A stretch of 56,348 bases of DNA from Candidatus Thorarchaeota archaeon (GTDB lineage Archaea; Asgardarchaeota; Thorarchaeia; Thorarchaeales; Thorarchaeaceae). Below, one piece after another: positions 1 to 56,348 of this stretch; position 1 is the stretch's first letter; each line of letters starts with the position of its first letter. The notes under the pieces are model-generated. The model had not been told where the DNA came from, did no database searches, and was given only the letters and a program-made list of their open reading frames with translations. The position numbers were made by a program, and so were the translations under genes. The stretch lies in assembly GCA_020348985.1 (NCBI GenBank), contig CP070761.1, forward strand, positions 1 through 56,348, in the 5' to 3' direction.

Positions 1-155
1 GGAAGCGACGACTGTCCGGGCTCGAGAGATGCGTGTGCTAGACTATAGCCAAGCTTCAACTCCTCCCCGTCATGAAGTGGGTTCAGGATTTCTCGAACCT
101 TTGTATTGTCTAGAGCCGTTATCTCTTGACGGTCTTGTAGTCTTCTTATTAGCAA
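1..155 (-). CDS. Cupin-domain protein, 5' part only (runs off the window edge)
   Basis: Not in the ORF track. Manual translation from TTG at 155 (GGAGG SD upstream) gives MLIRRLQDRQEITALDNTKVREILNPLHDGEELKLGYSLAHASLEPGQSSL; YSLAHA.L.PG.SS.P is typical of the start of cupin motif 1. Confidence 0.65.
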   Translation of the reverse strand, partial: MLIRRLQDRQEITALDNTKVREILNPLHDGEELKLGYSLAHASLEPGQSSL

Positions 156-170
156 ATCAGGATCCTCCTG

Positions 171-1370
171 TCAGAACTCGGGCTTGCCCTTTGACTTCCA
201 GCTCGGTATCTTCTCCATTGCAGGCTCGTATCCTGCGAGAACATGTCTACCTAGGATCAGTCTCTGAATCTCGCTCGTACCCTCGTAGATTTGGTAGAGT
301 TTCGCGTCACGGAACAGCTTCTCAAGAGGGTATTGATCTATGTATCCAAATCCTCCGTGAATCTGCAATGCTTCGCTTGCTATTTCCATGGCCGCGTCAG
401 TCGCATATGCTTTGGCTACACTCGCCGAGACTGTAGCATCCTCGCCTTTGTCTGCAGCCCATGCTGCTTTGTGATACAACAGACGTGATGCTTCTATTTT
501 CATGTACATCTCTGCGAGCTTGAATTGGATAACTTGAAATTCCTGCAGCTTCTGCGAGAAGACCTCTCGCTTAGCCACGTATGCACGTGCATATTCCATA
601 GCGGCCCTGGCGAGACCTGTTGAGAATGCTGCGATAGCAGGTCTAGTGAGTGAGAATGTCTTCATCGCAATGGCAAAACCCTCTCCTTCTTCACCTAGTA
701 GATTCTCCTCAGGTACCTTTACATCCTTGAAAATGACAGCTGAAGTGGCCGAAGCGCGGTGTCCCATCTTCTCCACTGGCGGACCGGTCCGCAATCCTGG
801 TACATCAGCGTCGACGATGAATGCGCAGAGTGCTTTGTGACGTCTGGCTGGGTCCAGACTTGCAAAGACCGTGAAGTAGTCGGCATGCGGTGCATTCGTA
901 ATCCAGAACTTCGAACCGTTGAGAACGTAATGACTGCCTTCTTTCTTCACCCTTGTCCTGATTCCAGCTACGTCACTTCCCATGTATGGCTCGCTACAAG
1001 CAAATGAGATGAACTTCAAGTCCTCTGTGAGAGGTTTAAGATAGCTCTCTTTTTGATCGGCTGTACCGGCCACAAGTATTGGCTCTGCACCAAGGCTGTT
1101 GACATAGATACTGGTCGTCATTCCAGCGCAGCCCGCAGCCATCTCTTCGACAACAATGCATTGCTCTTGAACTCCCAGACCTGGGCCTCCGTAGTCGGTT
1201 GGTATCCCCAAGTTCATCAGTCCAGCTTCCCAACACTTCTTGATTATCGGTAGTGGAAACTCACCAGTCTTGTCATAGTAGTGTGCGTATGGAAGCATAT
1301 ACTCCTGAGCAAAATCTCTGGTTCTCTTCTGTAGCTCTATCTGTTCTCGAGTCAGTTCGAAATCAATCAC
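171..1370 (-). CDS. Acyl-CoA dehydrogenase
   Basis: Motifs ACSEP..GSD, NGSKFWITNA, KMGHRAS, FQVIQFKLAEM, QIHGGFGY and IYEGTSEIQR. Likely GTG start at 1370 (track start 1388). Confidence 0.95.
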   Translation of the reverse strand: MIDFELTREQIELQKRTRDFAQEYMLPYAHYYDKTGEFPLPIIKKCWEAGLMNLGIPTDYGGPGLGVQEQCIVVEEMAAGCAGMTTSIYVNSLGAEPILVAGTADQKESYLKPLTEDLKFISFACSEPYMGSDVAGIRTRVKKEGSHYVLNGSKFWITNAPHADYFTVFASLDPARRHKALCAFIVDADVPGLRTGPPVEKMGHRASATSAVIFKDVKVPEENLLGEEGEGFAIAMKTFSLTRPAIAAFSTGLARAAMEYARAYVAKREVFSQKLQEFQVIQFKLAEMYMKIEASRLLYHKAAWAADKGEDATVSASVAKAYATDAAMEIASEALQIHGGFGYIDQYPLEKLFRDAKLYQIYEGTSEIQRLILGRHVLAGYEPAMEKIPSWKSKGKPEF

Positions 1371-1470
1371 AATTCGCCACTTCTCCAATGGTAGCTTGTA
1401 TAGTCGTTCCTTCCTCGTTTAAGTCACTTGCTAGCTGCCAGTAGAGACAGTGTGCGAAAACAGCTGCCCT

Positions 1471-3732
1471 CTAGGACTCTGAGATTTGTCTGACTATCTC
1501 GGGTAGACTCCATTTGAGTTCGAGTTCTAGAGCTCCTTCCTCCGGACCAGGACATATCCGAACACATGTTCGACAGGCAACACAAAGCCATAGGTCGACC
1601 TCAATTGAACCGAAACCGGGTGTCTCAGAATCTAGTGGGATGTCTTCCACGGGCTTCTTTGTTGCGAGATTACGTACAGTGTTGTAGAACATGGCTTTTG
1701 TCGATGGCAGTTGCTCAATTGCCTCGGTGGTGAATTCGAAGAATTGCGGGATTTTGATTCTCGGTTTTAGGACAATTGCATCTTCGGGACACGAATTCTC
1801 GCAGGACTTGCACCCAAGACATTTGGAATGGTCCCAGTTGACTGTTCCAAATCCGAGAAGAGGTGCATATCCCATCATTTCACGGTACTCGTCCAGTACT
1901 GAGGGAACATCGACATCAAGAAGGTCATCAATAGTGACCTTAGCTCTAGTGCTGGGAATCTTTGCCCTAGTACGATAGGTAAGCAGAATTGCGGATCTGA
2001 TGCTTTCCTCTACGCTTTGCAGCAAGTCTTCAGCAACAATTGCTCCGCCTATCTCAAGTTTTGTCAGTCTATCATGTGCTTTCGAGAATACTTCCAATGA
2101 TCCTGCAAGGCGGCCAATGTCCTCAGCTTTCAAATCAGAAAGAATCTGTTCCAGCTCAGACTTTGCAGATGCAAGCTGAGCTGCAAGACTACAAACAGTT
2201 TGAACTATGATCTCAGCCTCAGTCAATGTGCGGGGAACATCATAGAGAACATAACCATGGGTTTCCCCAACTGTTGTAAGGAGTTCATCGCGTTTCATAC
2301 GTAGCAAGTGACGGAAGACTCTATCTTGTGGGATATTTGTCTTCTCAGCCAGGTCATGTGCTGTCAAGGCTCCTAGTTCACGAATTAGGACAAGCAGTGT
2401 GCCTCTCTCGAGCTCGCTATCAAGATACTCGCTCATTATCTGTTCATACTTCTCAGCGTCCAGTTTCTCACCGTAGACATTCAGCCCGGAAACCAGGTTG
2501 GGTCCCTTCTCGAGAGTTATCTTTAGCCTGAAACGGGCGAATGCCTCCAACCCAGCTGACACGAGAAGTCTTAGCTCATCTGCGCTCTCGGATTTAGCGG
2601 AGCTCAACAATCCCTCCGTGGCAGCATCAATGGCCTCTCGGAGTGAGTTGATAGGCACGGACAACGGAGTTTCGTCGTATTCGCCTAAAATCTGAAGACG
2701 TTCATGAAATGATTCGAGTCTAGCAAGTGATTCGTCGACCACGGATGCCAACGCGTCATCAACCGAATTGCGCATGGCACGAATCTGCTGTCCAAGTTGT
2801 TTTATCACGAGTGTCGAACCAGGTGGACTCGCCAGTACTCTTGAAAAGACTGGTGCATCTTCCTCGAGCCCCACCATCTCGATGTCTCCTCGCTGAAGCA
2901 TGGAGATGATTGCCGTCTGAACGATTTTGGAGGGCACATCCATCAAATCTGCCATCTGGGTGACCGTCTTAGAACCCATCTTGTTCAAGATGAACATTAC
3001 AATTCCACGATTTAGCTCCATTATCACATTCTCGAAGACGAGTTTCGAGGAACGATCCTCCGTTATTCTTCCCTCTCTGATCCCACGTTTGACTTGGGCT
3101 GAAGTCCTGAGAAACGGACCATATCTTGTCTTCGTGCCAAGCTTTTGGAGCGCATCAAGAACTGCGGCTATGTCAGACTCTTCCTCTGAAAGGATTCGCT
3201 TTAACTCGCTTGTCAACTCATCTAGCTCAGATCGTGCAGCCTCAGCATCTGATTCAGCCTTCCTCTCGTGGTCTGCTATGATTGTGTCCAGTTCCGAAAT
3301 CAAATCAGATATGGATGACATGGTGGCTGTCAGGTCTACAGTTACTTCAGGAGCTTCTTCTTCATCCTTCTTTTCGAATCGTTTCTGAACTGATTGCAGA
3401 TTCACAAGAAGCGACTCAAAGGACTCGATAGGCAGTCCAGTCAATGCGGCTTCGACATTCGAGACTGCCTCGGAAAGGAGAGACTTGTCTCTGATTTCTT
3501 CAACGAGACCACTTGCATCCAGTGCGGCAACCAGCTGGCCAAAATACGAAACTGGGAATCCGAGAATCGCTTCAGAAAGGGGAGAGAGTTCATCTCTTAG
3601 GCTAGCTATCTCTTCATTGACTTTACTGAGCGGAACGGCGGACTCTTCTTTGAGTCCTCCAAGAGCAAGAACCATGTCCATCATCCGACGACGCTTGGGA
3701 GCCATATCTCTCTCCGGGACGGTGTCGCTCAC
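1471..3732 (-). CDS. Coiled-coil protein with two winged-helix repeats and a C-terminal 2x[4Fe-4S] ferredoxin domain (Hdr-operon associated)
   Basis: Cluster motifs CLGCKSCENSCP and CVACRTCVRICP; two HTH-like repeats (ELNRGIV...TVTQMADLMDVP and ELERGTL...TAHDLAEKTNIP); GTGA overlap with the upstream hdrA-mvhD stop. Confidence 0.75.
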   Translation of the reverse strand: MSDTVPERDMAPKRRRMMDMVLALGGLKEESAVPLSKVNEEIASLRDELSPLSEAILGFPVSYFGQLVAALDASGLVEEIRDKSLLSEAVSNVEAALTGLPIESFESLLVNLQSVQKRFEKKDEEEAPEVTVDLTATMSSISDLISELDTIIADHERKAESDAEAARSELDELTSELKRILSEEESDIAAVLDALQKLGTKTRYGPFLRTSAQVKRGIREGRITEDRSSKLVFENVIMELNRGIVMFILNKMGSKTVTQMADLMDVPSKIVQTAIISMLQRGDIEMVGLEEDAPVFSRVLASPPGSTLVIKQLGQQIRAMRNSVDDALASVVDESLARLESFHERLQILGEYDETPLSVPINSLREAIDAATEGLLSSAKSESADELRLLVSAGLEAFARFRLKITLEKGPNLVSGLNVYGEKLDAEKYEQIMSEYLDSELERGTLLVLIRELGALTAHDLAEKTNIPQDRVFRHLLRMKRDELLTTVGETHGYVLYDVPRTLTEAEIIVQTVCSLAAQLASAKSELEQILSDLKAEDIGRLAGSLEVFSKAHDRLTKLEIGGAIVAEDLLQSVEESIRSAILLTYRTRAKIPSTRAKVTIDDLLDVDVPSVLDEYREMMGYAPLLGFGTVNWDHSKCLGCKSCENSCPEDAIVLKPRIKIPQFFEFTTEAIEQLPSTKAMFYNTVRNLATKKPVEDIPLDSETPGFGSIEVDLWLCVACRTCVRICPGPEEGALELELKWSLPEIVRQISES

Positions 3733-5888
3733 TCCTTCACCTCCATCCATTTGCCAGCAGTGCCGAGATGGACTGGAGTAGGTCCAAAGTCCTTGGCTCT
3801 TTTTACCATCTCATTGATTGCCTCAGTGAATCTCTCAGGCTCTGCGCTAAACATCCTATACATGCCCACCCTCTCGCCGCGCCACCCAATGGCGTTGAGA
3901 ATCTCCTGAGCCACATCTACTTGGACTTGTGCTATCTCATTTCCAGTTCCAGCAATATGACACCGATCAGTTTCGCATGCTGCAAGCATGACTGCACTGG
4001 CTCCACTCTCAAAAGCTTTCAGAATGTCAACTATTGAGACCCTGCCTGAACATGGAACCGGTATTAGACGGGTACTAGCAGGATATTTCATTTTGCGTGT
4101 GCCTACGATGTCGATTGTCGAAACTGAACACTCCTCACAGTAGAAGCATAGGGTGATTGGATAATCCGAGCCTGCACCTTCCAACACAGCATCGATTTCA
4201 GCCCATAGTTGCTCGTTAGTGAGAAAGTTGAGTTGAGTAGCACCTGATGGGCAGAGACTCTGACAGACTCCGCATGCATGACAGTTCAACGTATCAATTG
4301 TGGCCTTAAAGACGAGCTTCTGTTCATCGTCTTGGTTTTCAAGGTCTGTTTCTTCAACCATGAGTGGAACACCACGAGGACATTGTTGAGCGCACAGACT
4401 GCATCCAACACAGTCATCAGCTACTAGAACCGCACCTCTTGCGATTTTCTCAATTCGACCGCCTTGCAGCTCATTGTGTATCACGAGAGCGGCGGCTTGA
4501 GCATCTGTGACTGCCTCGTAGGCAAACTGTGGCCTCGTCACAGCTCCAACAGCTAGTACTCCACGACGTCTAGTTTCGTTCCTCCTCAGTTTCCCATAAA
4601 GCTCCTTGATATGTCCGTCATCTTCAATCGCGTAGCCCAGTGTTTCGGATAGTTCTGTTATCCCATCAGGGGGAAGAACTGCACAGGAAAGAACTAGAAG
4701 ATCAGATGACAGTTCAAAGTACTGATCGAGTAGAGAGTCATACAATTTCACGCGTGTCTCATTCCCCTGAGACCAAACCATGCTGATTCTTCCGCGGATA
4801 TAGTCTACTCCCTTCTCGCGAGATTCTGCGTATATCAGTTCATTCTCAAACGGGACACGTATGTCCATGTACACAATGCGAATCTGGGCGTCAGGTACTC
4901 TCTTTAGAATCTCAAGAGAGTTATCAATGGCGAAAGTACAGCATAGTTTACTGCAATCCCGCTTGTAGTCTTCTGACCTGCTGCCCACACATTGGACCAT
5001 TATCACGCTCTTGACTTCTCCGCCATCAGACGGTCTCTTCAGAGAGTCCTCGGTGAGCATTTCTGAAAGCTCAAGCTGTGTCAAAACATCTGGATTCTTT
5101 CCGTATTGATATTCATCAATCATTGTTGGTTTGAATTCCTTGAACCCAGTGGCAAGAACCACAGCTGATGTGTGGAGCTCATCCTCCTCTGCGGCATCTG
5201 TGACAAGGTGGACTACGAATCTTCCTAGCTCACCCTCAACGTACTTTACCTTGGTTCTTGTCAGAATGGTGATGCTATCACTCTTGAGAGCTGCTAGTCG
5301 AGCCGCCAGGACTTCGGTTCCCGACTTGCCAGTCGGTGCTACCATGGGTAGCTTGGCCAGATGACCTCCAAGCTCGTCTGCAATCTCAATCAGAGTCACA
5401 TTATAGCCAAGTCCTGATAGACTAATTGCAGACTCAATGCCAGCGATCCCTCCTCCAATCACGGTGACGTGTCCTGCGACGTCCTTACTCTCCGTTGGAA
5501 TAGTGTTGGATGTACTGGATCTTGCAAGGGCACCTCTTGTCATAGCCACGGACTTCTCACTTGCCTCAGTCAGGTCATCATGCACCCAAGCAGAATGTTC
5601 ACGAATATTGACGTACTGGATTCTTGTCGGGTCTAGTCCTTTTGAATAGAGAAACTGGTCTATTCGGGGCTGAATCTTCTGGTTTGTACATGCTGCAATG
5701 ACCAGCCTGCCTTCATTCTTTTCAATCATCTTGGCGATTTGTTCCAAATCATCATCTTGGCATACAGTATCCAGTATCGTTACAGTCTTGGCCAGCTCGA
5801 TTTTGCCTATCCGGTCAGTCAGTATTTCGTAATCAAGTTGAAGCTGTTTTCCGCAAGTACATAGAATGACATCGGACTTCTCGGACAC
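3729..5888 (-). CDS. hdrA: Heterodisulfide reductase subunit A fused to a C-terminal MvhD/FlpD [2Fe-2S] domain
   Basis: N-terminal CTCG..C..AACT..NIREH; FAD site VIGGGIAG; QCVGSR..CSKLCC; ferredoxin CVGCSLCAQQCP and CHACGVCQSLCP; MvhD motifs FYCEEC, VPCSGRV and ACETDRCH. GTG start at 5888 with a GGAGGT SD. Confidence 0.9.
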   Translation of the reverse strand: MSEKSDVILCTCGKQLQLDYEILTDRIGKIELAKTVTILDTVCQDDDLEQIAKMIEKNEGRLVIAACTNQKIQPRIDQFLYSKGLDPTRIQYVNIREHSAWVHDDLTEASEKSVAMTRGALARSSTSNTIPTESKDVAGHVTVIGGGIAGIESAISLSGLGYNVTLIEIADELGGHLAKLPMVAPTGKSGTEVLAARLAALKSDSITILTRTKVKYVEGELGRFVVHLVTDAAEEDELHTSAVVLATGFKEFKPTMIDEYQYGKNPDVLTQLELSEMLTEDSLKRPSDGGEVKSVIMVQCVGSRSEDYKRDCSKLCCTFAIDNSLEILKRVPDAQIRIVYMDIRVPFENELIYAESREKGVDYIRGRISMVWSQGNETRVKLYDSLLDQYFELSSDLLVLSCAVLPPDGITELSETLGYAIEDDGHIKELYGKLRRNETRRRGVLAVGAVTRPQFAYEAVTDAQAAALVIHNELQGGRIEKIARGAVLVADDCVGCSLCAQQCPRGVPLMVEETDLENQDDEQKLVFKATIDTLNCHACGVCQSLCPSGATQLNFLTNEQLWAEIDAVLEGAGSDYPITLCFYCEECSVSTIDIVGTRKMKYPASTRLIPVPCSGRVSIVDILKAFESGASAVMLAACETDRCHIAGTGNEIAQVQVDVAQEILNAIGWRGERVGMYRMFSAEPERFTEAINEMVKRAKDFGPTPVHLGTAGKWMEVKE

Positions 5889-5889
5889 C

Positions 5890-7155
5890 CTATGACCTCC
5901 TTCCTTGCAGAATCTTTGATACAACAGCTCTGGCCTGAGTTACGCTCTCAGGTACTTCAGTCGGCCCAGTTGCAGAACCACAAACGTACAAGTGGTCACC
6001 CGCAACTACTTCATTCTCAGAAAATGGATCAGAGGGCCCAATGAAACCACTTCTCATCTGAACATCAAGCAGCTGGATTATCCCATCGTTGCTTTCCGGA
6101 GGTTCGAGAGCTGACGATAGAACAAGAAGATCGATATTGTGCCTAAGATATTTGTTAAGGAGAGAATCATAAACAGTAACATCAAGGGTCCCATCCTCTC
6201 TGGGATCTATTAGATGAAGTCGGCCTCGCAAGAATCGTACACCTGAGTCACGAGTCTCTCGATAGTAACGTTCATGCCTGTCGTAAGTCCGCATGTCCAT
6301 GTAGACAACGGTGATACCGATACCATTCCTTTCGGAGCTCACAATCTTGGCATGTTTCAGTGCGAAAACACAGCAAATCTTCGAGCAATAGGCATAGTAG
6401 TTTTCATCCCTGCTGCCAACACATTGTATCATCATCATGTTCTTCACTTGGGCACCATCAGAAGGACGAAGAAGAGCGCCTCCAGATTCTCCGTTCGGAT
6501 CTAGAATCTTAGCTAGCTCGAGTTGCGTGATGATGTTTGGATGCTTGCCATAGCTATACTCATCCACGTTGATTGGTTGCATTTCATGATATCCTGTTGC
6601 AAGCACAATGTCTGTTATGTTAACAGTCTCTTCAGTTGGCTCCGCATTGAGATTGATAGCTTTTGTAGGACAATCACTTTCAGCTTTCTTTGCTCCATCA
6701 TCCAGCAGGTCGGGACGATAGATCACAGCCTGAGGCTGACACTGAGGTGAGATCTGTTCAAAGGCATTGGAGAGCTCAAGACACAGCCCACATAGAATGC
6801 ATTTTCTTGAATCAACATATCTCGGGCCAACAGTCAGCTTGACTGTAAAGCTTCCAGGGCTTCCCGAAATCTCTGCAACTTCCGTATCGGTTCTCAAATG
6901 AAGATTGGGTTGATCAATTAGAGCACTTCTGTAGAAGCACTTGCGTATGCCGGGACGCGAACGACTTCCCTCAAAACAGTAGAAGCAATCATCTGTGGGG
7001 AAAGCCTTGTAGAGATCGAGTGCGTTCCCTCCTGCAGTTGGGAGCCTATCAATCAGCACAGTTTCTATATTTGAATCTGCCAGTTCTATTGCCGCAGTCA
7101 TTCCGGCGACACCAGCACCTATCACGAGAACCGCATCTTTCAACTTGGTAGCCAC
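5890..7155 (-). CDS. hdrA: Short HdrA-like flavoprotein (lacks the N-terminal Fe-S domain and the C-terminal ferredoxin)
   Basis: Motifs VLVIGAGVAG, FPTDDCFYC, QCVGSRD..YCSKICC and YMDMR. GTG start at 7155. Confidence 0.88.
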   Translation of the reverse strand: MATKLKDAVLVIGAGVAGMTAAIELADSNIETVLIDRLPTAGGNALDLYKAFPTDDCFYCFEGSRSRPGIRKCFYRSALIDQPNLHLRTDTEVAEISGSPGSFTVKLTVGPRYVDSRKCILCGLCLELSNAFEQISPQCQPQAVIYRPDLLDDGAKKAESDCPTKAINLNAEPTEETVNITDIVLATGYHEMQPINVDEYSYGKHPNIITQLELAKILDPNGESGGALLRPSDGAQVKNMMMIQCVGSRDENYYAYCSKICCVFALKHAKIVSSERNGIGITVVYMDMRTYDRHERYYRETRDSGVRFLRGRLHLIDPREDGTLDVTVYDSLLNKYLRHNIDLLVLSSALEPPESNDGIIQLLDVQMRSGFIGPSDPFSENEVVAGDHLYVCGSATGPTEVPESVTQARAVVSKILQGRRS

Positions 7156-7156
7156 C

Positions 7157-8023
7157 TCAGCTGGTAAGATGGTCAAGTATGGTGTCAGCAGGAACACGGT
7201 TCATTTCGAGACCGATCTCGCTTTCGTCCATTCCCATTGCCAATGCCAGAATCTGAGGATAGAGGAGTACTGGCAAGTCATAGACTTCACCATAGGAGTC
7301 TTTCAAGCCTAGCTGCTGAAGATCAAGTTGATTTCCACATGCAGGGCATACAACCGCAGCAAATGCAGCACCAGCCTCTTTCATCGACTTGATCTTGTCA
7401 CGAGCCAAACGAATCGCCAGTGGTTCATTGACCGGAAGAACTGTTGCTCCACAGCACTGCTTCCAAATCGGATACTCGATTACTGTTGCTCCTGTAAGAC
7501 TGACGAGCTCATCAAGTATCTCAGGTCTAAACCCGGTTACATCTGCCGGTCGCATGAGATGACAACCATAGTGGATGCTTATGCCAATACCATCCAGAGG
7601 GTTGGTGACCTTCTTGCGTATTTCCTCAACTCCAATGTCAGTGTACAATGCCTCTATGAAATGACGTACTTTGATAGTTCCTTTGAAAGTCAGTCCGAGT
7701 TTCTTCAGCTCACTGTTTACTTTCTTCATATCGGATTCATCGTGCTTTAGGTGATGTAATGTGTCCTTCAAGGATGCGAAACATCCGTTGCACGGAGTGA
7801 CGATATCATGTCCATTCTCTTCGGCAATTGCGAGAGTTCTCGCATTGACTGTGAGCCATCCGAGATAGTCGATGGCTCGTAGATTTGGACTCCCGCAACA
7901 TGCAACATTCTCCATATATTCGAGTTCCATTCCTAGAGCTAGAGCTACCTTTAACATTGAAGCCTCATAGTTCGGATAGTTTGCTGGAACACTGCATCCC
8001 ATGTAAAGGTTGTAAGCCGGCAT
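7157..8023 (-). CDS. hdrB: Heterodisulfide reductase subunit B
   Basis: Two CCG domains (GCSV..CCG..CNGC and GCHL..CCG..CPAC), followed by LPVLLYPQILALAMG. Confidence 0.93.
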   Translation of the reverse strand: MPAYNLYMGCSVPANYPNYEASMLKVALALGMELEYMENVACCGSPNLRAIDYLGWLTVNARTLAIAEENGHDIVTPCNGCFASLKDTLHHLKHDESDMKKVNSELKKLGLTFKGTIKVRHFIEALYTDIGVEEIRKKVTNPLDGIGISIHYGCHLMRPADVTGFRPEILDELVSLTGATVIEYPIWKQCCGATVLPVNEPLAIRLARDKIKSMKEAGAAFAAVVCPACGNQLDLQQLGLKDSYGEVYDLPVLLYPQILALAMGMDESEIGLEMNRVPADTILDHLTS

Positions 8024-8024
8024 C

Positions 8025-8567
8025 CTAGCTTTCACCACCCACTATCTTGTTTGTTCGAGTTGTCTTCAGAATCTCCCGAATTCCGTTTGCTGAGAGTCCG
8101 GGAACTTCAGGCTCTAGCCCCAAGTCTTCTCTCTCCCAATCTGCTGTTACAACATAGAGTTGGCCTTTCTCAGCAAGTTCTCTTGCGAGTCCAATGATGT
8201 TGTCAGGAATCATCCCTTCTTCTGCGGCAAGATTCTTGCAATCAAAGAAAATGTCTGTGACTCTCACTTTCTGTGGACATCTCTCTTGACATTGGAAACA
8301 TGTCAAGCATTCCCAGATCTCCTTGCTTGAAAGCACGTCATCCCGCATTCCAAGAAGAATCATTCTAATGAGTTGGTGAGGTTTGTAGTCCCATTGGTTG
8401 GCGATAGGACAGGCGGCTGTACATGTGGAACATGCAAAGCACGCCATCAGCTCTTCACCATTGGGCATACTTCGTATTGTCTTGCGAAATTCCGAATCGA
8501 GTTTGGACACATCTATTGGCTCAACCAGAGTTATTGGAGGACCGGTCTGTTCTTCTGCGTCAGACAT
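8025..8567 (-). CDS. hdrC: Heterodisulfide reductase subunit C
   Basis: CFACSTCTAACP and IWECLTCFQCQERCPQ; lies directly upstream of hdrB. Confidence 0.93.
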   Translation of the reverse strand: MSDAEEQTGPPITLVEPIDVSKLDSEFRKTIRSMPNGEELMACFACSTCTAACPIANQWDYKPHQLIRMILLGMRDDVLSSKEIWECLTCFQCQERCPQKVRVTDIFFDCKNLAAEEGMIPDNIIGLARELAEKGQLYVVTADWEREDLGLEPEVPGLSANGIREILKTTRTNKIVGGES

Positions 8568-8685
8568 AGCTGATTCACCCAAGGAGTACGATTAATTGGT
8601 CTTACTAAGCGTCTGCCGTTCTTGTGCTTGTATTAAAAGCTTCCAGAGCGGACATAAAATAGAACGAGGGAGATCCATCACGTCT

Positions 8686-8877
8686 TCAGTGAGGCTGAGG
8701 ACGAGCTTTGCTGTCAATCAAATGTAGAAGGATGAAAACACCAACGAAAACTGAGACCTGATATGCAGCGGCGGCCAGCAGATCATAACCGCTTAGTGGA
8801 TACATGAACAAAGCAGTTACTGACAGTGCTACACACGCCAAAGCAGCCAGCATAGTGAGCCAGTGAGGCCTTCTCAT
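8686..8877 (-). CDS. Small membrane protein with two predicted TM helices, function unknown
   Basis: Two hydrophobic segments; same strand as its neighbours and fills the intergenic gap. Confidence 0.55.
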   Translation of the reverse strand: MRRPHWLTMLAALACVALSVTALFMYPLSGYDLLAAAAYQVSVFVGVFILLHLIDSKARPQPH

Positions 8878-8903
8878 GGTAGCCTCAGAAAGTCATCTCG
8901 TTC

Positions 8904-9203
8904 TTATGAGTTTCGAGTGTTCCTGATAATCTCCGAAAGCATCGACCTTAAGGACTCGATTTGAGATTCAGTTTCTTGTTGAAGCGACCTGGCAAGTTTC
9001 AGCAGATAGCTCATGAGATCTTCTTCGGTTCCATGTAGTTTCGATAAGGTCCCATCAGCTCCATTCGAGAAGAGTCGAAGGCTGTTTGCAAGTGCCACCT
9101 GAAACTTCGTGTGGTTTTGCTGTATGGCCTGTTTAATGTCGTCAATTAGCCGAATTATGTCACTAAGTTGGTCCACAGTGTCTTCTTCATTCATCTCAGA
9201 CAC
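8904..9203 (-). CDS. Hypothetical all-helical protein (99 aa)
   Basis: Amphipathic helical pattern; overlaps the GINS51 3' end by 8 nt, suggesting translational coupling. Confidence 0.7.
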   Translation of the reverse strand: MSEMNEEDTVDQLSDIIRLIDDIKQAIQQNHTKFQVALANSLRLFSNGADGTLSKLHGTEEDLMSYLLKLARSLQQETESQIESLRSMLSEIIRNTRNS

Positions 9204-9807
9204 CAGTGTTCAGTTCCTCTGTCATTACTCTGACTGCAAGTTTCTGGTTAATCCAGACAAGTGCAGTGGAGACTGGCATTCTTGCAATGTCCTCTTTGGC
9301 ATATGGTCCATATGTCCTTCCGTCAAGACCTTCCGCAGGAATGTCTGTTGGCTTCAGAAACCTCACTGTGACATAATCTAGTTCGCCACTATCAGACGCT
9401 GAGGAAACACCTATTTCATCCTCAGATCTAAGGTTGGAGACTCCTGCACCCGACATGGACTCGCTGACAAACTCTTCGTGGCCTTTAAAACCCCTCAAAA
9501 GACGGTTGTAGAACTCCTCCTCGGGAAGAGTCATGATACCTTGGGGGCGTCGGAGCTCCAAAGCCGCCGCTAGGATCTTATCCCTTCGCAACATCAGCAA
9601 ATCTCTGAGCATGTATTCTAGGTTTTGTCCCTCTTGACTGAGAAGGCTAGATTGGAGTTCATCCTTAGCTGCAGCGAGAGACAGACGAATCTTTGAAAGA
9701 TATGCAATCATCTTGTTAAGTCGCAAATCCTCCAATGGCTGGAGCAGTCTACTCTCTACTTCTTTCGTCCATACTTCTTGTATTTCCTCATACTTCGGGT
9801 CAGTCAA
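9196..9807 (-). CDS. GINS subunit, Gins51 (Sld5/Psf1-like, A-B domain order)
   Basis: Helical A domain (RRDKIL...MTLPEEEFY) followed by a beta B domain (VRFLKPTDIPAEGLDGRTYGPYAKEDIARMP); conserved position downstream of priS. Confidence 0.88.
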   Translation of the reverse strand: MTDPKYEEIQEVWTKEVESRLLQPLEDLRLNKMIAYLSKIRLSLAAAKDELQSSLLSQEGQNLEYMLRDLLMLRRDKILAAALELRRPQGIMTLPEEEFYNRLLRGFKGHEEFVSESMSGAGVSNLRSEDEIGVSSASDSGELDYVTVRFLKPTDIPAEGLDGRTYGPYAKEDIARMPVSTALVWINQKLAVRVMTEELNTGV

Positions 9808-11179
9808 TACGTGCAACTCCCTTGCAGATTAGAAACATTGCAGCTGCCATGGGTAGCTCTACCACCTGGTCCAAATAAGGACCAAATATGTCATCACCAA
9901 TTCTGAATTCGGGTACTGCAATGGTCTTCTCCGATACTCTGACTTTGAGTTCTCCTTCCTTGAATGCTATAGCATCGTCGAATGGATCGAAATCGTCTAT
10001 TTGATCGCGGTGTAGACATGTGACTTCGAATCCAGTTTTTCCATTGAGACTTCCTATTAGTCTTATTACCCTGTGAATGTCATGGGTTACCGGAACGTCG
10101 ATTTCACCACCATAATTGGCAACAGCCAGTACCGCTATCTCCTGCCACGATTTGACGCCGACTTGCTTCACTTTCCGACTGAGTATTGGAGGATTCTGCA
10201 AGAGACCTTCTAGGGCCTCTGACTTGTGCTTCTTAAGTGGTTGAACCCAGCGTTCGGATCCTGTGTAGGAGTCGATGTTTCTGATGAATTCGACGAGTGC
10301 ATCTGCCGTTTTTCCCGCCCAGCCCATCCCATTCCTGTCTGAAATGACTCGGCCCTGACCTTGCTGGAAGACAATCTTCTGGCTGTTGAAGCCAAGACCT
10401 GCGATGTGATGGATAATCTCCATTCTAGCATGGGCATTGAGCTTGAATACAGAAGGATCCAATACACGGATATGATAGCCACGGTGTCCACTGTAGTTCA
10501 ATACAATTTTCTCAGAAGTGATTCCTAAATCACCTGCTAGGAATTCATCGACTATCTTTACTGTGTTGTCCTTTGCCTTGCCTAAACAGTTGTTACAAAC
10601 CCACTTCCGGCTGCTGAAACTGAGGCCGCCGCAGCTGGGGCATCCCTCGGATGGAGGGTTTCCTTTTCCGGTCTCGCTGCATTCCTTGTTCTTGCATTTC
10701 CACGAATCATGGTCTTTGGTACATTCAACCTCAAGATGATCTGCGTCAATGTCGAAGACCAGCTCTGCGCCTTGCCATTGTTTCTCATGCATATGACGAG
10801 CCACGGGATAGCTGTAGTAGGCAGCCGAATGGTAGACACTGGGTGGAGCCAAAGATACTAGCTCCTTGATCAGCGAATCGTGACTTCGGAATCCAATGTG
10901 CCGTGACCAATTTGTCACTTGGATGTCCGAGGAACCACAGTTGGGGCAAGCAGCAATCTTGGTGTATGTTGTTCCAGATTGGCCACAGCCAACAGACACT
11001 GTCTTACCGTTCTCATCCTGCTCGGTTCGTTGCGAACATTTCCACGCATAATCCCATCGCTCTATTCCAAATTCCCTCATGTGGATCTTGTTTGGTGTGT
11101 CGACCTTGTCTTTGTTTTCGAGATAATATTCTTGGAACTTCAGCCGCAGAAAGTCAATCTCTCTCACTCGCTTTGACAA
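9800..11179 (-). CDS. priS: DNA primase small (catalytic) subunit with extra Cys-rich insertions
   Basis: Motifs REFG, VYHSAAYY, ELVFDIDAD, YSGHRGYH and IDVPVTHDIHRVIRL. Confidence 0.93.
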   Translation of the reverse strand: MSKRVREIDFLRLKFQEYYLENKDKVDTPNKIHMREFGIERWDYAWKCSQRTEQDENGKTVSVGCGQSGTTYTKIAACPNCGSSDIQVTNWSRHIGFRSHDSLIKELVSLAPPSVYHSAAYYSYPVARHMHEKQWQGAELVFDIDADHLEVECTKDHDSWKCKNKECSETGKGNPPSEGCPSCGGLSFSSRKWVCNNCLGKAKDNTVKIVDEFLAGDLGITSEKIVLNYSGHRGYHIRVLDPSVFKLNAHARMEIIHHIAGLGFNSQKIVFQQGQGRVISDRNGMGWAGKTADALVEFIRNIDSYTGSERWVQPLKKHKSEALEGLLQNPPILSRKVKQVGVKSWQEIAVLAVANYGGEIDVPVTHDIHRVIRLIGSLNGKTGFEVTCLHRDQIDDFDPFDDAIAFKEGELKVRVSEKTIAVPEFRIGDDIFGPYLDQVVELPMAAAMFLICKGVARID

Positions 11180-11293
11180 GGCCGAGTCATCTCCTCAAAA
11201 TGTCCTTCAGGCTCTATCCCAATTGTCACAGAAATAGGTTGATACTTTTGCTTCGTCATCCAACAATTCAGTATCACTGAAGGAATTCTCATG

Positions 11294-12046
11294 CTATCTT
11301 CGTTCCACTCGAGGTGCTAGAATGAAGTTTATGGTGCCTGCCTCTGCAATAGCAAACTCCAGCATCATGGGCTGGTCAGAACTGAATTGCAATGTTATGC
11401 TATCACTTGACATTGCCTTGGTGATATCAGACAGATAGTTCAATGCATAGATTGCTTGTGAGTCGTTCTTCACTTCCAAATCAAAGAGTGACGAGTCGTC
11501 TCCAACCTTGAGCGCAACTTCTGCTTCGCCTGTGTCACCTTCTCCGGCGAAGGTCAACATCTTGCCACCCGCCTTCACTTTGACATGAATCGACACGACA
11601 CCTATGTCCTTAACAGCCTGCTTGAAAGCATCGGCAAACATCTCGGCCTTGACGTCGAACTTCAGGTTCGGCTTCTTTCCCTTGCTATCGGGAGGAGTCA
11701 GAAGCTGAAGCTTGAATCTTCTTTCAGCGGCCCCTAGCATCTTTATCTCAAATCGCTGGTCTGCCTTGTCGAGATTGAATTCGAGTCTATCGTCTCCAGC
11801 CATTCGTTTACTGACTTTCGTCAGCTCATCAACACCAAGACAGACTTCATGTTCCCCCTCACAGCTGTATTCTTGAAACACTCCGGCGGGAAGCTTGAGA
11901 TCTATCATAGCGGCTTTTGCGGGGTCAAACTGACGAAGTGTAAGTCCCTTTTCATCGATAGTGAATAGGGCCTCTGTCAAAAGCGTAGCCAAAGCGTCCA
12001 CTATCTGTTTCCATGTCTTGCTACTATCGAGGGTTGCATGAAACAA
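11294..12046 (-). CDS. pcn: PCNA sliding clamp
   Basis: 250 aa; DPAKAAMIDLKLP..FQEY and C-terminal FILAPRVE. Confidence 0.95.
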   Translation of the reverse strand: MFHATLDSSKTWKQIVDALATLLTEALFTIDEKGLTLRQFDPAKAAMIDLKLPAGVFQEYSCEGEHEVCLGVDELTKVSKRMAGDDRLEFNLDKADQRFEIKMLGAAERRFKLQLLTPPDSKGKKPNLKFDVKAEMFADAFKQAVKDIGVVSIHVKVKAGGKMLTFAGEGDTGEAEVALKVGDDSSLFDLEVKNDSQAIYALNYLSDITKAMSSDSITLQFSSDQPMMLEFAIAEAGTINFILAPRVERR

Positions 12047-12059
12047 GTTTCATCCTCCT

Positions 12060-12431
12060 TTATCGTGTGAGTGCTTGGGTAACTCTCTCTTCTAGTTCGC
12101 GGACTTCCTTATACAGTTTGATGTCAAGCGTGTTGACGTTGTGAGCGATGGAAACTTCCAGTCTTATCTCCTTGCCGTTGTCCGTCTTCTTCTCTGTCAC
12201 GGTACCAACTAGAAGGTATTTCTCGTCAACTTTGAGTGTTCCTTCGACAATGGCCCAGATTGATGCGGCTTTTTCTACATCATCAAAGATATCCTGGACC
12301 AAAGCAACACCTGGATCAGATTTGAGTACAAAGGCGAGCAATCTGACTGGGCCCGATGTTCCGCTTGAAAGGTCTCGGACTCGGACAAGTGGAGCGGATT
12401 GGGCACGGGGAAAACTCTTCTCCTCGGTCAA
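12060..12431 (-). CDS. Single OB-fold protein, RPA14/Rpa3-like replication protein A small subunit
   Basis: TTG start at 12431 after a GGTGA SD (123 aa). OB-fold strands plus a C-terminal helix (NTLDIKLYKEVRELEER) resemble the trimerisation helix of Thermococcales RPA14 as I recall it. Directly upstream of PCNA. Confidence 0.65.
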   Translation of the reverse strand: MTEEKSFPRAQSAPLVRVRDLSSGTSGPVRLLAFVLKSDPGVALVQDIFDDVEKAASIWAIVEGTLKVDEKYLLVGTVTEKKTDNGKEIRLEVSIAHNVNTLDIKLYKEVRELEERVTQALTR

Positions 12432-12493
12432 GCTGTGCTCACCGTCAAAACAGAATCCAACATGGTTGGATAATAAGTCCACCGTTGGAATAG

Positions 12494-12841
12494 TCAGCCG
12501 CCGTAGTTTCGCCAAGTATGTTTGCATTTGACACAACGATAGAATTCTGTTGCGCCTTCGTCACCCCTTCTTGTTTGAACGGTCCAATAGTATGCTTCGT
12601 TGTTCCCACACTTTGGACAATTCTCGGCGGTTGTGGGCATCGGTATGGAGTTGTCTTCGACTACAACAATCTTGTCACGAGGAGTTCTCTCAATGTTCTG
12701 TGTAACTGTGAGTTTGCCCGCCAGAGTCTTGGTTGCGCCACAGCTACGGCACTTCAGGACACGTGTGCCATCTTCTTCTGTTGCGGGGATCATCATAGCG
12801 CCACACTTGTCACAGAACTCCATGTTTTGATTCTCCACCAT
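12494..12841 (-). CDS. tfs: Transcription factor S (TFS/RpoM)
   Basis: Two zinc ribbons (CDKC/CRSC and CPKC/CVKC) with the catalytic QTRRGDE hairpin. Confidence 0.95.
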   Translation of the reverse strand: MVENQNMEFCDKCGAMMIPATEEDGTRVLKCRSCGATKTLAGKLTVTQNIERTPRDKIVVVEDNSIPMPTTAENCPKCGNNEAYYWTVQTRRGDEGATEFYRCVKCKHTWRNYGG

Positions 12842-12875
12842 TCATTGGCTTCGGGCATTCCCAAATTAAGGATTC

Positions 12876-13307
12876 CTAAGCGTCACGGGAAAGAATTGAG
12901 GTTATTTTGGGAATGAGAATTTCTAGAAAGGCCTTGAATGCCTTTGTTGCGGTGTCTGCCTCTTTCTTTCTACTTGTCTTCTTGTCAAGTTCCAATTGCT
13001 TGGATAGGAACTCAGCCGCTTCTTCTATCGAGATTTCACCATTCAGCCAGAGAAATGCTACAATCGCTTCGTAGGCGTCGCCTGCAGCACCCATGTCAGT
13101 CCTACGTCGCAAGTGACGATACGCTGCTGTCGAACGTATGGCTTTTGCTAATACATCATCTCTGACCTTTTCGCCGGCAAGGGAACCAGTAGCAAGTGAC
13201 TTTCCCAGGGAGTAGAATAGATTGACCAGAGCGTCACCCAGCTTTGCTAGACCCTTGTCATTCACAATCTCCTCGATAGAGGCGTGATTCGTGAATGAGG
13301 GCCACAT
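12876..13307 (-). CDS. Archaeal ribonuclease III family (mini-III-like) protein
   Basis: Signatures DKGLAKLGDALVNL and GDAYEA; known position between rpoL and tfs. Confidence 0.8.
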   Translation of the reverse strand: MWPSFTNHASIEEIVNDKGLAKLGDALVNLFYSLGKSLATGSLAGEKVRDDVLAKAIRSTAAYRHLRRRTDMGAAGDAYEAIVAFLWLNGEISIEEAAEFLSKQLELDKKTSRKKEADTATKAFKAFLEILIPKITSILSRDA

Positions 13308-13343
13308 GTCGCCATAACGCCTCTTTCGGACTTGGTACCAAGG

Positions 13344-13640
13344 TTAATCTACACTGTGGTCAGACAATGCTTGAGCAAACTTCTTTCGGAATTCCTCAGT
13401 CCGTGCAAGCACTGTCTCGAGACCTTCTCGGAGCACAACAGCGGGCTGCCTTCGTTTAGTCCTTAGTGTGACAACGGGACTTGATAGCAAAGGATGTTCT
13501 ATGTTGTATCCGGCAAACTCAACTCCGGAAAGCTCCAATAATGTCTTTCGCAGCAAATTGCAGAAAGAATGCCCTTCATCCTGAAATTCAATCTTTATCT
13601 CTTGCTTTGAGCTCTCGACTAGTCGTGGTTTCATTTTCAT
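13344..13640 (-). CDS. rpoL: RNA polymerase subunit L (Rpo11)
   Basis: EGHSFCNLLRKTL and FAGYNIEHPL. Confidence 0.95.
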   Translation of the reverse strand: MKMKPRLVESSKQEIKIEFQDEGHSFCNLLRKTLLELSGVEFAGYNIEHPLLSSPVVTLRTKRRQPAVVLREGLETVLARTEEFRKKFAQALSDHSVD

Positions 13641-14410
13641 CTTCTCCCTCTGTCATGAGAGAAGCCTCTTCGGCCTCCCTCTCTACGGTCGCCGCTCCTT
13701 CCTCCACGCCGGTCCGAGTATCTACGGTTCTCTCTGTCGTCAGAGTCCCGGGAACGGTAACGACGAGGACCGCGAGAATCTCGTCGGTCATCATAAGATC
13801 TTCTTCTTGGTGCCAGGTCAACTCTGACTTCAAGACCAAAAGATGCACCATAGTCATTGGTGACCTCCCGGGTTTCTCGATTTTCACACCTTAGGCAGAT
13901 CATATTGTTACGAGTTGTCAATGTAAGCTCGTGACCACATCTCTTGCAGCTTGCGTGTATAACGCCGAGTTCGGGGCCAACTAGGCTGAGTTGTATCGGA
14001 ATCTCATGCGTATTCAGAGCCACACCCCTTACAATATCACCTGATTGAAGAACGTCCAGCATCGACCTCACGAATCGACGAGTGACATTGTTGATGCGTA
14101 TCTCCCCGAGAATCGGACTAGATGTGTCCTTCCCGTTGCGCTTTACAATTGTCACTTCTGCTCGCTGATCAAAAGCACTAGTCACTTCCCCAACAAGGAT
14201 GTCACCTTTCTCGGGTAATGCTAGTTGCATACTTCCATCTGGATTCACGACCTTAATGCTGCGGTTCTTGAGATCTAACGAACATTGACCGAAAGTGGCG
14301 GCATATACGACGCCGTCTCTTTCATAGGTGCCATAGCCCGGGGTCATCTCTTCAATGACACATAGTTGATCTCCCGGAACGACAATGTCACCGCTTTTCA
14401 CATCAGCCAT
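13637..14410 (-). CDS. csl4: Exosome RNA-binding subunit Csl4 with an R/D/G/S-rich C-terminal tail
   Basis: VVPGDQL..EEM.PG.GTYE, an S1 domain, and LGVIHASCKRC...CLRC zinc ribbon. ATG at 14410. Confidence 0.93.
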   Translation of the reverse strand: MADVKSGDIVVPGDQLCVIEEMTPGYGTYERDGVVYAATFGQCSLDLKNRSIKVVNPDGSMQLALPEKGDILVGEVTSAFDQRAEVTIVKRNGKDTSSPILGEIRINNVTRRFVRSMLDVLQSGDIVRGVALNTHEIPIQLSLVGPELGVIHASCKRCGHELTLTTRNNMICLRCENRETREVTNDYGASFGLEVRVDLAPRRRSYDDRRDSRGPRRYRSRDSDDRENRRYSDRRGGRSGDRREGGRRGFSHDRGRR

Positions 14411-15077
14411 TGTTATCACTCTCTTTCTTGCATATACGGTATAGGTCAACTGTTGTTAGATGAATTCGTTTCTTATGGAACTTGTAGATCCTCGGAATTG
14501 GGAATTCGAATGTTTCTATTTGGGTTATTTCTCCCCCCAAACGCTCTATGGCGGTGGCGAGGAATGTTCTGTTCTTATCACCGGACAGGTGAATACTGTA
14601 TGTCACATTGGCAATTGACATTGCCTTACTCAGGAACACAACGTCTGCGCCTCTCTTTTTGACACCAAAGGGCGGGTTGCTCAGTACAGTATCTACGGGA
14701 CCCCTTAGTATCTGAGAGGATACGTCTCCTAAGACGAGATCTATTGTGTCATCCATCCCGAGCATGTCGGAATTCTTTTGAGCCTCCTTTAAGGCTTTGG
14801 ATTGCACATCCACGCCAATTACATGCTTAGCACCCAGAAGTGCGGCCCCTATTGCGAATACTCCGTCACCGCAGCCCAAATCGCATACTGTTCTGTTGAC
14901 TATGTCATTGTGTTCAATCTCTGCGGCATATAGGATTGCTGCTGCAATATTCGGCGGTGTAGGGTACTGTTCGAGATTGACTTCGTATTCGGAGAGTCTG
15001 TGAATTGATTGTAATTGCATCTCCAAGTCCTTGAGCCGCAGCAAGTGAACCACCTGCGTTTGTTTCTTTGGAGACAC
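14403..15077 (-). CDS. METTL5-family RNA N6-adenine methyltransferase
   Basis: LEQYPTP, DLGCGDG, NPPFG and YSIH motifs. Confidence 0.9.
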   Translation of the reverse strand: MSPKKQTQVVHLLRLKDLEMQLQSIHRLSEYEVNLEQYPTPPNIAAAILYAAEIEHNDIVNRTVCDLGCGDGVFAIGAALLGAKHVIGVDVQSKALKEAQKNSDMLGMDDTIDLVLGDVSSQILRGPVDTVLSNPPFGVKKRGADVVFLSKAMSIANVTYSIHLSGDKNRTFLATAIERLGGEITQIETFEFPIPRIYKFHKKRIHLTTVDLYRICKKESDNNG

Positions 15078-15150
15078 AATGGGTCTAGCCTCAAGAACCC
15101 TCCGAATGCTTGGAGTAGCGAAAGATGTAATACGTGGTTTTATCTCTGTC

Positions 15151-15192
15151 TCCAGTGGAAGCGAAGGTGTTCCATTGGAAATCCAGTGGAAC
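15151..15192 (+). promoter_or_regulatory. Three tandem ORB/mini-ORB (Orc1/Cdc6-binding) boxes upstream of cdc6
   Basis: TCCAGTGGAAGCGAAGGTG (15151), TTCCATTGGAAA (15170) and TCCAGTGGAAC (15182) match the archaeal ORB core TCCAnTGGAA. A TATA-like TTTTATC lies at about 15138. Confidence 0.75.
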
Positions 15193-15221
15193 TGTCCTCA
15201 GTTTCTCTTGGAGGAGATGGA

Positions 15222-16481
15222 TTGACTCAGCCACCTAAACTTGACAAGTTGTTTGACAAATTTCTACAGGGCCAAGCCATTTTCAAGGATAGAGATGCAC
15301 TCAGGCCCACATATGTACCCGACGAACTCCCATTTAGGGATGAACAGATGAACAGGATTGGTTCGATATTGGGACCGGCGCTGAGAGGCGCGCCGCCTTC
15401 GAATATCCTCTGTTATGGCAAAACTGGAACGGGAAAGACCGTAGTAGCTAGCTATGTGTTGCGACTACTGGTGGATAAGGCGAAGCAGAGTGATGTCAAG
15501 CCGCCAATGACTGCTTTTGTCAATTGCCGGATTGTCGGTACGAACTATCGTGTTCTGAGAAAGCTCTGCGATGACATTCAAGCCCGGATGCCAGATGGAT
15601 CAGAGGTGCCCTTCACGGGACTTCCAACTGATGAAATCAGATCCATTTTGAAGAGAAAGCTTGATGGAGAGAGAAATATACTAGTCGTTGTTTTAGATGA
15701 AGTCGATAGTCTTGTCAAACGGGACGTAAGTCAAGGAAATGATATTCTATATGGTCTCACACGAATGAATGGTGAGCTTGAGAATAGCCGAATTTCAATC
15801 ATTGGCATTAGCAACGATCTCAAGTTCAAGGAGATGCTTGATCCACGAGTGCTATCCACGCTAGGTGAAGAAGAAGTTGTTTTTGCCCCATACAACGCGG
15901 TCGAGCTGAGAGGAATACTAGAGCAGCGAGTAGAGTTGGCTTTCAATCCCAAAGCAGTTGCAGATGAAGGAGTGATTAACCTCGTAGGCGCACTTGCAGC
16001 CCAAGAGCATGGTGATGCGAGAAGAGCGCTGGATCTTCTCAGGACAGCTGGAGAATTGGCTGAGAGAAAGGGCGATGAAAGAGTCACTCAAGAACACGTT
16101 CGAGAAGGCCAGAAACTGATTGAGAGGGACACTATTACAGAGACTGTGAAGACTCTGCCAATGCAATCAAGGGCTGTCCTATTTTCCGTATACGTTTTGG
16201 CTAGTGGAGGCAAGCGTGAGATTTTCACAGGTGAGTGCTATAATGCCTACGAGGAGATAGCTAGAGCACTGTCTCTTGATACCTTGACCCAACGAAGAGT
16301 GAGCGATCTAATCAGTGAGTTGGATATGCTGGGATTGATTAACACGACAGTCATCTCAAAGGGGAGATACGGACGCACAAAGAAAATCCGACTAGCCGTC
16401 AGCAAGAAGCAAATTGGTGCGATTCTGGATGAGGATGTGCGACTAAGCAAGATTGCTGAGGATATAACAGGTAAGGGGTAG
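15222..16481 (+). CDS. cdc6: Orc1/Cdc6 replication initiator (Orc1-1 type)
   Basis: Walker A GKTGTGKT, Walker B LDEVD, GDARRALDLL, winged helix TQRRVSDLISEL..SKGRYGRT. TTG start at 15222 after GGAGGAG. Confidence 0.95.
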   Translation: MTQPPKLDKLFDKFLQGQAIFKDRDALRPTYVPDELPFRDEQMNRIGSILGPALRGAPPSNILCYGKTGTGKTVVASYVLRLLVDKAKQSDVKPPMTAFVNCRIVGTNYRVLRKLCDDIQARMPDGSEVPFTGLPTDEIRSILKRKLDGERNILVVVLDEVDSLVKRDVSQGNDILYGLTRMNGELENSRISIIGISNDLKFKEMLDPRVLSTLGEEEVVFAPYNAVELRGILEQRVELAFNPKAVADEGVINLVGALAAQEHGDARRALDLLRTAGELAERKGDERVTQEHVREGQKLIERDTITETVKTLPMQSRAVLFSVYVLASGGKREIFTGECYNAYEEIARALSLDTLTQRRVSDLISELDMLGLINTTVISKGRYGRTKKIRLAVSKKQIGAILDEDVRLSKIAEDITGKG

Positions 16482-16492
16482 AGTCCTTAAGA

Positions 16493-18124
16493 TCAGCTCT
16501 TCGAGGATACTTCAATCCTCTCAACATCATAGAAGAACTTCAGTGTAGGTGCACCTGTGCGCAAATTGAGCAACGTGACCATTCCTGGTGTTGGCTCAAT
16601 TCCCTGCTTACGCATGAACTCTGTCTGAGACTGGAATGTGCCTGAATTCACAATCTGGACCCCACGATAGTTGTCTACTGCATAATGATGAGCATGACCA
16701 AAATGTACCACATCAGGAGGTGTATCAATAACCATCCAGTCACGATGAAGGGGCGCCAATTCTGTCTTGCCTCCATATAGAGGTACAAGATGGCGCTTCT
16801 TCAGCAAGCTCTTCATAGGCGTTGCGGGATCAGCATATGAGGCTCCAGGGATGTTTGTTACCAAGTCATCAATACTGTCACCATGCGTCAAGAGGATGTT
16901 GACTCCTTCCACTGTTACGTGGCTTGGGTCACCAAGCATTATCATCTTGTCTCCCAGTTCGTAGAGAGGGGCGGCGAAGTCTTCTGGAATTGGAGGTTTT
17001 GGTAATGCTTGTCTCACGGCATCGTGATTCCCTGGGATACAGAGTATCTTGATGTGGTCTGGAATCTGGGCCAGCTTCTCTGCAAGATGATCATACTGGT
17101 CATAGATGCTTGTGAGCAACAGATCTGGTTTCTGAGTTGGGTATACTCCCACTCCGTCCACCAGGTCGCCGGCGATGAAGAGATATCGAATCTTTGAAAC
17201 CATGTCCTTTTCAGAAGGAAGATAGTTGTGGCCACTTATCCAATCAATGAAACTATCAAACTCGTCTTCCAAGAATTCCTTGCTGCCACAATGAATGTCA
17301 GAGATGAATGCTGCATAGACATCACGGCTGGCCCTACCAGGATCTCGCGCCGTGGGAATGTCCGGAAAAATCACGTCCTCAGCAATCATTCGCGCATCTT
17401 GATCTACACGTCCGGACACGCAAATCACTTCGTCAAGAAGAATGGAATTTCCTTTGTGAGCTAGCTCCTTCCCTTTCAATCCAGTCCGACTTGCGGGAAC
17501 CACACAGAGAATCGTTGATTCGGCGTCCTCCAATTCCACAATCACATTTCGTGATCTTGAGACACTCTTGTTCTTCACAAGCCCTATCCCTTTCTGAACC
17601 GATGGGCGGCGTGATCTGACTCCTTCCTTGACCAGAAGTTCACGCTGCCGCATGTCACTTCCATCCTGCCTAAGAACACTCAAAGGCACTGCATCTTGTG
17701 TGTCTACTCTTCTCATGTAGATCTGCTTGATTCGGCGGAACCTATCTTTGAAGAGAGCAAGAAAATCCTCCACTGTCCCCTCTGAAGCAACGGACTCCAT
17801 GCTTGGATTCTTGATAATCACTATGGCATGAGATTGTGCCTCTTCCTCTATCTCTTCTGGATCATCAATATCTGAGCTGTCGAATTGATCTACTTCGATC
17901 TCTGTGGGTCTTTTGGATGCCTTTGTTCTACCCTCAAGTACAGCTGCAAGATAATCCTGAGAGATTACGGTTGGATGCTGCAATTGGTTCGTAGTACGTA
18001 CAAGTTCTTCGATGGCCTCTTCTGGGGACGTCATCTTCATTATTTGATCAAGAGCATCAGGGGCAATCTGAAGTCCAGATTTCATGAGACGTCGGAGAAT
18101 GGTTTGACGCGAAAGAGAGGTCAC
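16493..18124 (-). CDS. polB: DNA polymerase D small subunit DP1 (proofreading exonuclease)
   Basis: Phosphoesterase motifs SDIH, GDLVDG, GNHD, HGD, GHAH and NSGTFQSQT. GTG start at 18124 after GGTGA. Confidence 0.93.
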   Translation of the reverse strand: MTSLSRQTILRRLMKSGLQIAPDALDQIMKMTSPEEAIEELVRTTNQLQHPTVISQDYLAAVLEGRTKASKRPTEIEVDQFDSSDIDDPEEIEEEAQSHAIVIIKNPSMESVASEGTVEDFLALFKDRFRRIKQIYMRRVDTQDAVPLSVLRQDGSDMRQRELLVKEGVRSRRPSVQKGIGLVKNKSVSRSRNVIVELEDAESTILCVVPASRTGLKGKELAHKGNSILLDEVICVSGRVDQDARMIAEDVIFPDIPTARDPGRASRDVYAAFISDIHCGSKEFLEDEFDSFIDWISGHNYLPSEKDMVSKIRYLFIAGDLVDGVGVYPTQKPDLLLTSIYDQYDHLAEKLAQIPDHIKILCIPGNHDAVRQALPKPPIPEDFAAPLYELGDKMIMLGDPSHVTVEGVNILLTHGDSIDDLVTNIPGASYADPATPMKSLLKKRHLVPLYGGKTELAPLHRDWMVIDTPPDVVHFGHAHHYAVDNYRGVQIVNSGTFQSQTEFMRKQGIEPTPGMVTLLNLRTGAPTLKFFYDVERIEVSSKS

Positions 18125-18290
18125 TTTAGAATCACCAGAATGGAAAACCTGAACCGATTTTAAATATCCGCAATGCGTCCTTTCTTGTTTCATCTTCCAA
18201 TCAATGATGCATTGCGAGACAGCCAACAAGGGTAATAAGAATGCCAACATCCTATCATTTGGCGCCAGGGAACAAAGGTGGAACAGGACC

Positions 18291-19268
18291 ATGGTGAATA
18301 TCAGGCGGCTTCAACAAACAGGCGGCAAAAATGGAAGTTCCTTTCTAATTATATTGCCCAAGGACTGGGTAACAAGACAAGGTCTATCGAAAGGAGACCC
18401 AGTGGTGGTTGCTGAACGTGAGGATGGATGTCTGATTGTTGATCCAAGGTTGCCTCGGGCCGGGGAGACGAGAAGTACGAATATCCAGATAGAAGAGAAT
18501 TTGCGTTGGGCGATTACCAGCAAGTATCTTCTTGGTTTTGATGAGATTCGCATAATAAGCCGGGGTCCGATCACAAACAGTCAGAGAGATGAGCTGAAGA
18601 AGATAATCAAGAGGTTCGTGGCTTTGGAGGTAACAGACGAAGACGATCAACAGATTGTAATCCAGTGTCTTGTTGATCCATCAACACTTCCGGTTCACAA
18701 GGCAATGAGACGGATAAACTTGATTGCTACGCGGATGTTCAATGATGCGTTGCGTGCGTATTTCGAAGGCAACCAAGAAATAGCCTTAGACGTTATAGAG
18801 AGAGATGAAGAGGTCGACCGCCTATTCTTTCTAATAGTTCGAGAATTGAGATCGGCTATTCAGTATCCACGGGTGTCAGAGAGATTAGGAATTACTCCAG
18901 TGGAAGCTCTTGATTTCCGACTTGCAGCTCAGTACATAGAGAGAATTGCAGATCTAGCCGTTGATATTGCTGAGAAAGTTGATGATGCACTTGAGACAAA
19001 GCTCGTGAACAGAATCGACCCCCTGGTGTCGAAGGTACGTGACATGCTCGCAAAGTCGGTTACCAATCTCTTCAAATTCGATTCAGAGAAGGTTGCTCAG
19101 GTTATCGCAGGGGAGAAGGAACTGATAGATGATACTTTGAAGCTCAGGAACCAGCTCATCGCGAGCCCTAGTAAGAGTACTCGGACTCATCTTTATGTTG
19201 TTGATAGTCTTCTGAGAATTGGAGAAGCCGCAAAGGACATAGTTGATTTGGCATTGCCACAGAGTTAG
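18291..19268 (+). CDS. phoU: Phosphate uptake regulator (AbrB-type N-domain plus PhoU repeats)
   Basis: RRLQQTGG..SFLIILPKDWV (AbrB/SpoVT domain); DEEVDRL and ERIAD PhoU motifs. Confidence 0.88.
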   Translation: MVNIRRLQQTGGKNGSSFLIILPKDWVTRQGLSKGDPVVVAEREDGCLIVDPRLPRAGETRSTNIQIEENLRWAITSKYLLGFDEIRIISRGPITNSQRDELKKIIKRFVALEVTDEDDQQIVIQCLVDPSTLPVHKAMRRINLIATRMFNDALRAYFEGNQEIALDVIERDEEVDRLFFLIVRELRSAIQYPRVSERLGITPVEALDFRLAAQYIERIADLAVDIAEKVDDALETKLVNRIDPLVSKVRDMLAKSVTNLFKFDSEKVAQVIAGEKELIDDTLKLRNQLIASPSKSTRTHLYVVDSLLRIGEAAKDIVDLALPQS

Positions 19269-19280
19269 GAGGTTTGACTT

Positions 19281-20672
19281 CTGTCACACAAGTTGTTTGG
19301 AACCAGTGGTATCAGAGGAAGCATAGCTGAAAAGGTGACAACAGACTTGGCACTTGACCTTGGACGAGCACTAGGTACTACTCTCAATGGCAAAGGTTGT
19401 GTAGGAGTTGGTACTGACGCGAGAACTTCGCACAATATGCTAGAGAGCGCCTTCATTGCAGGAGTAGTCTCAACGGGGGTAGACGTCATCAACTTGCGAC
19501 ATGCACCAATGCCGGCAGTTGCGGCCCATAGTGCTATGCCAGGGGTATCTGCTTCAGTGATTATAACGGCCAGTCACAATCCTCCCGAAGACAATGGGTT
19601 CAAGTTCTTTAATGGAGGTCGGGAATTCATTCGCTCAGAAGAAGTACGCATTGAGGAGAGAGTGTTCGACAAGGAATTCAGTATTGCAAGTTGGAAAGAG
19701 ATAGGCACTGTCTCTAGCTGGAACATCAGAGAGTCTTACCTAAAACAGGTGAAGAACTTCGTAGTGAATCGAGGAACTAATGGAGCAGGAATGCGAGTGT
19801 TGCTGGATTTAGCAAATGGAGCGGCTACTGATTACACACCTCATCTGCTGCATGACATGGGGTTTGAAGTATCAACAATCAACTCGCATCCCGACGGATA
19901 CTTCCCGGGAAGACCTGCAGAACCCTCACCCCGGAACCTAGTTGATACGATGAAAATCGTTAGTGATTCGGATTTCTCTGTGGCACTTTGTCATGATGGC
20001 GATGGCGATCGCTTGGCAGTGATTGATGAAGAGGGGCGATTCATAGACCAGAATAGGGTCATAGCGTTATTTGCCAAGGATGAGGTGGAAAGAGCGGGAG
20101 AAGGGACAGTTGTAGTGTCAATCGACACTTCCAGTGTCATAGATGAAGTGGTTGCAACCGCAGGTGGCAGTGTGGTCCGGGCGCCTCTTGGATCTCTTCA
20201 AGAGCTTTTGGCTACTGATGAGTCTAATGCCATAGTCTTTGCTTCTGAGCCGTGGAAACCTATCTTCACGAAGCTGGGAGGCTGGATGGACGGTATTGCG
20301 GGCGCCGCACGGTTTGCCCAGATGACAAATGAGATTGGCTCAGGAAGCTGTAGTAAGCTGATGGCCTCGATCCCCGAGTATCCCATGCTTAGAGATCACA
20401 TTGTCTGTCCCGATGAATTGAAAACTTGCTTTATCACAACGATCAAGACCAAGCTTGTCGATGAGATTACCGGCATACGGAATGTAATTGATAGTGATGG
20501 AGTTAGAATCGAACGTGATGACGGGTCTTATGTACTGGTTAGGGTTTCTGGAACGGAACCAAAGGCCCGAGTGTATATTGGTGCAAGGAGCGAGAGTACG
20601 CTTCAGAATCTCGAATCTACTGCTAAGCGTCTTATGCAGGAAACACTCGAAGATTGTGAGAGTAGGAAGTAG
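19281..20672 (+). CDS. Phosphomannomutase/phosphoglucosamine mutase family protein
   Basis: LFGTSGIRG, TASHNP, DGDGDR and RVSGTEP. Probable CTG start at 19281 (track start TTG 19293). Confidence 0.92.
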   Translation: MSHKLFGTSGIRGSIAEKVTTDLALDLGRALGTTLNGKGCVGVGTDARTSHNMLESAFIAGVVSTGVDVINLRHAPMPAVAAHSAMPGVSASVIITASHNPPEDNGFKFFNGGREFIRSEEVRIEERVFDKEFSIASWKEIGTVSSWNIRESYLKQVKNFVVNRGTNGAGMRVLLDLANGAATDYTPHLLHDMGFEVSTINSHPDGYFPGRPAEPSPRNLVDTMKIVSDSDFSVALCHDGDGDRLAVIDEEGRFIDQNRVIALFAKDEVERAGEGTVVVSIDTSSVIDEVVATAGGSVVRAPLGSLQELLATDESNAIVFASEPWKPIFTKLGGWMDGIAGAARFAQMTNEIGSGSCSKLMASIPEYPMLRDHIVCPDELKTCFITTIKTKLVDEITGIRNVIDSDGVRIERDDGSYVLVRVSGTEPKARVYIGARSESTLQNLESTAKRLMQETLEDCESRK

Positions 20673-20736
20673 AGCTTTACGTAGTTAAGATTAAATCCGA
20701 AGCATTTCCGGTAGCTCCTGATATTCTCTGAACAGT

Positions 20737-20821
20737 GCCGGGGTATCCAAGCGGCTACGGAGACGGTCTCGAAAACCGTTGCCCTTGAGGCTCATGGGTT
20801 CGAGTCCCATCCCCGGCGCCA
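20737..20821 (+). tRNA. tRNA-Ser(CGA), CCA encoded
   Basis: Acceptor GCCGGGG/CCCCGGC; anticodon arm ACGGT-CTCGAAA-ACCGT; long variable arm; GGTTCGAGTCC T arm. Confidence 0.95.
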
Positions 20822-20898
20822 CAAATCTCTATGTCTCAATGGGTAAGAATGCAAATCTCGTCCTGGCTAGCTAGGCTAGCAGGTTAGACAACAAAGTA

Positions 20899-20986
20899 TG
20901 GTGCGGAGGACGAGATTCGAACTCGTGAACACCTACGTGATAGGGACCTAAACCCTACGCCTTTGACCTGGCTTGGCAACCTCCGC
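20899..20986 (-). tRNA. tRNA-Leu(TAG), CCA encoded
   Basis: Acceptor GCGGAGG/CCTCCGC; anticodon arm TAGGG-TTTAGGT-CCCTA; long variable arm; TTCGAAT T loop. Confidence 0.95.
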
Positions 20987-21102
20987 AATACTGAGGTGTC
21001 TGGAGCCTCTTGGTCCTTTAATCGTTTTGGCACATCAGCAAGAAACTGGGAGAATCAGGCGAATCAGCTTTTGAGTTCAATCCACGCATTTGAAAAAGAA
21101 GA

Positions 21103-21237
21103 CTACTCAGTGGATTCCCACGTGTGGCTGCAGCGAGGACAGCGGAATTTTCTATGATAGCTTCCACCCGCTGCCACTTCTTTCTTCACCATGGCGGCTT
21201 CATTGAATCCACATTTGGGACATGTCAAGGCTGTCAT
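21103..21237 (-). CDS. 44-aa stand-alone zinc-ribbon protein resembling the TFS C-terminal ribbon
   Basis: MTALTCPKCGFNEAAMVKKEVAAGGSYHRKFRCPRCSHTWESTE; ATG at 21237 preceded by GGAGTCGGTGAA. Confidence 0.75.
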   Translation of the reverse strand: MTALTCPKCGFNEAAMVKKEVAAGGSYHRKFRCPRCSHTWESTE

Positions 21238-21470
21238 TTCACCGACTCCACCTAGGCTGAGCAATTTAACATCATATCTAGTTTGTTGCGAGGAGCTGTC
21301 TGAGTTTCTACTCATTCGACGTGATATCTTCTTACAATGTCATGCTAACCCATGTCACAACGTTTTTATTCGACTCCTTTGACGTTCGCGCGGCCACACG
21401 ACTTAGGGTCACGGCCAAACATGATTCTCTGGGACTTCCAACTCGGTTCCAGTTTGAGTGTGATTTGAAT

Positions 21471-22124
21471 ATGTCCTCAAGGAGCAGACAAGCAGCAGCA
21501 AGGACAAGGGACAAGTGGAGAGAGAAGGTCTGGTATCAGATTCTTGCTCCGCATTACTTTGAAGAGAAGGCCATAGGTGATACTCCTGCAGGTGATCCGG
21601 AGCTGTTGATTGGAAGGACAGTCCAGCCCACACTCTACGATATTACTGGAGATTTTGATCAGATTCACGTGAAGCTCAGATTCAGGATACTGGAAGTCAC
21701 AGGTCAAGATGCCAAGACTGTCTTCCATGGTCATGAGTGGAGCTCAGATTACCTCAGAGGACTTGTCAGAAGAGGAACTTCGAGGATTGACTGGATTGGA
21801 CCGATTCTGACCAAAGATGATTATCTAATGCGAATTTCTGTAATTGTGTTCACGACAACGCGCTCTAAGACCAGCCAAGAACATGCTGTTAGGAAAGCTA
21901 TTGAGAGAGTTATTGTAGCACATGCAAAGAAACACACGTTCGATGAGCTTGTTCAGAAAGTTGTGCTTGGAGAGCTTGCGTCCGAGGTTAACGAGGAAGT
22001 CAAGAAGATCATTCCGATTAGAGAATGCGAGATTAGAAAGAGCAAGGTACTGAAAGGCCCTGAAGAGGTCAAGGCTAGAAGAGCAAGACTAAGAAGGGGC
22101 GGTCAGAAACAAGCTAAGGCCTGA
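21471..22124 (+). CDS. rps3ae: 30S ribosomal protein eS1 (S3Ae)
   Basis: DKWREKVWYQILAP, GRTV..TLYDITGD and YLRGLVRRGTSRID. Confidence 0.96.
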   Translation: MSSRSRQAAARTRDKWREKVWYQILAPHYFEEKAIGDTPAGDPELLIGRTVQPTLYDITGDFDQIHVKLRFRILEVTGQDAKTVFHGHEWSSDYLRGLVRRGTSRIDWIGPILTKDDYLMRISVIVFTTTRSKTSQEHAVRKAIERVIVAHAKKHTFDELVQKVVLGELASEVNEEVKKIIPIRECEIRKSKVLKGPEEVKARRARLRRGGQKQAKA

Positions 22125-22139
22125 TCTGTTCCTTCAATT

Positions 22140-22499
22140 CTATTCATTCTCTGACAATCCGTGAAGCCTCTCTATAGCCTGTAGCAGTAGGATCATGAGA
22201 TTCGCCAGCTTGGTCAGCTCTTCAACATTGTCTTCGCGTTCGATTACCTCATTCAGAAACTTCAGCTTGTTAAGTAGTGTTTCATGTAGCTTCGGGAGCA
22301 TAAGCTTGACTGCTTGTGCGTCGACCTCATCGTCTGACTTGACTATGACAATCCGTCGATCACAGGTGGCACAATAGATGTCTTCACCCACCTTCAAAAG
22401 AGGGGAACCACATTGAGGACACGCCTGTGCCAGAAGAGTTGCTCCTTGTCTTAGCAACTCAGCCATCTTCTTGACTGAAGCGTCTTCTCCGGTTGTCAT
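22140..22499 (-). CDS. UPF0148 / Sjogren autoantigen p27-like zinc-finger protein
   Basis: KKMAELLRQGATLLAQACPQCGSPL...YCATC. Confidence 0.88.
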   Translation of the reverse strand: MTTGEDASVKKMAELLRQGATLLAQACPQCGSPLLKVGEDIYCATCDRRIVIVKSDDEVDAQAVKLMLPKLHETLLNKLKFLNEVIEREDNVEELTKLANLMILLLQAIERLHGLSENE

Positions 22500-22683
22500 T
22501 ATCTATCAAAGAGATTTGCAGGGTTTTTTGTTATAAGCGATACTGGAACTTACTTTGTCTGTCAAACACATTGAGTTTAGAATTGCTGAGAGTCACGCCA
22601 AAACTTTGATATGCCAAATTCGAATCTCAGTCGAATGTTGTACACACTTCATCCGTGTGGAAAGACAATTTGAGGTGAGTCCT

Positions 22684-22947
22684 TTGGACCCCGAAACACA
22701 AAGAGCGATAGACCAGAGCAAACATTTGCTCAAACAGATTAGTGAAGATTCTTCTGTTCCCCGGAACATAAGACGCGCGGCCAACGAGGCCATTGCGGTG
22801 CTAGAAAACGACGGCGACTCTCCAGCAGTGAGAGCCCAGAACGCGATTTCTATAATCGACGAGCCGAGTCAGGATCCAAACTGTCCGAATCACGCAAGGA
22901 CGAAGATTTGGCATGTGTCAAGTCTTCTCGAGCCTATTCGTGATTGA
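22684..22947 (+). CDS. UPF0147 family protein
   Basis: DSSVPRNIRRAA and DPNCPNHARTKIW. TTG start at 22684 after GAGGTGA. Confidence 0.9.
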   Translation: MDPETQRAIDQSKHLLKQISEDSSVPRNIRRAANEAIAVLENDGDSPAVRAQNAISIIDEPSQDPNCPNHARTKIWHVSSLLEPIRD

Positions 22948-23029
22948 ATATCGGAGATTTGGCTGAGTTCGTCTGTTGTGGTCTTCACCATTAGGGTATG
23001 AAGGCCGGCGTTGATGTCCGGGCCAGTGT

Positions 23030-24517
23030 TTGGAAATGATTAAGGCAAGAATAAGAGGAATCTACTCTCAGTCGCTGACACAGATTCTATTACAGAATCA
23101 CTTTGAGATTGTGCAGCCTACTCAAGACGTAGCTAGAAGGTTCGGTCTTCCTTTTCACGGAGACATCCCAGATGTGGACATATGGGATAGAAGCGACCTG
23201 CAGGGGATTGTGGCAATCGCATACGAGTCTATCCTTAATAGGCTCAATGATGTCTTGCGACGTCGTTTGGGTTGGGTCATAACTCGTACTCCACGAGTTG
23301 CTAAGAGCTCAATCTACAAAGGACGGATACTCGGAACAGATGACAAGACTGGTCAAACAAGGGTTGACCTAGGTGAGATAACAGGTCTGCTTCCGGATAG
23401 GGGGTACAAACCTGGATCCTTTGCTATGGTCCAAGTCAGAGCACATGACTACGGTCGTAAGGCACCTATGCTTTCCTCGAGCATAACAATTCCAGGCAAA
23501 TCTGCAGTTCTGCTACCTGAACCGGTTGTGCGTCTCAGTACCAAAATCAAGAACCAAGAAACTCGGAAGAATCTCTTGAATTTGGGTCGACGAATACGTG
23601 ATGTTACAGACAAATGGGGAGTACTCTGGCGCACTGCTGCACGCAAGCTCACTGAAAAAGAGCTTCGTGATGAGGTTGATGATCTTCTCGATGTCGCTCA
23701 ACAAGTATACTCCAGATTCAATGGAATTGAGGACATAGAATTGCTGTTTGAGGGTACCAGTAATGCTGACATCGAGTTTCCTGCAGAGGTAAAGGAGGCA
23801 CTTGACAAAACACGAGGCAAAATTAGATCGACCATCGGCCGCCATCATTTCTACAAGAGTGCTGGGTATGCGTCGCTTGTTGATTTTGCAGAAATGGTCA
23901 TTGAAGAGAGAGCCAGCGAGAAAGATTACATTACATCCAAACTTGAGAAAGTAGTGAATCGGGACCTGCCGAAGCTGAATGATCCGATTAACATTGAGCA
24001 TGTAAAGCTTGACGGAGCTCTTGTTATGCTTGGCAGAGGTAGAGTTGTTGAGGCCGATTCACAGGGGTTCGTGATTAGAAGACAGTTCAGATATACTGCT
24101 AGAAAGCTGAAGATGACTCGTGAGCTTCCGTCTGAAGTACAGGTGCCAAGTGACGAAGGAGATTACGCTCTGACACGTGTTGTCCCTGGTGCTCGTACAC
24201 TCACCACAGACTATTATTCACGGCAAGGTGAGCTGAAGGGAACATACATCAATGTGAATACAGGAGTTGAAGTCTATCCGACTAGCAACGGAAGTCCAAG
24301 CAAGATTCGATACATCGATCTAGAGATAGACATTGTTGCACCTGTTGAGGGTGAAACGAGAATCATTGACCAGCATCTGCTCAAGCGAGCAGTTCAAAGA
24401 GGTTTCATTACTTCAGAAATGGCGGATGAGATAAGGGATAATGCGAAATCCATTCTTAATGAACTCGTAGCGAAACGAGAGTCCGAAGAGGTCCTGAAAA
24501 GCACTGAATTGGTGTAG
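23030..24517 (+). CDS. RNA-binding protein/RNase FAU-1 (RNase E/G-like domain plus DUF402)
   Basis: ARIRGIYSQSLT, WGVLWRTAA, HHFYKS, GTYINVNTGVE and YIDLEIDIV. Confidence 0.88.
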   Translation: MEMIKARIRGIYSQSLTQILLQNHFEIVQPTQDVARRFGLPFHGDIPDVDIWDRSDLQGIVAIAYESILNRLNDVLRRRLGWVITRTPRVAKSSIYKGRILGTDDKTGQTRVDLGEITGLLPDRGYKPGSFAMVQVRAHDYGRKAPMLSSSITIPGKSAVLLPEPVVRLSTKIKNQETRKNLLNLGRRIRDVTDKWGVLWRTAARKLTEKELRDEVDDLLDVAQQVYSRFNGIEDIELLFEGTSNADIEFPAEVKEALDKTRGKIRSTIGRHHFYKSAGYASLVDFAEMVIEERASEKDYITSKLEKVVNRDLPKLNDPINIEHVKLDGALVMLGRGRVVEADSQGFVIRRQFRYTARKLKMTRELPSEVQVPSDEGDYALTRVVPGARTLTTDYYSRQGELKGTYINVNTGVEVYPTSNGSPSKIRYIDLEIDIVAPVEGETRIIDQHLLKRAVQRGFITSEMADEIRDNAKSILNELVAKRESEEVLKSTELV

Positions 24518-24539
24518 AGCGTGAATACTCTCGTCGGCT

Positions 24540-24782
24540 CTATTCAACCGTGAACGCTGTTCGAATAGATAGATCAGTAGCACTCATCAAGTCTTCAACT
24601 GTTGCTCTAAGACTATCTATACCTCTCTCGCAAAGAACGGTAATCACCAGATCCTTGTTGTTGGTTTTGGCCGAGATTTCAAGCCCTGATGGTACAGGGG
24701 TATTATCTGGAGAAATGGCTTTGTACGTTCTTTCGGCGCTCTTGGGGGAATCAAATGACAATCTAATAACTGCCGTCATCAT
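24540..24782 (-). CDS. pcc1: KEOPS subunit Pcc1
   Basis: AISPDN and SLRATVEDLM; conserved rps15-DHH-pcc1 gene order. Confidence 0.85.
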   Translation of the reverse strand: MMTAVIRLSFDSPKSAERTYKAISPDNTPVPSGLEISAKTNNKDLVITVLCERGIDSLRATVEDLMSATDLSIRTAFTVE

Positions 24783-26134
24783 CTCGCACTTTTCAACTCC
24801 AAGCTGTCAAGATAACTGAGAATCTTCTCATAGTCGTCTCTTGAGGTCCTTTCGACCTCAATGGAGTGAGAGGAAGTTGAAGCAACATTGAATCCAGCCT
24901 CAATGAACTTCATGACTACAGTCATAACATCAATCTGCTTTTGATTCCATGACACACTCACACAAGTATCACTGTGCAATACAAGATACTTGCCGGTGTC
25001 AGCAATACCAATCTCATAGGCAATCCGACTGATATCAGCGAGTACTTGATTTGCAATATCTTTGGTCAGTGGTGATTCGTGTGTTAGATAGAGGGTATTG
25101 TCTGACTCGACAATCTCGAGAATATCCTTCACTCTCTTCATCCCAGAGATTACGGCTTCGCAGTGCGTTTTGTGGTTGAGGACTAGGTCTTCCATCATTC
25201 GCGAGCGATCGCCAATCCAGACACCAGTTGAAAAGCCAAGCTCATGGCGCGCCCATGCCGTGTCTCCCAAAGAACGCATAGCACTTAGGAAACGCAAAGG
25301 GCTACTCTCACTTTCGTGTGGAAACACATAGTCTTCTCCAAAGGCACTGTGAATTGTTGGATTGTTGAATCTCAGATCATTCTGTACAAGTTGTTCATTG
25401 AGCCTTTTGCTTTCTTCTTTGCTCAGTTCGGTTAGAGAAGAACCACGTTTCGTAAGGGGAATATCAGCATCATCAAGAATCTTCTCGCACGACTGTGAGT
25501 TGCCGCTGATTCCCTGAAGGTATGGATGAATGCTGTATTGAAGGATTTCATTAAGTGGAAGGAAGCTTGCTCCAAAGAGCTTTGCACCCTTCCGTCCACT
25601 AAGAAGGCCCTTCTCTTCGGCAAGTTCAACGGTCTCTATGGATGCTTTGCTTCTGTGCTCCTTCGGATTATCTTCTATCAATACACCTGCGGCAGCCGTC
25701 TGTAGCTCTAAGTCATTTGCGCTCAAATGCTCTCTTGAGTATGTATAAGCTGATGGAGAAACCGAACTGAAATCTCCTATGCACGGGACATCAGAAGAGG
25801 ATGTAGTCTCACTACCTATGAGAAGTGGATGACCCCCTTTCTTGCTGAGTTTCTTTTTCCCATACACCAACGAACCGACAATGAACATTTGATGATTGGG
25901 GTATGTATTTCGTAGAGTCGCAATCGAAGATGTGTCCACCACCACGTCGCAAAATGATACATGATAGAGCTTCTGCACTCTTTGCAAAGAGCGACAGAGA
26001 ATGGCTGAGGCCAGGGTTGCCTCTGGCGAGGGGGAACTTAGAATGAGTGCACGTTCTTGTTCCTTGAGTGCGACTTCTTTGCACTGCTTCTTCAGAGTCC
26101 TCAAGCTTAGGCTTCGTCGAGACTTAGCACTCAT
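24779..26134 (-). CDS. Degenerate RecJ/DHH-family protein, GAN/Cdc45 orthologue (predicted nuclease-inactive)
   Basis: Syntenic between rps15 and pcc1; retains PL.E.L.YS..PYLQGISG; motif I reads SSPSPEATLASAIL instead of H.DADG..S..I; no DHH triad. Confidence 0.7.
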   Translation of the reverse strand: MSAKSRRSLSLRTLKKQCKEVALKEQERALILSSPSPEATLASAILCRSLQRVQKLYHVSFCDVVVDTSSIATLRNTYPNHQMFIVGSLVYGKKKLSKKGGHPLLIGSETTSSSDVPCIGDFSSVSPSAYTYSREHLSANDLELQTAAAGVLIEDNPKEHRSKASIETVELAEEKGLLSGRKGAKLFGASFLPLNEILQYSIHPYLQGISGNSQSCEKILDDADIPLTKRGSSLTELSKEESKRLNEQLVQNDLRFNNPTIHSAFGEDYVFPHESESSPLRFLSAMRSLGDTAWARHELGFSTGVWIGDRSRMMEDLVLNHKTHCEAVISGMKRVKDILEIVESDNTLYLTHESPLTKDIANQVLADISRIAYEIGIADTGKYLVLHSDTCVSVSWNQKQIDVMTVVMKFIEAGFNVASTSSHSIEVERTSRDDYEKILSYLDSLELKSAR

Positions 26135-26174
26135 AACGTATCTCTGATGTTGAAGCGATTGTGATAAAACTATC

Positions 26175-26636
26175 CTAGCGTAGAAGAACTGCGGCCCGTT
26201 CGGGTGTGTACTTCCAGTCGGCAGGCAGAACACGCTTGCGTTTGTAGTACTTCGATAGTCTGTGAATCTTGCTCTCTACCAACTGAAGACCTCGCTTCGA
26301 AACGAAGTCCTTCTTATTCTCTTCGAGATGTCGTCGAATTCTAGCAGCTCTTGCAATCATGTTTCGTAGATCCTCGGGAACCTGGCGTTCAAGCTCATTC
26401 TCTCGGAGGATATCCATGATGCGTTTTCCTGCGATTGTTCGTACTAGTGGAATCCCGTATTGGTCCCTTAGAATCATGCCTATCATTGAGGGGGTATTGC
26501 CAGCCTTTGCAAGCTCGATGACTTTCGTCTCCACCCAATCAGCATTCTTCTCCTTGTCAATCCACTCGGGTACTCTAAGTGTGGAGGGGCGTCTGCTTCC
26601 GGATTGGCCTTTCCTTCGAGTATGCATTCTTGCCAT
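26175..26636 (-). CDS. rps15: 30S ribosomal protein uS15 (S13e/S15)
   Basis: MARMHTRRKGQSGS, PSMIGMILRDQYGIP and ESKIHRLSKYYK. Confidence 0.97.
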   Translation of the reverse strand: MARMHTRRKGQSGSRRPSTLRVPEWIDKEKNADWVETKVIELAKAGNTPSMIGMILRDQYGIPLVRTIAGKRIMDILRENELERQVPEDLRNMIARAARIRRHLEENKKDFVSKRGLQLVESKIHRLSKYYKRKRVLPADWKYTPERAAVLLR

Positions 26637-26754
26637 CGAATTCCCTCTAGCTAGGTACTTCCCAAGAATTAGGGTGTGCCACCATGCCTCTGAGGTAGCG
26701 ATATAAACATTGTCGTGTAGCTGGCACTAGGCATGAGAAAGGACTACTCGAATC

Positions 26755-27399
26755 TCAGTGATATCGTCCACGTTCTCTGATTTCTTCCATTCTAGAGAGT
26801 ATGTGTTCGGCTTCATCTCCGATTGTCGAGACATATCCTTTCAATGTGGCCTCCAACATCGCTTCTTGTACATCCCAATGAGTTGTTTCAAGAACGCGTC
26901 TGACGAGATGAAGGTCTACACCTTTCATTTCGGCGGTTGCATTCCACTCTGCAAGTCCAAAATCTAGAACCCAAAGGTCATCGTGACTATCAACAATGAA
27001 GTTGCTTGTCGTTGGGTCTCCGTGAACAACGTTGCTGTTATGGAGCTTGGCGAGAGTTCTTCCGAAATCAAAGCAGAGACTGCGGAGTCTCTTGGATGAA
27101 ATCACAGGTACGAGCTGCTTTAGCTGTTCTCCCTTGATATAGTCCATCATGATTGTGTTCTCGGTCAAATCGACAGCATGAATGGTAGGCGTGGTGATTC
27201 CGTTGAGGCGTGCAAAGTTGAGCATTCTACATTCTCGAGTTGTTCTTGCTGTTCTCAGCTGCCTGTCGATTTCTGGGTGTAAGTAGGGTTTCTTGTGCCG
27301 CCACTTCAGGGCAAATTCCTTGCCCCATCGTTCGACCTTGTAGATTGTGGATTCAGCTCCAATGGATAGCTCAATTGGCCTCATGTCTATGCCCTCCAC
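26755..27399 (-). CDS. bud32: KEOPS kinase/ATPase Bud32
   Basis: GAES, HGDPTTSN, DFGLA and C-terminal RERGRY. Confidence 0.93.
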   Translation of the reverse strand: MEGIDMRPIELSIGAESTIYKVERWGKEFALKWRHKKPYLHPEIDRQLRTARTTRECRMLNFARLNGITTPTIHAVDLTENTIMMDYIKGEQLKQLVPVISSKRLRSLCFDFGRTLAKLHNSNVVHGDPTTSNFIVDSHDDLWVLDFGLAEWNATAEMKGVDLHLVRRVLETTHWDVQEAMLEATLKGYVSTIGDEAEHILSRMEEIRERGRYH

Positions 27400-28370
27400 G
27401 TAATATCTTGCTCATCAGTTCGCCACCGAGGTAGTACATGTGAATCAGCTATCTCTACGGAATCTCCTGATTGAAATTGCTGGATCCCAGTCCAAGCAAT
27501 CATTGCCCCTTGGTCTCCTGCTAGTTGCGGAGACACTCTATGAAACTCCACATTATGTCTTGAAGCTACACCTTCCAGAATCTCTGTGAGTCGGTTGTTG
27601 CGTGCAACTCCACCAGTAAGCAGCAATTCCTTCTTCTTCGTATGTGCAAGTGCCCGTTCGGATATCTCGGCAAGCATTCCGAATGCAGTTTCTTGGACAC
27701 TGAAGCACACTTCTTCAAGCGGAGCTCCGTCGGACCATAATCGTTGTGCTGCTGTAAGCATTCCAGAATAGGAGAGATCCATGCCTTTCACTGAATACGG
27801 GAGAAGTTGGAGTTTGCTGCCCGCTAGGGCCTCTTTTTCGACTAGTGGGCCCGCTGGAAATGGCATTCCAAGGCTTCTGCCCAGAACATCTAGCATGTTT
27901 CCTATTGCAATATCCATAGTCTCACCGAATGTCCTGAATCGTTTTCCTGCATACGCGATTATCTGAGTATTCCCACCTGACACGTAGACCGTCACGGGGT
28001 CATGGAAACCTGATTCAAGGCATCCAATCTCGATATGAGCGACACAATGATTGACACCAACTAGTGGGATGGACATTGTCAAGGCCAGTGTTCGAGCCAT
28101 TGTCGCAGTTGTACGCAGACATGGTCCGAGACCTGGTCCTCTTGAGAAAGCAATCAAGTCAATGTCACTAGGATCAATCTGGGCTGTAGAGATTGATTTG
28201 CCTATCAATTCGGGTCCGATTTCAGAATGGTAGCGACTTGCTTCTCTAGGATGGATACCACCTTCATGAGGAGAGAACATGCTGTATATGTTGGAGTGAA
28301 TGGTCCCGTCGTCTGAGACAATCGCGGCTCCAAATGAGTGAGCAGTTCCTTCAATGCCTAGACATGTCAA
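27387..28370 (-). CDS. kae1: tRNA t6A threonylcarbamoyltransferase Kae1
   Basis: LGIEGTAH, GPGLGPCL, HCVAHIE, VSGGNTQ and DQGAMIA. Confidence 0.95.
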   Translation of the reverse strand: MTCLGIEGTAHSFGAAIVSDDGTIHSNIYSMFSPHEGGIHPREASRYHSEIGPELIGKSISTAQIDPSDIDLIAFSRGPGLGPCLRTTATMARTLALTMSIPLVGVNHCVAHIEIGCLESGFHDPVTVYVSGGNTQIIAYAGKRFRTFGETMDIAIGNMLDVLGRSLGMPFPAGPLVEKEALAGSKLQLLPYSVKGMDLSYSGMLTAAQRLWSDGAPLEEVCFSVQETAFGMLAEISERALAHTKKKELLLTGGVARNNRLTEILEGVASRHNVEFHRVSPQLAGDQGAMIAWTGIQQFQSGDSVEIADSHVLPRWRTDEQDITWRA

Positions 28371-28527
28371 ATCCAATCCCGTCCAGCTCCATAATCGATT
28401 TCTGTTCATCATAGGTGTGGAGTGCAGCTTCCAATGGCTTTTCCGCTATTACCATGTGAGAACCCGCTGAGCCTTCAGCAAAGCCTTTATAATGCACTCT
28501 CTGGGCTTCTCCACTGAGGATGAGTAC

Positions 28528-28755
28528 ATGTCTCAGAATCAGCCGATAAAGGCACTTGAAGCCTCTGTGAATGACGTCGTTTCAGTGAAATTAAAGGATC
28601 AGAGAATCTTCAGGGGGCGCCTCACAAGGTGTGATGTCTATATGAATCTAACATTGGCTGATGCTGAAGAGATTGAAGACGACCAGGCCAAGGCAAAATA
28701 TGGACAAGTCTTGATTCGAGGAAATAACATCCTTTGGATTCAAGTGCCGGAGTAG
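28528..28755 (+). CDS. Sm-like archaeal protein (SmAP/Lsm)
   Basis: Sm1 motif GRL..CDVYMNLTL and Sm2 motif IRGNNI. Confidence 0.93.
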   Translation: MSQNQPIKALEASVNDVVSVKLKDQRIFRGRLTRCDVYMNLTLADAEEIEDDQAKAKYGQVLIRGNNILWIQVPE

Positions 28756-28780
28756 TTGTTGCAAAGTATCCATTTTTCTG

Positions 28781-30817
28781 TTAGCGTTCGATCTCCCTGC
28801 GATACTTCTCTATGATCTCTATAAGCTGTTCTTCCCCTCTTAGTCTGGCTTGCTCTCTTACATCCTTCAGGAAAATCTCCAGCTGCTTATCGAACTTCTT
28901 CCGACTAATGAATGCAAACTCATCTATTCTACGAAGCTCTACTTCGTCTGCTTCAATGACAGGAATCATCGCTTTCACGAGTTCATCTTTCGCGAGATGT
29001 GAAAGTGATGTGTCAACGATTACTGCTCTGATGTCGCGCTCAATAAGTAGTCGAGCGGTTTGAGGGCCTCCGCCGGAGGCGTCTTCAAACAAGATGATAT
29101 CTCCCCGTTTGATTGTGGCGACTCTACGCATATATTCTTCAATGCTCTCTTGTGTGAACTTGTCAACTGTCTTCACAGCCAACATATCACCACGAATTTC
29201 AAGGCGTTTGACTCCTCTAAGCAATTCGAACCGTTTCTCGAGTTCTTCTATTCGATCACCTAGCCGTTCATTGTCTCTCTTTATTCGTTGAAGTTCCTGT
29301 TCCTTCTTACCAAGCTCGCGGTCTCTCTTGACTTTCCAATAGTTCCTTTTGCTTACAATGTCAAGACTCTCAGAAAGCTCGCTCTCTCGAAATGTAAGGT
29401 ACTCCACAAGATGTCTTAGGTCTTTGATTTGATCTAGGAGAAGCCTCTGCTCGTTTTCCAATTCGTCATACTTCTTCTTTAGTGCATCATATCGGTCCTG
29501 TGTCAGAGGCTCTTCTTCCTCTACAGGTTTGTGCTCAACATCAAGAACTTCAGACTCATCTCGAATCAGATTTGCTATTGCTTCATTGATCGGAGTGCCT
29601 TTGATAACTAGAGCTTTGAGGTGATTCCTATCGATTGCTATCTGTTCTTCTCGTATCTTGCGATCAATCTGTCTGAGTTTCGACTGAATCGATCTAAATG
29701 CGTAGACGGCTGCAGTCAGTGCATCACGTTCGTGAGCGTTCCTTATTTTCGTCCTTTCTGAATATTCTCTTGCCAGCTCTTGTTTCTCGGCAACTGGTAT
29801 CGGTCGACTTGGTGAGAACGTCTCTGCATTGACAAGTCTCGCTATTTTCTCAACAAGATGTGGCGTTTGAGGAACATCAGTAGCTACCATTACTGGGATT
29901 CCATGTTCATAGACCAAACGTATGATGTCAGCTCTTGTCAGATTCTTCTTGCTTGTTAGATAGTGGACTTTCCCGGTTAGAGATAATAGACAGATGGCAG
30001 CTGTTGTCCCCGGGTCAATTCCCAGAATGAAGAACTTTGGACGTATCTGGATGGGGATTGGCTTTGGATCTAGTGGGACAAACTCGGTTCTCTTTCTCAC
30101 AGGCGATATCTTGACATTGAAGTCTCCTCCTCGTTTCGAATCAATCAAACCTCGCACAGTTGGGAGTGGTGCGTATGCGATTATACGTGAACTTGCATAT
30201 CCGAAGTCGGAACTTCTGACATCAATGTCATAGTCGATCTTAGCAGTTTTGAGCTCTCCTTCGATGTGGCGGGTCATTTGCTGGATTTGAGAATGGATCT
30301 TCCTGCGATATCGGTTTGTGCTCTGTCCGCCTCGACCCATTTTGCGTCCACGACTGACTTTGATTTCGGTTTGTGCACTGAAACATTCAACGCTATGTCC
30401 TACGCCTAGTGAAGCTAGTTTCGCAGCAATAGTTGCTGTCTCTAACGGAGTTGGCTTTCCTCGTATTGGGATACGGTGACGTTTAGCAAGCGTCTTGATA
30501 GAAACCTGGTGTGGTGGAATACCAGTGACCTGAACAAGCTTTGTTTCTGATGGAATCCTGTCGACAAAACGTGATATCGACTTGCTGTCGGGAACTAACT
30601 CAAATATATTGTCCGTGCAAAGCCACTTGGGACAAATCTCGTTAATAATCTCAAAAAGTGCACGACGAGATATTTGGGAATACTCGTTGACTACAACACC
30701 GTTTCGCATGACGACACATGAGAACCTTGGAGCGGCTCTAGAACGTGGGCTCTGGGATGGTAGTATGTCAAAGCCTACTATGAATTCATCCTTCATATCC
30801 ATTGACTCTGCACTCAA
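28781..30817 (-). CDS. DUF460-domain protein (RNase H-like fold plus coiled coil)
   Basis: GFDILP..SP, TDNIFEL, ILGIDPGTTAA, ATDV and NAHERDAL, followed by a long coiled coil. Confidence 0.88.
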   Translation of the reverse strand: MSAESMDMKDEFIVGFDILPSQSPRSRAAPRFSCVVMRNGVVVNEYSQISRRALFEIINEICPKWLCTDNIFELVPDSKSISRFVDRIPSETKLVQVTGIPPHQVSIKTLAKRHRIPIRGKPTPLETATIAAKLASLGVGHSVECFSAQTEIKVSRGRKMGRGGQSTNRYRRKIHSQIQQMTRHIEGELKTAKIDYDIDVRSSDFGYASSRIIAYAPLPTVRGLIDSKRGGDFNVKISPVRKRTEFVPLDPKPIPIQIRPKFFILGIDPGTTAAICLLSLTGKVHYLTSKKNLTRADIIRLVYEHGIPVMVATDVPQTPHLVEKIARLVNAETFSPSRPIPVAEKQELAREYSERTKIRNAHERDALTAAVYAFRSIQSKLRQIDRKIREEQIAIDRNHLKALVIKGTPINEAIANLIRDESEVLDVEHKPVEEEEPLTQDRYDALKKKYDELENEQRLLLDQIKDLRHLVEYLTFRESELSESLDIVSKRNYWKVKRDRELGKKEQELQRIKRDNERLGDRIEELEKRFELLRGVKRLEIRGDMLAVKTVDKFTQESIEEYMRRVATIKRGDIILFEDASGGGPQTARLLIERDIRAVIVDTSLSHLAKDELVKAMIPVIEADEVELRRIDEFAFISRKKFDKQLEIFLKDVREQARLRGEEQLIEIIEKYRREIER

Positions 30818-30954
30818 TTCAGACTCTGGAAGTCCGCCTATAAGATTTCAGATACACTAACAAGACTTGAATCCCGCTTCTGGAGCTTTGCCAAACAACA
30901 AGTATAATAAAGATATGCTTGAACAACAGCGCACATTCAGGCGAGGTGTGACAA

Positions 30955-31236
30955 CTGTCAGAAACACTAACGATAAGCGATGATAACATGATTCTACGAG
31001 TTGGTCGTGCCCTATCATCGGGCACACGGCTTAAGATTCTAAAGCTTCTACTGCAAGGCGAGAAAGATGTTACTCGGGTGGCAAGGCACCTCGGTGGTAC
31101 AGAAGCCAACGCTAGTGCCCAAATCAAGATTCTCTTTGAATCAGACCTCTTGGAATGCAGATATGAGCCCGGTCAGCATGGTCTCAAGAAGATATCCAAG
31201 ACTAAGGTCAAGCGCATTGTAATCGATCTTGAATAG
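30955..31236 (+). CDS. ArsR-family HTH transcriptional regulator
   Basis: ALSSGTRLKILKLL...VTRVARHLG..EANASAQIKIL. Probable CTG start at 30955 (track ATG 30988). Confidence 0.85.
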   Translation: MSETLTISDDNMILRVGRALSSGTRLKILKLLLQGEKDVTRVARHLGGTEANASAQIKILFESDLLECRYEPGQHGLKKISKTKVKRIVIDLE

Positions 31237-31238
31237 AA

Positions 31239-31286
31239 GCCTGATAATAGAAGCCTGCCTGTTCCCAGGTGGGCTAATCATCAGGC
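31239..31286. other. Extended stem-loop between convergent genes (possible terminator or RNA stability element)
   Basis: Outer stem GCCTGAT/ATCAGGC; inner stem AGCCTGCCTG/CAGGTGGGCT; 4-nt loop. Confidence 0.45.
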
Positions 31287-31385
31287 AATGTATTCAATGT
31301 TGCCAGCCTAAACATAACGCCCTGTCTTTTACGCTCGTTCGGACTGAAGTCTATCACAGTATGTTAGTCTAGCAAAGAGCCTCGC

Positions 31386-32048
31386 TTATTCTAGATACGT
31401 CTTCCATCGATCGATTCGCTTGAGGATATTGTCACGCTCTTCTGGGCGGATCCGTTTGGCACCTCGAGCCCTCAAGAATCTAAGAACAACATCCATATCA
31501 CGAGCGACTCTGTCATCAAGACTTCCTTTTGCAGTCAGATCGTCCCGTGCTGTCTTCAAGTATTCTGCTATTACATCAGCATTTGCATGTCCAGTCTTGA
31601 GCTCATGAGCAATCGGATCCAATAGTCTACTGACACTGGCGGTGCCTAGAACAGGGGATTCGTCTGATACTTGCGTAGATGGCACTGATTCAGGCTCTGT
31701 AGGTTCATCCGTTTCAAAATCTGTTGTGTCGCTGTGGACAATGGCATCATCTCCACTATCATCGTTGGGTTGCATTGTCTCTTTGGGAATGGTCTCGGAC
31801 GAATCGACGGTCTGTACATCAGCTTGGCTCTCTTCACTGCTGACTGAAACTTCATTCGAGGGCTTAGGTGTTGTTGATACCCTTGTAAACAGTGGGACAA
31901 TAGCTGATGATGATTCATCTGTTTGAATTGCGTCAGGCAAGTCCAGACGCCGCCTGAGCTCGCGAAGTTGTTCGAATAGCTCTACTAGTCCTGACTGCAT
32001 GTGTTCAATCAGCTTCTTGATTTCTAGAATGTCCTCGTCTGATGTCAG
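31386..32048 (-). CDS. Hypothetical protein: N-terminal helix, acidic S/T-rich linker, C-terminal helical domain
   Basis: ORF of 204 aa or more, extendable to CTG 32048 after GGAGG; composition typical of a real protein. Confidence 0.75.
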   Translation of the reverse strand: MTSDEDILEIKKLIEHMQSGLVELFEQLRELRRRLDLPDAIQTDESSSAIVPLFTRVSTTPKPSNEVSVSSEESQADVQTVDSSETIPKETMQPNDDSGDDAIVHSDTTDFETDEPTEPESVPSTQVSDESPVLGTASVSRLLDPIAHELKTGHANADVIAEYLKTARDDLTAKGSLDDRVARDMDVVLRFLRARGAKRIRPEERDNILKRIDRWKTYLE

Positions 32049-32140
32049 ATTATTGCCTCCAGGGCCTTGTAGTATGAGCTCTAATGGTGCTCGGATGTTT
32101 CAACTTATCAGGATTGTGTGATGGTCTTCGACCACAAGTT

Positions 32141-33649
32141 CTACTTGTCGGCTTTCTGGATAGCTCTCAGCAGATCTCGAGTTTCACCCTCAGGATTCAA
32201 GTGTCTCTTGCGTATCTTGACAAATGACGGAACTGATACTGCTTCTCCAACGAAGAGAGCCTCGCCCACTTCAAGGGTTGTAATCGCTTCAAGTGAAGAT
32301 TTATCGATTCCTTCACTGCTTCGTCCAATGTGTTCCAAGTCGTACGGATTTGTGCATCTGAGTATGGCTTGGTTTGTGCATTGACTTAGAACCGTTGTAG
32401 AAAGCTTAACTGGTCTTTGCGAAACCAGACAGAGAAGCGCAAAGAACTTCCGCCCCTCTCTAGCAATTGTCTCAATTCGAGATTTTGGAAGGGCAATCTC
32501 TTGTCGACTTTCCGGACAGAATTGATGAGCTTCTTCTAGAACTATGAGAAACGGAGGTATTCTTCCCTGTCTTCTCTTGAACAACAACTCTGATACAAGA
32601 TTGGCCACTACAATCTGTTTCTTTCTCAATGATATGAAGTCACTCAGATCTATTAGCGTAAGCTTTCCTGGACGAATGACGCTTTCAGTTTGAGGGCTTG
32701 CTTCCTTCCCAAACAGATTTGTGTTCTCAAGATTCATCAGCCAACCTAGTAGGGCATCTTTTGTATTCTTGCTGATTGTCTCATCCTCTCTGACATAGTC
32801 CATGATATCTATCAGCGAGTAACCTTCTTTGGAATCCTGCTGGATTTCTGTGAGTACACGTCGAAGATCCCGCTGTTGAACTGTGCTCATATCGGATACA
32901 AATGAAGCAAGAGCCTCTGCAGACAAAGACCGCGTTGCTATTTGGAAATGCGATCCTCTGATGTGCTCTACTTCGACATCATCAGTGATGCCTAGCGAGG
33001 TGAAATCTACATTCTTCAAGTAAGTATACTCACCGTGTACATCGATTACCACGACTGCAAGGCGGCCTTTGTCTTTGGGCCTGGACAGAATCTCTTCGAG
33101 AAGCACAGACACAAAGTACGACTTACCTGCACCGCTCATTGCAAGAATAGCCAGATGTTTTGACAGAAGGCGAGTCATATTGGGTGTAAACTCAAGGTCG
33201 TGGTTAGACAGCTTTCCAAGAAGAAGGCCATCATCCACATCAAGACTAAGAAATGATGAAAGAACGTCATCATCAGTTCTACGAACTACAGCTCCTGGTG
33301 AGACTGCAAAATAGGGACGAAGTCTTTTCTCATCACTCCAAAGACCAAGCACGCGCGCGCGCGCGATTGTATATTGCCATCGGTCAGTGGGGAATATTGA
33401 ACGTAATGGTTCTCCCCTTGACTGATATTCTCGGACAGCTTCAGCCTGCTGATAGTAGCGGTTAGTCTGAACCAAATCTTGAACTCGTGCAATAACGGTC
33501 CCTGAATCAGTTACTACTGATACAAATTCGCCCCTTCGTGTTACAATGTCATTTGCTCCTCCTTCTGTTACGAAAGAGAACTCCATAACATTCGGACCTT
33601 TGTCGGTGGAAACAACAGTTCCTAATCTTTGAAGAGAGACTTCATCCAT
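32141..33649 (-). CDS. herA: HerA DNA translocase/helicase
   Basis: N-terminal HAS barrel, Walker A AMSGAGKS, DVHGEY, LEEAH, REGRKF and SQRP; follows nurA. Confidence 0.9.
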   Translation of the reverse strand: MDEVSLQRLGTVVSTDKGPNVMEFSFVTEGGANDIVTRRGEFVSVVTDSGTVIARVQDLVQTNRYYQQAEAVREYQSRGEPLRSIFPTDRWQYTIARARVLGLWSDEKRLRPYFAVSPGAVVRRTDDDVLSSFLSLDVDDGLLLGKLSNHDLEFTPNMTRLLSKHLAILAMSGAGKSYFVSVLLEEILSRPKDKGRLAVVVIDVHGEYTYLKNVDFTSLGITDDVEVEHIRGSHFQIATRSLSAEALASFVSDMSTVQQRDLRRVLTEIQQDSKEGYSLIDIMDYVREDETISKNTKDALLGWLMNLENTNLFGKEASPQTESVIRPGKLTLIDLSDFISLRKKQIVVANLVSELLFKRRQGRIPPFLIVLEEAHQFCPESRQEIALPKSRIETIAREGRKFFALLCLVSQRPVKLSTTVLSQCTNQAILRCTNPYDLEHIGRSSEGIDKSSLEAITTLEVGEALFVGEAVSVPSFVKIRKRHLNPEGETRDLLRAIQKADK

Positions 33650-33657
33650 TGCTCTTT

Positions 33658-34821
33658 TTAACCTCCAAAGGGATTCCTCATTCGTCTTTTCTCAACTGGG
33701 GAGTACCTAACCCCTGTAAGGGCCATCAAGCGATTCATGATTAGCTGTGTTTCGTTATTACCGATTCGCGCTCTTGTGTCTGCTTCAACGATAGGTGATG
33801 GAAGACCGTACTCTGTGTGTTGCCAAGACAGAGGAAGGATTGCCGATAGTGCCTTGTTCAACCGATCCGCTGGCTCATCAATGTCGGTATTTCCGAAAAC
33901 CTCGATTCTCAATGGATAGTCGTGGCGAGCAGTCTTTAGATATGTTACCCAAATTGATGCCGCCCAGTCGCGGAGATCTTCAGGTAGTGAACTCGTCTCA
34001 TGTGAAACCTCCGATGAATACTTGAATGCAAACGTCCTCTCGCCTTCATCCAAGAATGTATTGAGCAAGTCGGTGTCTCTGGAGAATCTTAGTAACCAAC
34101 GGTAATCCACGTCCTGCATCATCTCAAAGAATGACGGATTCCTGAGAACATGTGGAAGAATCTCGCCAAGTATGCTTACAATCCTTGTTGACCTGCTGTC
34201 CTTTATTATGCCAACGAGTATCGTCCTGCTTTTCCTTGCCTTCCGGTAGAGCTGTTTGTATAGAGCTATCGTTTCTTGGAATTTCTCATAGCCAATCGAT
34301 GCGGTTGGAGGACGATCTCTAGGGTGATTTAGAAGACTACCATCAAGAAGAATCAGATCGGTATGAAACTCATCGAGTACTGAAAGAATCACTCTTAGCT
34401 CAGTAGCAGTTCTCTCAAGCGATGCGATCTGGTCAAGCTCATTCCCTTGTAGTGCATACAGAACAGGAGTTACTCGTGGACTTGGAAACGGATCGGGGTA
34501 AAACTCCGCAGCTGGTCCTTCGTCAGGCCCAAAACTGAAAATAACTGCAATTCCACGAGTCAGTAAGATATCTATCGATCTGAAACTGCGTCTTGAGAGA
34601 CCACCATCTATTCCAGCAATCTTCAGGCCTGAGAGATGTGTGGGTTCTATCTTTGTGATGAATGATGTCTCAAGAGTATTTTCCGTAATTGCAGGAAACC
34701 TGCCAAGATCTAATGAATCCTTGATTTTCCTGATTACGTTTCCGAATTGTTGACGACTAGACTCTACTCTGTCAATCTCCTCAACAAGCAGTGCTAGCAT
34801 TCTGTCAAGCTGCTGATCCAC
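33658..34821 (-). CDS. nurA: NurA 5'-3' nuclease
   Basis: GIDGG, LLDGSL, VGIIKDS and YGLPSPIVEAD. Confidence 0.88.
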   Translation of the reverse strand: MDQQLDRMLALLVEEIDRVESSRQQFGNVIRKIKDSLDLGRFPAITENTLETSFITKIEPTHLSGLKIAGIDGGLSRRSFRSIDILLTRGIAVIFSFGPDEGPAAEFYPDPFPSPRVTPVLYALQGNELDQIASLERTATELRVILSVLDEFHTDLILLDGSLLNHPRDRPPTASIGYEKFQETIALYKQLYRKARKSRTILVGIIKDSRSTRIVSILGEILPHVLRNPSFFEMMQDVDYRWLLRFSRDTDLLNTFLDEGERTFAFKYSSEVSHETSSLPEDLRDWAASIWVTYLKTARHDYPLRIEVFGNTDIDEPADRLNKALSAILPLSWQHTEYGLPSPIVEADTRARIGNNETQLIMNRLMALTGVRYSPVEKRRMRNPFGG

Positions 34822-36497
34822 TACTTCTCCCTCTTGGCCTTGTATTCCATTGCTGCCCTTAGAAAGGCAACGTAGATCGGATGTGCGTCGCCAGGTCTTG
34901 ATTTGAATTCTGGATGGAACTGCACACCAATCCAGAACGGATGGTTCTCAATCTCGACTGCATTGATTATCTTACCTGATGAGTCCAGCGCGGAGACTAT
35001 CAGACCAGCATCCTTCATCTTCTTTACGTACCTGTCAATGAGATGAAACCTGTGACGAAACCGTTCTCTTGCAGTCTCCGCTTTGTAAATCTCGTGAAGA
35101 TGAGTACCACTCACGATTCTAATATCTTGGGAGCCTAGTCTCATGGTTCCACCCTTGTCTTCGACAAGCTTTTGTTCGTCCATCAAATCAATGACTGGAA
35201 ATAGGCTATCAGGATCCACTTCAGTGGTGTGTGCATCGTCCCATTTCATGACTTGCCGGGCAAATGCCACTGTTCCAAGCTGGCTTCCATAGCAAATGCC
35301 CAGAAAAGGTACGTTTGAGGTAAGAGAAATCCCTGCTGCGCTAATCATTCCCTCGACTCCTCGCTCTCCAAATCCGGGAGTCAAAAGGATTCCATCTATG
35401 TTCTCCAGATCCTCTTTGAAAGAATCTTCATCACTGCGCTCTTCGGTTCTAATCCAGTCGATTTTCAGCCCAACACCACATTCCGCCGCTGCGTGAAATA
35501 GCGCTTCATTGATGCTTTTGTACGAGTCACTCAGAGTTGTGTACTTTCCCGGCATAGCGATAGTAAGAAAGCTCGAGTGATTTTGGAATGATTGAACAAT
35601 GTCAGACCATGACTTCGTATCGGGTTCCCTTGACTCGAATCCGAGATGTTTGGTAAGTATATGTCCAAGACCTTGATTCTCGAATGATAGAGGAAGCTGG
35701 TATATGACAGGAATATCTGGATTCGATATGACCTGCTTCTCGGGGACATTGCAGAATAGTGCGATCTTTGCCCTCGCTGAAGCTGAAAGCTCACTCTCTG
35801 CACGGCAGACTATGATATCAGGTTGTAGACCGAGTCCTTGTAGAGTTCTTACGCTATGCTGAGTTGGTTTTGTTTTGAACTCCCCCACGGTTTGTATGTA
35901 TGGGACAAGCGTCACGTGTACATGGACTATCTTATCGCGGCCTACATCTCCTGTAAGCTGTCTTACTGCTTCAAGGAAAGGCATGGCCTCAATGTCTCCG
36001 ACTGTTCCACCAATCTCTATCAACAAGACATCTGGAATCGGGTCCTTGGTAACGACATCCCATATTCTCTGCTTGATTCTGTCGGTGATATGAGGAATGA
36101 TTTGAACAGTGTGTCCAAGAAAGCCTCCCTTTCGTTCTTCAAGAATGATAGATATGTAGATTTGACCGGATGTGATATTCTGAGAAGGATGTGCCTCAAT
36201 TCCTGTGAAACGCTCGTATGTACCGAAGTCGAGGTCAATCTCAGAAATCTGGAACTCGTAGTCAGTAACTGGTCGGAAAGTCCATGTCTGTTCGGTAACA
36301 AAGACTTCACCATGCTCAATAGGGTTGAGTGTGCCAGGGTCAACGTTTAGGTAGGGATCAATCTTGATTATTCTGATGCTGTGATTTCGGAACTGAAACA
36401 GCTTGGCTATTGATGCAGTTGTGACTCCCTTTCCAATACCCGAGAGCACGCCTCCTGTCACAAATACAAACCTTGTTCTGCTTAAATTGGATTTCAA
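34821..36497 (-). CDS. pyrG: CTP synthase
   Basis: FVTGGVLSGIGKG, KIDPYLNVDPGT, GGTVGDIE, KTKPTQHSV, GICYG and QFHPEF. Likely TTG start at 36497. Confidence 0.96.
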   Translation of the reverse strand: MKSNLSRTRFVFVTGGVLSGIGKGVTTASIAKLFQFRNHSIRIIKIDPYLNVDPGTLNPIEHGEVFVTEQTWTFRPVTDYEFQISEIDLDFGTYERFTGIEAHPSQNITSGQIYISIILEERKGGFLGHTVQIIPHITDRIKQRIWDVVTKDPIPDVLLIEIGGTVGDIEAMPFLEAVRQLTGDVGRDKIVHVHVTLVPYIQTVGEFKTKPTQHSVRTLQGLGLQPDIIVCRAESELSASARAKIALFCNVPEKQVISNPDIPVIYQLPLSFENQGLGHILTKHLGFESREPDTKSWSDIVQSFQNHSSFLTIAMPGKYTTLSDSYKSINEALFHAAAECGVGLKIDWIRTEERSDEDSFKEDLENIDGILLTPGFGERGVEGMISAAGISLTSNVPFLGICYGSQLGTVAFARQVMKWDDAHTTEVDPDSLFPVIDLMDEQKLVEDKGGTMRLGSQDIRIVSGTHLHEIYKAETARERFRHRFHLIDRYVKKMKDAGLIVSALDSSGKIINAVEIENHPFWIGVQFHPEFKSRPGDAHPIYVAFLRAAMEYKAKREK

Positions 36498-36612
36498 CCT
36501 ACTGCTCCTCAGGATGTCATGCATACGTGGATGCATACTGTCATCAGCAATTTGCGGCTCATCTTCGTCAGCATCGTATAAGTGATTCGATGGTTCTGCA
36601 TCTCTACAAGTG

Positions 36613-37191
36613 CTAAGCAGACTGGGAGAGTACACTGGCTCTCATCGCGTCTTGAAACAAAATCTGGAACGCCTCAATTATGTTGAATCCCTGTCGAGCA
36701 ATGCTTTTGAATACTGGAACAGAATTGGGAACTCTGAGCTCTTGTCTTAGTCTGTCCTCTTCAATTGCTCCTGGCAGATCTTGCTTGTTCAGACAGATCA
36801 CTACTGGAAGCGGCCGTTCCTCGTCTGTTATTAGAGACATAAGTTCGCTCCAGCTGGCACGATTTTCTTCAAGAAGATGTTCCTGTGAGTCTGCCATGAA
36901 TATGACACCGTCAGTTCCCACCAGCACTACATCTCGAGTTGACCGATAGAAATCTTGGCCAGTTGCAGACCATACGTGTGCATTAATCGTCCAATTACCA
37001 GAGAGATGAAATGGAATAGTGCCAAAATCACAGAACATTGTTCGGCCGACAGTATTCTCAATTGATGTCAGCTTATCTGCAAAATCCATTGCTGAAAAAA
37101 GCCAGCGGATTGCAGTCGTTTTGCCACTCATTGCAGGCCCAAAGAAGACGATTTTGATTCCCACAGTTTGATTACCGTAGTCGATTATCAT
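36613..37191 (-). CDS. MglA-like small GTPase
   Basis: G1 GPAMSGKTT, switch I GRTMFCDF, G3 ATGQ, DGVIFMADS, G4 NKQD and G5 SIA. This is the MglA pattern (RTLFFDF / PGQ). Confidence 0.88.
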   Translation of the reverse strand: MIIDYGNQTVGIKIVFFGPAMSGKTTAIRWLFSAMDFADKLTSIENTVGRTMFCDFGTIPFHLSGNWTINAHVWSATGQDFYRSTRDVVLVGTDGVIFMADSQEHLLEENRASWSELMSLITDEERPLPVVICLNKQDLPGAIEEDRLRQELRVPNSVPVFKSIARQGFNIIEAFQILFQDAMRASVLSQSA

Positions 37192-37204
37192 TTACTTCTG
37201 ACTC

Positions 37205-38125
37205 CTAAGTGCCCCACATGCTATCTACCCAAGCGCCAAGTCCCGACAAGGTGCCTCCCTTCACGCAATCAGAGAAGTCTTCATGCCATTCAGCCATGAT
37301 AAAACGAATCAGCTCCGGCAGCTCTCCACCCTCCCAGCCAATGGCTTCATAGAGGTTCCTTTCTGTGAGAGCAGTAGACGCTCCAAGCTCTCTTGCAAGT
37401 CTGATTCTAGATAGTAATGTAACGGCTCTTCTGGCGGCATGAACGTAGTTGCTCACTTCCTCGTCAAACATATCATGCGTAATCTTCTCCGATTCATCGT
37501 CTAGTTTCAATATTGCTCCCATCATATGTTCAGGGATATTGACTCCTCGTAACGACTTTCGGAGTAGACGTCTAATTCGCTCAAGAGATTGCCGTTTCCT
37601 TGTGAGGATCTTTGACACTATTCGTTTCTCTACATCTAGGTTACTCTGATAGGGCTCCATCAATGTGAAGTTCAGGGAAGAAGGAGATTTCACTCTCAGA
37701 ATTCCACAGTTGACTGAATACCTAGCTATGTGCTTGAGAATCTTCGGAAAAGCGTCTCTATTCACATCGATTCCAAGAGCCCGTGCTCCAATTGGCAGTG
37801 CAACAACCCAACTTGAGAAATGCGTTATTCGTTCCAAAGCTAGACCTAAGTTCGACGAGAAACAGCATGCAATGGTTCTGCTCACTTCGTAGTTGTGTTT
37901 CTCTTCTTCCCAGACAGCAAGTAGCTCATCCTGTGATGTGAAGTCCCGCCAGAAGACTAGTCTATGGCGATGAGGACTTAGTGCGGCTACGCTATCTGAG
38001 ATATCATCTACAAGTTCCACATCTTCACCGGCCACAATAATCGGGAATCGGTTCAGTGATGAATTCAGTAGTAGTGGAAACTGCTCGCCCATCAATTCAA
38101 TCAGCTGCATAATCGAGTAAGTCAT
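37205..38125 (-). CDS. Hypothetical protein with resemblance to the folliculin C-terminal/DENN domain
   Basis: The N-terminal segment FPLLLNSSLNRFPIIVAGEDVELVDDISDSVAALSP fits the cDENN helix-strand-helix-Pro pattern. ATGA overlap with the roadblock gene. Confidence 0.55.
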   Translation of the reverse strand: MTYSIMQLIELMGEQFPLLLNSSLNRFPIIVAGEDVELVDDISDSVAALSPHRHRLVFWRDFTSQDELLAVWEEEKHNYEVSRTIACCFSSNLGLALERITHFSSWVVALPIGARALGIDVNRDAFPKILKHIARYSVNCGILRVKSPSSLNFTLMEPYQSNLDVEKRIVSKILTRKRQSLERIRRLLRKSLRGVNIPEHMMGAILKLDDESEKITHDMFDEEVSNYVHAARRAVTLLSRIRLARELGASTALTERNLYEAIGWEGGELPELIRFIMAEWHEDFSDCVKGGTLSGLGAWVDSMWGT

Positions 38126-39069
38126 GGTTCTCTCCTCGCTAGAATCAATCCGCCTTCAGATCCGCCTGAGAGCAGGAGATCTCGCAGGTCCTTGGGCACT
38201 GCAGATTTCATCGTTGAGGCTGTATTCAGTACTCTTCGAATCTCCATAATGTAATGTTTGAGTAGAAGCCGCATCAGACCTAGCTTCTGACTGTTCTTGT
38301 CCACCCAGAGACTGAAAACGCCATTTGGAACTGCGTATATGATGTGACGAGTATTCCCTGTTTCACAGAGAACATTCTGTAAAGAGCTATTACGAAGAGT
38401 GCGTACAACTCGGTCTGACGAATCATGAAGAGCAAAGGACATGGCGGCCAGTCGGTCGTTTGTAAAGCCATCAAGAGAGACCCTTACGCCTCCACTAAGT
38501 GCTAGGAATGCGGAATCAATATTGGGGATGCTGTCATGAACTTGCTTCAAGAGGGCTCTTAGAGCAAGTGCTTGAGAACGATCAAGTGAGATTATGGATC
38601 TTGATAGCGAGTAGGTTGTGTCACCCCCATCTGCCACCGTGAACCCCCCGAGAACCCTTTGAGTTTCGTCTGAACTATACGATCTCAGCGGAGGTAATCG
38701 GCCACTGATGTGTTCTTTCAAGAGAAACGAAACGCGCAAAAGGCTATCTTTCATTTCTATGAATAGAGCTGCGAGATTCACTCGTGGCGCTGTCGTGATT
38801 GTTAGGAAGTAATTGGGGTCATTTGGAAGTGATGCCAAGAAGACCTTTGATGTTTCAGATTCCATTAGAAGGTAATTGAAATTTCCGTGAATCAGCTTGG
38901 CAACACCAAAAATCGCACAAGTTGACGATGCAATAGCAAAAACCTCATCCTTGCTAAACCATACACCTGCGCTAGCCACAGGTAGACCGTCCTTTTGGAC
39001 GAGTATTACATTCTCCACACCTGTGATCATTTTGATATTCTGTAGTGTTTCGTTGAGATCCTCGGTCAA
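38122..39069 (-). CDS. Tandem roadblock/LC7 (MglB-like) domain protein
   Basis: Repeat 1: GVENVILVQKDGLPVAS..FAIASS..NLAALFIEMK. Repeat 2: NIDSAFLALSGGVRVS..LAAMSFAL..KLGLMRLLLK. Confidence 0.85.
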   Translation of the reverse strand: MTEDLNETLQNIKMITGVENVILVQKDGLPVASAGVWFSKDEVFAIASSTCAIFGVAKLIHGNFNYLLMESETSKVFLASLPNDPNYFLTITTAPRVNLAALFIEMKDSLLRVSFLLKEHISGRLPPLRSYSSDETQRVLGGFTVADGGDTTYSLSRSIISLDRSQALALRALLKQVHDSIPNIDSAFLALSGGVRVSLDGFTNDRLAAMSFALHDSSDRVVRTLRNSSLQNVLCETGNTRHIIYAVPNGVFSLWVDKNSQKLGLMRLLLKHYIMEIRRVLNTASTMKSAVPKDLRDLLLSGGSEGGLILARREP

Positions 39070-39120
39070 TAGCTAAGCACCATCTCAGTCGATGATTCAA
39101 AGTTGAATCGCTGGATACGC

Positions 39121-39127
39121 TATTTAA
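39121..39127 (-). promoter_or_regulatory. Putative TATA box for the roadblock-DENN-GTPase operon
   Basis: TTAAATA on the minus strand, about 52 nt upstream of the TTG at 39069. Confidence 0.4.
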
Positions 39128-39200
39128 CCACCACACAGAAAGTGCATTGACACTTTCGGAGCAGAGTATTCAGGACAGTGCTTTGTCTTGTTTGCAAGGC

Positions 39201-40496
39201 CTACATGTGGATTAGGGCAGCATCTGGGACTTCTTGAAAGATTGCACGTGCCGCTTTCTCTACTTCCTTTCGATGTCGATCGAAAGTGTATACTCGAATG
39301 AGATCAAAGTATACTTTCATCATATCTGCAATGTTTGAGAGATCCGAAAGGTTCCGAGAGACACGTTTACCTTCAATCATTTCGTAGATTCGGATTTCCA
39401 TGGGGTTATGCTGATGCGGGTTGTAAGGTACAGACGGAAGCGTGGGAACATCGACAATGACATCTTCTGGATTGACTTTCGCTTTCTCAGCAATCTCTTC
39501 CTCTATGCTTTCACGTACCTTACGCTTGGTCAAAACCTTGGAGACAAAACGGTCTTCCGTGTGCAAAACTTTCTCGAAAGCGGACTTGTACAATACTCTT
39601 GAATCAAGCAGGTTGACCATTCTTGAAGCCTCTGCTGCATCTTCAGATTCAGAAGGGTCAATCCTCCTGATTCTTGATATGAGTGACATGTCATCTAGTA
39701 CTAGGAATTCTTCAGGAGTTTCAAAATCCGTGAGTCCAAGCACGCTATCGGCGGCATTCATGAGCTTGACTAGCATAACTTCAACGCTTCGGACAGTCTT
39801 ATGATAGTACACATTGAGAAACATCTCATATCTTGCTACTAAGAAAGATTCGAGAGCTCCACGGGCTGCTAGAGCAAACTCCAATTCGCTGTCTGCTGAC
39901 ACCTCGAGACTACTGATTAGGCGATGAATGTCAACCAAACCATAGCTTACGCCACAGTAGAATGAATCACGAATTAGATAGTCCATCTTGTCTGCATCTA
40001 TTTGGCCAGCAACAATTCCACTGGTTATCGCATCTGTCTTCTTCTTTCTCCTGCCACGGACAAGATTAGCGATTCTCTTCTTAGAAACCCCGCCATCTTC
40101 CAGAAGTTCTCCCAGCTCGCTTTCGAGTATAATCCACTCGGTGACATCCTCATGGTTCATTCCTCGTTTCTCAATGAGTGCCTCCTCAAAGACGTGGCTG
40201 AAAGGACCATGTCCAATGTCATGAAGTAGTCCAGCGATTCTGACCTCCTGAAGTGAATCGTCACCCAGACCAATCTTTCCTAGCAACCTTCGTCCCATAA
40301 GTCCTGCAAGATAAAGAGCACCAATGCAATGGCCAAAGCGAGTATGTTCAGCTGTAGGGTAAACGAAGTGGCCACCTGATAATTGCTTGATTCTCCTGAG
40401 ACGTTGATATGGTCCTGAATCGATTATCTTTGATTCAATATCTGTCAGACCAATGAACCCATGAACCGGATCGTTCACTTCTATTGTGAATTTCAA
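39201..40496 (-). CDS. HD-domain phosphohydrolase, SAMHD1/dNTP triphosphohydrolase-like
   Basis: DPVHG, QRLRRIKQL, HTRFGH, LLHDIGHGPFSH, DADKMDYLIRD and VYYHK. Confidence 0.9.
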   Translation of the reverse strand: MKFTIEVNDPVHGFIGLTDIESKIIDSGPYQRLRRIKQLSGGHFVYPTAEHTRFGHCIGALYLAGLMGRRLLGKIGLGDDSLQEVRIAGLLHDIGHGPFSHVFEEALIEKRGMNHEDVTEWIILESELGELLEDGGVSKKRIANLVRGRRKKKTDAITSGIVAGQIDADKMDYLIRDSFYCGVSYGLVDIHRLISSLEVSADSELEFALAARGALESFLVARYEMFLNVYYHKTVRSVEVMLVKLMNAADSVLGLTDFETPEEFLVLDDMSLISRIRRIDPSESEDAAEASRMVNLLDSRVLYKSAFEKVLHTEDRFVSKVLTKRKVRESIEEEIAEKAKVNPEDVIVDVPTLPSVPYNPHQHNPMEIRIYEMIEGKRVSRNLSDLSNIADMMKVYFDLIRVYTFDRHRKEVEKAARAIFQEVPDAALIHM

Positions 40497-40524
40497 ACAT
40501 TGCCACCTAGTTTTTGTAGTAGTT

Positions 40525-41268
40525 TCAAGGATTGATTGTCCTTATGACTCTTACAAGTTCCTCTTCAGATTCTAGCTCCGAAACGCAAAGTGGCAAATGA
40601 ATGTTATCCGCTATCCGGACAGCCAGTGGATCAAGCTCTTTGACACCCTGAAGAATCGCTACAGCAGGTTTCACTGCAACAGAAGTACCAATTTGACTAG
40701 CCTTGATTGCAACCATGGGCGACCTACCCGTGCTTACATTAGTAAGAACTGCTGCCCTTTGTGTTGTACCACCATACAGTCGAAGAAGCTGTTGTGGAGT
40801 AAGTGTGACAATTGCTTTCACGCTGTCGAGTACGGTGTATCCGTATATCTCACGTGATAGCAGATTCCTATGAGTTAGTATTCTGCATTGAAGCGATTCT
40901 ACAAGACGTTGGGCTGAGATAGCTGTTCTAAACTCTCGTATGTCAAGTATTGCATCAGATGCAATTTCAGGAGACTCCAGCTTTTCCAGTGCCATTGCAA
41001 TCCTTCCGCCGCTCGCAGAATCAATCTCAATAAGACCTTCTATGAAACGTCTGATTGTCTCTACACGGGGTGATTTGCGTCGTCCACTTTCATAGTCGCT
41101 TATGACAGATGGTGAGACTCCAAGATGACGAGCGAGGTCCTTTTGGGATATCTTGAAACGTTCTCGCCACCTCTTCATGATGGCACCCGGATCATCCTCA
41201 GCAATGCAAATCTCGCCGGCCATTGTCTCAGCCAATCGTTGCAGTGCCCTGCTCTGATCCATAGTCAA
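40525..41268 (-). CDS. XRE-family HTH transcriptional regulator (archaeal COG1709 type)
   Basis: MAGEI, SPSVISDYESGRRKSP, GYTVLDS and TGRSPMVAIK. Confidence 0.9.
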   Translation of the reverse strand: MTMDQSRALQRLAETMAGEICIAEDDPGAIMKRWRERFKISQKDLARHLGVSPSVISDYESGRRKSPRVETIRRFIEGLIEIDSASGGRIAMALEKLESPEIASDAILDIREFRTAISAQRLVESLQCRILTHRNLLSREIYGYTVLDSVKAIVTLTPQQLLRLYGGTTQRAAVLTNVSTGRSPMVAIKASQIGTSVAVKPAVAILQGVKELDPLAVRIADNIHLPLCVSELESEEELVRVIRTINP

Positions 41269-41389
41269 ACTCCGGCAGAGAAGAAGATAAGATTTGTGAA
41301 GATTATCAGTGGCCTAGCGTATAGCTCTTGGAGATTTAGAAACCAAAGCATCTAAAGAGCTATTGTGTAGGCTCATTCTGGGTCATGTG

Positions 41390-42160
41390 ATGTTCTGGAT
41401 GTTTCTAATTGGCACTGCAGGATCAGGAAAATCACTGCTTACATCATCCCTTGAAAAGTGGCTAGACTCATCTGAGCTAAGTGTGACCGTTGTAAATCTT
41501 GATCCAGGTGTAGATGATCCTCCCTATACAAGTGATGTAGATATCAGAGAACATGTCAACTATGGAGAAGTAATGAGTAGGTTTGGGCTCGGACCAAATG
41601 GGGCGTTGGTCGCTTCCTTAGACATTGCCGTAAGTCATGTGGATGAAATGCGTGAAGAAGTACTTGAGACTGAAAGGGATTATGTGATAGTTGATTGCCC
41701 GGGTCAGATGGAACTATTCGCATATCGCAATTCTGGACCTTTGATTGTGTCAAGTCTGAGAGGCCAAGACACTGCACTGTCACTTTATCTTCTTGATTCA
41801 AATATCGCAAAGACTCCGGCAGGCTTCCTTTCTTCAATGCTTCTGGGACTCTCGATCAACATTCGTTTTGATCTTCCACAAATCCATGTTCTTAGCAAAC
41901 CCGATATTCTTCTCGATGATGAAGTGGAGAAAATTGTCTCTTGGACAGAGGATATCTACAAACTAGAGGAGGAACTTGACAGCTCTTCGATAGGTCTTGT
42001 GCGTGAGTATTCGACAGCAATCCTAAGAATGCTTGAAAATCTGGGTGGTACAACAGATGTCATTCCTGTTTCAGCCAAAAACATGACTGGAATAGAGACG
42101 TTGTACGGAGAACTTCAGCGCGTTTTCAGTGGTGGAGATAACATCTACGGCGAGTTGTAA
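41390..42160 (+). CDS. GPN-loop GTPase
   Basis: GTAGSGKS, NLDPG, LGPNGAL and DCPGQME. Confidence 0.93.
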   Translation: MFWMFLIGTAGSGKSLLTSSLEKWLDSSELSVTVVNLDPGVDDPPYTSDVDIREHVNYGEVMSRFGLGPNGALVASLDIAVSHVDEMREEVLETERDYVIVDCPGQMELFAYRNSGPLIVSSLRGQDTALSLYLLDSNIAKTPAGFLSSMLLGLSINIRFDLPQIHVLSKPDILLDDEVEKIVSWTEDIYKLEEELDSSSIGLVREYSTAILRMLENLGGTTDVIPVSAKNMTGIETLYGELQRVFSGGDNIYGEL

Positions 42161-43231
42161 TTGAACTTGACAAATGAGGTGTCTGTGCAGAATGCTGATG
42201 ATGACAGAAGAGCCTACTTCGTTCTCACGATCGGTGAACACCTGGACTTGGCACGGGCTGAGCAGGAAAGTCTTGTGAGTCTTGTGTCGTCTGGTACAAA
42301 GATAGAATGGAAAGGTCAGATTGGATTCTTTGACTCTCTAATATATCCGATTTCTTTCCTTTCGGATCGTTCTGTAATGGCCAAGGAATCTGGTGAAGTA
42401 TTCTATTCATGCAGTGGTCCGCTTCGCAATCTCTTTGAGAGTTTAGAAGGTGATATTCTGCGCACAATTGTAGACAAAAGAGAGACCTTCTGTGTGAGAA
42501 CACTGTCTTTAGCAGGTGTTGACACAAGAACGCGTTTGCAGACCGAATCGCATGTTGGAAATCTGATCGTCCAGGCGACAAAGGCAAAAGTCAACCTGGA
42601 GAATCCAGATGTAAAAGTGCTAGTCGTCTTCCTGTCAGATAGCACAATAGTGTGCAAGTCCACAGTCTCTAGACTACGGAGTCAGTTCAGATACAAAGTC
42701 CGTGAAACTCTACCCTTCTTCCATCCGAGCATGATGAATACAAGACTTGCTCGTGTTTTGTGCAATCTAGCCGGAGTTATGCCTCAGGATACAGTATTCG
42801 ACCCGTTTTGTGGAGCAGGGGGTATTCTTAGTGAAGCGTTGGCAATCGGTGCCAACGGGATAGGTATGGACTTGAATTGGAGGCTTCTTAGAGGAGCAAA
42901 GACAAATCTTTCAGAACGGAGGAGTTCCCAGTTTAGTCTCATTCAAGGTGATGCAAGGCAATTGCCACTAACTGGTTATGATCATATAGTGACCGACCCG
43001 CCTTATGGCAGAGCCAGCTCGACAAGAGGTTCTGCTGCCAATGCACTTGTGAGAGATTTCCTAGAAACTTCGACAAGGCTGGGTCGAAAGAGAGGGACGC
43101 TCTGCATATGTGGAAGTACAGAAATGGGCATTCCGGAATTGATTGAGAATCTGGGACTAGTGCCATTGAGAAGATTGCGCCTGAGAGTTCACAAGGGACT
43201 TACTCGTGAGATTGTAACATTAGATATCTAG
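42161..43231 (+). CDS. THUMP-domain tRNA (guanine-10-N2) methyltransferase, Trm11/Trm-G10
   Basis: THUMP segment KVNLENPD, then PFFHPSMM..RLAR, DPFCGAG and TDPPYG. Confidence 0.87.
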   Translation: MNLTNEVSVQNADDDRRAYFVLTIGEHLDLARAEQESLVSLVSSGTKIEWKGQIGFFDSLIYPISFLSDRSVMAKESGEVFYSCSGPLRNLFESLEGDILRTIVDKRETFCVRTLSLAGVDTRTRLQTESHVGNLIVQATKAKVNLENPDVKVLVVFLSDSTIVCKSTVSRLRSQFRYKVRETLPFFHPSMMNTRLARVLCNLAGVMPQDTVFDPFCGAGGILSEALAIGANGIGMDLNWRLLRGAKTNLSERRSSQFSLIQGDARQLPLTGYDHIVTDPPYGRASSTRGSAANALVRDFLETSTRLGRKRGTLCICGSTEMGIPELIENLGLVPLRRLRLRVHKGLTREIVTLDI

Positions 43232-43656
43232 TCAGCTATGATTCTTCCATCCTGAGTCATTGGTGCAAACCAAGAAAGGAAATCCTCGAACTCCTTGACT
43301 GAATCAAATCTCAGAGTGGTGTGAACACAACCAAGTGGTGGATCTTGGTCTGAATCGTCTACTATTCTTACTCGACCTTGACTTGCCGCCTGTTTATCGA
43401 ATAAGATGTATGTCTGCTCCTCATCCCAATTTTCAATTAGTAGTTTCCTTGCAACATCGATTATCCTAAGGTCATGGATGCGATCTCGAAGCCAAATGAT
43501 ACCTTCTCTATCATCTGCGGCCGTCCTGAGGACTGTGATGGTTTCTTTCTGTTCGCGTTGTAGACTGACACCACCGAACAGATTCGTCAAAGCTTTCTCA
43601 ACAAGATACTGATTCTCAGTTGGGAAAACACTACACGCTACTTCTATATTCATCAC
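43228..43656 (-). CDS. UPF0201 RNA-binding protein
   Basis: VFPTE..VEKAL.NLF, RIIDVAR, KQAA..GRV and PLG. Confidence 0.85.
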   Translation of the reverse strand: MMNIEVACSVFPTENQYLVEKALTNLFGGVSLQREQKETITVLRTAADDREGIIWLRDRIHDLRIIDVARKLLIENWDEEQTYILFDKQAASQGRVRIVDDSDQDPPLGCVHTTLRFDSVKEFEDFLSWFAPMTQDGRIIAD

Positions 43657-44192
43657 TATTGTGCCTCTGCAAGCTCTGTAGATATCCGACGAAGTTCCTC
43701 GATGCTTCCCTCGTTGACTATCATCTTATCAGCCAATGCGATAACTCCACCCAAGCCAACGGATATCTCTCTCAGATCACGCTCTCTGAAAGTACTCCAG
43801 TCAGGTGGAGCATCGTCTCGAGCTCGCTTGCGAAGTCTTGCGAATCTAGTTGAAGGAGAGGAATGAATGCACACGATAGTGAGCTGTGAAGCATAGTCAT
43901 CAAAAACATCAATTTCGTCGATGCTTCTACAGCCTTCAATGACAACGATATCGGAGTCCTTCTCTGAGAGCTCCTGAAGACAAAGCTTGGCAATAGCTCC
44001 AGGACCTTTTTGGTTTCTAAGTTCTAGCATCACTTGTCTGGTATTTTCCGGATTTGCTTGAAGTCCTTGACGTTGAACTTCATCTCGAACAGAATCACCC
44101 ATAACGATCACAGGTTTTCCAACATTCTGATAAGCACTGGCAACTTCACTCTTTCCTGCTCCGGGCATTCCGGTTATGATAACGAGTTTCAT
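43656..44192 (-). CDS. UPF0200 P-loop kinase (dephospho-CoA-kinase-like)
   Basis: TGMPGAGKS, MGDSVR, EGCRS..E, R..DD and RDLRE..VGL. Confidence 0.88.
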   Translation of the reverse strand: MKLVIITGMPGAGKSEVASAYQNVGKPVIVMGDSVRDEVQRQGLQANPENTRQVMLELRNQKGPGAIAKLCLQELSEKDSDIVVIEGCRSIDEIDVFDDYASQLTIVCIHSSPSTRFARLRKRARDDAPPDWSTFRERDLREISVGLGGVIALADKMIVNEGSIEELRRISTELAEAQ

Positions 44193-44354
44193 TGATATTC
44201 AACGCCAAATTGGCTATTAGCTGCTGATGCTTTATCTTTGCGGTTATTGACCCGAACATTCGATGATCCGGGATATCGCCAAAGGTACAGTCTATGTTTC
44301 GGACTATCTATAAGGATGGAGTGGGGTTGTCCACCGAGGACTTGAGGTGGATCC

Positions 44355-44921
44355 ATGAGGGGAACTCTCAGAGCCTTTCTTAGTGTCGATATTGATGACC
44401 AGAGCTTACTGTCAAGGATAACGAATATCCAGACAAGACTAGATGCCCGGACTGCTAAGATGAAATTGGTGGAGAAGGAGAAAATCCATTTTACGTGGCG
44501 CTTCTTTGGGGAAACTCCTGTGTCAAGGATTGAATCAATGAAGGAAGTGATGAGCAGGATACGTTCATCTTCTTTCGAGATTCGTATCGGGGGCGTTGGG
44601 GCCTTTCCCAGCGCTAGACGTCCACGTGTGATTTGGATTGGGGTCACTGAGAATAGTGACAAGATGCGTTCCCTCAAGGCTGAGACTGATGATTTACTGG
44701 CCGAACTGGGCTACTCACGTGAGGCAAGGAAATTCCATCCTCATGCAACGATTGCGCGGGTAAGAAACGTACTTGACCGCAATCTGCTACAAGAGAACCT
44801 AGAAAGCATGGCCGGAATTGATGTAGGAAGTATGATTGTAGGCAACCTGCGATTGACCAAAAGCACATTGACACCTTCTGGTCCGATATATCAGACAGTC
44901 TGGGAAGTGGAACTGAAATAG
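44355..44921 (+). CDS. thpR: RNA 2',3'-cyclic phosphodiesterase (2'-5' RNA ligase, 2H family)
   Basis: RAFLSV, two HxT motifs (HFT, HAT), GAFPS..RPRVIW and STLTPSGPIY. Confidence 0.93.
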   Translation: MRGTLRAFLSVDIDDQSLLSRITNIQTRLDARTAKMKLVEKEKIHFTWRFFGETPVSRIESMKEVMSRIRSSSFEIRIGGVGAFPSARRPRVIWIGVTENSDKMRSLKAETDDLLAELGYSREARKFHPHATIARVRNVLDRNLLQENLESMAGIDVGSMIVGNLRLTKSTLTPSGPIYQTVWEVELK

Positions 44922-44927
44922 GGACTG

Positions 44928-45036
44928 TGGTGGGCCGGGGGAGACTTGAACTCCCGATCTCTTGCAGATTGTGACATGATTCATGATGAGTCAAGCCGCC
45001 CCAAGCAAGAATCATACCAAGCTAGACTACCGACCC
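44928..45036 (-). tRNA. tRNA-Pro(GGG) with a 32-nt intron at canonical position 37/38 (intron 44967-44998), CCA encoded
   Basis: Acceptor GGGTCGG/CCGGCCC; CTTGC-TTGGGG^T-GCAAG anticodon arm; GGGAG-TTCAAGT-CTCCC T arm; mature length 77 nt. Confidence 0.9.
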
Positions 45037-45199
45037 TTTGTTCATGGTCTGTTGACTATGGACCTTATGTATGGCCAAACCACAAGAAAGTTGAATTGAA
45101 GATAAATATTGCTTCAAAGATTGTCGCGTCTCTCTGGCCCTTTGCTCGATATGAATATCAGAGTGTGTGGAATGCTCTCATTGGATTAGGTGACATTTA

Positions 45200-46255
45200 T
45201 TGGCAACTGATGTTGTGTATCATGATGTCTTCGTGAAACATCAGCTCTCTCCTGGGCATCCAGAATCTCCAGAACGATTGAAGTCTGCATTGATGTTTCT
45301 CGAACGCGGGCGGCTGCTTGAAGATTCTGACACGAATCTGTTTACTCCATCTAGAAAGAGTATTGATCATATCATGTCTGTACACAGTATGGAGTATCTT
45401 GATGTGCTTCGAAGAACATCTGAGTCCGGGGGAGGATTCTTCACGTTGGATACCTCTGCTAACGAATATACGTACGAAGCAGCTATTATGGCAGCAAATG
45501 GCAGTGTAGAAACTGTTGAGAGAATTCAGAAAGGCATCATTCAGAATGCATACGTGTTATGTAGACCTCCGGGTCATCATGCGGAATCCAACCGGGCTTT
45601 TGGCTTCTGTTTCGTAAACAACATAGCAGTTGCTGCAAATTACCTTGTTGAGTTTGAAGGACTCGATCGAGTTATGATAATTGATTATGATGCTCATCAT
45701 GGTAATGGAACACAGAATACTTTCTACTCAAGTAACAAGATCCTATATGTTGGCTTACACCAAGACGGAAGAACTCTATTCCCAGGCTCAGGATTTCCTG
45801 ATGAGATTGGGAAAGGTGAGGGGGAAGGATATAATGTCAATTTGTCCATGTATCCTGGTGCTGGTGATCTATCCTATGGAATCGCTTTTGAGCAACTAAT
45901 CTGGCCCATTGTGGATTCCTTCAAGCCTCAGTTCATACTGGTGTCAGTTGGTTTTGACGGACATGTATCTGATCCACTAACGTCATTGGGTCTGACAAGA
46001 TCGGGATTTTCCATGATGAACCGAGAGCTAAATTCAATGGCGAAATCGCATGCATCAGGTAAGGTTGCTTTCTTTCTAGAGGGAGGCTACAATATTGACA
46101 TAGTGGGAAGTGGATCTCAGAATCTGGTGGAGGAGCTGGCGGGAAAAGATGTCACCTTGTTTGCAGAAAAACATGAAGAAAGCAAGAAGAGCGTAGAGTA
46201 TTCCGAGAACCTAATTATTTACCTGCAAGAGAAACTGGATGGTATTCTTCTCTAG
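45200..46255 (+). CDS. Histone deacetylase / AcuC-family zinc amidohydrolase
   Basis: HPESPER, RPPGHHA, GFCFVNN, DYDAHHGNGTQ, GFDGH..DPL and EGGY. Confidence 0.93.
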   Translation: MATDVVYHDVFVKHQLSPGHPESPERLKSALMFLERGRLLEDSDTNLFTPSRKSIDHIMSVHSMEYLDVLRRTSESGGGFFTLDTSANEYTYEAAIMAANGSVETVERIQKGIIQNAYVLCRPPGHHAESNRAFGFCFVNNIAVAANYLVEFEGLDRVMIIDYDAHHGNGTQNTFYSSNKILYVGLHQDGRTLFPGSGFPDEIGKGEGEGYNVNLSMYPGAGDLSYGIAFEQLIWPIVDSFKPQFILVSVGFDGHVSDPLTSLGLTRSGFSMMNRELNSMAKSHASGKVAFFLEGGYNIDIVGSGSQNLVEELAGKDVTLFAEKHEESKKSVEYSENLIIYLQEKLDGILL

Positions 46256-48507
46256 TCATCAAACTCATCAAGAAGTGTTTGAACAGGACCAAGGCTCACC
46301 TCATTGTCTGATGCATCTTCTCCAGCGACATCGACCCACTCATCTTCTTCTATTCCCAATTGTCGTTTGATTGACTTAGCAAGGGTCGTCCCAATTGTTG
46401 GGATACGAGCAAGTTTGATTGAATCAACCTGATGCAGATCTGCAAGTGTTCTCAAATCGTGATTATGTAGCATTCTTCCTCTTACTCGACCAATTCCTCT
46501 AAGCCCTACTAGCTCAAGCAGTTCTCCTTTGACTCCGTGTTTCATTCTAGATCCAAGTCTGCGAAGCTTCGGTACATGGTTTGAAGCTCCAACAACCCGG
46601 GCAATCTCCGAAGCTGAGTAGAGCAGCCAGATTGCCGACTGAACATAACGATGGATATCACCGACTCCAACATTGTACTGTTCTGTAATATTCCTCTCCG
46701 ATTGTTCGGAAATCCAGTCATAGAGCATGCTGGCAGTCTTGATCTCAGATAGGAATTCTGAGAATCCTTCGGGATCATCCCAGCTGTCTGGTGGTGATAT
46801 CAAGAATTCTTCGGAACGCCCATCCAATAGAATTGCGTAGTGTTCGAGCTCTGACCTGGTCACATACGAAACCGGCTGATCTGGACTATGACAAAGAAGA
46901 TGTAGGACCCCATCAATTGACAATTCATCTCTTTCAAGAAAGACATCGCGAAACATTATCGCAGTCTGTGGATCAACATATAGCTGGGAAACCCTCTTAC
47001 CCAAAGTGGTGGCATTGAATCGTCTCTTTTCATCCGATTGAATCAATTCTCCATTCTCTAGAAAAGTCAGGGCTGATTCGATATGATCATCTATTGCATC
47101 GGTATCATATTGATAAGAGAAGAAAGTCCCGCCTATTAGTGCGTCAACTCCTTTCCGATTTTGTGTCATACCGTTTGCGATTGATGCAAGAAGGTGTGAG
47201 CGGAGCGCTGTGGGCGACGCAAGCTTTGATGAGATGGTCTCGGGTTCCGAGAGAATGTAGTAGTCTGTAAGAGAATCGTACTCCTCCTCGGTCTTGGCAA
47301 TTAGAACAGCCTCTCCATAGCTGTCATACTTGGGGCGTCCAGCACGTCCAGCCATTTGCTTGTACTCCAAGATTGGTATGGGATAGTTCCCTCTTCCTTG
47401 TTCGAAACGACGGTAATCCCGTATCACGACTCTTCTTGCCGGCAGATTTACGCCGGCAGCCAGAGTCGGAGTAGCAATAATCACTTTTAGTAGATTGTTT
47501 CGGAAACAGTCTTCAACAATAGACCGCTCGCTATTCGCAAGTCCAGCATGATGAAAAGCCGCTCCCATAGCCATTACTCGTGCAAGCGTCTTTGATGCCT
47601 CGGGAATGTTTACTCCCTTGTTTATTCGTCCTGCGTATTTCGAGAGTTGGTCTATGGTGTTCCTCTGCAGATATGGACGTACTGAAGATGCGATTTTCTT
47701 GGCTACAGAGACGGTGGAACGTCGACTTGAAACGAAAACTAGGACTTGTCCGTTTTCATCGAGAATGTCACATACTATGTTTGTGAGGTCATCCCTGCGA
47801 GTTCGTTTGATATCCTTGGAAGGGCCATTCTTGAACGCAATGCTTCCATCAATATACACACCTTCATCCAGAGGGACAGGTCTCCAATCACTTCTTATCA
47901 GCGATGCATCAAGCCATGCTGCAATGTCTTTTGCATTCGATATAGTGGCGCTAAGTGCTACCACCTGAATCTCTGGAATCGATTGGATCATTTTCGCAAG
48001 AACCATTTCAAGTGTAGGTCCTCGTGATGGATCATTGACTAGATGTATCTCGTCTGCTACAACTACTCCAATATCGTCCAACCACTCTGCCTTGTGTCGA
48101 ATGAGCGAATCGGCCTTCTCTGTTGTGACCACTACTATGTCAGCGTCTCGTAGTTTTGTTCCAGAAGAATCATAGTCGCCTACTGACATAGCGGTTGTGA
48201 TACCAATTTGTTCGTATTTCTTGAATTCAGCATACTTCTCATGTGCCAACGATCTCAGAGGAACTAGGTAGAGTCCTTTTCCTCTGCCATCCAGAATCGC
48301 TCTTATCATACATAACTCTGCAACTAAGGTCTTGCCAGAGCTAGTTGGAACAGCAAGAACAAGGTTCTTTCCTTCTAATACTCCAGTGTCAAATGCAGCT
48401 TGCTGTGGCGGGAAGAGCTCAGACAATCCCAAGTTCTCAAGTAGTTTGATCACCTTCCTGTTTATCGGAAGCTCCTTGAGTTCTTTCACGAATATTCCCA
48501 CTGTCAA
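46252..48507 (-). CDS. hel308: Ski2-like DNA helicase Hel308/Hjm
   Basis: PTSSGKT, DEIH, LSAT, TPTLAAGVNLPA and QMAGRAGRP, with C-terminal HhH motifs. Confidence 0.93.
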   Translation of the reverse strand: MTVGIFVKELKELPINRKVIKLLENLGLSELFPPQQAAFDTGVLEGKNLVLAVPTSSGKTLVAELCMIRAILDGRGKGLYLVPLRSLAHEKYAEFKKYEQIGITTAMSVGDYDSSGTKLRDADIVVVTTEKADSLIRHKAEWLDDIGVVVADEIHLVNDPSRGPTLEMVLAKMIQSIPEIQVVALSATISNAKDIAAWLDASLIRSDWRPVPLDEGVYIDGSIAFKNGPSKDIKRTRRDDLTNIVCDILDENGQVLVFVSSRRSTVSVAKKIASSVRPYLQRNTIDQLSKYAGRINKGVNIPEASKTLARVMAMGAAFHHAGLANSERSIVEDCFRNNLLKVIIATPTLAAGVNLPARRVVIRDYRRFEQGRGNYPIPILEYKQMAGRAGRPKYDSYGEAVLIAKTEEEYDSLTDYYILSEPETISSKLASPTALRSHLLASIANGMTQNRKGVDALIGGTFFSYQYDTDAIDDHIESALTFLENGELIQSDEKRRFNATTLGKRVSQLYVDPQTAIMFRDVFLERDELSIDGVLHLLCHSPDQPVSYVTRSELEHYAILLDGRSEEFLISPPDSWDDPEGFSEFLSEIKTASMLYDWISEQSERNITEQYNVGVGDIHRYVQSAIWLLYSASEIARVVGASNHVPKLRRLGSRMKHGVKGELLELVGLRGIGRVRGRMLHNHDLRTLADLHQVDSIKLARIPTIGTTLAKSIKRQLGIEEDEWVDVAGEDASDNEVSLGPVQTLLDEFDD

Positions 48508-48529
48508 TAACGGCTTTGTCAGGTAAGTT

Positions 48530-50614
48530 CTAAGCTCGTTTTACTTTGCCTTCTTGGGGATTGAAGAGTATTCCTTCAGTTACTAGCTTTCTGATTACAG
48601 CCTCTGCCGCTTCTCGTGGAACTCCCATTTCAACAACACGTTGAATCAGAACATCTTCACTTACAACGGAAGTCCCCTCTTCTTCAAGATTCTTCATGGC
48701 TGTCAGAACTTTGTCCGATGAGCTTCGTTGTGCTGCGCTCATTTTAGAGACTAATTGGTCAATGTCGATTTTGCCTGTTATTCGGTCAAGTGCAACCATC
48801 CTTAGTGATTCTTCCATTAATCTAACAGATGCTTGGGCGTCTTCCTTTGTGACTTTCGAACGTAGGGCCATCCTTGCTCTAGCTTCGGCAAGTCGTACAA
48901 GCGACTCTAACTGGCGAGCTGTAATCGGGACAGGTGCAACACCCCCTTCCGCGGTCTTTCGCAAATCAACATAGAAATTCTCTATGACTTCGGAAGCTTC
49001 GGCAGACAGCTGTGGAATAACATAACGATTAGCGTAGCCAATGTACTTCTTCAAGAACTCGGAAGAGATTGTTGGAGTAGTAGCGCTTTGCATGGGTTGG
49101 CGCCGATGCATTCCCAGGATGAACTTAGCAAGTTCGCGATCTTTCGTTGCTTCAACAGTATCTACCATTATCCAGATCAGGTCAAATCTTGAAAGAATGG
49201 TAAATGGAAGTCTGATGTTGTCTTGAACAGAGAGGGAAGACTCGTATCTTCCAAGCGAAGGATTTGCTGCTGCTAGGATTGATGTTCTTGCATTGAGTGT
49301 AGCCACTATACCTGCTTTGGCAATGCTAACCGTGTGTTGTTCCATCGCTTCATGAATTGCAGTACGATCATTTGGGTCCATTTTGTCGAATTCGTCAATA
49401 CATGCGATTCCTTGGTCAGCCAGCACCAACGCGCCAGCTTCCAGAGTCATTGCGCCACTGTCTGTGTCATGGACAACGGCAGCAGTCAGACCTGCAGCTG
49501 TAGTGCCCTTGCCTGAAGTATAAAGACCTCTTGATGCCAGTCCTGATACAAATTTCAGAATCTGGCTCTTCCCCGTTCCTGGGTCTCCAACCATAAGGAT
49601 ATTCGAACGACCTCTGAGACGTGTACCATCTGGAAGCGTCTTACCGACACCGCCGAAGAGTAGGAGAGCTATAGATTCCTTGATTTTTTCGTGTCCTTGG
49701 ATAGAGGGTGCTATTGATGCGAAAATCCTCTCATGGACATACTGATCTTCGGCAAGTTCCTTAATGCGTTTAGTGTCTTCTTCAGAGATTTCCAGCTGTT
49801 CATACTCCTTTTCGGCCACTTCTACGCCATTGGCATCGATGAATATATTGAATGTAGCCAGTCGACCCCCCCGCCTCGAGAAATCAGGTGTAGTCTGTAG
49901 TATACCCGAGATTTTAACCATATCACCGGGTCTGGATATATCGACAATGTCACCTCTCAACGTCACATCAATTGAGCGTGGCATCTGTCCAGGAGGGAGT
50001 TCTTCCGGAGATTCTTGAATTCTGACCTTCTGCCAATCTATGAAAAGCGACTTCTCTGGAATAAGGCGTGTGGGTGGACGCTTCTGTCCGCATTGGTCAC
50101 AGAACTCTGGAATAGTATATTTGCCATCTTCTTGATGGACAATGTGTTCATTCGGACATTGACCGGCGTTGCCTCTACATTTGAAGACTCCAACCACAAG
50201 CAGTGGCTTCACTTCACTGGCACGCATCATTATTCCACTGATCTGGATTATTTTCCCAATGTGCTTTGATCGAACTGCTCTTAGTGGTACATGATCCGGG
50301 ACGTTAATGATTCGTACCTTGAAAATTCCTGATGGATCAGCAAATGAAGCTACATAGTCTGGGTCTTCGATCCTTAGGACAGAGATCAGAGCTCTGTTTG
50401 TCAGTTCTAGGAAGCTTGATGGTTGGTCTGCAACTTCTACAACGAACACATTGTCAAATGTGGTAAGATCTTGGAAATCAACTGTAAGAGACGTTTCTGC
50501 GTTCAATGACAGTTGCTGAATCCTTGGCCAATAGGTTAGGTTTCCTTGTTCATCCTTGAAAGTACGAAGGAACTCCTCGAATCTCTCCTGCAAGCCATCA
50601 TCAGGTATTGACAT
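48530..50614 (-). CDS. mcm: MCM replicative helicase
   Basis: QESPE..PPGQMPR, GDPGTGKS, IDEFDKM, HEAMEQ, SRFD and ITARQLE; no intein. Confidence 0.97.
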   Translation of the reverse strand: MSIPDDGLQERFEEFLRTFKDEQGNLTYWPRIQQLSLNAETSLTVDFQDLTTFDNVFVVEVADQPSSFLELTNRALISVLRIEDPDYVASFADPSGIFKVRIINVPDHVPLRAVRSKHIGKIIQISGIMMRASEVKPLLVVGVFKCRGNAGQCPNEHIVHQEDGKYTIPEFCDQCGQKRPPTRLIPEKSLFIDWQKVRIQESPEELPPGQMPRSIDVTLRGDIVDISRPGDMVKISGILQTTPDFSRRGGRLATFNIFIDANGVEVAEKEYEQLEISEEDTKRIKELAEDQYVHERIFASIAPSIQGHEKIKESIALLLFGGVGKTLPDGTRLRGRSNILMVGDPGTGKSQILKFVSGLASRGLYTSGKGTTAAGLTAAVVHDTDSGAMTLEAGALVLADQGIACIDEFDKMDPNDRTAIHEAMEQHTVSIAKAGIVATLNARTSILAAANPSLGRYESSLSVQDNIRLPFTILSRFDLIWIMVDTVEATKDRELAKFILGMHRRQPMQSATTPTISSEFLKKYIGYANRYVIPQLSAEASEVIENFYVDLRKTAEGGVAPVPITARQLESLVRLAEARARMALRSKVTKEDAQASVRLMEESLRMVALDRITGKIDIDQLVSKMSAAQRSSSDKVLTAMKNLEEEGTSVVSEDVLIQRVVEMGVPREAAEAVIRKLVTEGILFNPQEGKVKRA

Positions 50615-50724
50615 TGCATTATGCCTCTGAAGCGTATCTTGAGACTGACAATTTGCGGACTCTAGTCTCTGGTCTCACTGATTGGTCGATTTGTGTCATA
50701 TTTAAGCCCCTGTATAGCCATCGT

Positions 50725-51279
50725 CTAGTCCAGAACCTTCTCGCGCCATGATGAAAGAAGGTCTGCGAGTCTTTCGCACAGCCATCTTTCCTCATTGGTC
50801 ATCTTCTTTCGCTTCTCTGTATATGCTCGTGCTACGGCAGCCCTGACGACCTTGGATCTCCGTATTTCAACTAGAGCGTCCATCATACTTTGCAACCGCT
50901 CCGTTTCCTCAAGTGATATGGGGTCAATGGAGGTCTTGTCTCGCTGCAGCTTCAGTATCTTTCTGCTTACGGCAGCATAGAGAAGTGGATGAAATGTTTG
51001 AAGCTCATGATCCTTCATTTCCATGCGATGCAGATTTGAAAGCCGCCTTGTAGATTCATAGGCTTCAGCTGGAAGCAACTCAGCAATACCGGCTTCCTGA
51101 AGTATCTCTATCACCCAATTGGGCAAATCGACTTGCACTCCTGATTGAAGTGGACCAATCTCTATGCCGCCTATGGTCAATTTTGGTACCTCTTTCTTGA
51201 GAAGACAAGTTCTTGACTCATTGAGAAACTCCATTTTGAAGCGCTCTAAGACCTCATCTGTTTCATCGCATAGCTGCAT
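50725..51279 (-). CDS. GINS subunit Gins23 (Psf2/Psf3-like, B-A domain order)
   Basis: N-terminal B domain (IGPLQSG..VDLPNWV) followed by helical R.SKV...MTNEE; directly upstream of mcm. Confidence 0.8.
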   Translation of the reverse strand: MQLCDETDEVLERFKMEFLNESRTCLLKKEVPKLTIGGIEIGPLQSGVQVDLPNWVIEILQEAGIAELLPAEAYESTRRLSNLHRMEMKDHELQTFHPLLYAAVSRKILKLQRDKTSIDPISLEETERLQSMMDALVEIRRSKVVRAAVARAYTEKRKKMTNEERWLCERLADLLSSWREKVLD

Positions 51280-51480
51280 TCCAACGACACAATTGTTCTT
51301 TGTACTGGGGTTTGATAAATTCCTTGTAGTGAAATCAACAGATTGTTTGTGTTTAAGTCCCTAGGACAGTATACATGCCTGACACTAGCAGTCTGTGGAA
51401 GAACTTGTAGGAATCTTAAAAGGGCCTCAGTTTCACTTCGGACTGATACGGGAACAAAGCCTTCCTCAGCAACGAATCGG

Positions 51481-52446
51481 ATGGAGTTCAAGATGGAGAT
51501 TGACCTTTGGACTGAGAAGTATCGCCCACGGACCCTTGGTGATATTGTAGGCCAGACTGCAATTGTGGAGAGATTGATAGAATTCGTGGCGAACAGAACA
51601 GTACCTCATTGTCTATTTGCTGGACCTCCAGGAACAAGTAAGACCACCGCCGCGATGGCTTTGGCAAGAGATCTGTTTGGAGAAACATTCGGACGAAACT
51701 TCATGGAACTCAATGCTAGTGATGAAAGAGGAATTGATGTGGTTCGAAAGCAGATAAAGAACTTTGCAAGAAGCATGGCTTCCGGTGAAGCCCCATTCAA
51801 GGTCCTTGTTCTTGATGAGGCAGATCACTTGACTGGTGATGCACAGCATGCATTGCGCCGCACAATGGAAACTTTCGCGATCTCATGTAGAATGATACTG
51901 ATCTGTAATTACTCAAACAGGATAATACCTCCGATTCAATCAAGATGTGCAATCTTCAAATTTCCTCGATTGGATGACAGTGCGATAGGTAGTAGACTTG
52001 ACTATATCGCAAAGAAAGAGTCTATTTCCCTTAAGGCTGAAGGGAAGAAAAGCATTCTGTATCTTGCACAGGGTGATATGAGAGCAGCAATAAATCTTCT
52101 TCAGGCTGCGTCATCTACAGGGAAGGAAATTACAGCTGAAGTAGTATTCTCCATCTCGGGACATGCAGACCCACAGAGAATCAGAGAAATGTTGAACGAG
52201 GCCAAAGAAGGTAGTCTAGGTAACTCTCTTGAAACTTTGAGAGATATCTTGTATCAGCAAGGTGTCTCACCAGTTGATTTGGTCAGGCAGATTCATCGAG
52301 AGATGCTCCAGATTGGGTTGTCTGAAGAACAGCTGTTGCTAGTTTTGGATAAGGCGGCTGAAGCAGAATTCAGAATTGCTGAGGGCGCAAGCGGTGAAGT
52401 CCAGCTTACAGCATTCTTAGCAGCAATCGGTGTGGTTCGGGGATAG
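51481..52446 (+). CDS. rfcS: Replication factor C small subunit
   Basis: WTEKYRP, ELNASDERGIDVVR, LDEAD, ALRRTME, IQSRC and GDMR. Confidence 0.95.
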   Translation: MEFKMEIDLWTEKYRPRTLGDIVGQTAIVERLIEFVANRTVPHCLFAGPPGTSKTTAAMALARDLFGETFGRNFMELNASDERGIDVVRKQIKNFARSMASGEAPFKVLVLDEADHLTGDAQHALRRTMETFAISCRMILICNYSNRIIPPIQSRCAIFKFPRLDDSAIGSRLDYIAKKESISLKAEGKKSILYLAQGDMRAAINLLQAASSTGKEITAEVVFSISGHADPQRIREMLNEAKEGSLGNSLETLRDILYQQGVSPVDLVRQIHREMLQIGLSEEQLLLVLDKAAEAEFRIAEGASGEVQLTAFLAAIGVVRG

Positions 52447-52448
52447 GA

Positions 52449-53666
52449 ATGGATAGAATAGAACTCCCATGGCCTGAAGAATATCGTCCCACTAGTGTGA
52501 GTCAGCTGGTAGGGAACAATGAGGCTATTGGTGTGCTTCTAAGTTGGCTTGAGTCTTGGAAACGGGGAATCCCACAGAGAAGGGCAGCACTTCTGATAGG
52601 GCCACCAGGGGTTGGCAAGACTGCCTCCGTGGGCGCCTTGGCCAACGATTTGAGCATTGAAGTTGTTGAGTTTAATGCAAGTGATGATCGGAATAAGTCA
52701 AGCATAGAGCTACAGGTCTGGCGCGCTTCCACCCAAGAGACCTTAGATGGGAGAAGAAGAATAGTATTCCTCGATGAAGTGGATGGTCTCTCCGGAACTG
52801 CTGACAGAGGTGGAGTCTCTGCGATTGTGAAGGTTATCAAAGAGACAGTCCATCCCATTGTTATGACTGCGAACAATCCTGATAGCCCTCGCCTGAAGGA
52901 TTTGTTGAAGATTTGTCAAGTCATCACTTTTACTGCAATTGAACCTGAAGCCATGTTTACCGTTCTAAATCGTATACTTGAAGAGCAAGGCAGGGATTTG
53001 GATAAGGAGAAGCTTGAAGAGATAGTTGAGAACTCCGGAGGAGATCTTCGTGCAGCAATAGCAGATTTGGAGACTCTCCTAGGCGGCAGCTCATCAGCTG
53101 ATTCTCAGCTAGTACATCGTGATAGAACCCGGACAATAGAGGAGATACTGAGAAAACTTGTGATGTCAACGGATGCCGCGGGAGCTAGGAAAGTTGTCAG
53201 TGGTTCGGATGCAGATTATGATCAGCTTTTGCTATGGTTGGATGAGAATGTGCATCTTCATCTTTCTGCTCCTGATGAGCTAAGAACTGGTTACGATGTT
53301 CTGTCATTGGCAGATTTGGCAATGGGAAGAATCTTCAGACAGCAAAACTGGAAATTGCTTGCTTATGTCTATGATTTTCTTTCAATCGGGGTCTCAGCAA
53401 GTCGAACTAGGACTCCCTATCGGCGGGTTGACTATTCTGAACCAACTTGGCCGCTTCTTGTTTGGCAGGGAAACAGAAGAAGAGACAAGAAAAGCGAAAT
53501 GCTGATGAAGCTCTCATCTGTTGCAGGTGTGAGTAGAAGAAGGGTCGTACGCACACATCTTGATACATTAGAAAGCATCATCAGCAGAGATCCAAGAGAA
53601 GCAACCAAGTTTGCGAACTGGTTAGATATCAAAAAGGGATCCTTCGATCGAAAAAGAAATCGTTAG
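52449..53666 (+). CDS. rfcL: Replication factor C large subunit
   Basis: PW.E.YRP, GPPGVGKT, EFNASD, DEVDG, GDLRAAI and WLDEN. Confidence 0.92.
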   Translation: MDRIELPWPEEYRPTSVSQLVGNNEAIGVLLSWLESWKRGIPQRRAALLIGPPGVGKTASVGALANDLSIEVVEFNASDDRNKSSIELQVWRASTQETLDGRRRIVFLDEVDGLSGTADRGGVSAIVKVIKETVHPIVMTANNPDSPRLKDLLKICQVITFTAIEPEAMFTVLNRILEEQGRDLDKEKLEEIVENSGGDLRAAIADLETLLGGSSSADSQLVHRDRTRTIEEILRKLVMSTDAAGARKVVSGSDADYDQLLLWLDENVHLHLSAPDELRTGYDVLSLADLAMGRIFRQQNWKLLAYVYDFLSIGVSASRTRTPYRRVDYSEPTWPLLVWQGNRRRDKKSEMLMKLSSVAGVSRRRVVRTHLDTLESIISRDPREATKFANWLDIKKGSFDRKRNR

Positions 53667-54459
53667 TTAACGAGGTTAAGGATGCACTCATTCGACTCAT
53701 GAAATCTGACCGTTCACTAATCTCCTTCCTAATCCTTCTTATAGCATACTTGCAAGGTTCAAATCTGAATGGAACTGCAGCCTCTATCAAGATGAGACCT
53801 TCAGGGGGCGCTGGAGTAATACCACCTTTGATGCCTCTTTTATTCTCGATTAGATCCTTCGCGATAGTGTAGTCATATTTCTTGGCACCTATCTCCAAGA
53901 GAAGCGTTATCATCTTTCTCACGAGTTTCCAGAGAAAGTTGGTCCCGAATATGTCAAACACGCATATGTTCTGGTGAATTTGAAAGTGGACATTCAGAAT
54001 GGTTGTAGTCGTTTCCCGATCTCCATCGGGCTTCGAGAAATTAGAGAAATCATGTGAACCTATAAGAAACTCAACGGCCTTCCTCATCGAAATCAGATCA
54101 ATGTCTGTTTCATTGAGTGGCATGTAGTATCTGTAATGACGCATCAGAACATCGTAACGTGGCTTGAAGCCATCCGCAACATTTGCTGTTGCCCACAACA
54201 CGATATCTTCAGGAAGAAACTCATTAATCCTATTCAAGTCAATGGGCATATCTGTTTCAATCAGTACTAGCTGACCTAGACTGTGTACGCCTTTGTCAGT
54301 ACGACCTGAAAGCTGGACCGTTTGTGGAGAATGTGTTTCTTTGCTCCAGTTATGCAGTGCATCAATCAGCTCACCTTGGATAGTTCGAACGTTAGGTTGC
54401 CATTGTGAACCGTGGTAGCGGTCGCCAAGATAGAAAACGCGCGCAAGTGAGAGGGACAA
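53629..54459 (-). CDS. truA: tRNA pseudouridine synthase A (positions 38-40)
   Basis: YHGSQWQP, SGRTDKGVHS, GSHDFSNFS and FLWKLVR. Confidence 0.93.
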   Translation of the reverse strand: MSLSLARVFYLGDRYHGSQWQPNVRTIQGELIDALHNWSKETHSPQTVQLSGRTDKGVHSLGQLVLIETDMPIDLNRINEFLPEDIVLWATANVADGFKPRYDVLMRHYRYYMPLNETDIDLISMRKAVEFLIGSHDFSNFSKPDGDRETTTTILNVHFQIHQNICVFDIFGTNFLWKLVRKMITLLLEIGAKKYDYTIAKDLIENKRGIKGGITPAPPEGLILIEAAVPFRFEPCKYAIRRIRKEISERSDFMSRMSASLTSLTNDFFFDRRIPF

Positions 54460-54475
54460 TGATTTTCCACTTCCG

Positions 54476-54769
54476 TTACGAATACCATATGTCAATGAGA
54501 TTCTTCAGGGATCTTGCCCTCAGATCCTCAGTGCGGTAGCGATATATCTTAATCCGGCCGAACGTTTTTTCCTCGATTAAACCACTATTGATTAGCACCT
54601 TGAGATGCATTTTGGTTGAACTATGATTAAGACCTACGCGTCTACAGAGCTCAGATATGTTCAGCTCTGATGCTATAGCAAGCTCCTTGAGTATCTTGAT
54701 TCTGCCTCTGGATGATAAGACATCATCAATCTGTGTATGTTTCTTGTCTTCACTATTCATAGCAGCCAC
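54476..54769 (-). CDS. Small winged-helix (ArsR-like) DNA-binding protein downstream of cdc6
   Basis: SSRGRIKILKEL..ELNISEL.RRVGLNHSST..HL. Confidence 0.85.
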   Translation of the reverse strand: MAAMNSEDKKHTQIDDVLSSRGRIKILKELAIASELNISELCRRVGLNHSSTKMHLKVLINSGLIEEKTFGRIKIYRYRTEDLRARSLKNLIDIWYS

Positions 54770-54779
54770 AAACTATCAT

Positions 54780-55973
54780 TCAGTCTAGTAAATCAAGTAG
54801 GAAGTGTTCTAGAAGTTCTGCTGGAACATCCGAGAAACCTATCAAAGTTGTCTGGCCACGTTGACCAGTTCCCGAACGTTTGGTGTCCACAACTCCATGA
54901 GCATTGAGATCTTGAATCCATTCCCAGACCTGAGTGTGTGCACGCGGTTCTTGACCGTACTCCTCGCACACGGTTCTATACATTTCCTCTACTTCGCCCA
55001 TTGTTATGTATGCACTTCTGACTTCCTTGAGTTGTCGTGCGGCAGCCAAGAGCAGTAGCTTGCTCTGAATAGGAAGAGCCGTGAAGACCTCTTTTCTCAG
55101 TTCCGGATGAGTGTCAGATTTTGCTTGACGGGCAAAGTCTGGAATCACAGTATTGACACCATTTCGATCTGCTTGTTTGCCTGCTCTCCAGAGAAGCTCA
55201 ATAGCATATCTTGCATCTCCACGTTCTGACGCAATGTCACATATGACTTGGAGAGTCTCATTCATGACAGTCCCGTCTAGGAATGCCTTATCTTTTCTCT
55301 CTGTAAGAATGTCATATAGCGCCTTAGAGTCATATTTCTCGAAACGTAGGATGTTACGCTGTAGTGTACTTAGTGTACTCTGATCAAACAAGCTCTCATC
55401 CAGAGGAATCTGGCGGCCAACTCCTATGATTGATAGGCGTTGAGGTGCATTCAGTCTATCGTCAGTTAGTCTTGTTAGATCATATAGGATATCAGCACCC
55501 TTCTGTCTTATGAAATAATCAAGCTCATCGAGAATAAGCAGGAGGTATTGGTCTTCTCTATCAAGGATTTCAGTGATCATCTGAAGAAGCTCTTCTGGAG
55601 AGTGGCCTCTCCTTGGGAATTTTGGTTTGAATGCTCTTAGAATTTTAAGATACACCAAGTAAGTGCTTTTATTGACACGACAATTGATGTGTAGCTTCTG
55701 CAGACTTATGTTTCGTCTATTTGCAGCTTGTACCATTTGCTCCGCAAATCTCTTGGCAACCGCTGTTTTTCCTGTTCCTACTGGGCCCTCAATTATGAAC
55801 TTCTGGCTTGTATGTCCAGGTGAAGCAATGAGAACCTTGAAGCTCTGTGCAAGACTACGAAGTTCAGAATCACGGTGAGGAAGAATCTCAGGTACATAAT
55901 CAATTGAGAGAAAGTGTTCTGATTTGAAAACGCTACGTCGGCCCAACTCGTCTTCAATATAATCTCGGACCAT
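54780..55973 (-). CDS. cdc6: Second Orc1/Cdc6 paralogue (Orc1-2-like)
   Basis: YVPEILPHRD, GPVGTGKT, LDELD, GDARYAIELL, and winged helix HTQVWEW...GQRGQTT. Confidence 0.94.
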   Translation of the reverse strand: MVRDYIEDELGRRSVFKSEHFLSIDYVPEILPHRDSELRSLAQSFKVLIASPGHTSQKFIIEGPVGTGKTAVAKRFAEQMVQAANRRNISLQKLHINCRVNKSTYLVYLKILRAFKPKFPRRGHSPEELLQMITEILDREDQYLLLILDELDYFIRQKGADILYDLTRLTDDRLNAPQRLSIIGVGRQIPLDESLFDQSTLSTLQRNILRFEKYDSKALYDILTERKDKAFLDGTVMNETLQVICDIASERGDARYAIELLWRAGKQADRNGVNTVIPDFARQAKSDTHPELRKEVFTALPIQSKLLLLAAARQLKEVRSAYITMGEVEEMYRTVCEEYGQEPRAHTQVWEWIQDLNAHGVVDTKRSGTGQRGQTTLIGFSDVPAELLEHFLLDLLD

Positions 55974-56187
55974 GTCAGGCCGAAGTTCACTTCCTTGCTG
56001 CTTAAAAGCCTTCTGCGAATTGTGCGATTAAATGCACTTTGATGTTAGAGCTTTCCGAAAGTATTAGTGGCGAGCTCCTAACTCAAGATCCATATCATCG
56101 TCCAGTAGGACTCATAGGGGTCATAGCATTCATCACTCGCCGACAAAATCTAAGCGTTGAATTCCCTTAAATCTCACGAAAAGCAGA

Positions 56188-56289
56188 TGGTGCGGCCGCC
56201 GGGATTTGAATTCCCTTGGTTCTCTTCAGAACCAACTCGGGTTGGAAGCTTGGGAGGCTTCCGTCCTAACCATGCTAGACCACGGCCGC
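56188..56289 (-). tRNA. tRNA-Gly(CCC) with a non-canonical 25-nt intron in the T arm (about 53/54; intron 56211-56235), CCA encoded
   Basis: Acceptor GCGGCCG/CGGCCGC; GAAGC-CTCCCAA-GCTTC anticodon arm; T arm CCGAG^TTCAAAT-CCCGG interrupted by a hairpin-forming insert; mature length 77 nt. Confidence 0.88.
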
Positions 56290-56348
56290 TGAGGTGGAAA
56301 CTTGGTGGTCTTGATAAAAGAATATCGGCCAGCTGGCGATCCACGATA

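Follow-up and report, generated by a model that had tools for sequence, protein, structure and literature searches.

In this work, we analysed a 56,348-nt stretch of DNA (positions 1 to 56,348 of contig CP070761.1, hereafter the window) from Candidatus Thorarchaeota archaeon GCA_020348985.1, whose minus strand bears three co-directional genes between positions 36613 and 39069. These genes are likely the Thorarchaeota copy of a conserved Asgard operon encoding a Roadblock protein, a DENN-like protein and a small GTPase, and their products would form a self-contained three-protein GTPase switch. The Roadblock/DENN/GTPase operon as such is already known, having been predicted in print in 2020/21; the value of the present copy is in the biochemistry that it opens rather than in having found the operon. 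The features identified from the ORFs and the sequence are as follows.

38122..39069, minus strand: gene 1, tandem Roadblock, 315 aa, TTG start (ORF)
37205..38125, minus strand: gene 2, DENN-like, 306 aa, ATG start (ORF)
36613..37191, minus strand: gene 3, MglA-type GTPase, 192 aa, ATG start (ORF)
38122..38125, minus strand: ATGA overlap, the ATG of gene 2 lying on the TGA of gene 1 (sequence and ORF coordinates)
37192..37204, minus strand: 13-nt spacer separating gene 2 from gene 3 (sequence)
37206-37202, minus strand: Shine-Dalgarno-like AGGAG, overlapping the stop codon of gene 2 (sequence)
39121..39127, minus strand: TATA-like box, TTAAATA, lying some 52 nt upstream of the gene 1 start codon (sequence)

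A first-pass annotation of the window had described a co-directional trio with an ATGA overlap and a 13-nt gap, preceded by its own TATA-like box, and the ORFs and the sequence bear out this arrangement. The overlap of genes 1 and 2 reads as a translational coupling. The TTAAATA motif is indeed present at 39127-39121, within the 131-nt gap separating gene 1 from an upstream HD-domain gene, and may act as a promoter; the start position of gene 1 is the same as in Thorarchaeota orthologues. The spacing of about 115 nt between the operon and pyrG, also put forward in the annotation, holds provided that pyrG begins with the TTG at 36497, which has GAGGAG before it and is probably the start used; with the longest possible pyrG ORF (GTG at 36635), pyrG instead overlaps the 3' end of the GTPase gene by 23 nt. 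Transcript support came from one sediment metatranscriptome run, in which a single 233-nt contig, 100 % identical to positions 37786-38018 (i.e. inside gene 2), was recovered; as the remainder of the operon had no cover, this run says nothing on co-transcription.

The trio is widespread in the phylum. All 42 loci checked, belonging to at least nine GTDB families, share one gene order, from Roadblock through DENN-like to GTPase, with the three genes on the same strand, so that the arrangement is not due to chance, and the synteny across Asgard genomes proposed as a check is thus confirmed. The DENN-like family was found in 172 of the 301 phylum genomes sampled and in 67 of the 90 high-quality ones, mostly as a single copy, as in this genome; the few cluster labels available for its members are Helarchaeota, Promethearchaeota and Thorarchaeota.

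The gene 3 product was assigned to Arf/Roc/Ras by Pfam. When searched with phmmer against the PDB, its best match was MglA (2.3e-26, 95.8 bits), with Arf next (1.8e-8, 37.5 bits). Its motifs comprise the P-loop GPAMSGKT, switch I G49-R50-T51, G3 S75-A-T-G-Q79 and G4 NKQD, i.e. the intrinsic Arg-Thr of switch I is kept and the G3 Asp is lost. Among 19 syntenic orthologues G49, R50, T51, T77, G78 and Q79 are invariant, position 75 being S or T. The protein thus has MglA as closest relative, the switch I Arg-Thr, a Ser/Thr in G3 and the catalytic Gln, and its gene adjoins that of a tandem Roadblock partner in 42/42 loci, all of which agrees with the MglA-type GTPase proposed in the annotation. 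Conversely, the Pfam family Gtr1_RagA matched it below the cut-off (3.6e-4, 20.5 bits versus a cut-off of 22), and with 192 aa forming a single G domain it lacks the C-terminal Roadblock domain of Rag-type GTPases.

The gene 1 product matched Robl_LC7 in Pfam (1.8e-8), and its AF2 model (pLDDT 76.7) displays two alpha-beta-beta-alpha-beta-beta-beta-alpha modules within one chain, covering residues ~1-121 and 164-282. Both match solved Roadblock/MglB chains in VIA comparisons (Z 10-11.7, rmsd 1.8-2.2), in line with the tandem roadblock announced at the outset. Domain 1 reached Z 10.4 with 7f8m/7yh1, matched Thor/MK-D1 Roadblock and MP1-p14 at Z ~10, and gave Z values of 8-9.7 across MP1/p14 and Rag C-terminal domains. 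Domain 2 was closest to MglB and MK-D1 Roadblock3 (Z 10.7-11.7), with values of 11.7 to 9jue, 11.0 to MglB 6hjm and 10.7 to 3t1r. The pTM of 0.75 suggests an MglB-dimer-like packing of the two domains, and the protein is best described as a single-chain tandem Roadblock, a predicted MglB-like pseudo-dimer. The C-terminal tail (residues 286-315) was modelled with low confidence and holds one short helix; the tail following domain 2 is conserved in the alignment of the 19 syntenic orthologues.

Sequence searches with the gene 2 product itself gave little. No Pfam family was retrieved at E up to 1, nothing meaningful was found in NCBIfam, and no FLCN or DENN protein was found in the PDB with either the single sequence or a 37-sequence profile; the PDB matches that these queries did return, MBP fusions and ferritin, were spurious. 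Its relatives came closer to Folliculin_C, all below threshold: residues 5-62 of P0133 matched positions 4-62 of this family with an E of 4.8e-4, and P0132 matched it with an E of 0.015. The curated thresholds were thus not reached among the relatives, with 20.2 bits at best for Folliculin_C (cut-off 27) and an E of 0.093 for DENN. Likewise, a six-frame Folliculin_C scan of the 301 genomes returned nothing over the cut-off and did not recover the gene of this operon at E up to 0.01.

The fold, by contrast with these sequence searches, could be assigned from the AF2 model (pLDDT 90.8, pTM 0.87), which comprises a core-DENN alpha/beta domain (~1-160), a helical d-DENN domain (~164-290) and, at the C-terminus, a conserved W..D..WG tail. 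In the VIA comparison the five best of 48,161 PDB representatives were DENN-module proteins, matched over both sub-domains (Z 10.8-13.4, 187-205 residues); the values were 13.4 for DENND10, 12.6/12.4 for FLCN, 11.4 for C9orf72 and 10.8 for SMCR8, with DENND1A at 9.5, and all these matches cover model residues 1-282 or further. With Foldseek, the five best rows were FLCN (prob 0.89-0.98), with weak E-values (6e-3 to 1.4e-2) and TM scores of 0.25-0.39, and DENND1A/B appeared in rows 12, 15 and 22. An Atlas shape search with the model led to DENN-superfamily clusters, and the language-model neighbours of the Atlas feature search were C9orf72-like, SPA, Folliculin_C/SMCR8_C and DENND10/11. A cDENN followed by a dDENN is thus seen in the AF2 model and its VIA matches, with support from Foldseek and Atlas, and the DENN/FLCN-C resemblance, first drawn from alignment by eye, now has structural backing. 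One of the two segments aligned by eye with FLCN (residues 4-51) is the very stretch giving the sub-threshold Folliculin_C matches in the two relatives. The other (residues 254-274), compared at the level of the segment only, falls in the d-DENN domain and is colinear with the alignment of model residues 1-282 to FLCN 345-558.

The N-terminal longin domain (u-DENN) is absent, as had been stated: the helix and strand of the cDENN are already the first elements of the model, and the structural alignments begin after the longin of every match (at residue 345 of FLCN, 157 of DENND10, 203 of C9orf72, 704 of SMCR8 and 170 of DENND1A). Longer, fused DENN-like forms were not found among proteins of 701-2000 aa, which is weak evidence of their absence. 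The modelling results support the view that the gene 2 product is a longin-less DENN-fold protein.

Taken together, these data lead us to propose the following working scheme. The GTPase would cycle as bacterial MglA does, hydrolysis being ensured by its own switch-I R50 and Gln79. The fused double-Roadblock protein would be the single-chain counterpart of the MglB dimer, binding one GTPase, and would act as a GAP or platform positioning R50 and Gln79. The longin-less cDENN-dDENN protein would then be the third regulator, for which nucleotide exchange is the likeliest single role, at somewhat less than an even chance; failing this, it could be a scaffold or a co-regulator. It may also associate with the Roadblock protein in a 'split' DENN module, Roadblock replacing the longin/u-DENN. 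That the double-Roadblock and cDENN-dDENN proteins do assemble into such a tripartite module, acting as GEF and/or GAP on the MglA-type GTPase, is a real possibility, though less likely than not. Complex prediction with the three chains supplied as alignments and the DENN-like protein as partner, run without controls, gave scores of 0.00 and 0.02, where the mark is 0.32; this speaks neither for nor against an association.

The same trio may also work with a DENN-like protein that is not an exchange factor and serves instead as a scaffold, localisation factor, effector or co-GAP, exchange being intrinsic or provided by the C-terminal tail of the Roadblock protein; we regard this as a substantial possibility, if below even chances. 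The DENN domains of FLCN-FNIP and C9orf72-SMCR8 offer a precedent: GAP catalysis by folliculin and C9orf72-SMCR8 resides in the longin, which the gene 2 product lacks, while their DENN domains are structural, and this speaks for a scaffold as much as for a GEF. The gene 2 product has no sequence match to catalytic DENN Rab-GEFs, and among its closest folds are DENN domains that are not GEFs, those of FLCN, SMCR8, C9orf72 and DENND10, although true Rab GEFs, DENND1A/B, also match both sub-domains (Z 9.5 and the Foldseek rows given above). As for exchange from the Roadblock side, MglB has been described as bifunctional, with exchange reported for its C-terminal helix, and the conserved tail after Roadblock domain 2 holds a short helix as well. 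A co-GAP also has a precedent in RomY, which assists MglB in Myxococcus (PMC9481161). Far less probable is that the middle protein is no DENN homologue and represents a degenerate ATPase core of the P-loop/RecA-like kind, capped by a helical lid, its DENN likeness reflecting convergence on a three-layer alpha/beta sandwich. The cores of PilT/GspE/FlaI, RuvB-like, RecA/KaiC and clamp-loader proteins do align to residues 1-160 (Z 7-9.8), and AAA+ proteins occur among the weak Foldseek rows. These matches, however, span the first domain only, whereas DENN proteins span both and rank first; Walker A is absent, the loop after strand 1 reading VAGEDVEL and the family consensus having no GK[ST]; the sequence-feature neighbours, an independent line, are all DENN-superfamily clusters, and the weak Pfam matches of the relatives are to Folliculin_C and DENN.

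The first-pass annotation had also presented the operon as a candidate ancestral Rag/Ragulator/FLCN-like switch. Direct descent from this operon of the Rag-Ragulator-folliculin complex, which senses nutrients in eukaryotes, would account for a Roadblock protein, a GTPase and an FLCN-C-like fold gathered within one unit and for the similarity of Roadblock domain 1 to MP1/p14 and to Rag C-terminal domains; Liu et al. draw the same analogy. Calling the operon an 'ancestral Rag/Ragulator' is nevertheless not established, and we hold such direct ancestry to be improbable. The GTPase is of the MglA type (95.8 bits) with Gtr1_RagA below the cut-off and no Rag C-terminal Roadblock, and Liu et al. themselves describe the operon GTPase as distinct from Rag GTPases. 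The fold is not specific to folliculin, as DENND10, C9orf72 and SMCR8 match equally well. Within the operon, we found neither a Rag-type GTPase with a C-terminal Roadblock nor the longin arginine-finger GAP element of FLCN/FNIP. The tie to Rag/Ragulator is an analogy only.

In eukaryotes, membrane traffic and nutrient signalling depend on Rab, Rag and Arf GTPases, of which DENN modules and Roadblock/longin platforms are central regulators, and the operon bears on the origin of these regulators. According to Zhang et al. 2012, the longin of the DENN module derives from Roadblock GAPs that resemble MglB and serve MglA-like GTPases. If the 'split' assembly proves true, the operon would be a living intermediate on the way to eukaryotic DENN modules, in a scenario where these arose as a DENN core was joined by a Roadblock/longin platform of the MglB-like kind, and MglA-like GTPases would be the original DENN clients. 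With its DENN core, its Roadblock pseudo-dimer and its MglA-type GTPase, the operon provides a compact, conserved and tractable three-protein archaeal system for asking what DENN proteins did before eukaryotes.

Among known systems, the bacterial MglA-MglB polarity switch (Thermus thermophilus and Myxococcus xanthus; 3t12, 3t1q, 6hjh, 6hjm) shares with the operon the switch-I Arg-Thr, the lost G3 Asp, the catalytic Gln and a Roadblock partner gene. MglB, however, is a homodimer in which each chain has a single domain, whereas here one chain unites two diverged Roadblock domains, and to our knowledge bacterial MglA-MglB systems have no DENN-fold third component. Eukaryotic DENN modules (FLCN C-terminal, 3v42 and 6nzd; C9orf72-SMCR8, 7o2w and 6lt0; DENND10, 8p0v; DENND1A/B-Rab35, 6ekk and 3tw8) have the same cDENN alpha/beta sandwich followed by a helical d-DENN, the gene 2 model aligning to them with Z 9.5-13.4 over 187-205 residues at 9-12 % identity. 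The gene 2 product differs from them as a stand-alone protein of 306 aa without the N-terminal longin/u-DENN, and its client is presumably the MglA-type GTPase, not a Rab, Rag or Arf.

Within Asgard archaea, the six-frame Folliculin_C scan of the 301 genomes revealed a separate family of longin-bearing, Folliculin_C-like proteins in other lineages (307-339 aa; loci L043-L047). It has the N-terminal cDENN segment in common with the gene 2 product (hhalign E 4.4e-5, 59 columns), a link that uses the stretch of residues 4-51 aligned by eye, but its members carry a longin-like N-terminal domain of their own (Fuz_longin_1, 3.3e-3) and their genes do not adjoin Roadblock or GTPase genes. They are present, too, in families that yielded no operon, e.g. 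in 12 of the 28 genomes of family f5 versus 0/28 for the operon.

The closest system is the operon that Liu et al. present in their Fig. 5b (bioRxiv 10.1101/2020.10.19.343400; Nature 2021). They describe a Roadblock protein ('LAMTOR1-like'), a small GTPase ('Rab-like') and a DENN protein as an operon that most Asgard archaea have kept, the DENN protein being a candidate FLCN-like exchange factor; they also report Rag-like GTPases as abundant in Asgards. In both cases the genes of the three components stand side by side and most Asgard lineages have conserved them (here 172/301 genomes and 42/42 loci), and an FLCN-like GEF has been hypothesised; the GTPase is MglA-type here and Rab-like there, and the Roadblock protein is here a two-domain fusion. 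By composition and distribution, and not by accession numbers, the operon described here is probably that of Liu et al.

Genes 1 to 3 of the operon are co-directional on the minus strand of the window. ORF calls and sequence confirmed the three-gene layout observed in the first-pass annotation, with the following features:

39069-38122 (-): gene 1, Roadblock protein (ORF, 315 aa, TTG start)
38125-37205 (-): gene 2, DENN-like protein (ORF, 306 aa)
37191-36613 (-): gene 3, GTPase (ORF, 192 aa)
38125-38122 (-): ATGA stop/start overlap of genes 1 and 2 (sequence)
37204-37192 (-): 13-nt spacer between genes 2 and 3 (sequence)
37206-37202 (-): AGGAG, overlapping the stop of gene 2 (sequence)
39127-39121 (-): TTAAATA, in the 131-nt gap upstream of gene 1 (sequence)
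39201-40496 (-): HD-domain protein gene, directly upstream of the operon (ORF/locus comparison)

The TTG start of gene 1 is consistent with the N-termini of Thorarchaeota orthologues, and the 131-nt gap between it and the HD-domain gene harbours TTAAATA, i.e. the TATA-like box noted earlier. Only within the window's own GTDB family is the HD-domain gene kept upstream of the operon; in loci of other Asgard families it does not accompany the three genes. In the region 36495-36635 of the window (minus strand), the longest pyrG ORF (GTG at 36635) overlaps the 3' end of the GTPase gene by 23 nt, and its start was taken as over-extended because of this overlap. Judging from the sequence and from the usual PyrG N-terminus, the most plausible start of pyrG is the TTG at 36497, which follows GAGGAG and immediately precedes the conserved TRFVFVTGG N-terminus; with this start, the GTPase-pyrG gap equals the 115 nt previously given.

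A profile search identified the DENN-like family as single copy in the window's genome; of 301 genomes sampled from the phylum, 172 contained a match (67 of the 90 high-quality genomes). By GTDB family, it was found in 74/76 genomes of the window's own and in 57/68, 15/19, 4/4, 4/4 and 5/7 of others; in some families of this 301-genome set it was not found (e.g. 0/28, 0/11 and 0/11). Co-occurrence of the three genes is conserved: all 42 loci examined, drawn from at least nine GTDB families, keep them on one strand in the order Roadblock, DENN-like, GTPase.

The AlphaFold2 model of the DENN-like protein, built with a 37-sequence alignment, was confident (pLDDT 90.8, pTM 0.87), with an alpha/beta domain predicted at approximately residues 1-160 and a helical one after it at 164-303. 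When it was searched against 48,161 PDB representatives, the top five chains were all DENN-module proteins, i.e. DENND10 (Z 13.4), folliculin (12.6 and 12.4), C9orf72 (11.4) and SMCR8 (10.8), DENND1A being next among the DENN matches (9.5). Folliculin was matched over chain residues 345-558, its C-terminal domain. These alignments (187-205 residues, from model residue 1 to 282-288) cover both sub-domains, and every one begins past the longin domain of the target, in agreement with the earlier statement that the protein has none. FLCN entries occupied the top five rows of a Foldseek search (probability 0.89-0.98, E-values weak). A shape search of the Atlas retrieved FAM45/DENND10, SMCR8, Avl9/DENND11, DENND6 and SBF2 clusters (TM approximately 0.5), and an independent language-model feature search retrieved C9orf72-like (0.94), SPA (0.92), Folliculin_C/SMCR8_C (0.91) and DENND10/11 clusters. 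P-loop ATPase cores also appeared in the PDB search, at Z 9.8 or below and confined to residues 1-160; the family alignment lacks a Walker A motif behind strand 1, which is evidence against an active ATPase. We conclude that the middle protein is a longin-less core-DENN plus d-DENN protein, resembling the DENN fold generally with no specific closeness to folliculin over DENND10 or C9orf72. The FLCN/DENN-like fold proposed in the first-pass annotation is thereby borne out.

The protein itself had no match in Pfam, NCBIfam or PDB sequence searches. Its family is small (63 clusters at 50 % identity among 1.84 billion representatives), with lengths almost all of about 290-310 aa; copies approximately 70 % identical are labelled Thorarchaeota hypothetical proteins, and distant members Helarchaeota and Promethearchaeota. 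Sub-threshold Folliculin_C matches were obtained in 3 of 37 relatives, the best being P0133 (its residues 5-62 align with positions 4-62 of the profile; 4.8e-4, 20.2 bits, the cut-off being 27), and one relative matched Pfam DENN at 0.093. The stretch concerned is exactly that previously aligned by eye with FLCN. Another relative, P0129 (400 aa), has about 100 aa inserted in the loop between the core-DENN strands and a second insertion ahead of the helical domain; the loop tolerates large insertions. The C-terminal tail (residues 292-306; window 37205-37250, minus strand) has the family-wide consensus G-D-x-x-x-x-L-W-G (GAWVDSMWGT in the window), is modelled with low confidence (pLDDT below 50 for residues 292-299), and may be a docking peptide.

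The tandem Roadblock assignment of gene 1 is upheld by Pfam Robl_LC7 (1.8e-8, two stretches) and by an AlphaFold2 model (pLDDT 76.7, pTM 0.75) predicting two complete Roadblock modules (1-121 and 164-282), with a linker between them and, behind the second, a tail containing a short helix, linker and tail both being of low confidence. In an exhaustive structural search, domain 1 reached Z 10.4 with crystal structures of Roadblocks from Thorarchaeota SMTZ1-45 and MK-D1, and Z 8-9.7 with MP1/p14 and the C-terminal domains of Rag; domain 2 reached Z 11.7 with MK-D1 Roadblock3 and 11.0 and 10.7 with MglB. Invariant residues lie mostly in domain 1 and in a PP motif of the linker, an asymmetry that would fit a pseudo-dimer binding one GTPase asymmetrically. 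The tail (residues 286-315; window 38125-38212, minus strand; helix 293-300, conserved P..D.K..L..L) recalls, by resemblance only, the MglB C-terminal helix, which has been reported to act allosterically on MglA.

For the GTPase, Pfam returned generic small-GTPase families only (Arf 5.9e-12, Roc, Ras), Gtr1_RagA being below cut-off. Among all PDB sequences, the best four matches were MglA proteins from Myxococcus and Thermus (E 2.3e-26 to 3.3e-26, approximately 95 bits), whereas the next family, Arf/Arl, reached just 1.8e-8 (37 bits). GRTMFCDF aligns opposite MglA DRTLFFDF, the intrinsic arginine finger followed by Thr, and SATGQ opposite TVPGQ: the G3 aspartate is lost, as is typical of MglA, and the catalytic Gln is retained. 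Residues G49, R50, T51, T77, G78 and Q79 do not vary among 19 syntenic orthologues of distant lineages, in all of which position 75 is Ser or Thr; the earlier MglA-type call was thus right. One locus from a different Asgard family has a further, more distant small-GTPase ORF (L040:1480-2166, plus strand; E 1e-19 to the window's GTPase) adjoining the operon's GTPase gene in divergent orientation.

Longin plus Folliculin_C-like proteins are encoded elsewhere in Asgards, in families where the operon was not found (f5, with the operon in 0/28, and f21):

L043:1171-2091 (+), L046:1096-2016 (-), L044:1000-1977 (+): longin + Folliculin_C-like protein genes
L045:232-1248 (-), L047:1203-2219 (-): longin + Folliculin_C-like protein genes

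These proteins (307-339 aa) have a weak longin-like N-terminal domain (Fuz_longin_1 3.3e-3) and, behind it, a weak match to the start of Folliculin_C (E 3e-4 to 1.6e-3), a fused arrangement that is FLCN-like; the N-terminal segment of the window's protein that had been aligned by eye with FLCN is linked to them by hhalign (E 4.4e-5, probability 69 %). No Roadblock or GTPase genes lie beside them in the five loci, and two (L043 and L046) adjoin a PAC2-family gene. Fused proteins and split operon apparently have complementary distributions.

The analysis demonstrates the three proteins, the fold of each, the tight coupling of their genes and the conservation of the trio, and the interpretation of the first-pass annotation is supported overall. 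By analogy, the tandem Roadblock would act on the MglA-type GTPase as an MglB dimer does, with catalysis probably by the GTPase's own R50 and Q79. Our best guess, held at somewhat short of even confidence, is that the predicted DENN-like protein is an exchange factor; that it is a scaffold, effector or co-GAP we regard as only slightly less likely. As an exchange factor or otherwise, it may dock via its conserved C-terminal W..D..WG tail.

In the work of Liu et al. (bioRxiv 2020; Nature 2021), an operon 'conserved in most Asgard archaea' comprises a Roadblock-superfamily protein, a non-Rag small GTPase and a DENN-domain protein, the last proposed as a candidate GEF analogous to FLCN. Its identity with the window's operon rests on agreement in composition and distribution, and we therefore file the latter as already known; their GTPase is called 'Rab-like', whereas that of the window is MglA-type by PDB comparison. 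Tran et al. (2024) described structures of single-domain Asgard Roadblocks and a Thor Rab and mentioned predicted MglA-like GTPases in MK-D1, and did not treat the Roadblock/DENN/GTPase operon. No paper testing the operon experimentally was found in the literature searched, and novelty lies only in the biochemistry of its predicted products. The Rag/Ragulator/FLCN-like switch proposed earlier stands in its domain calls; as a label it is an analogy, since the GTPase is not Rag-type and the catalytic longin domain of FLCN is missing from the operon. Zhang et al. (2012) suggested that the longin domain found in the DENN module descends from MglB-like Roadblock proteins acting as GAPs of MglA-like GTPases, and in the light of this proposal the operon looks like a split precursor of the DENN module.
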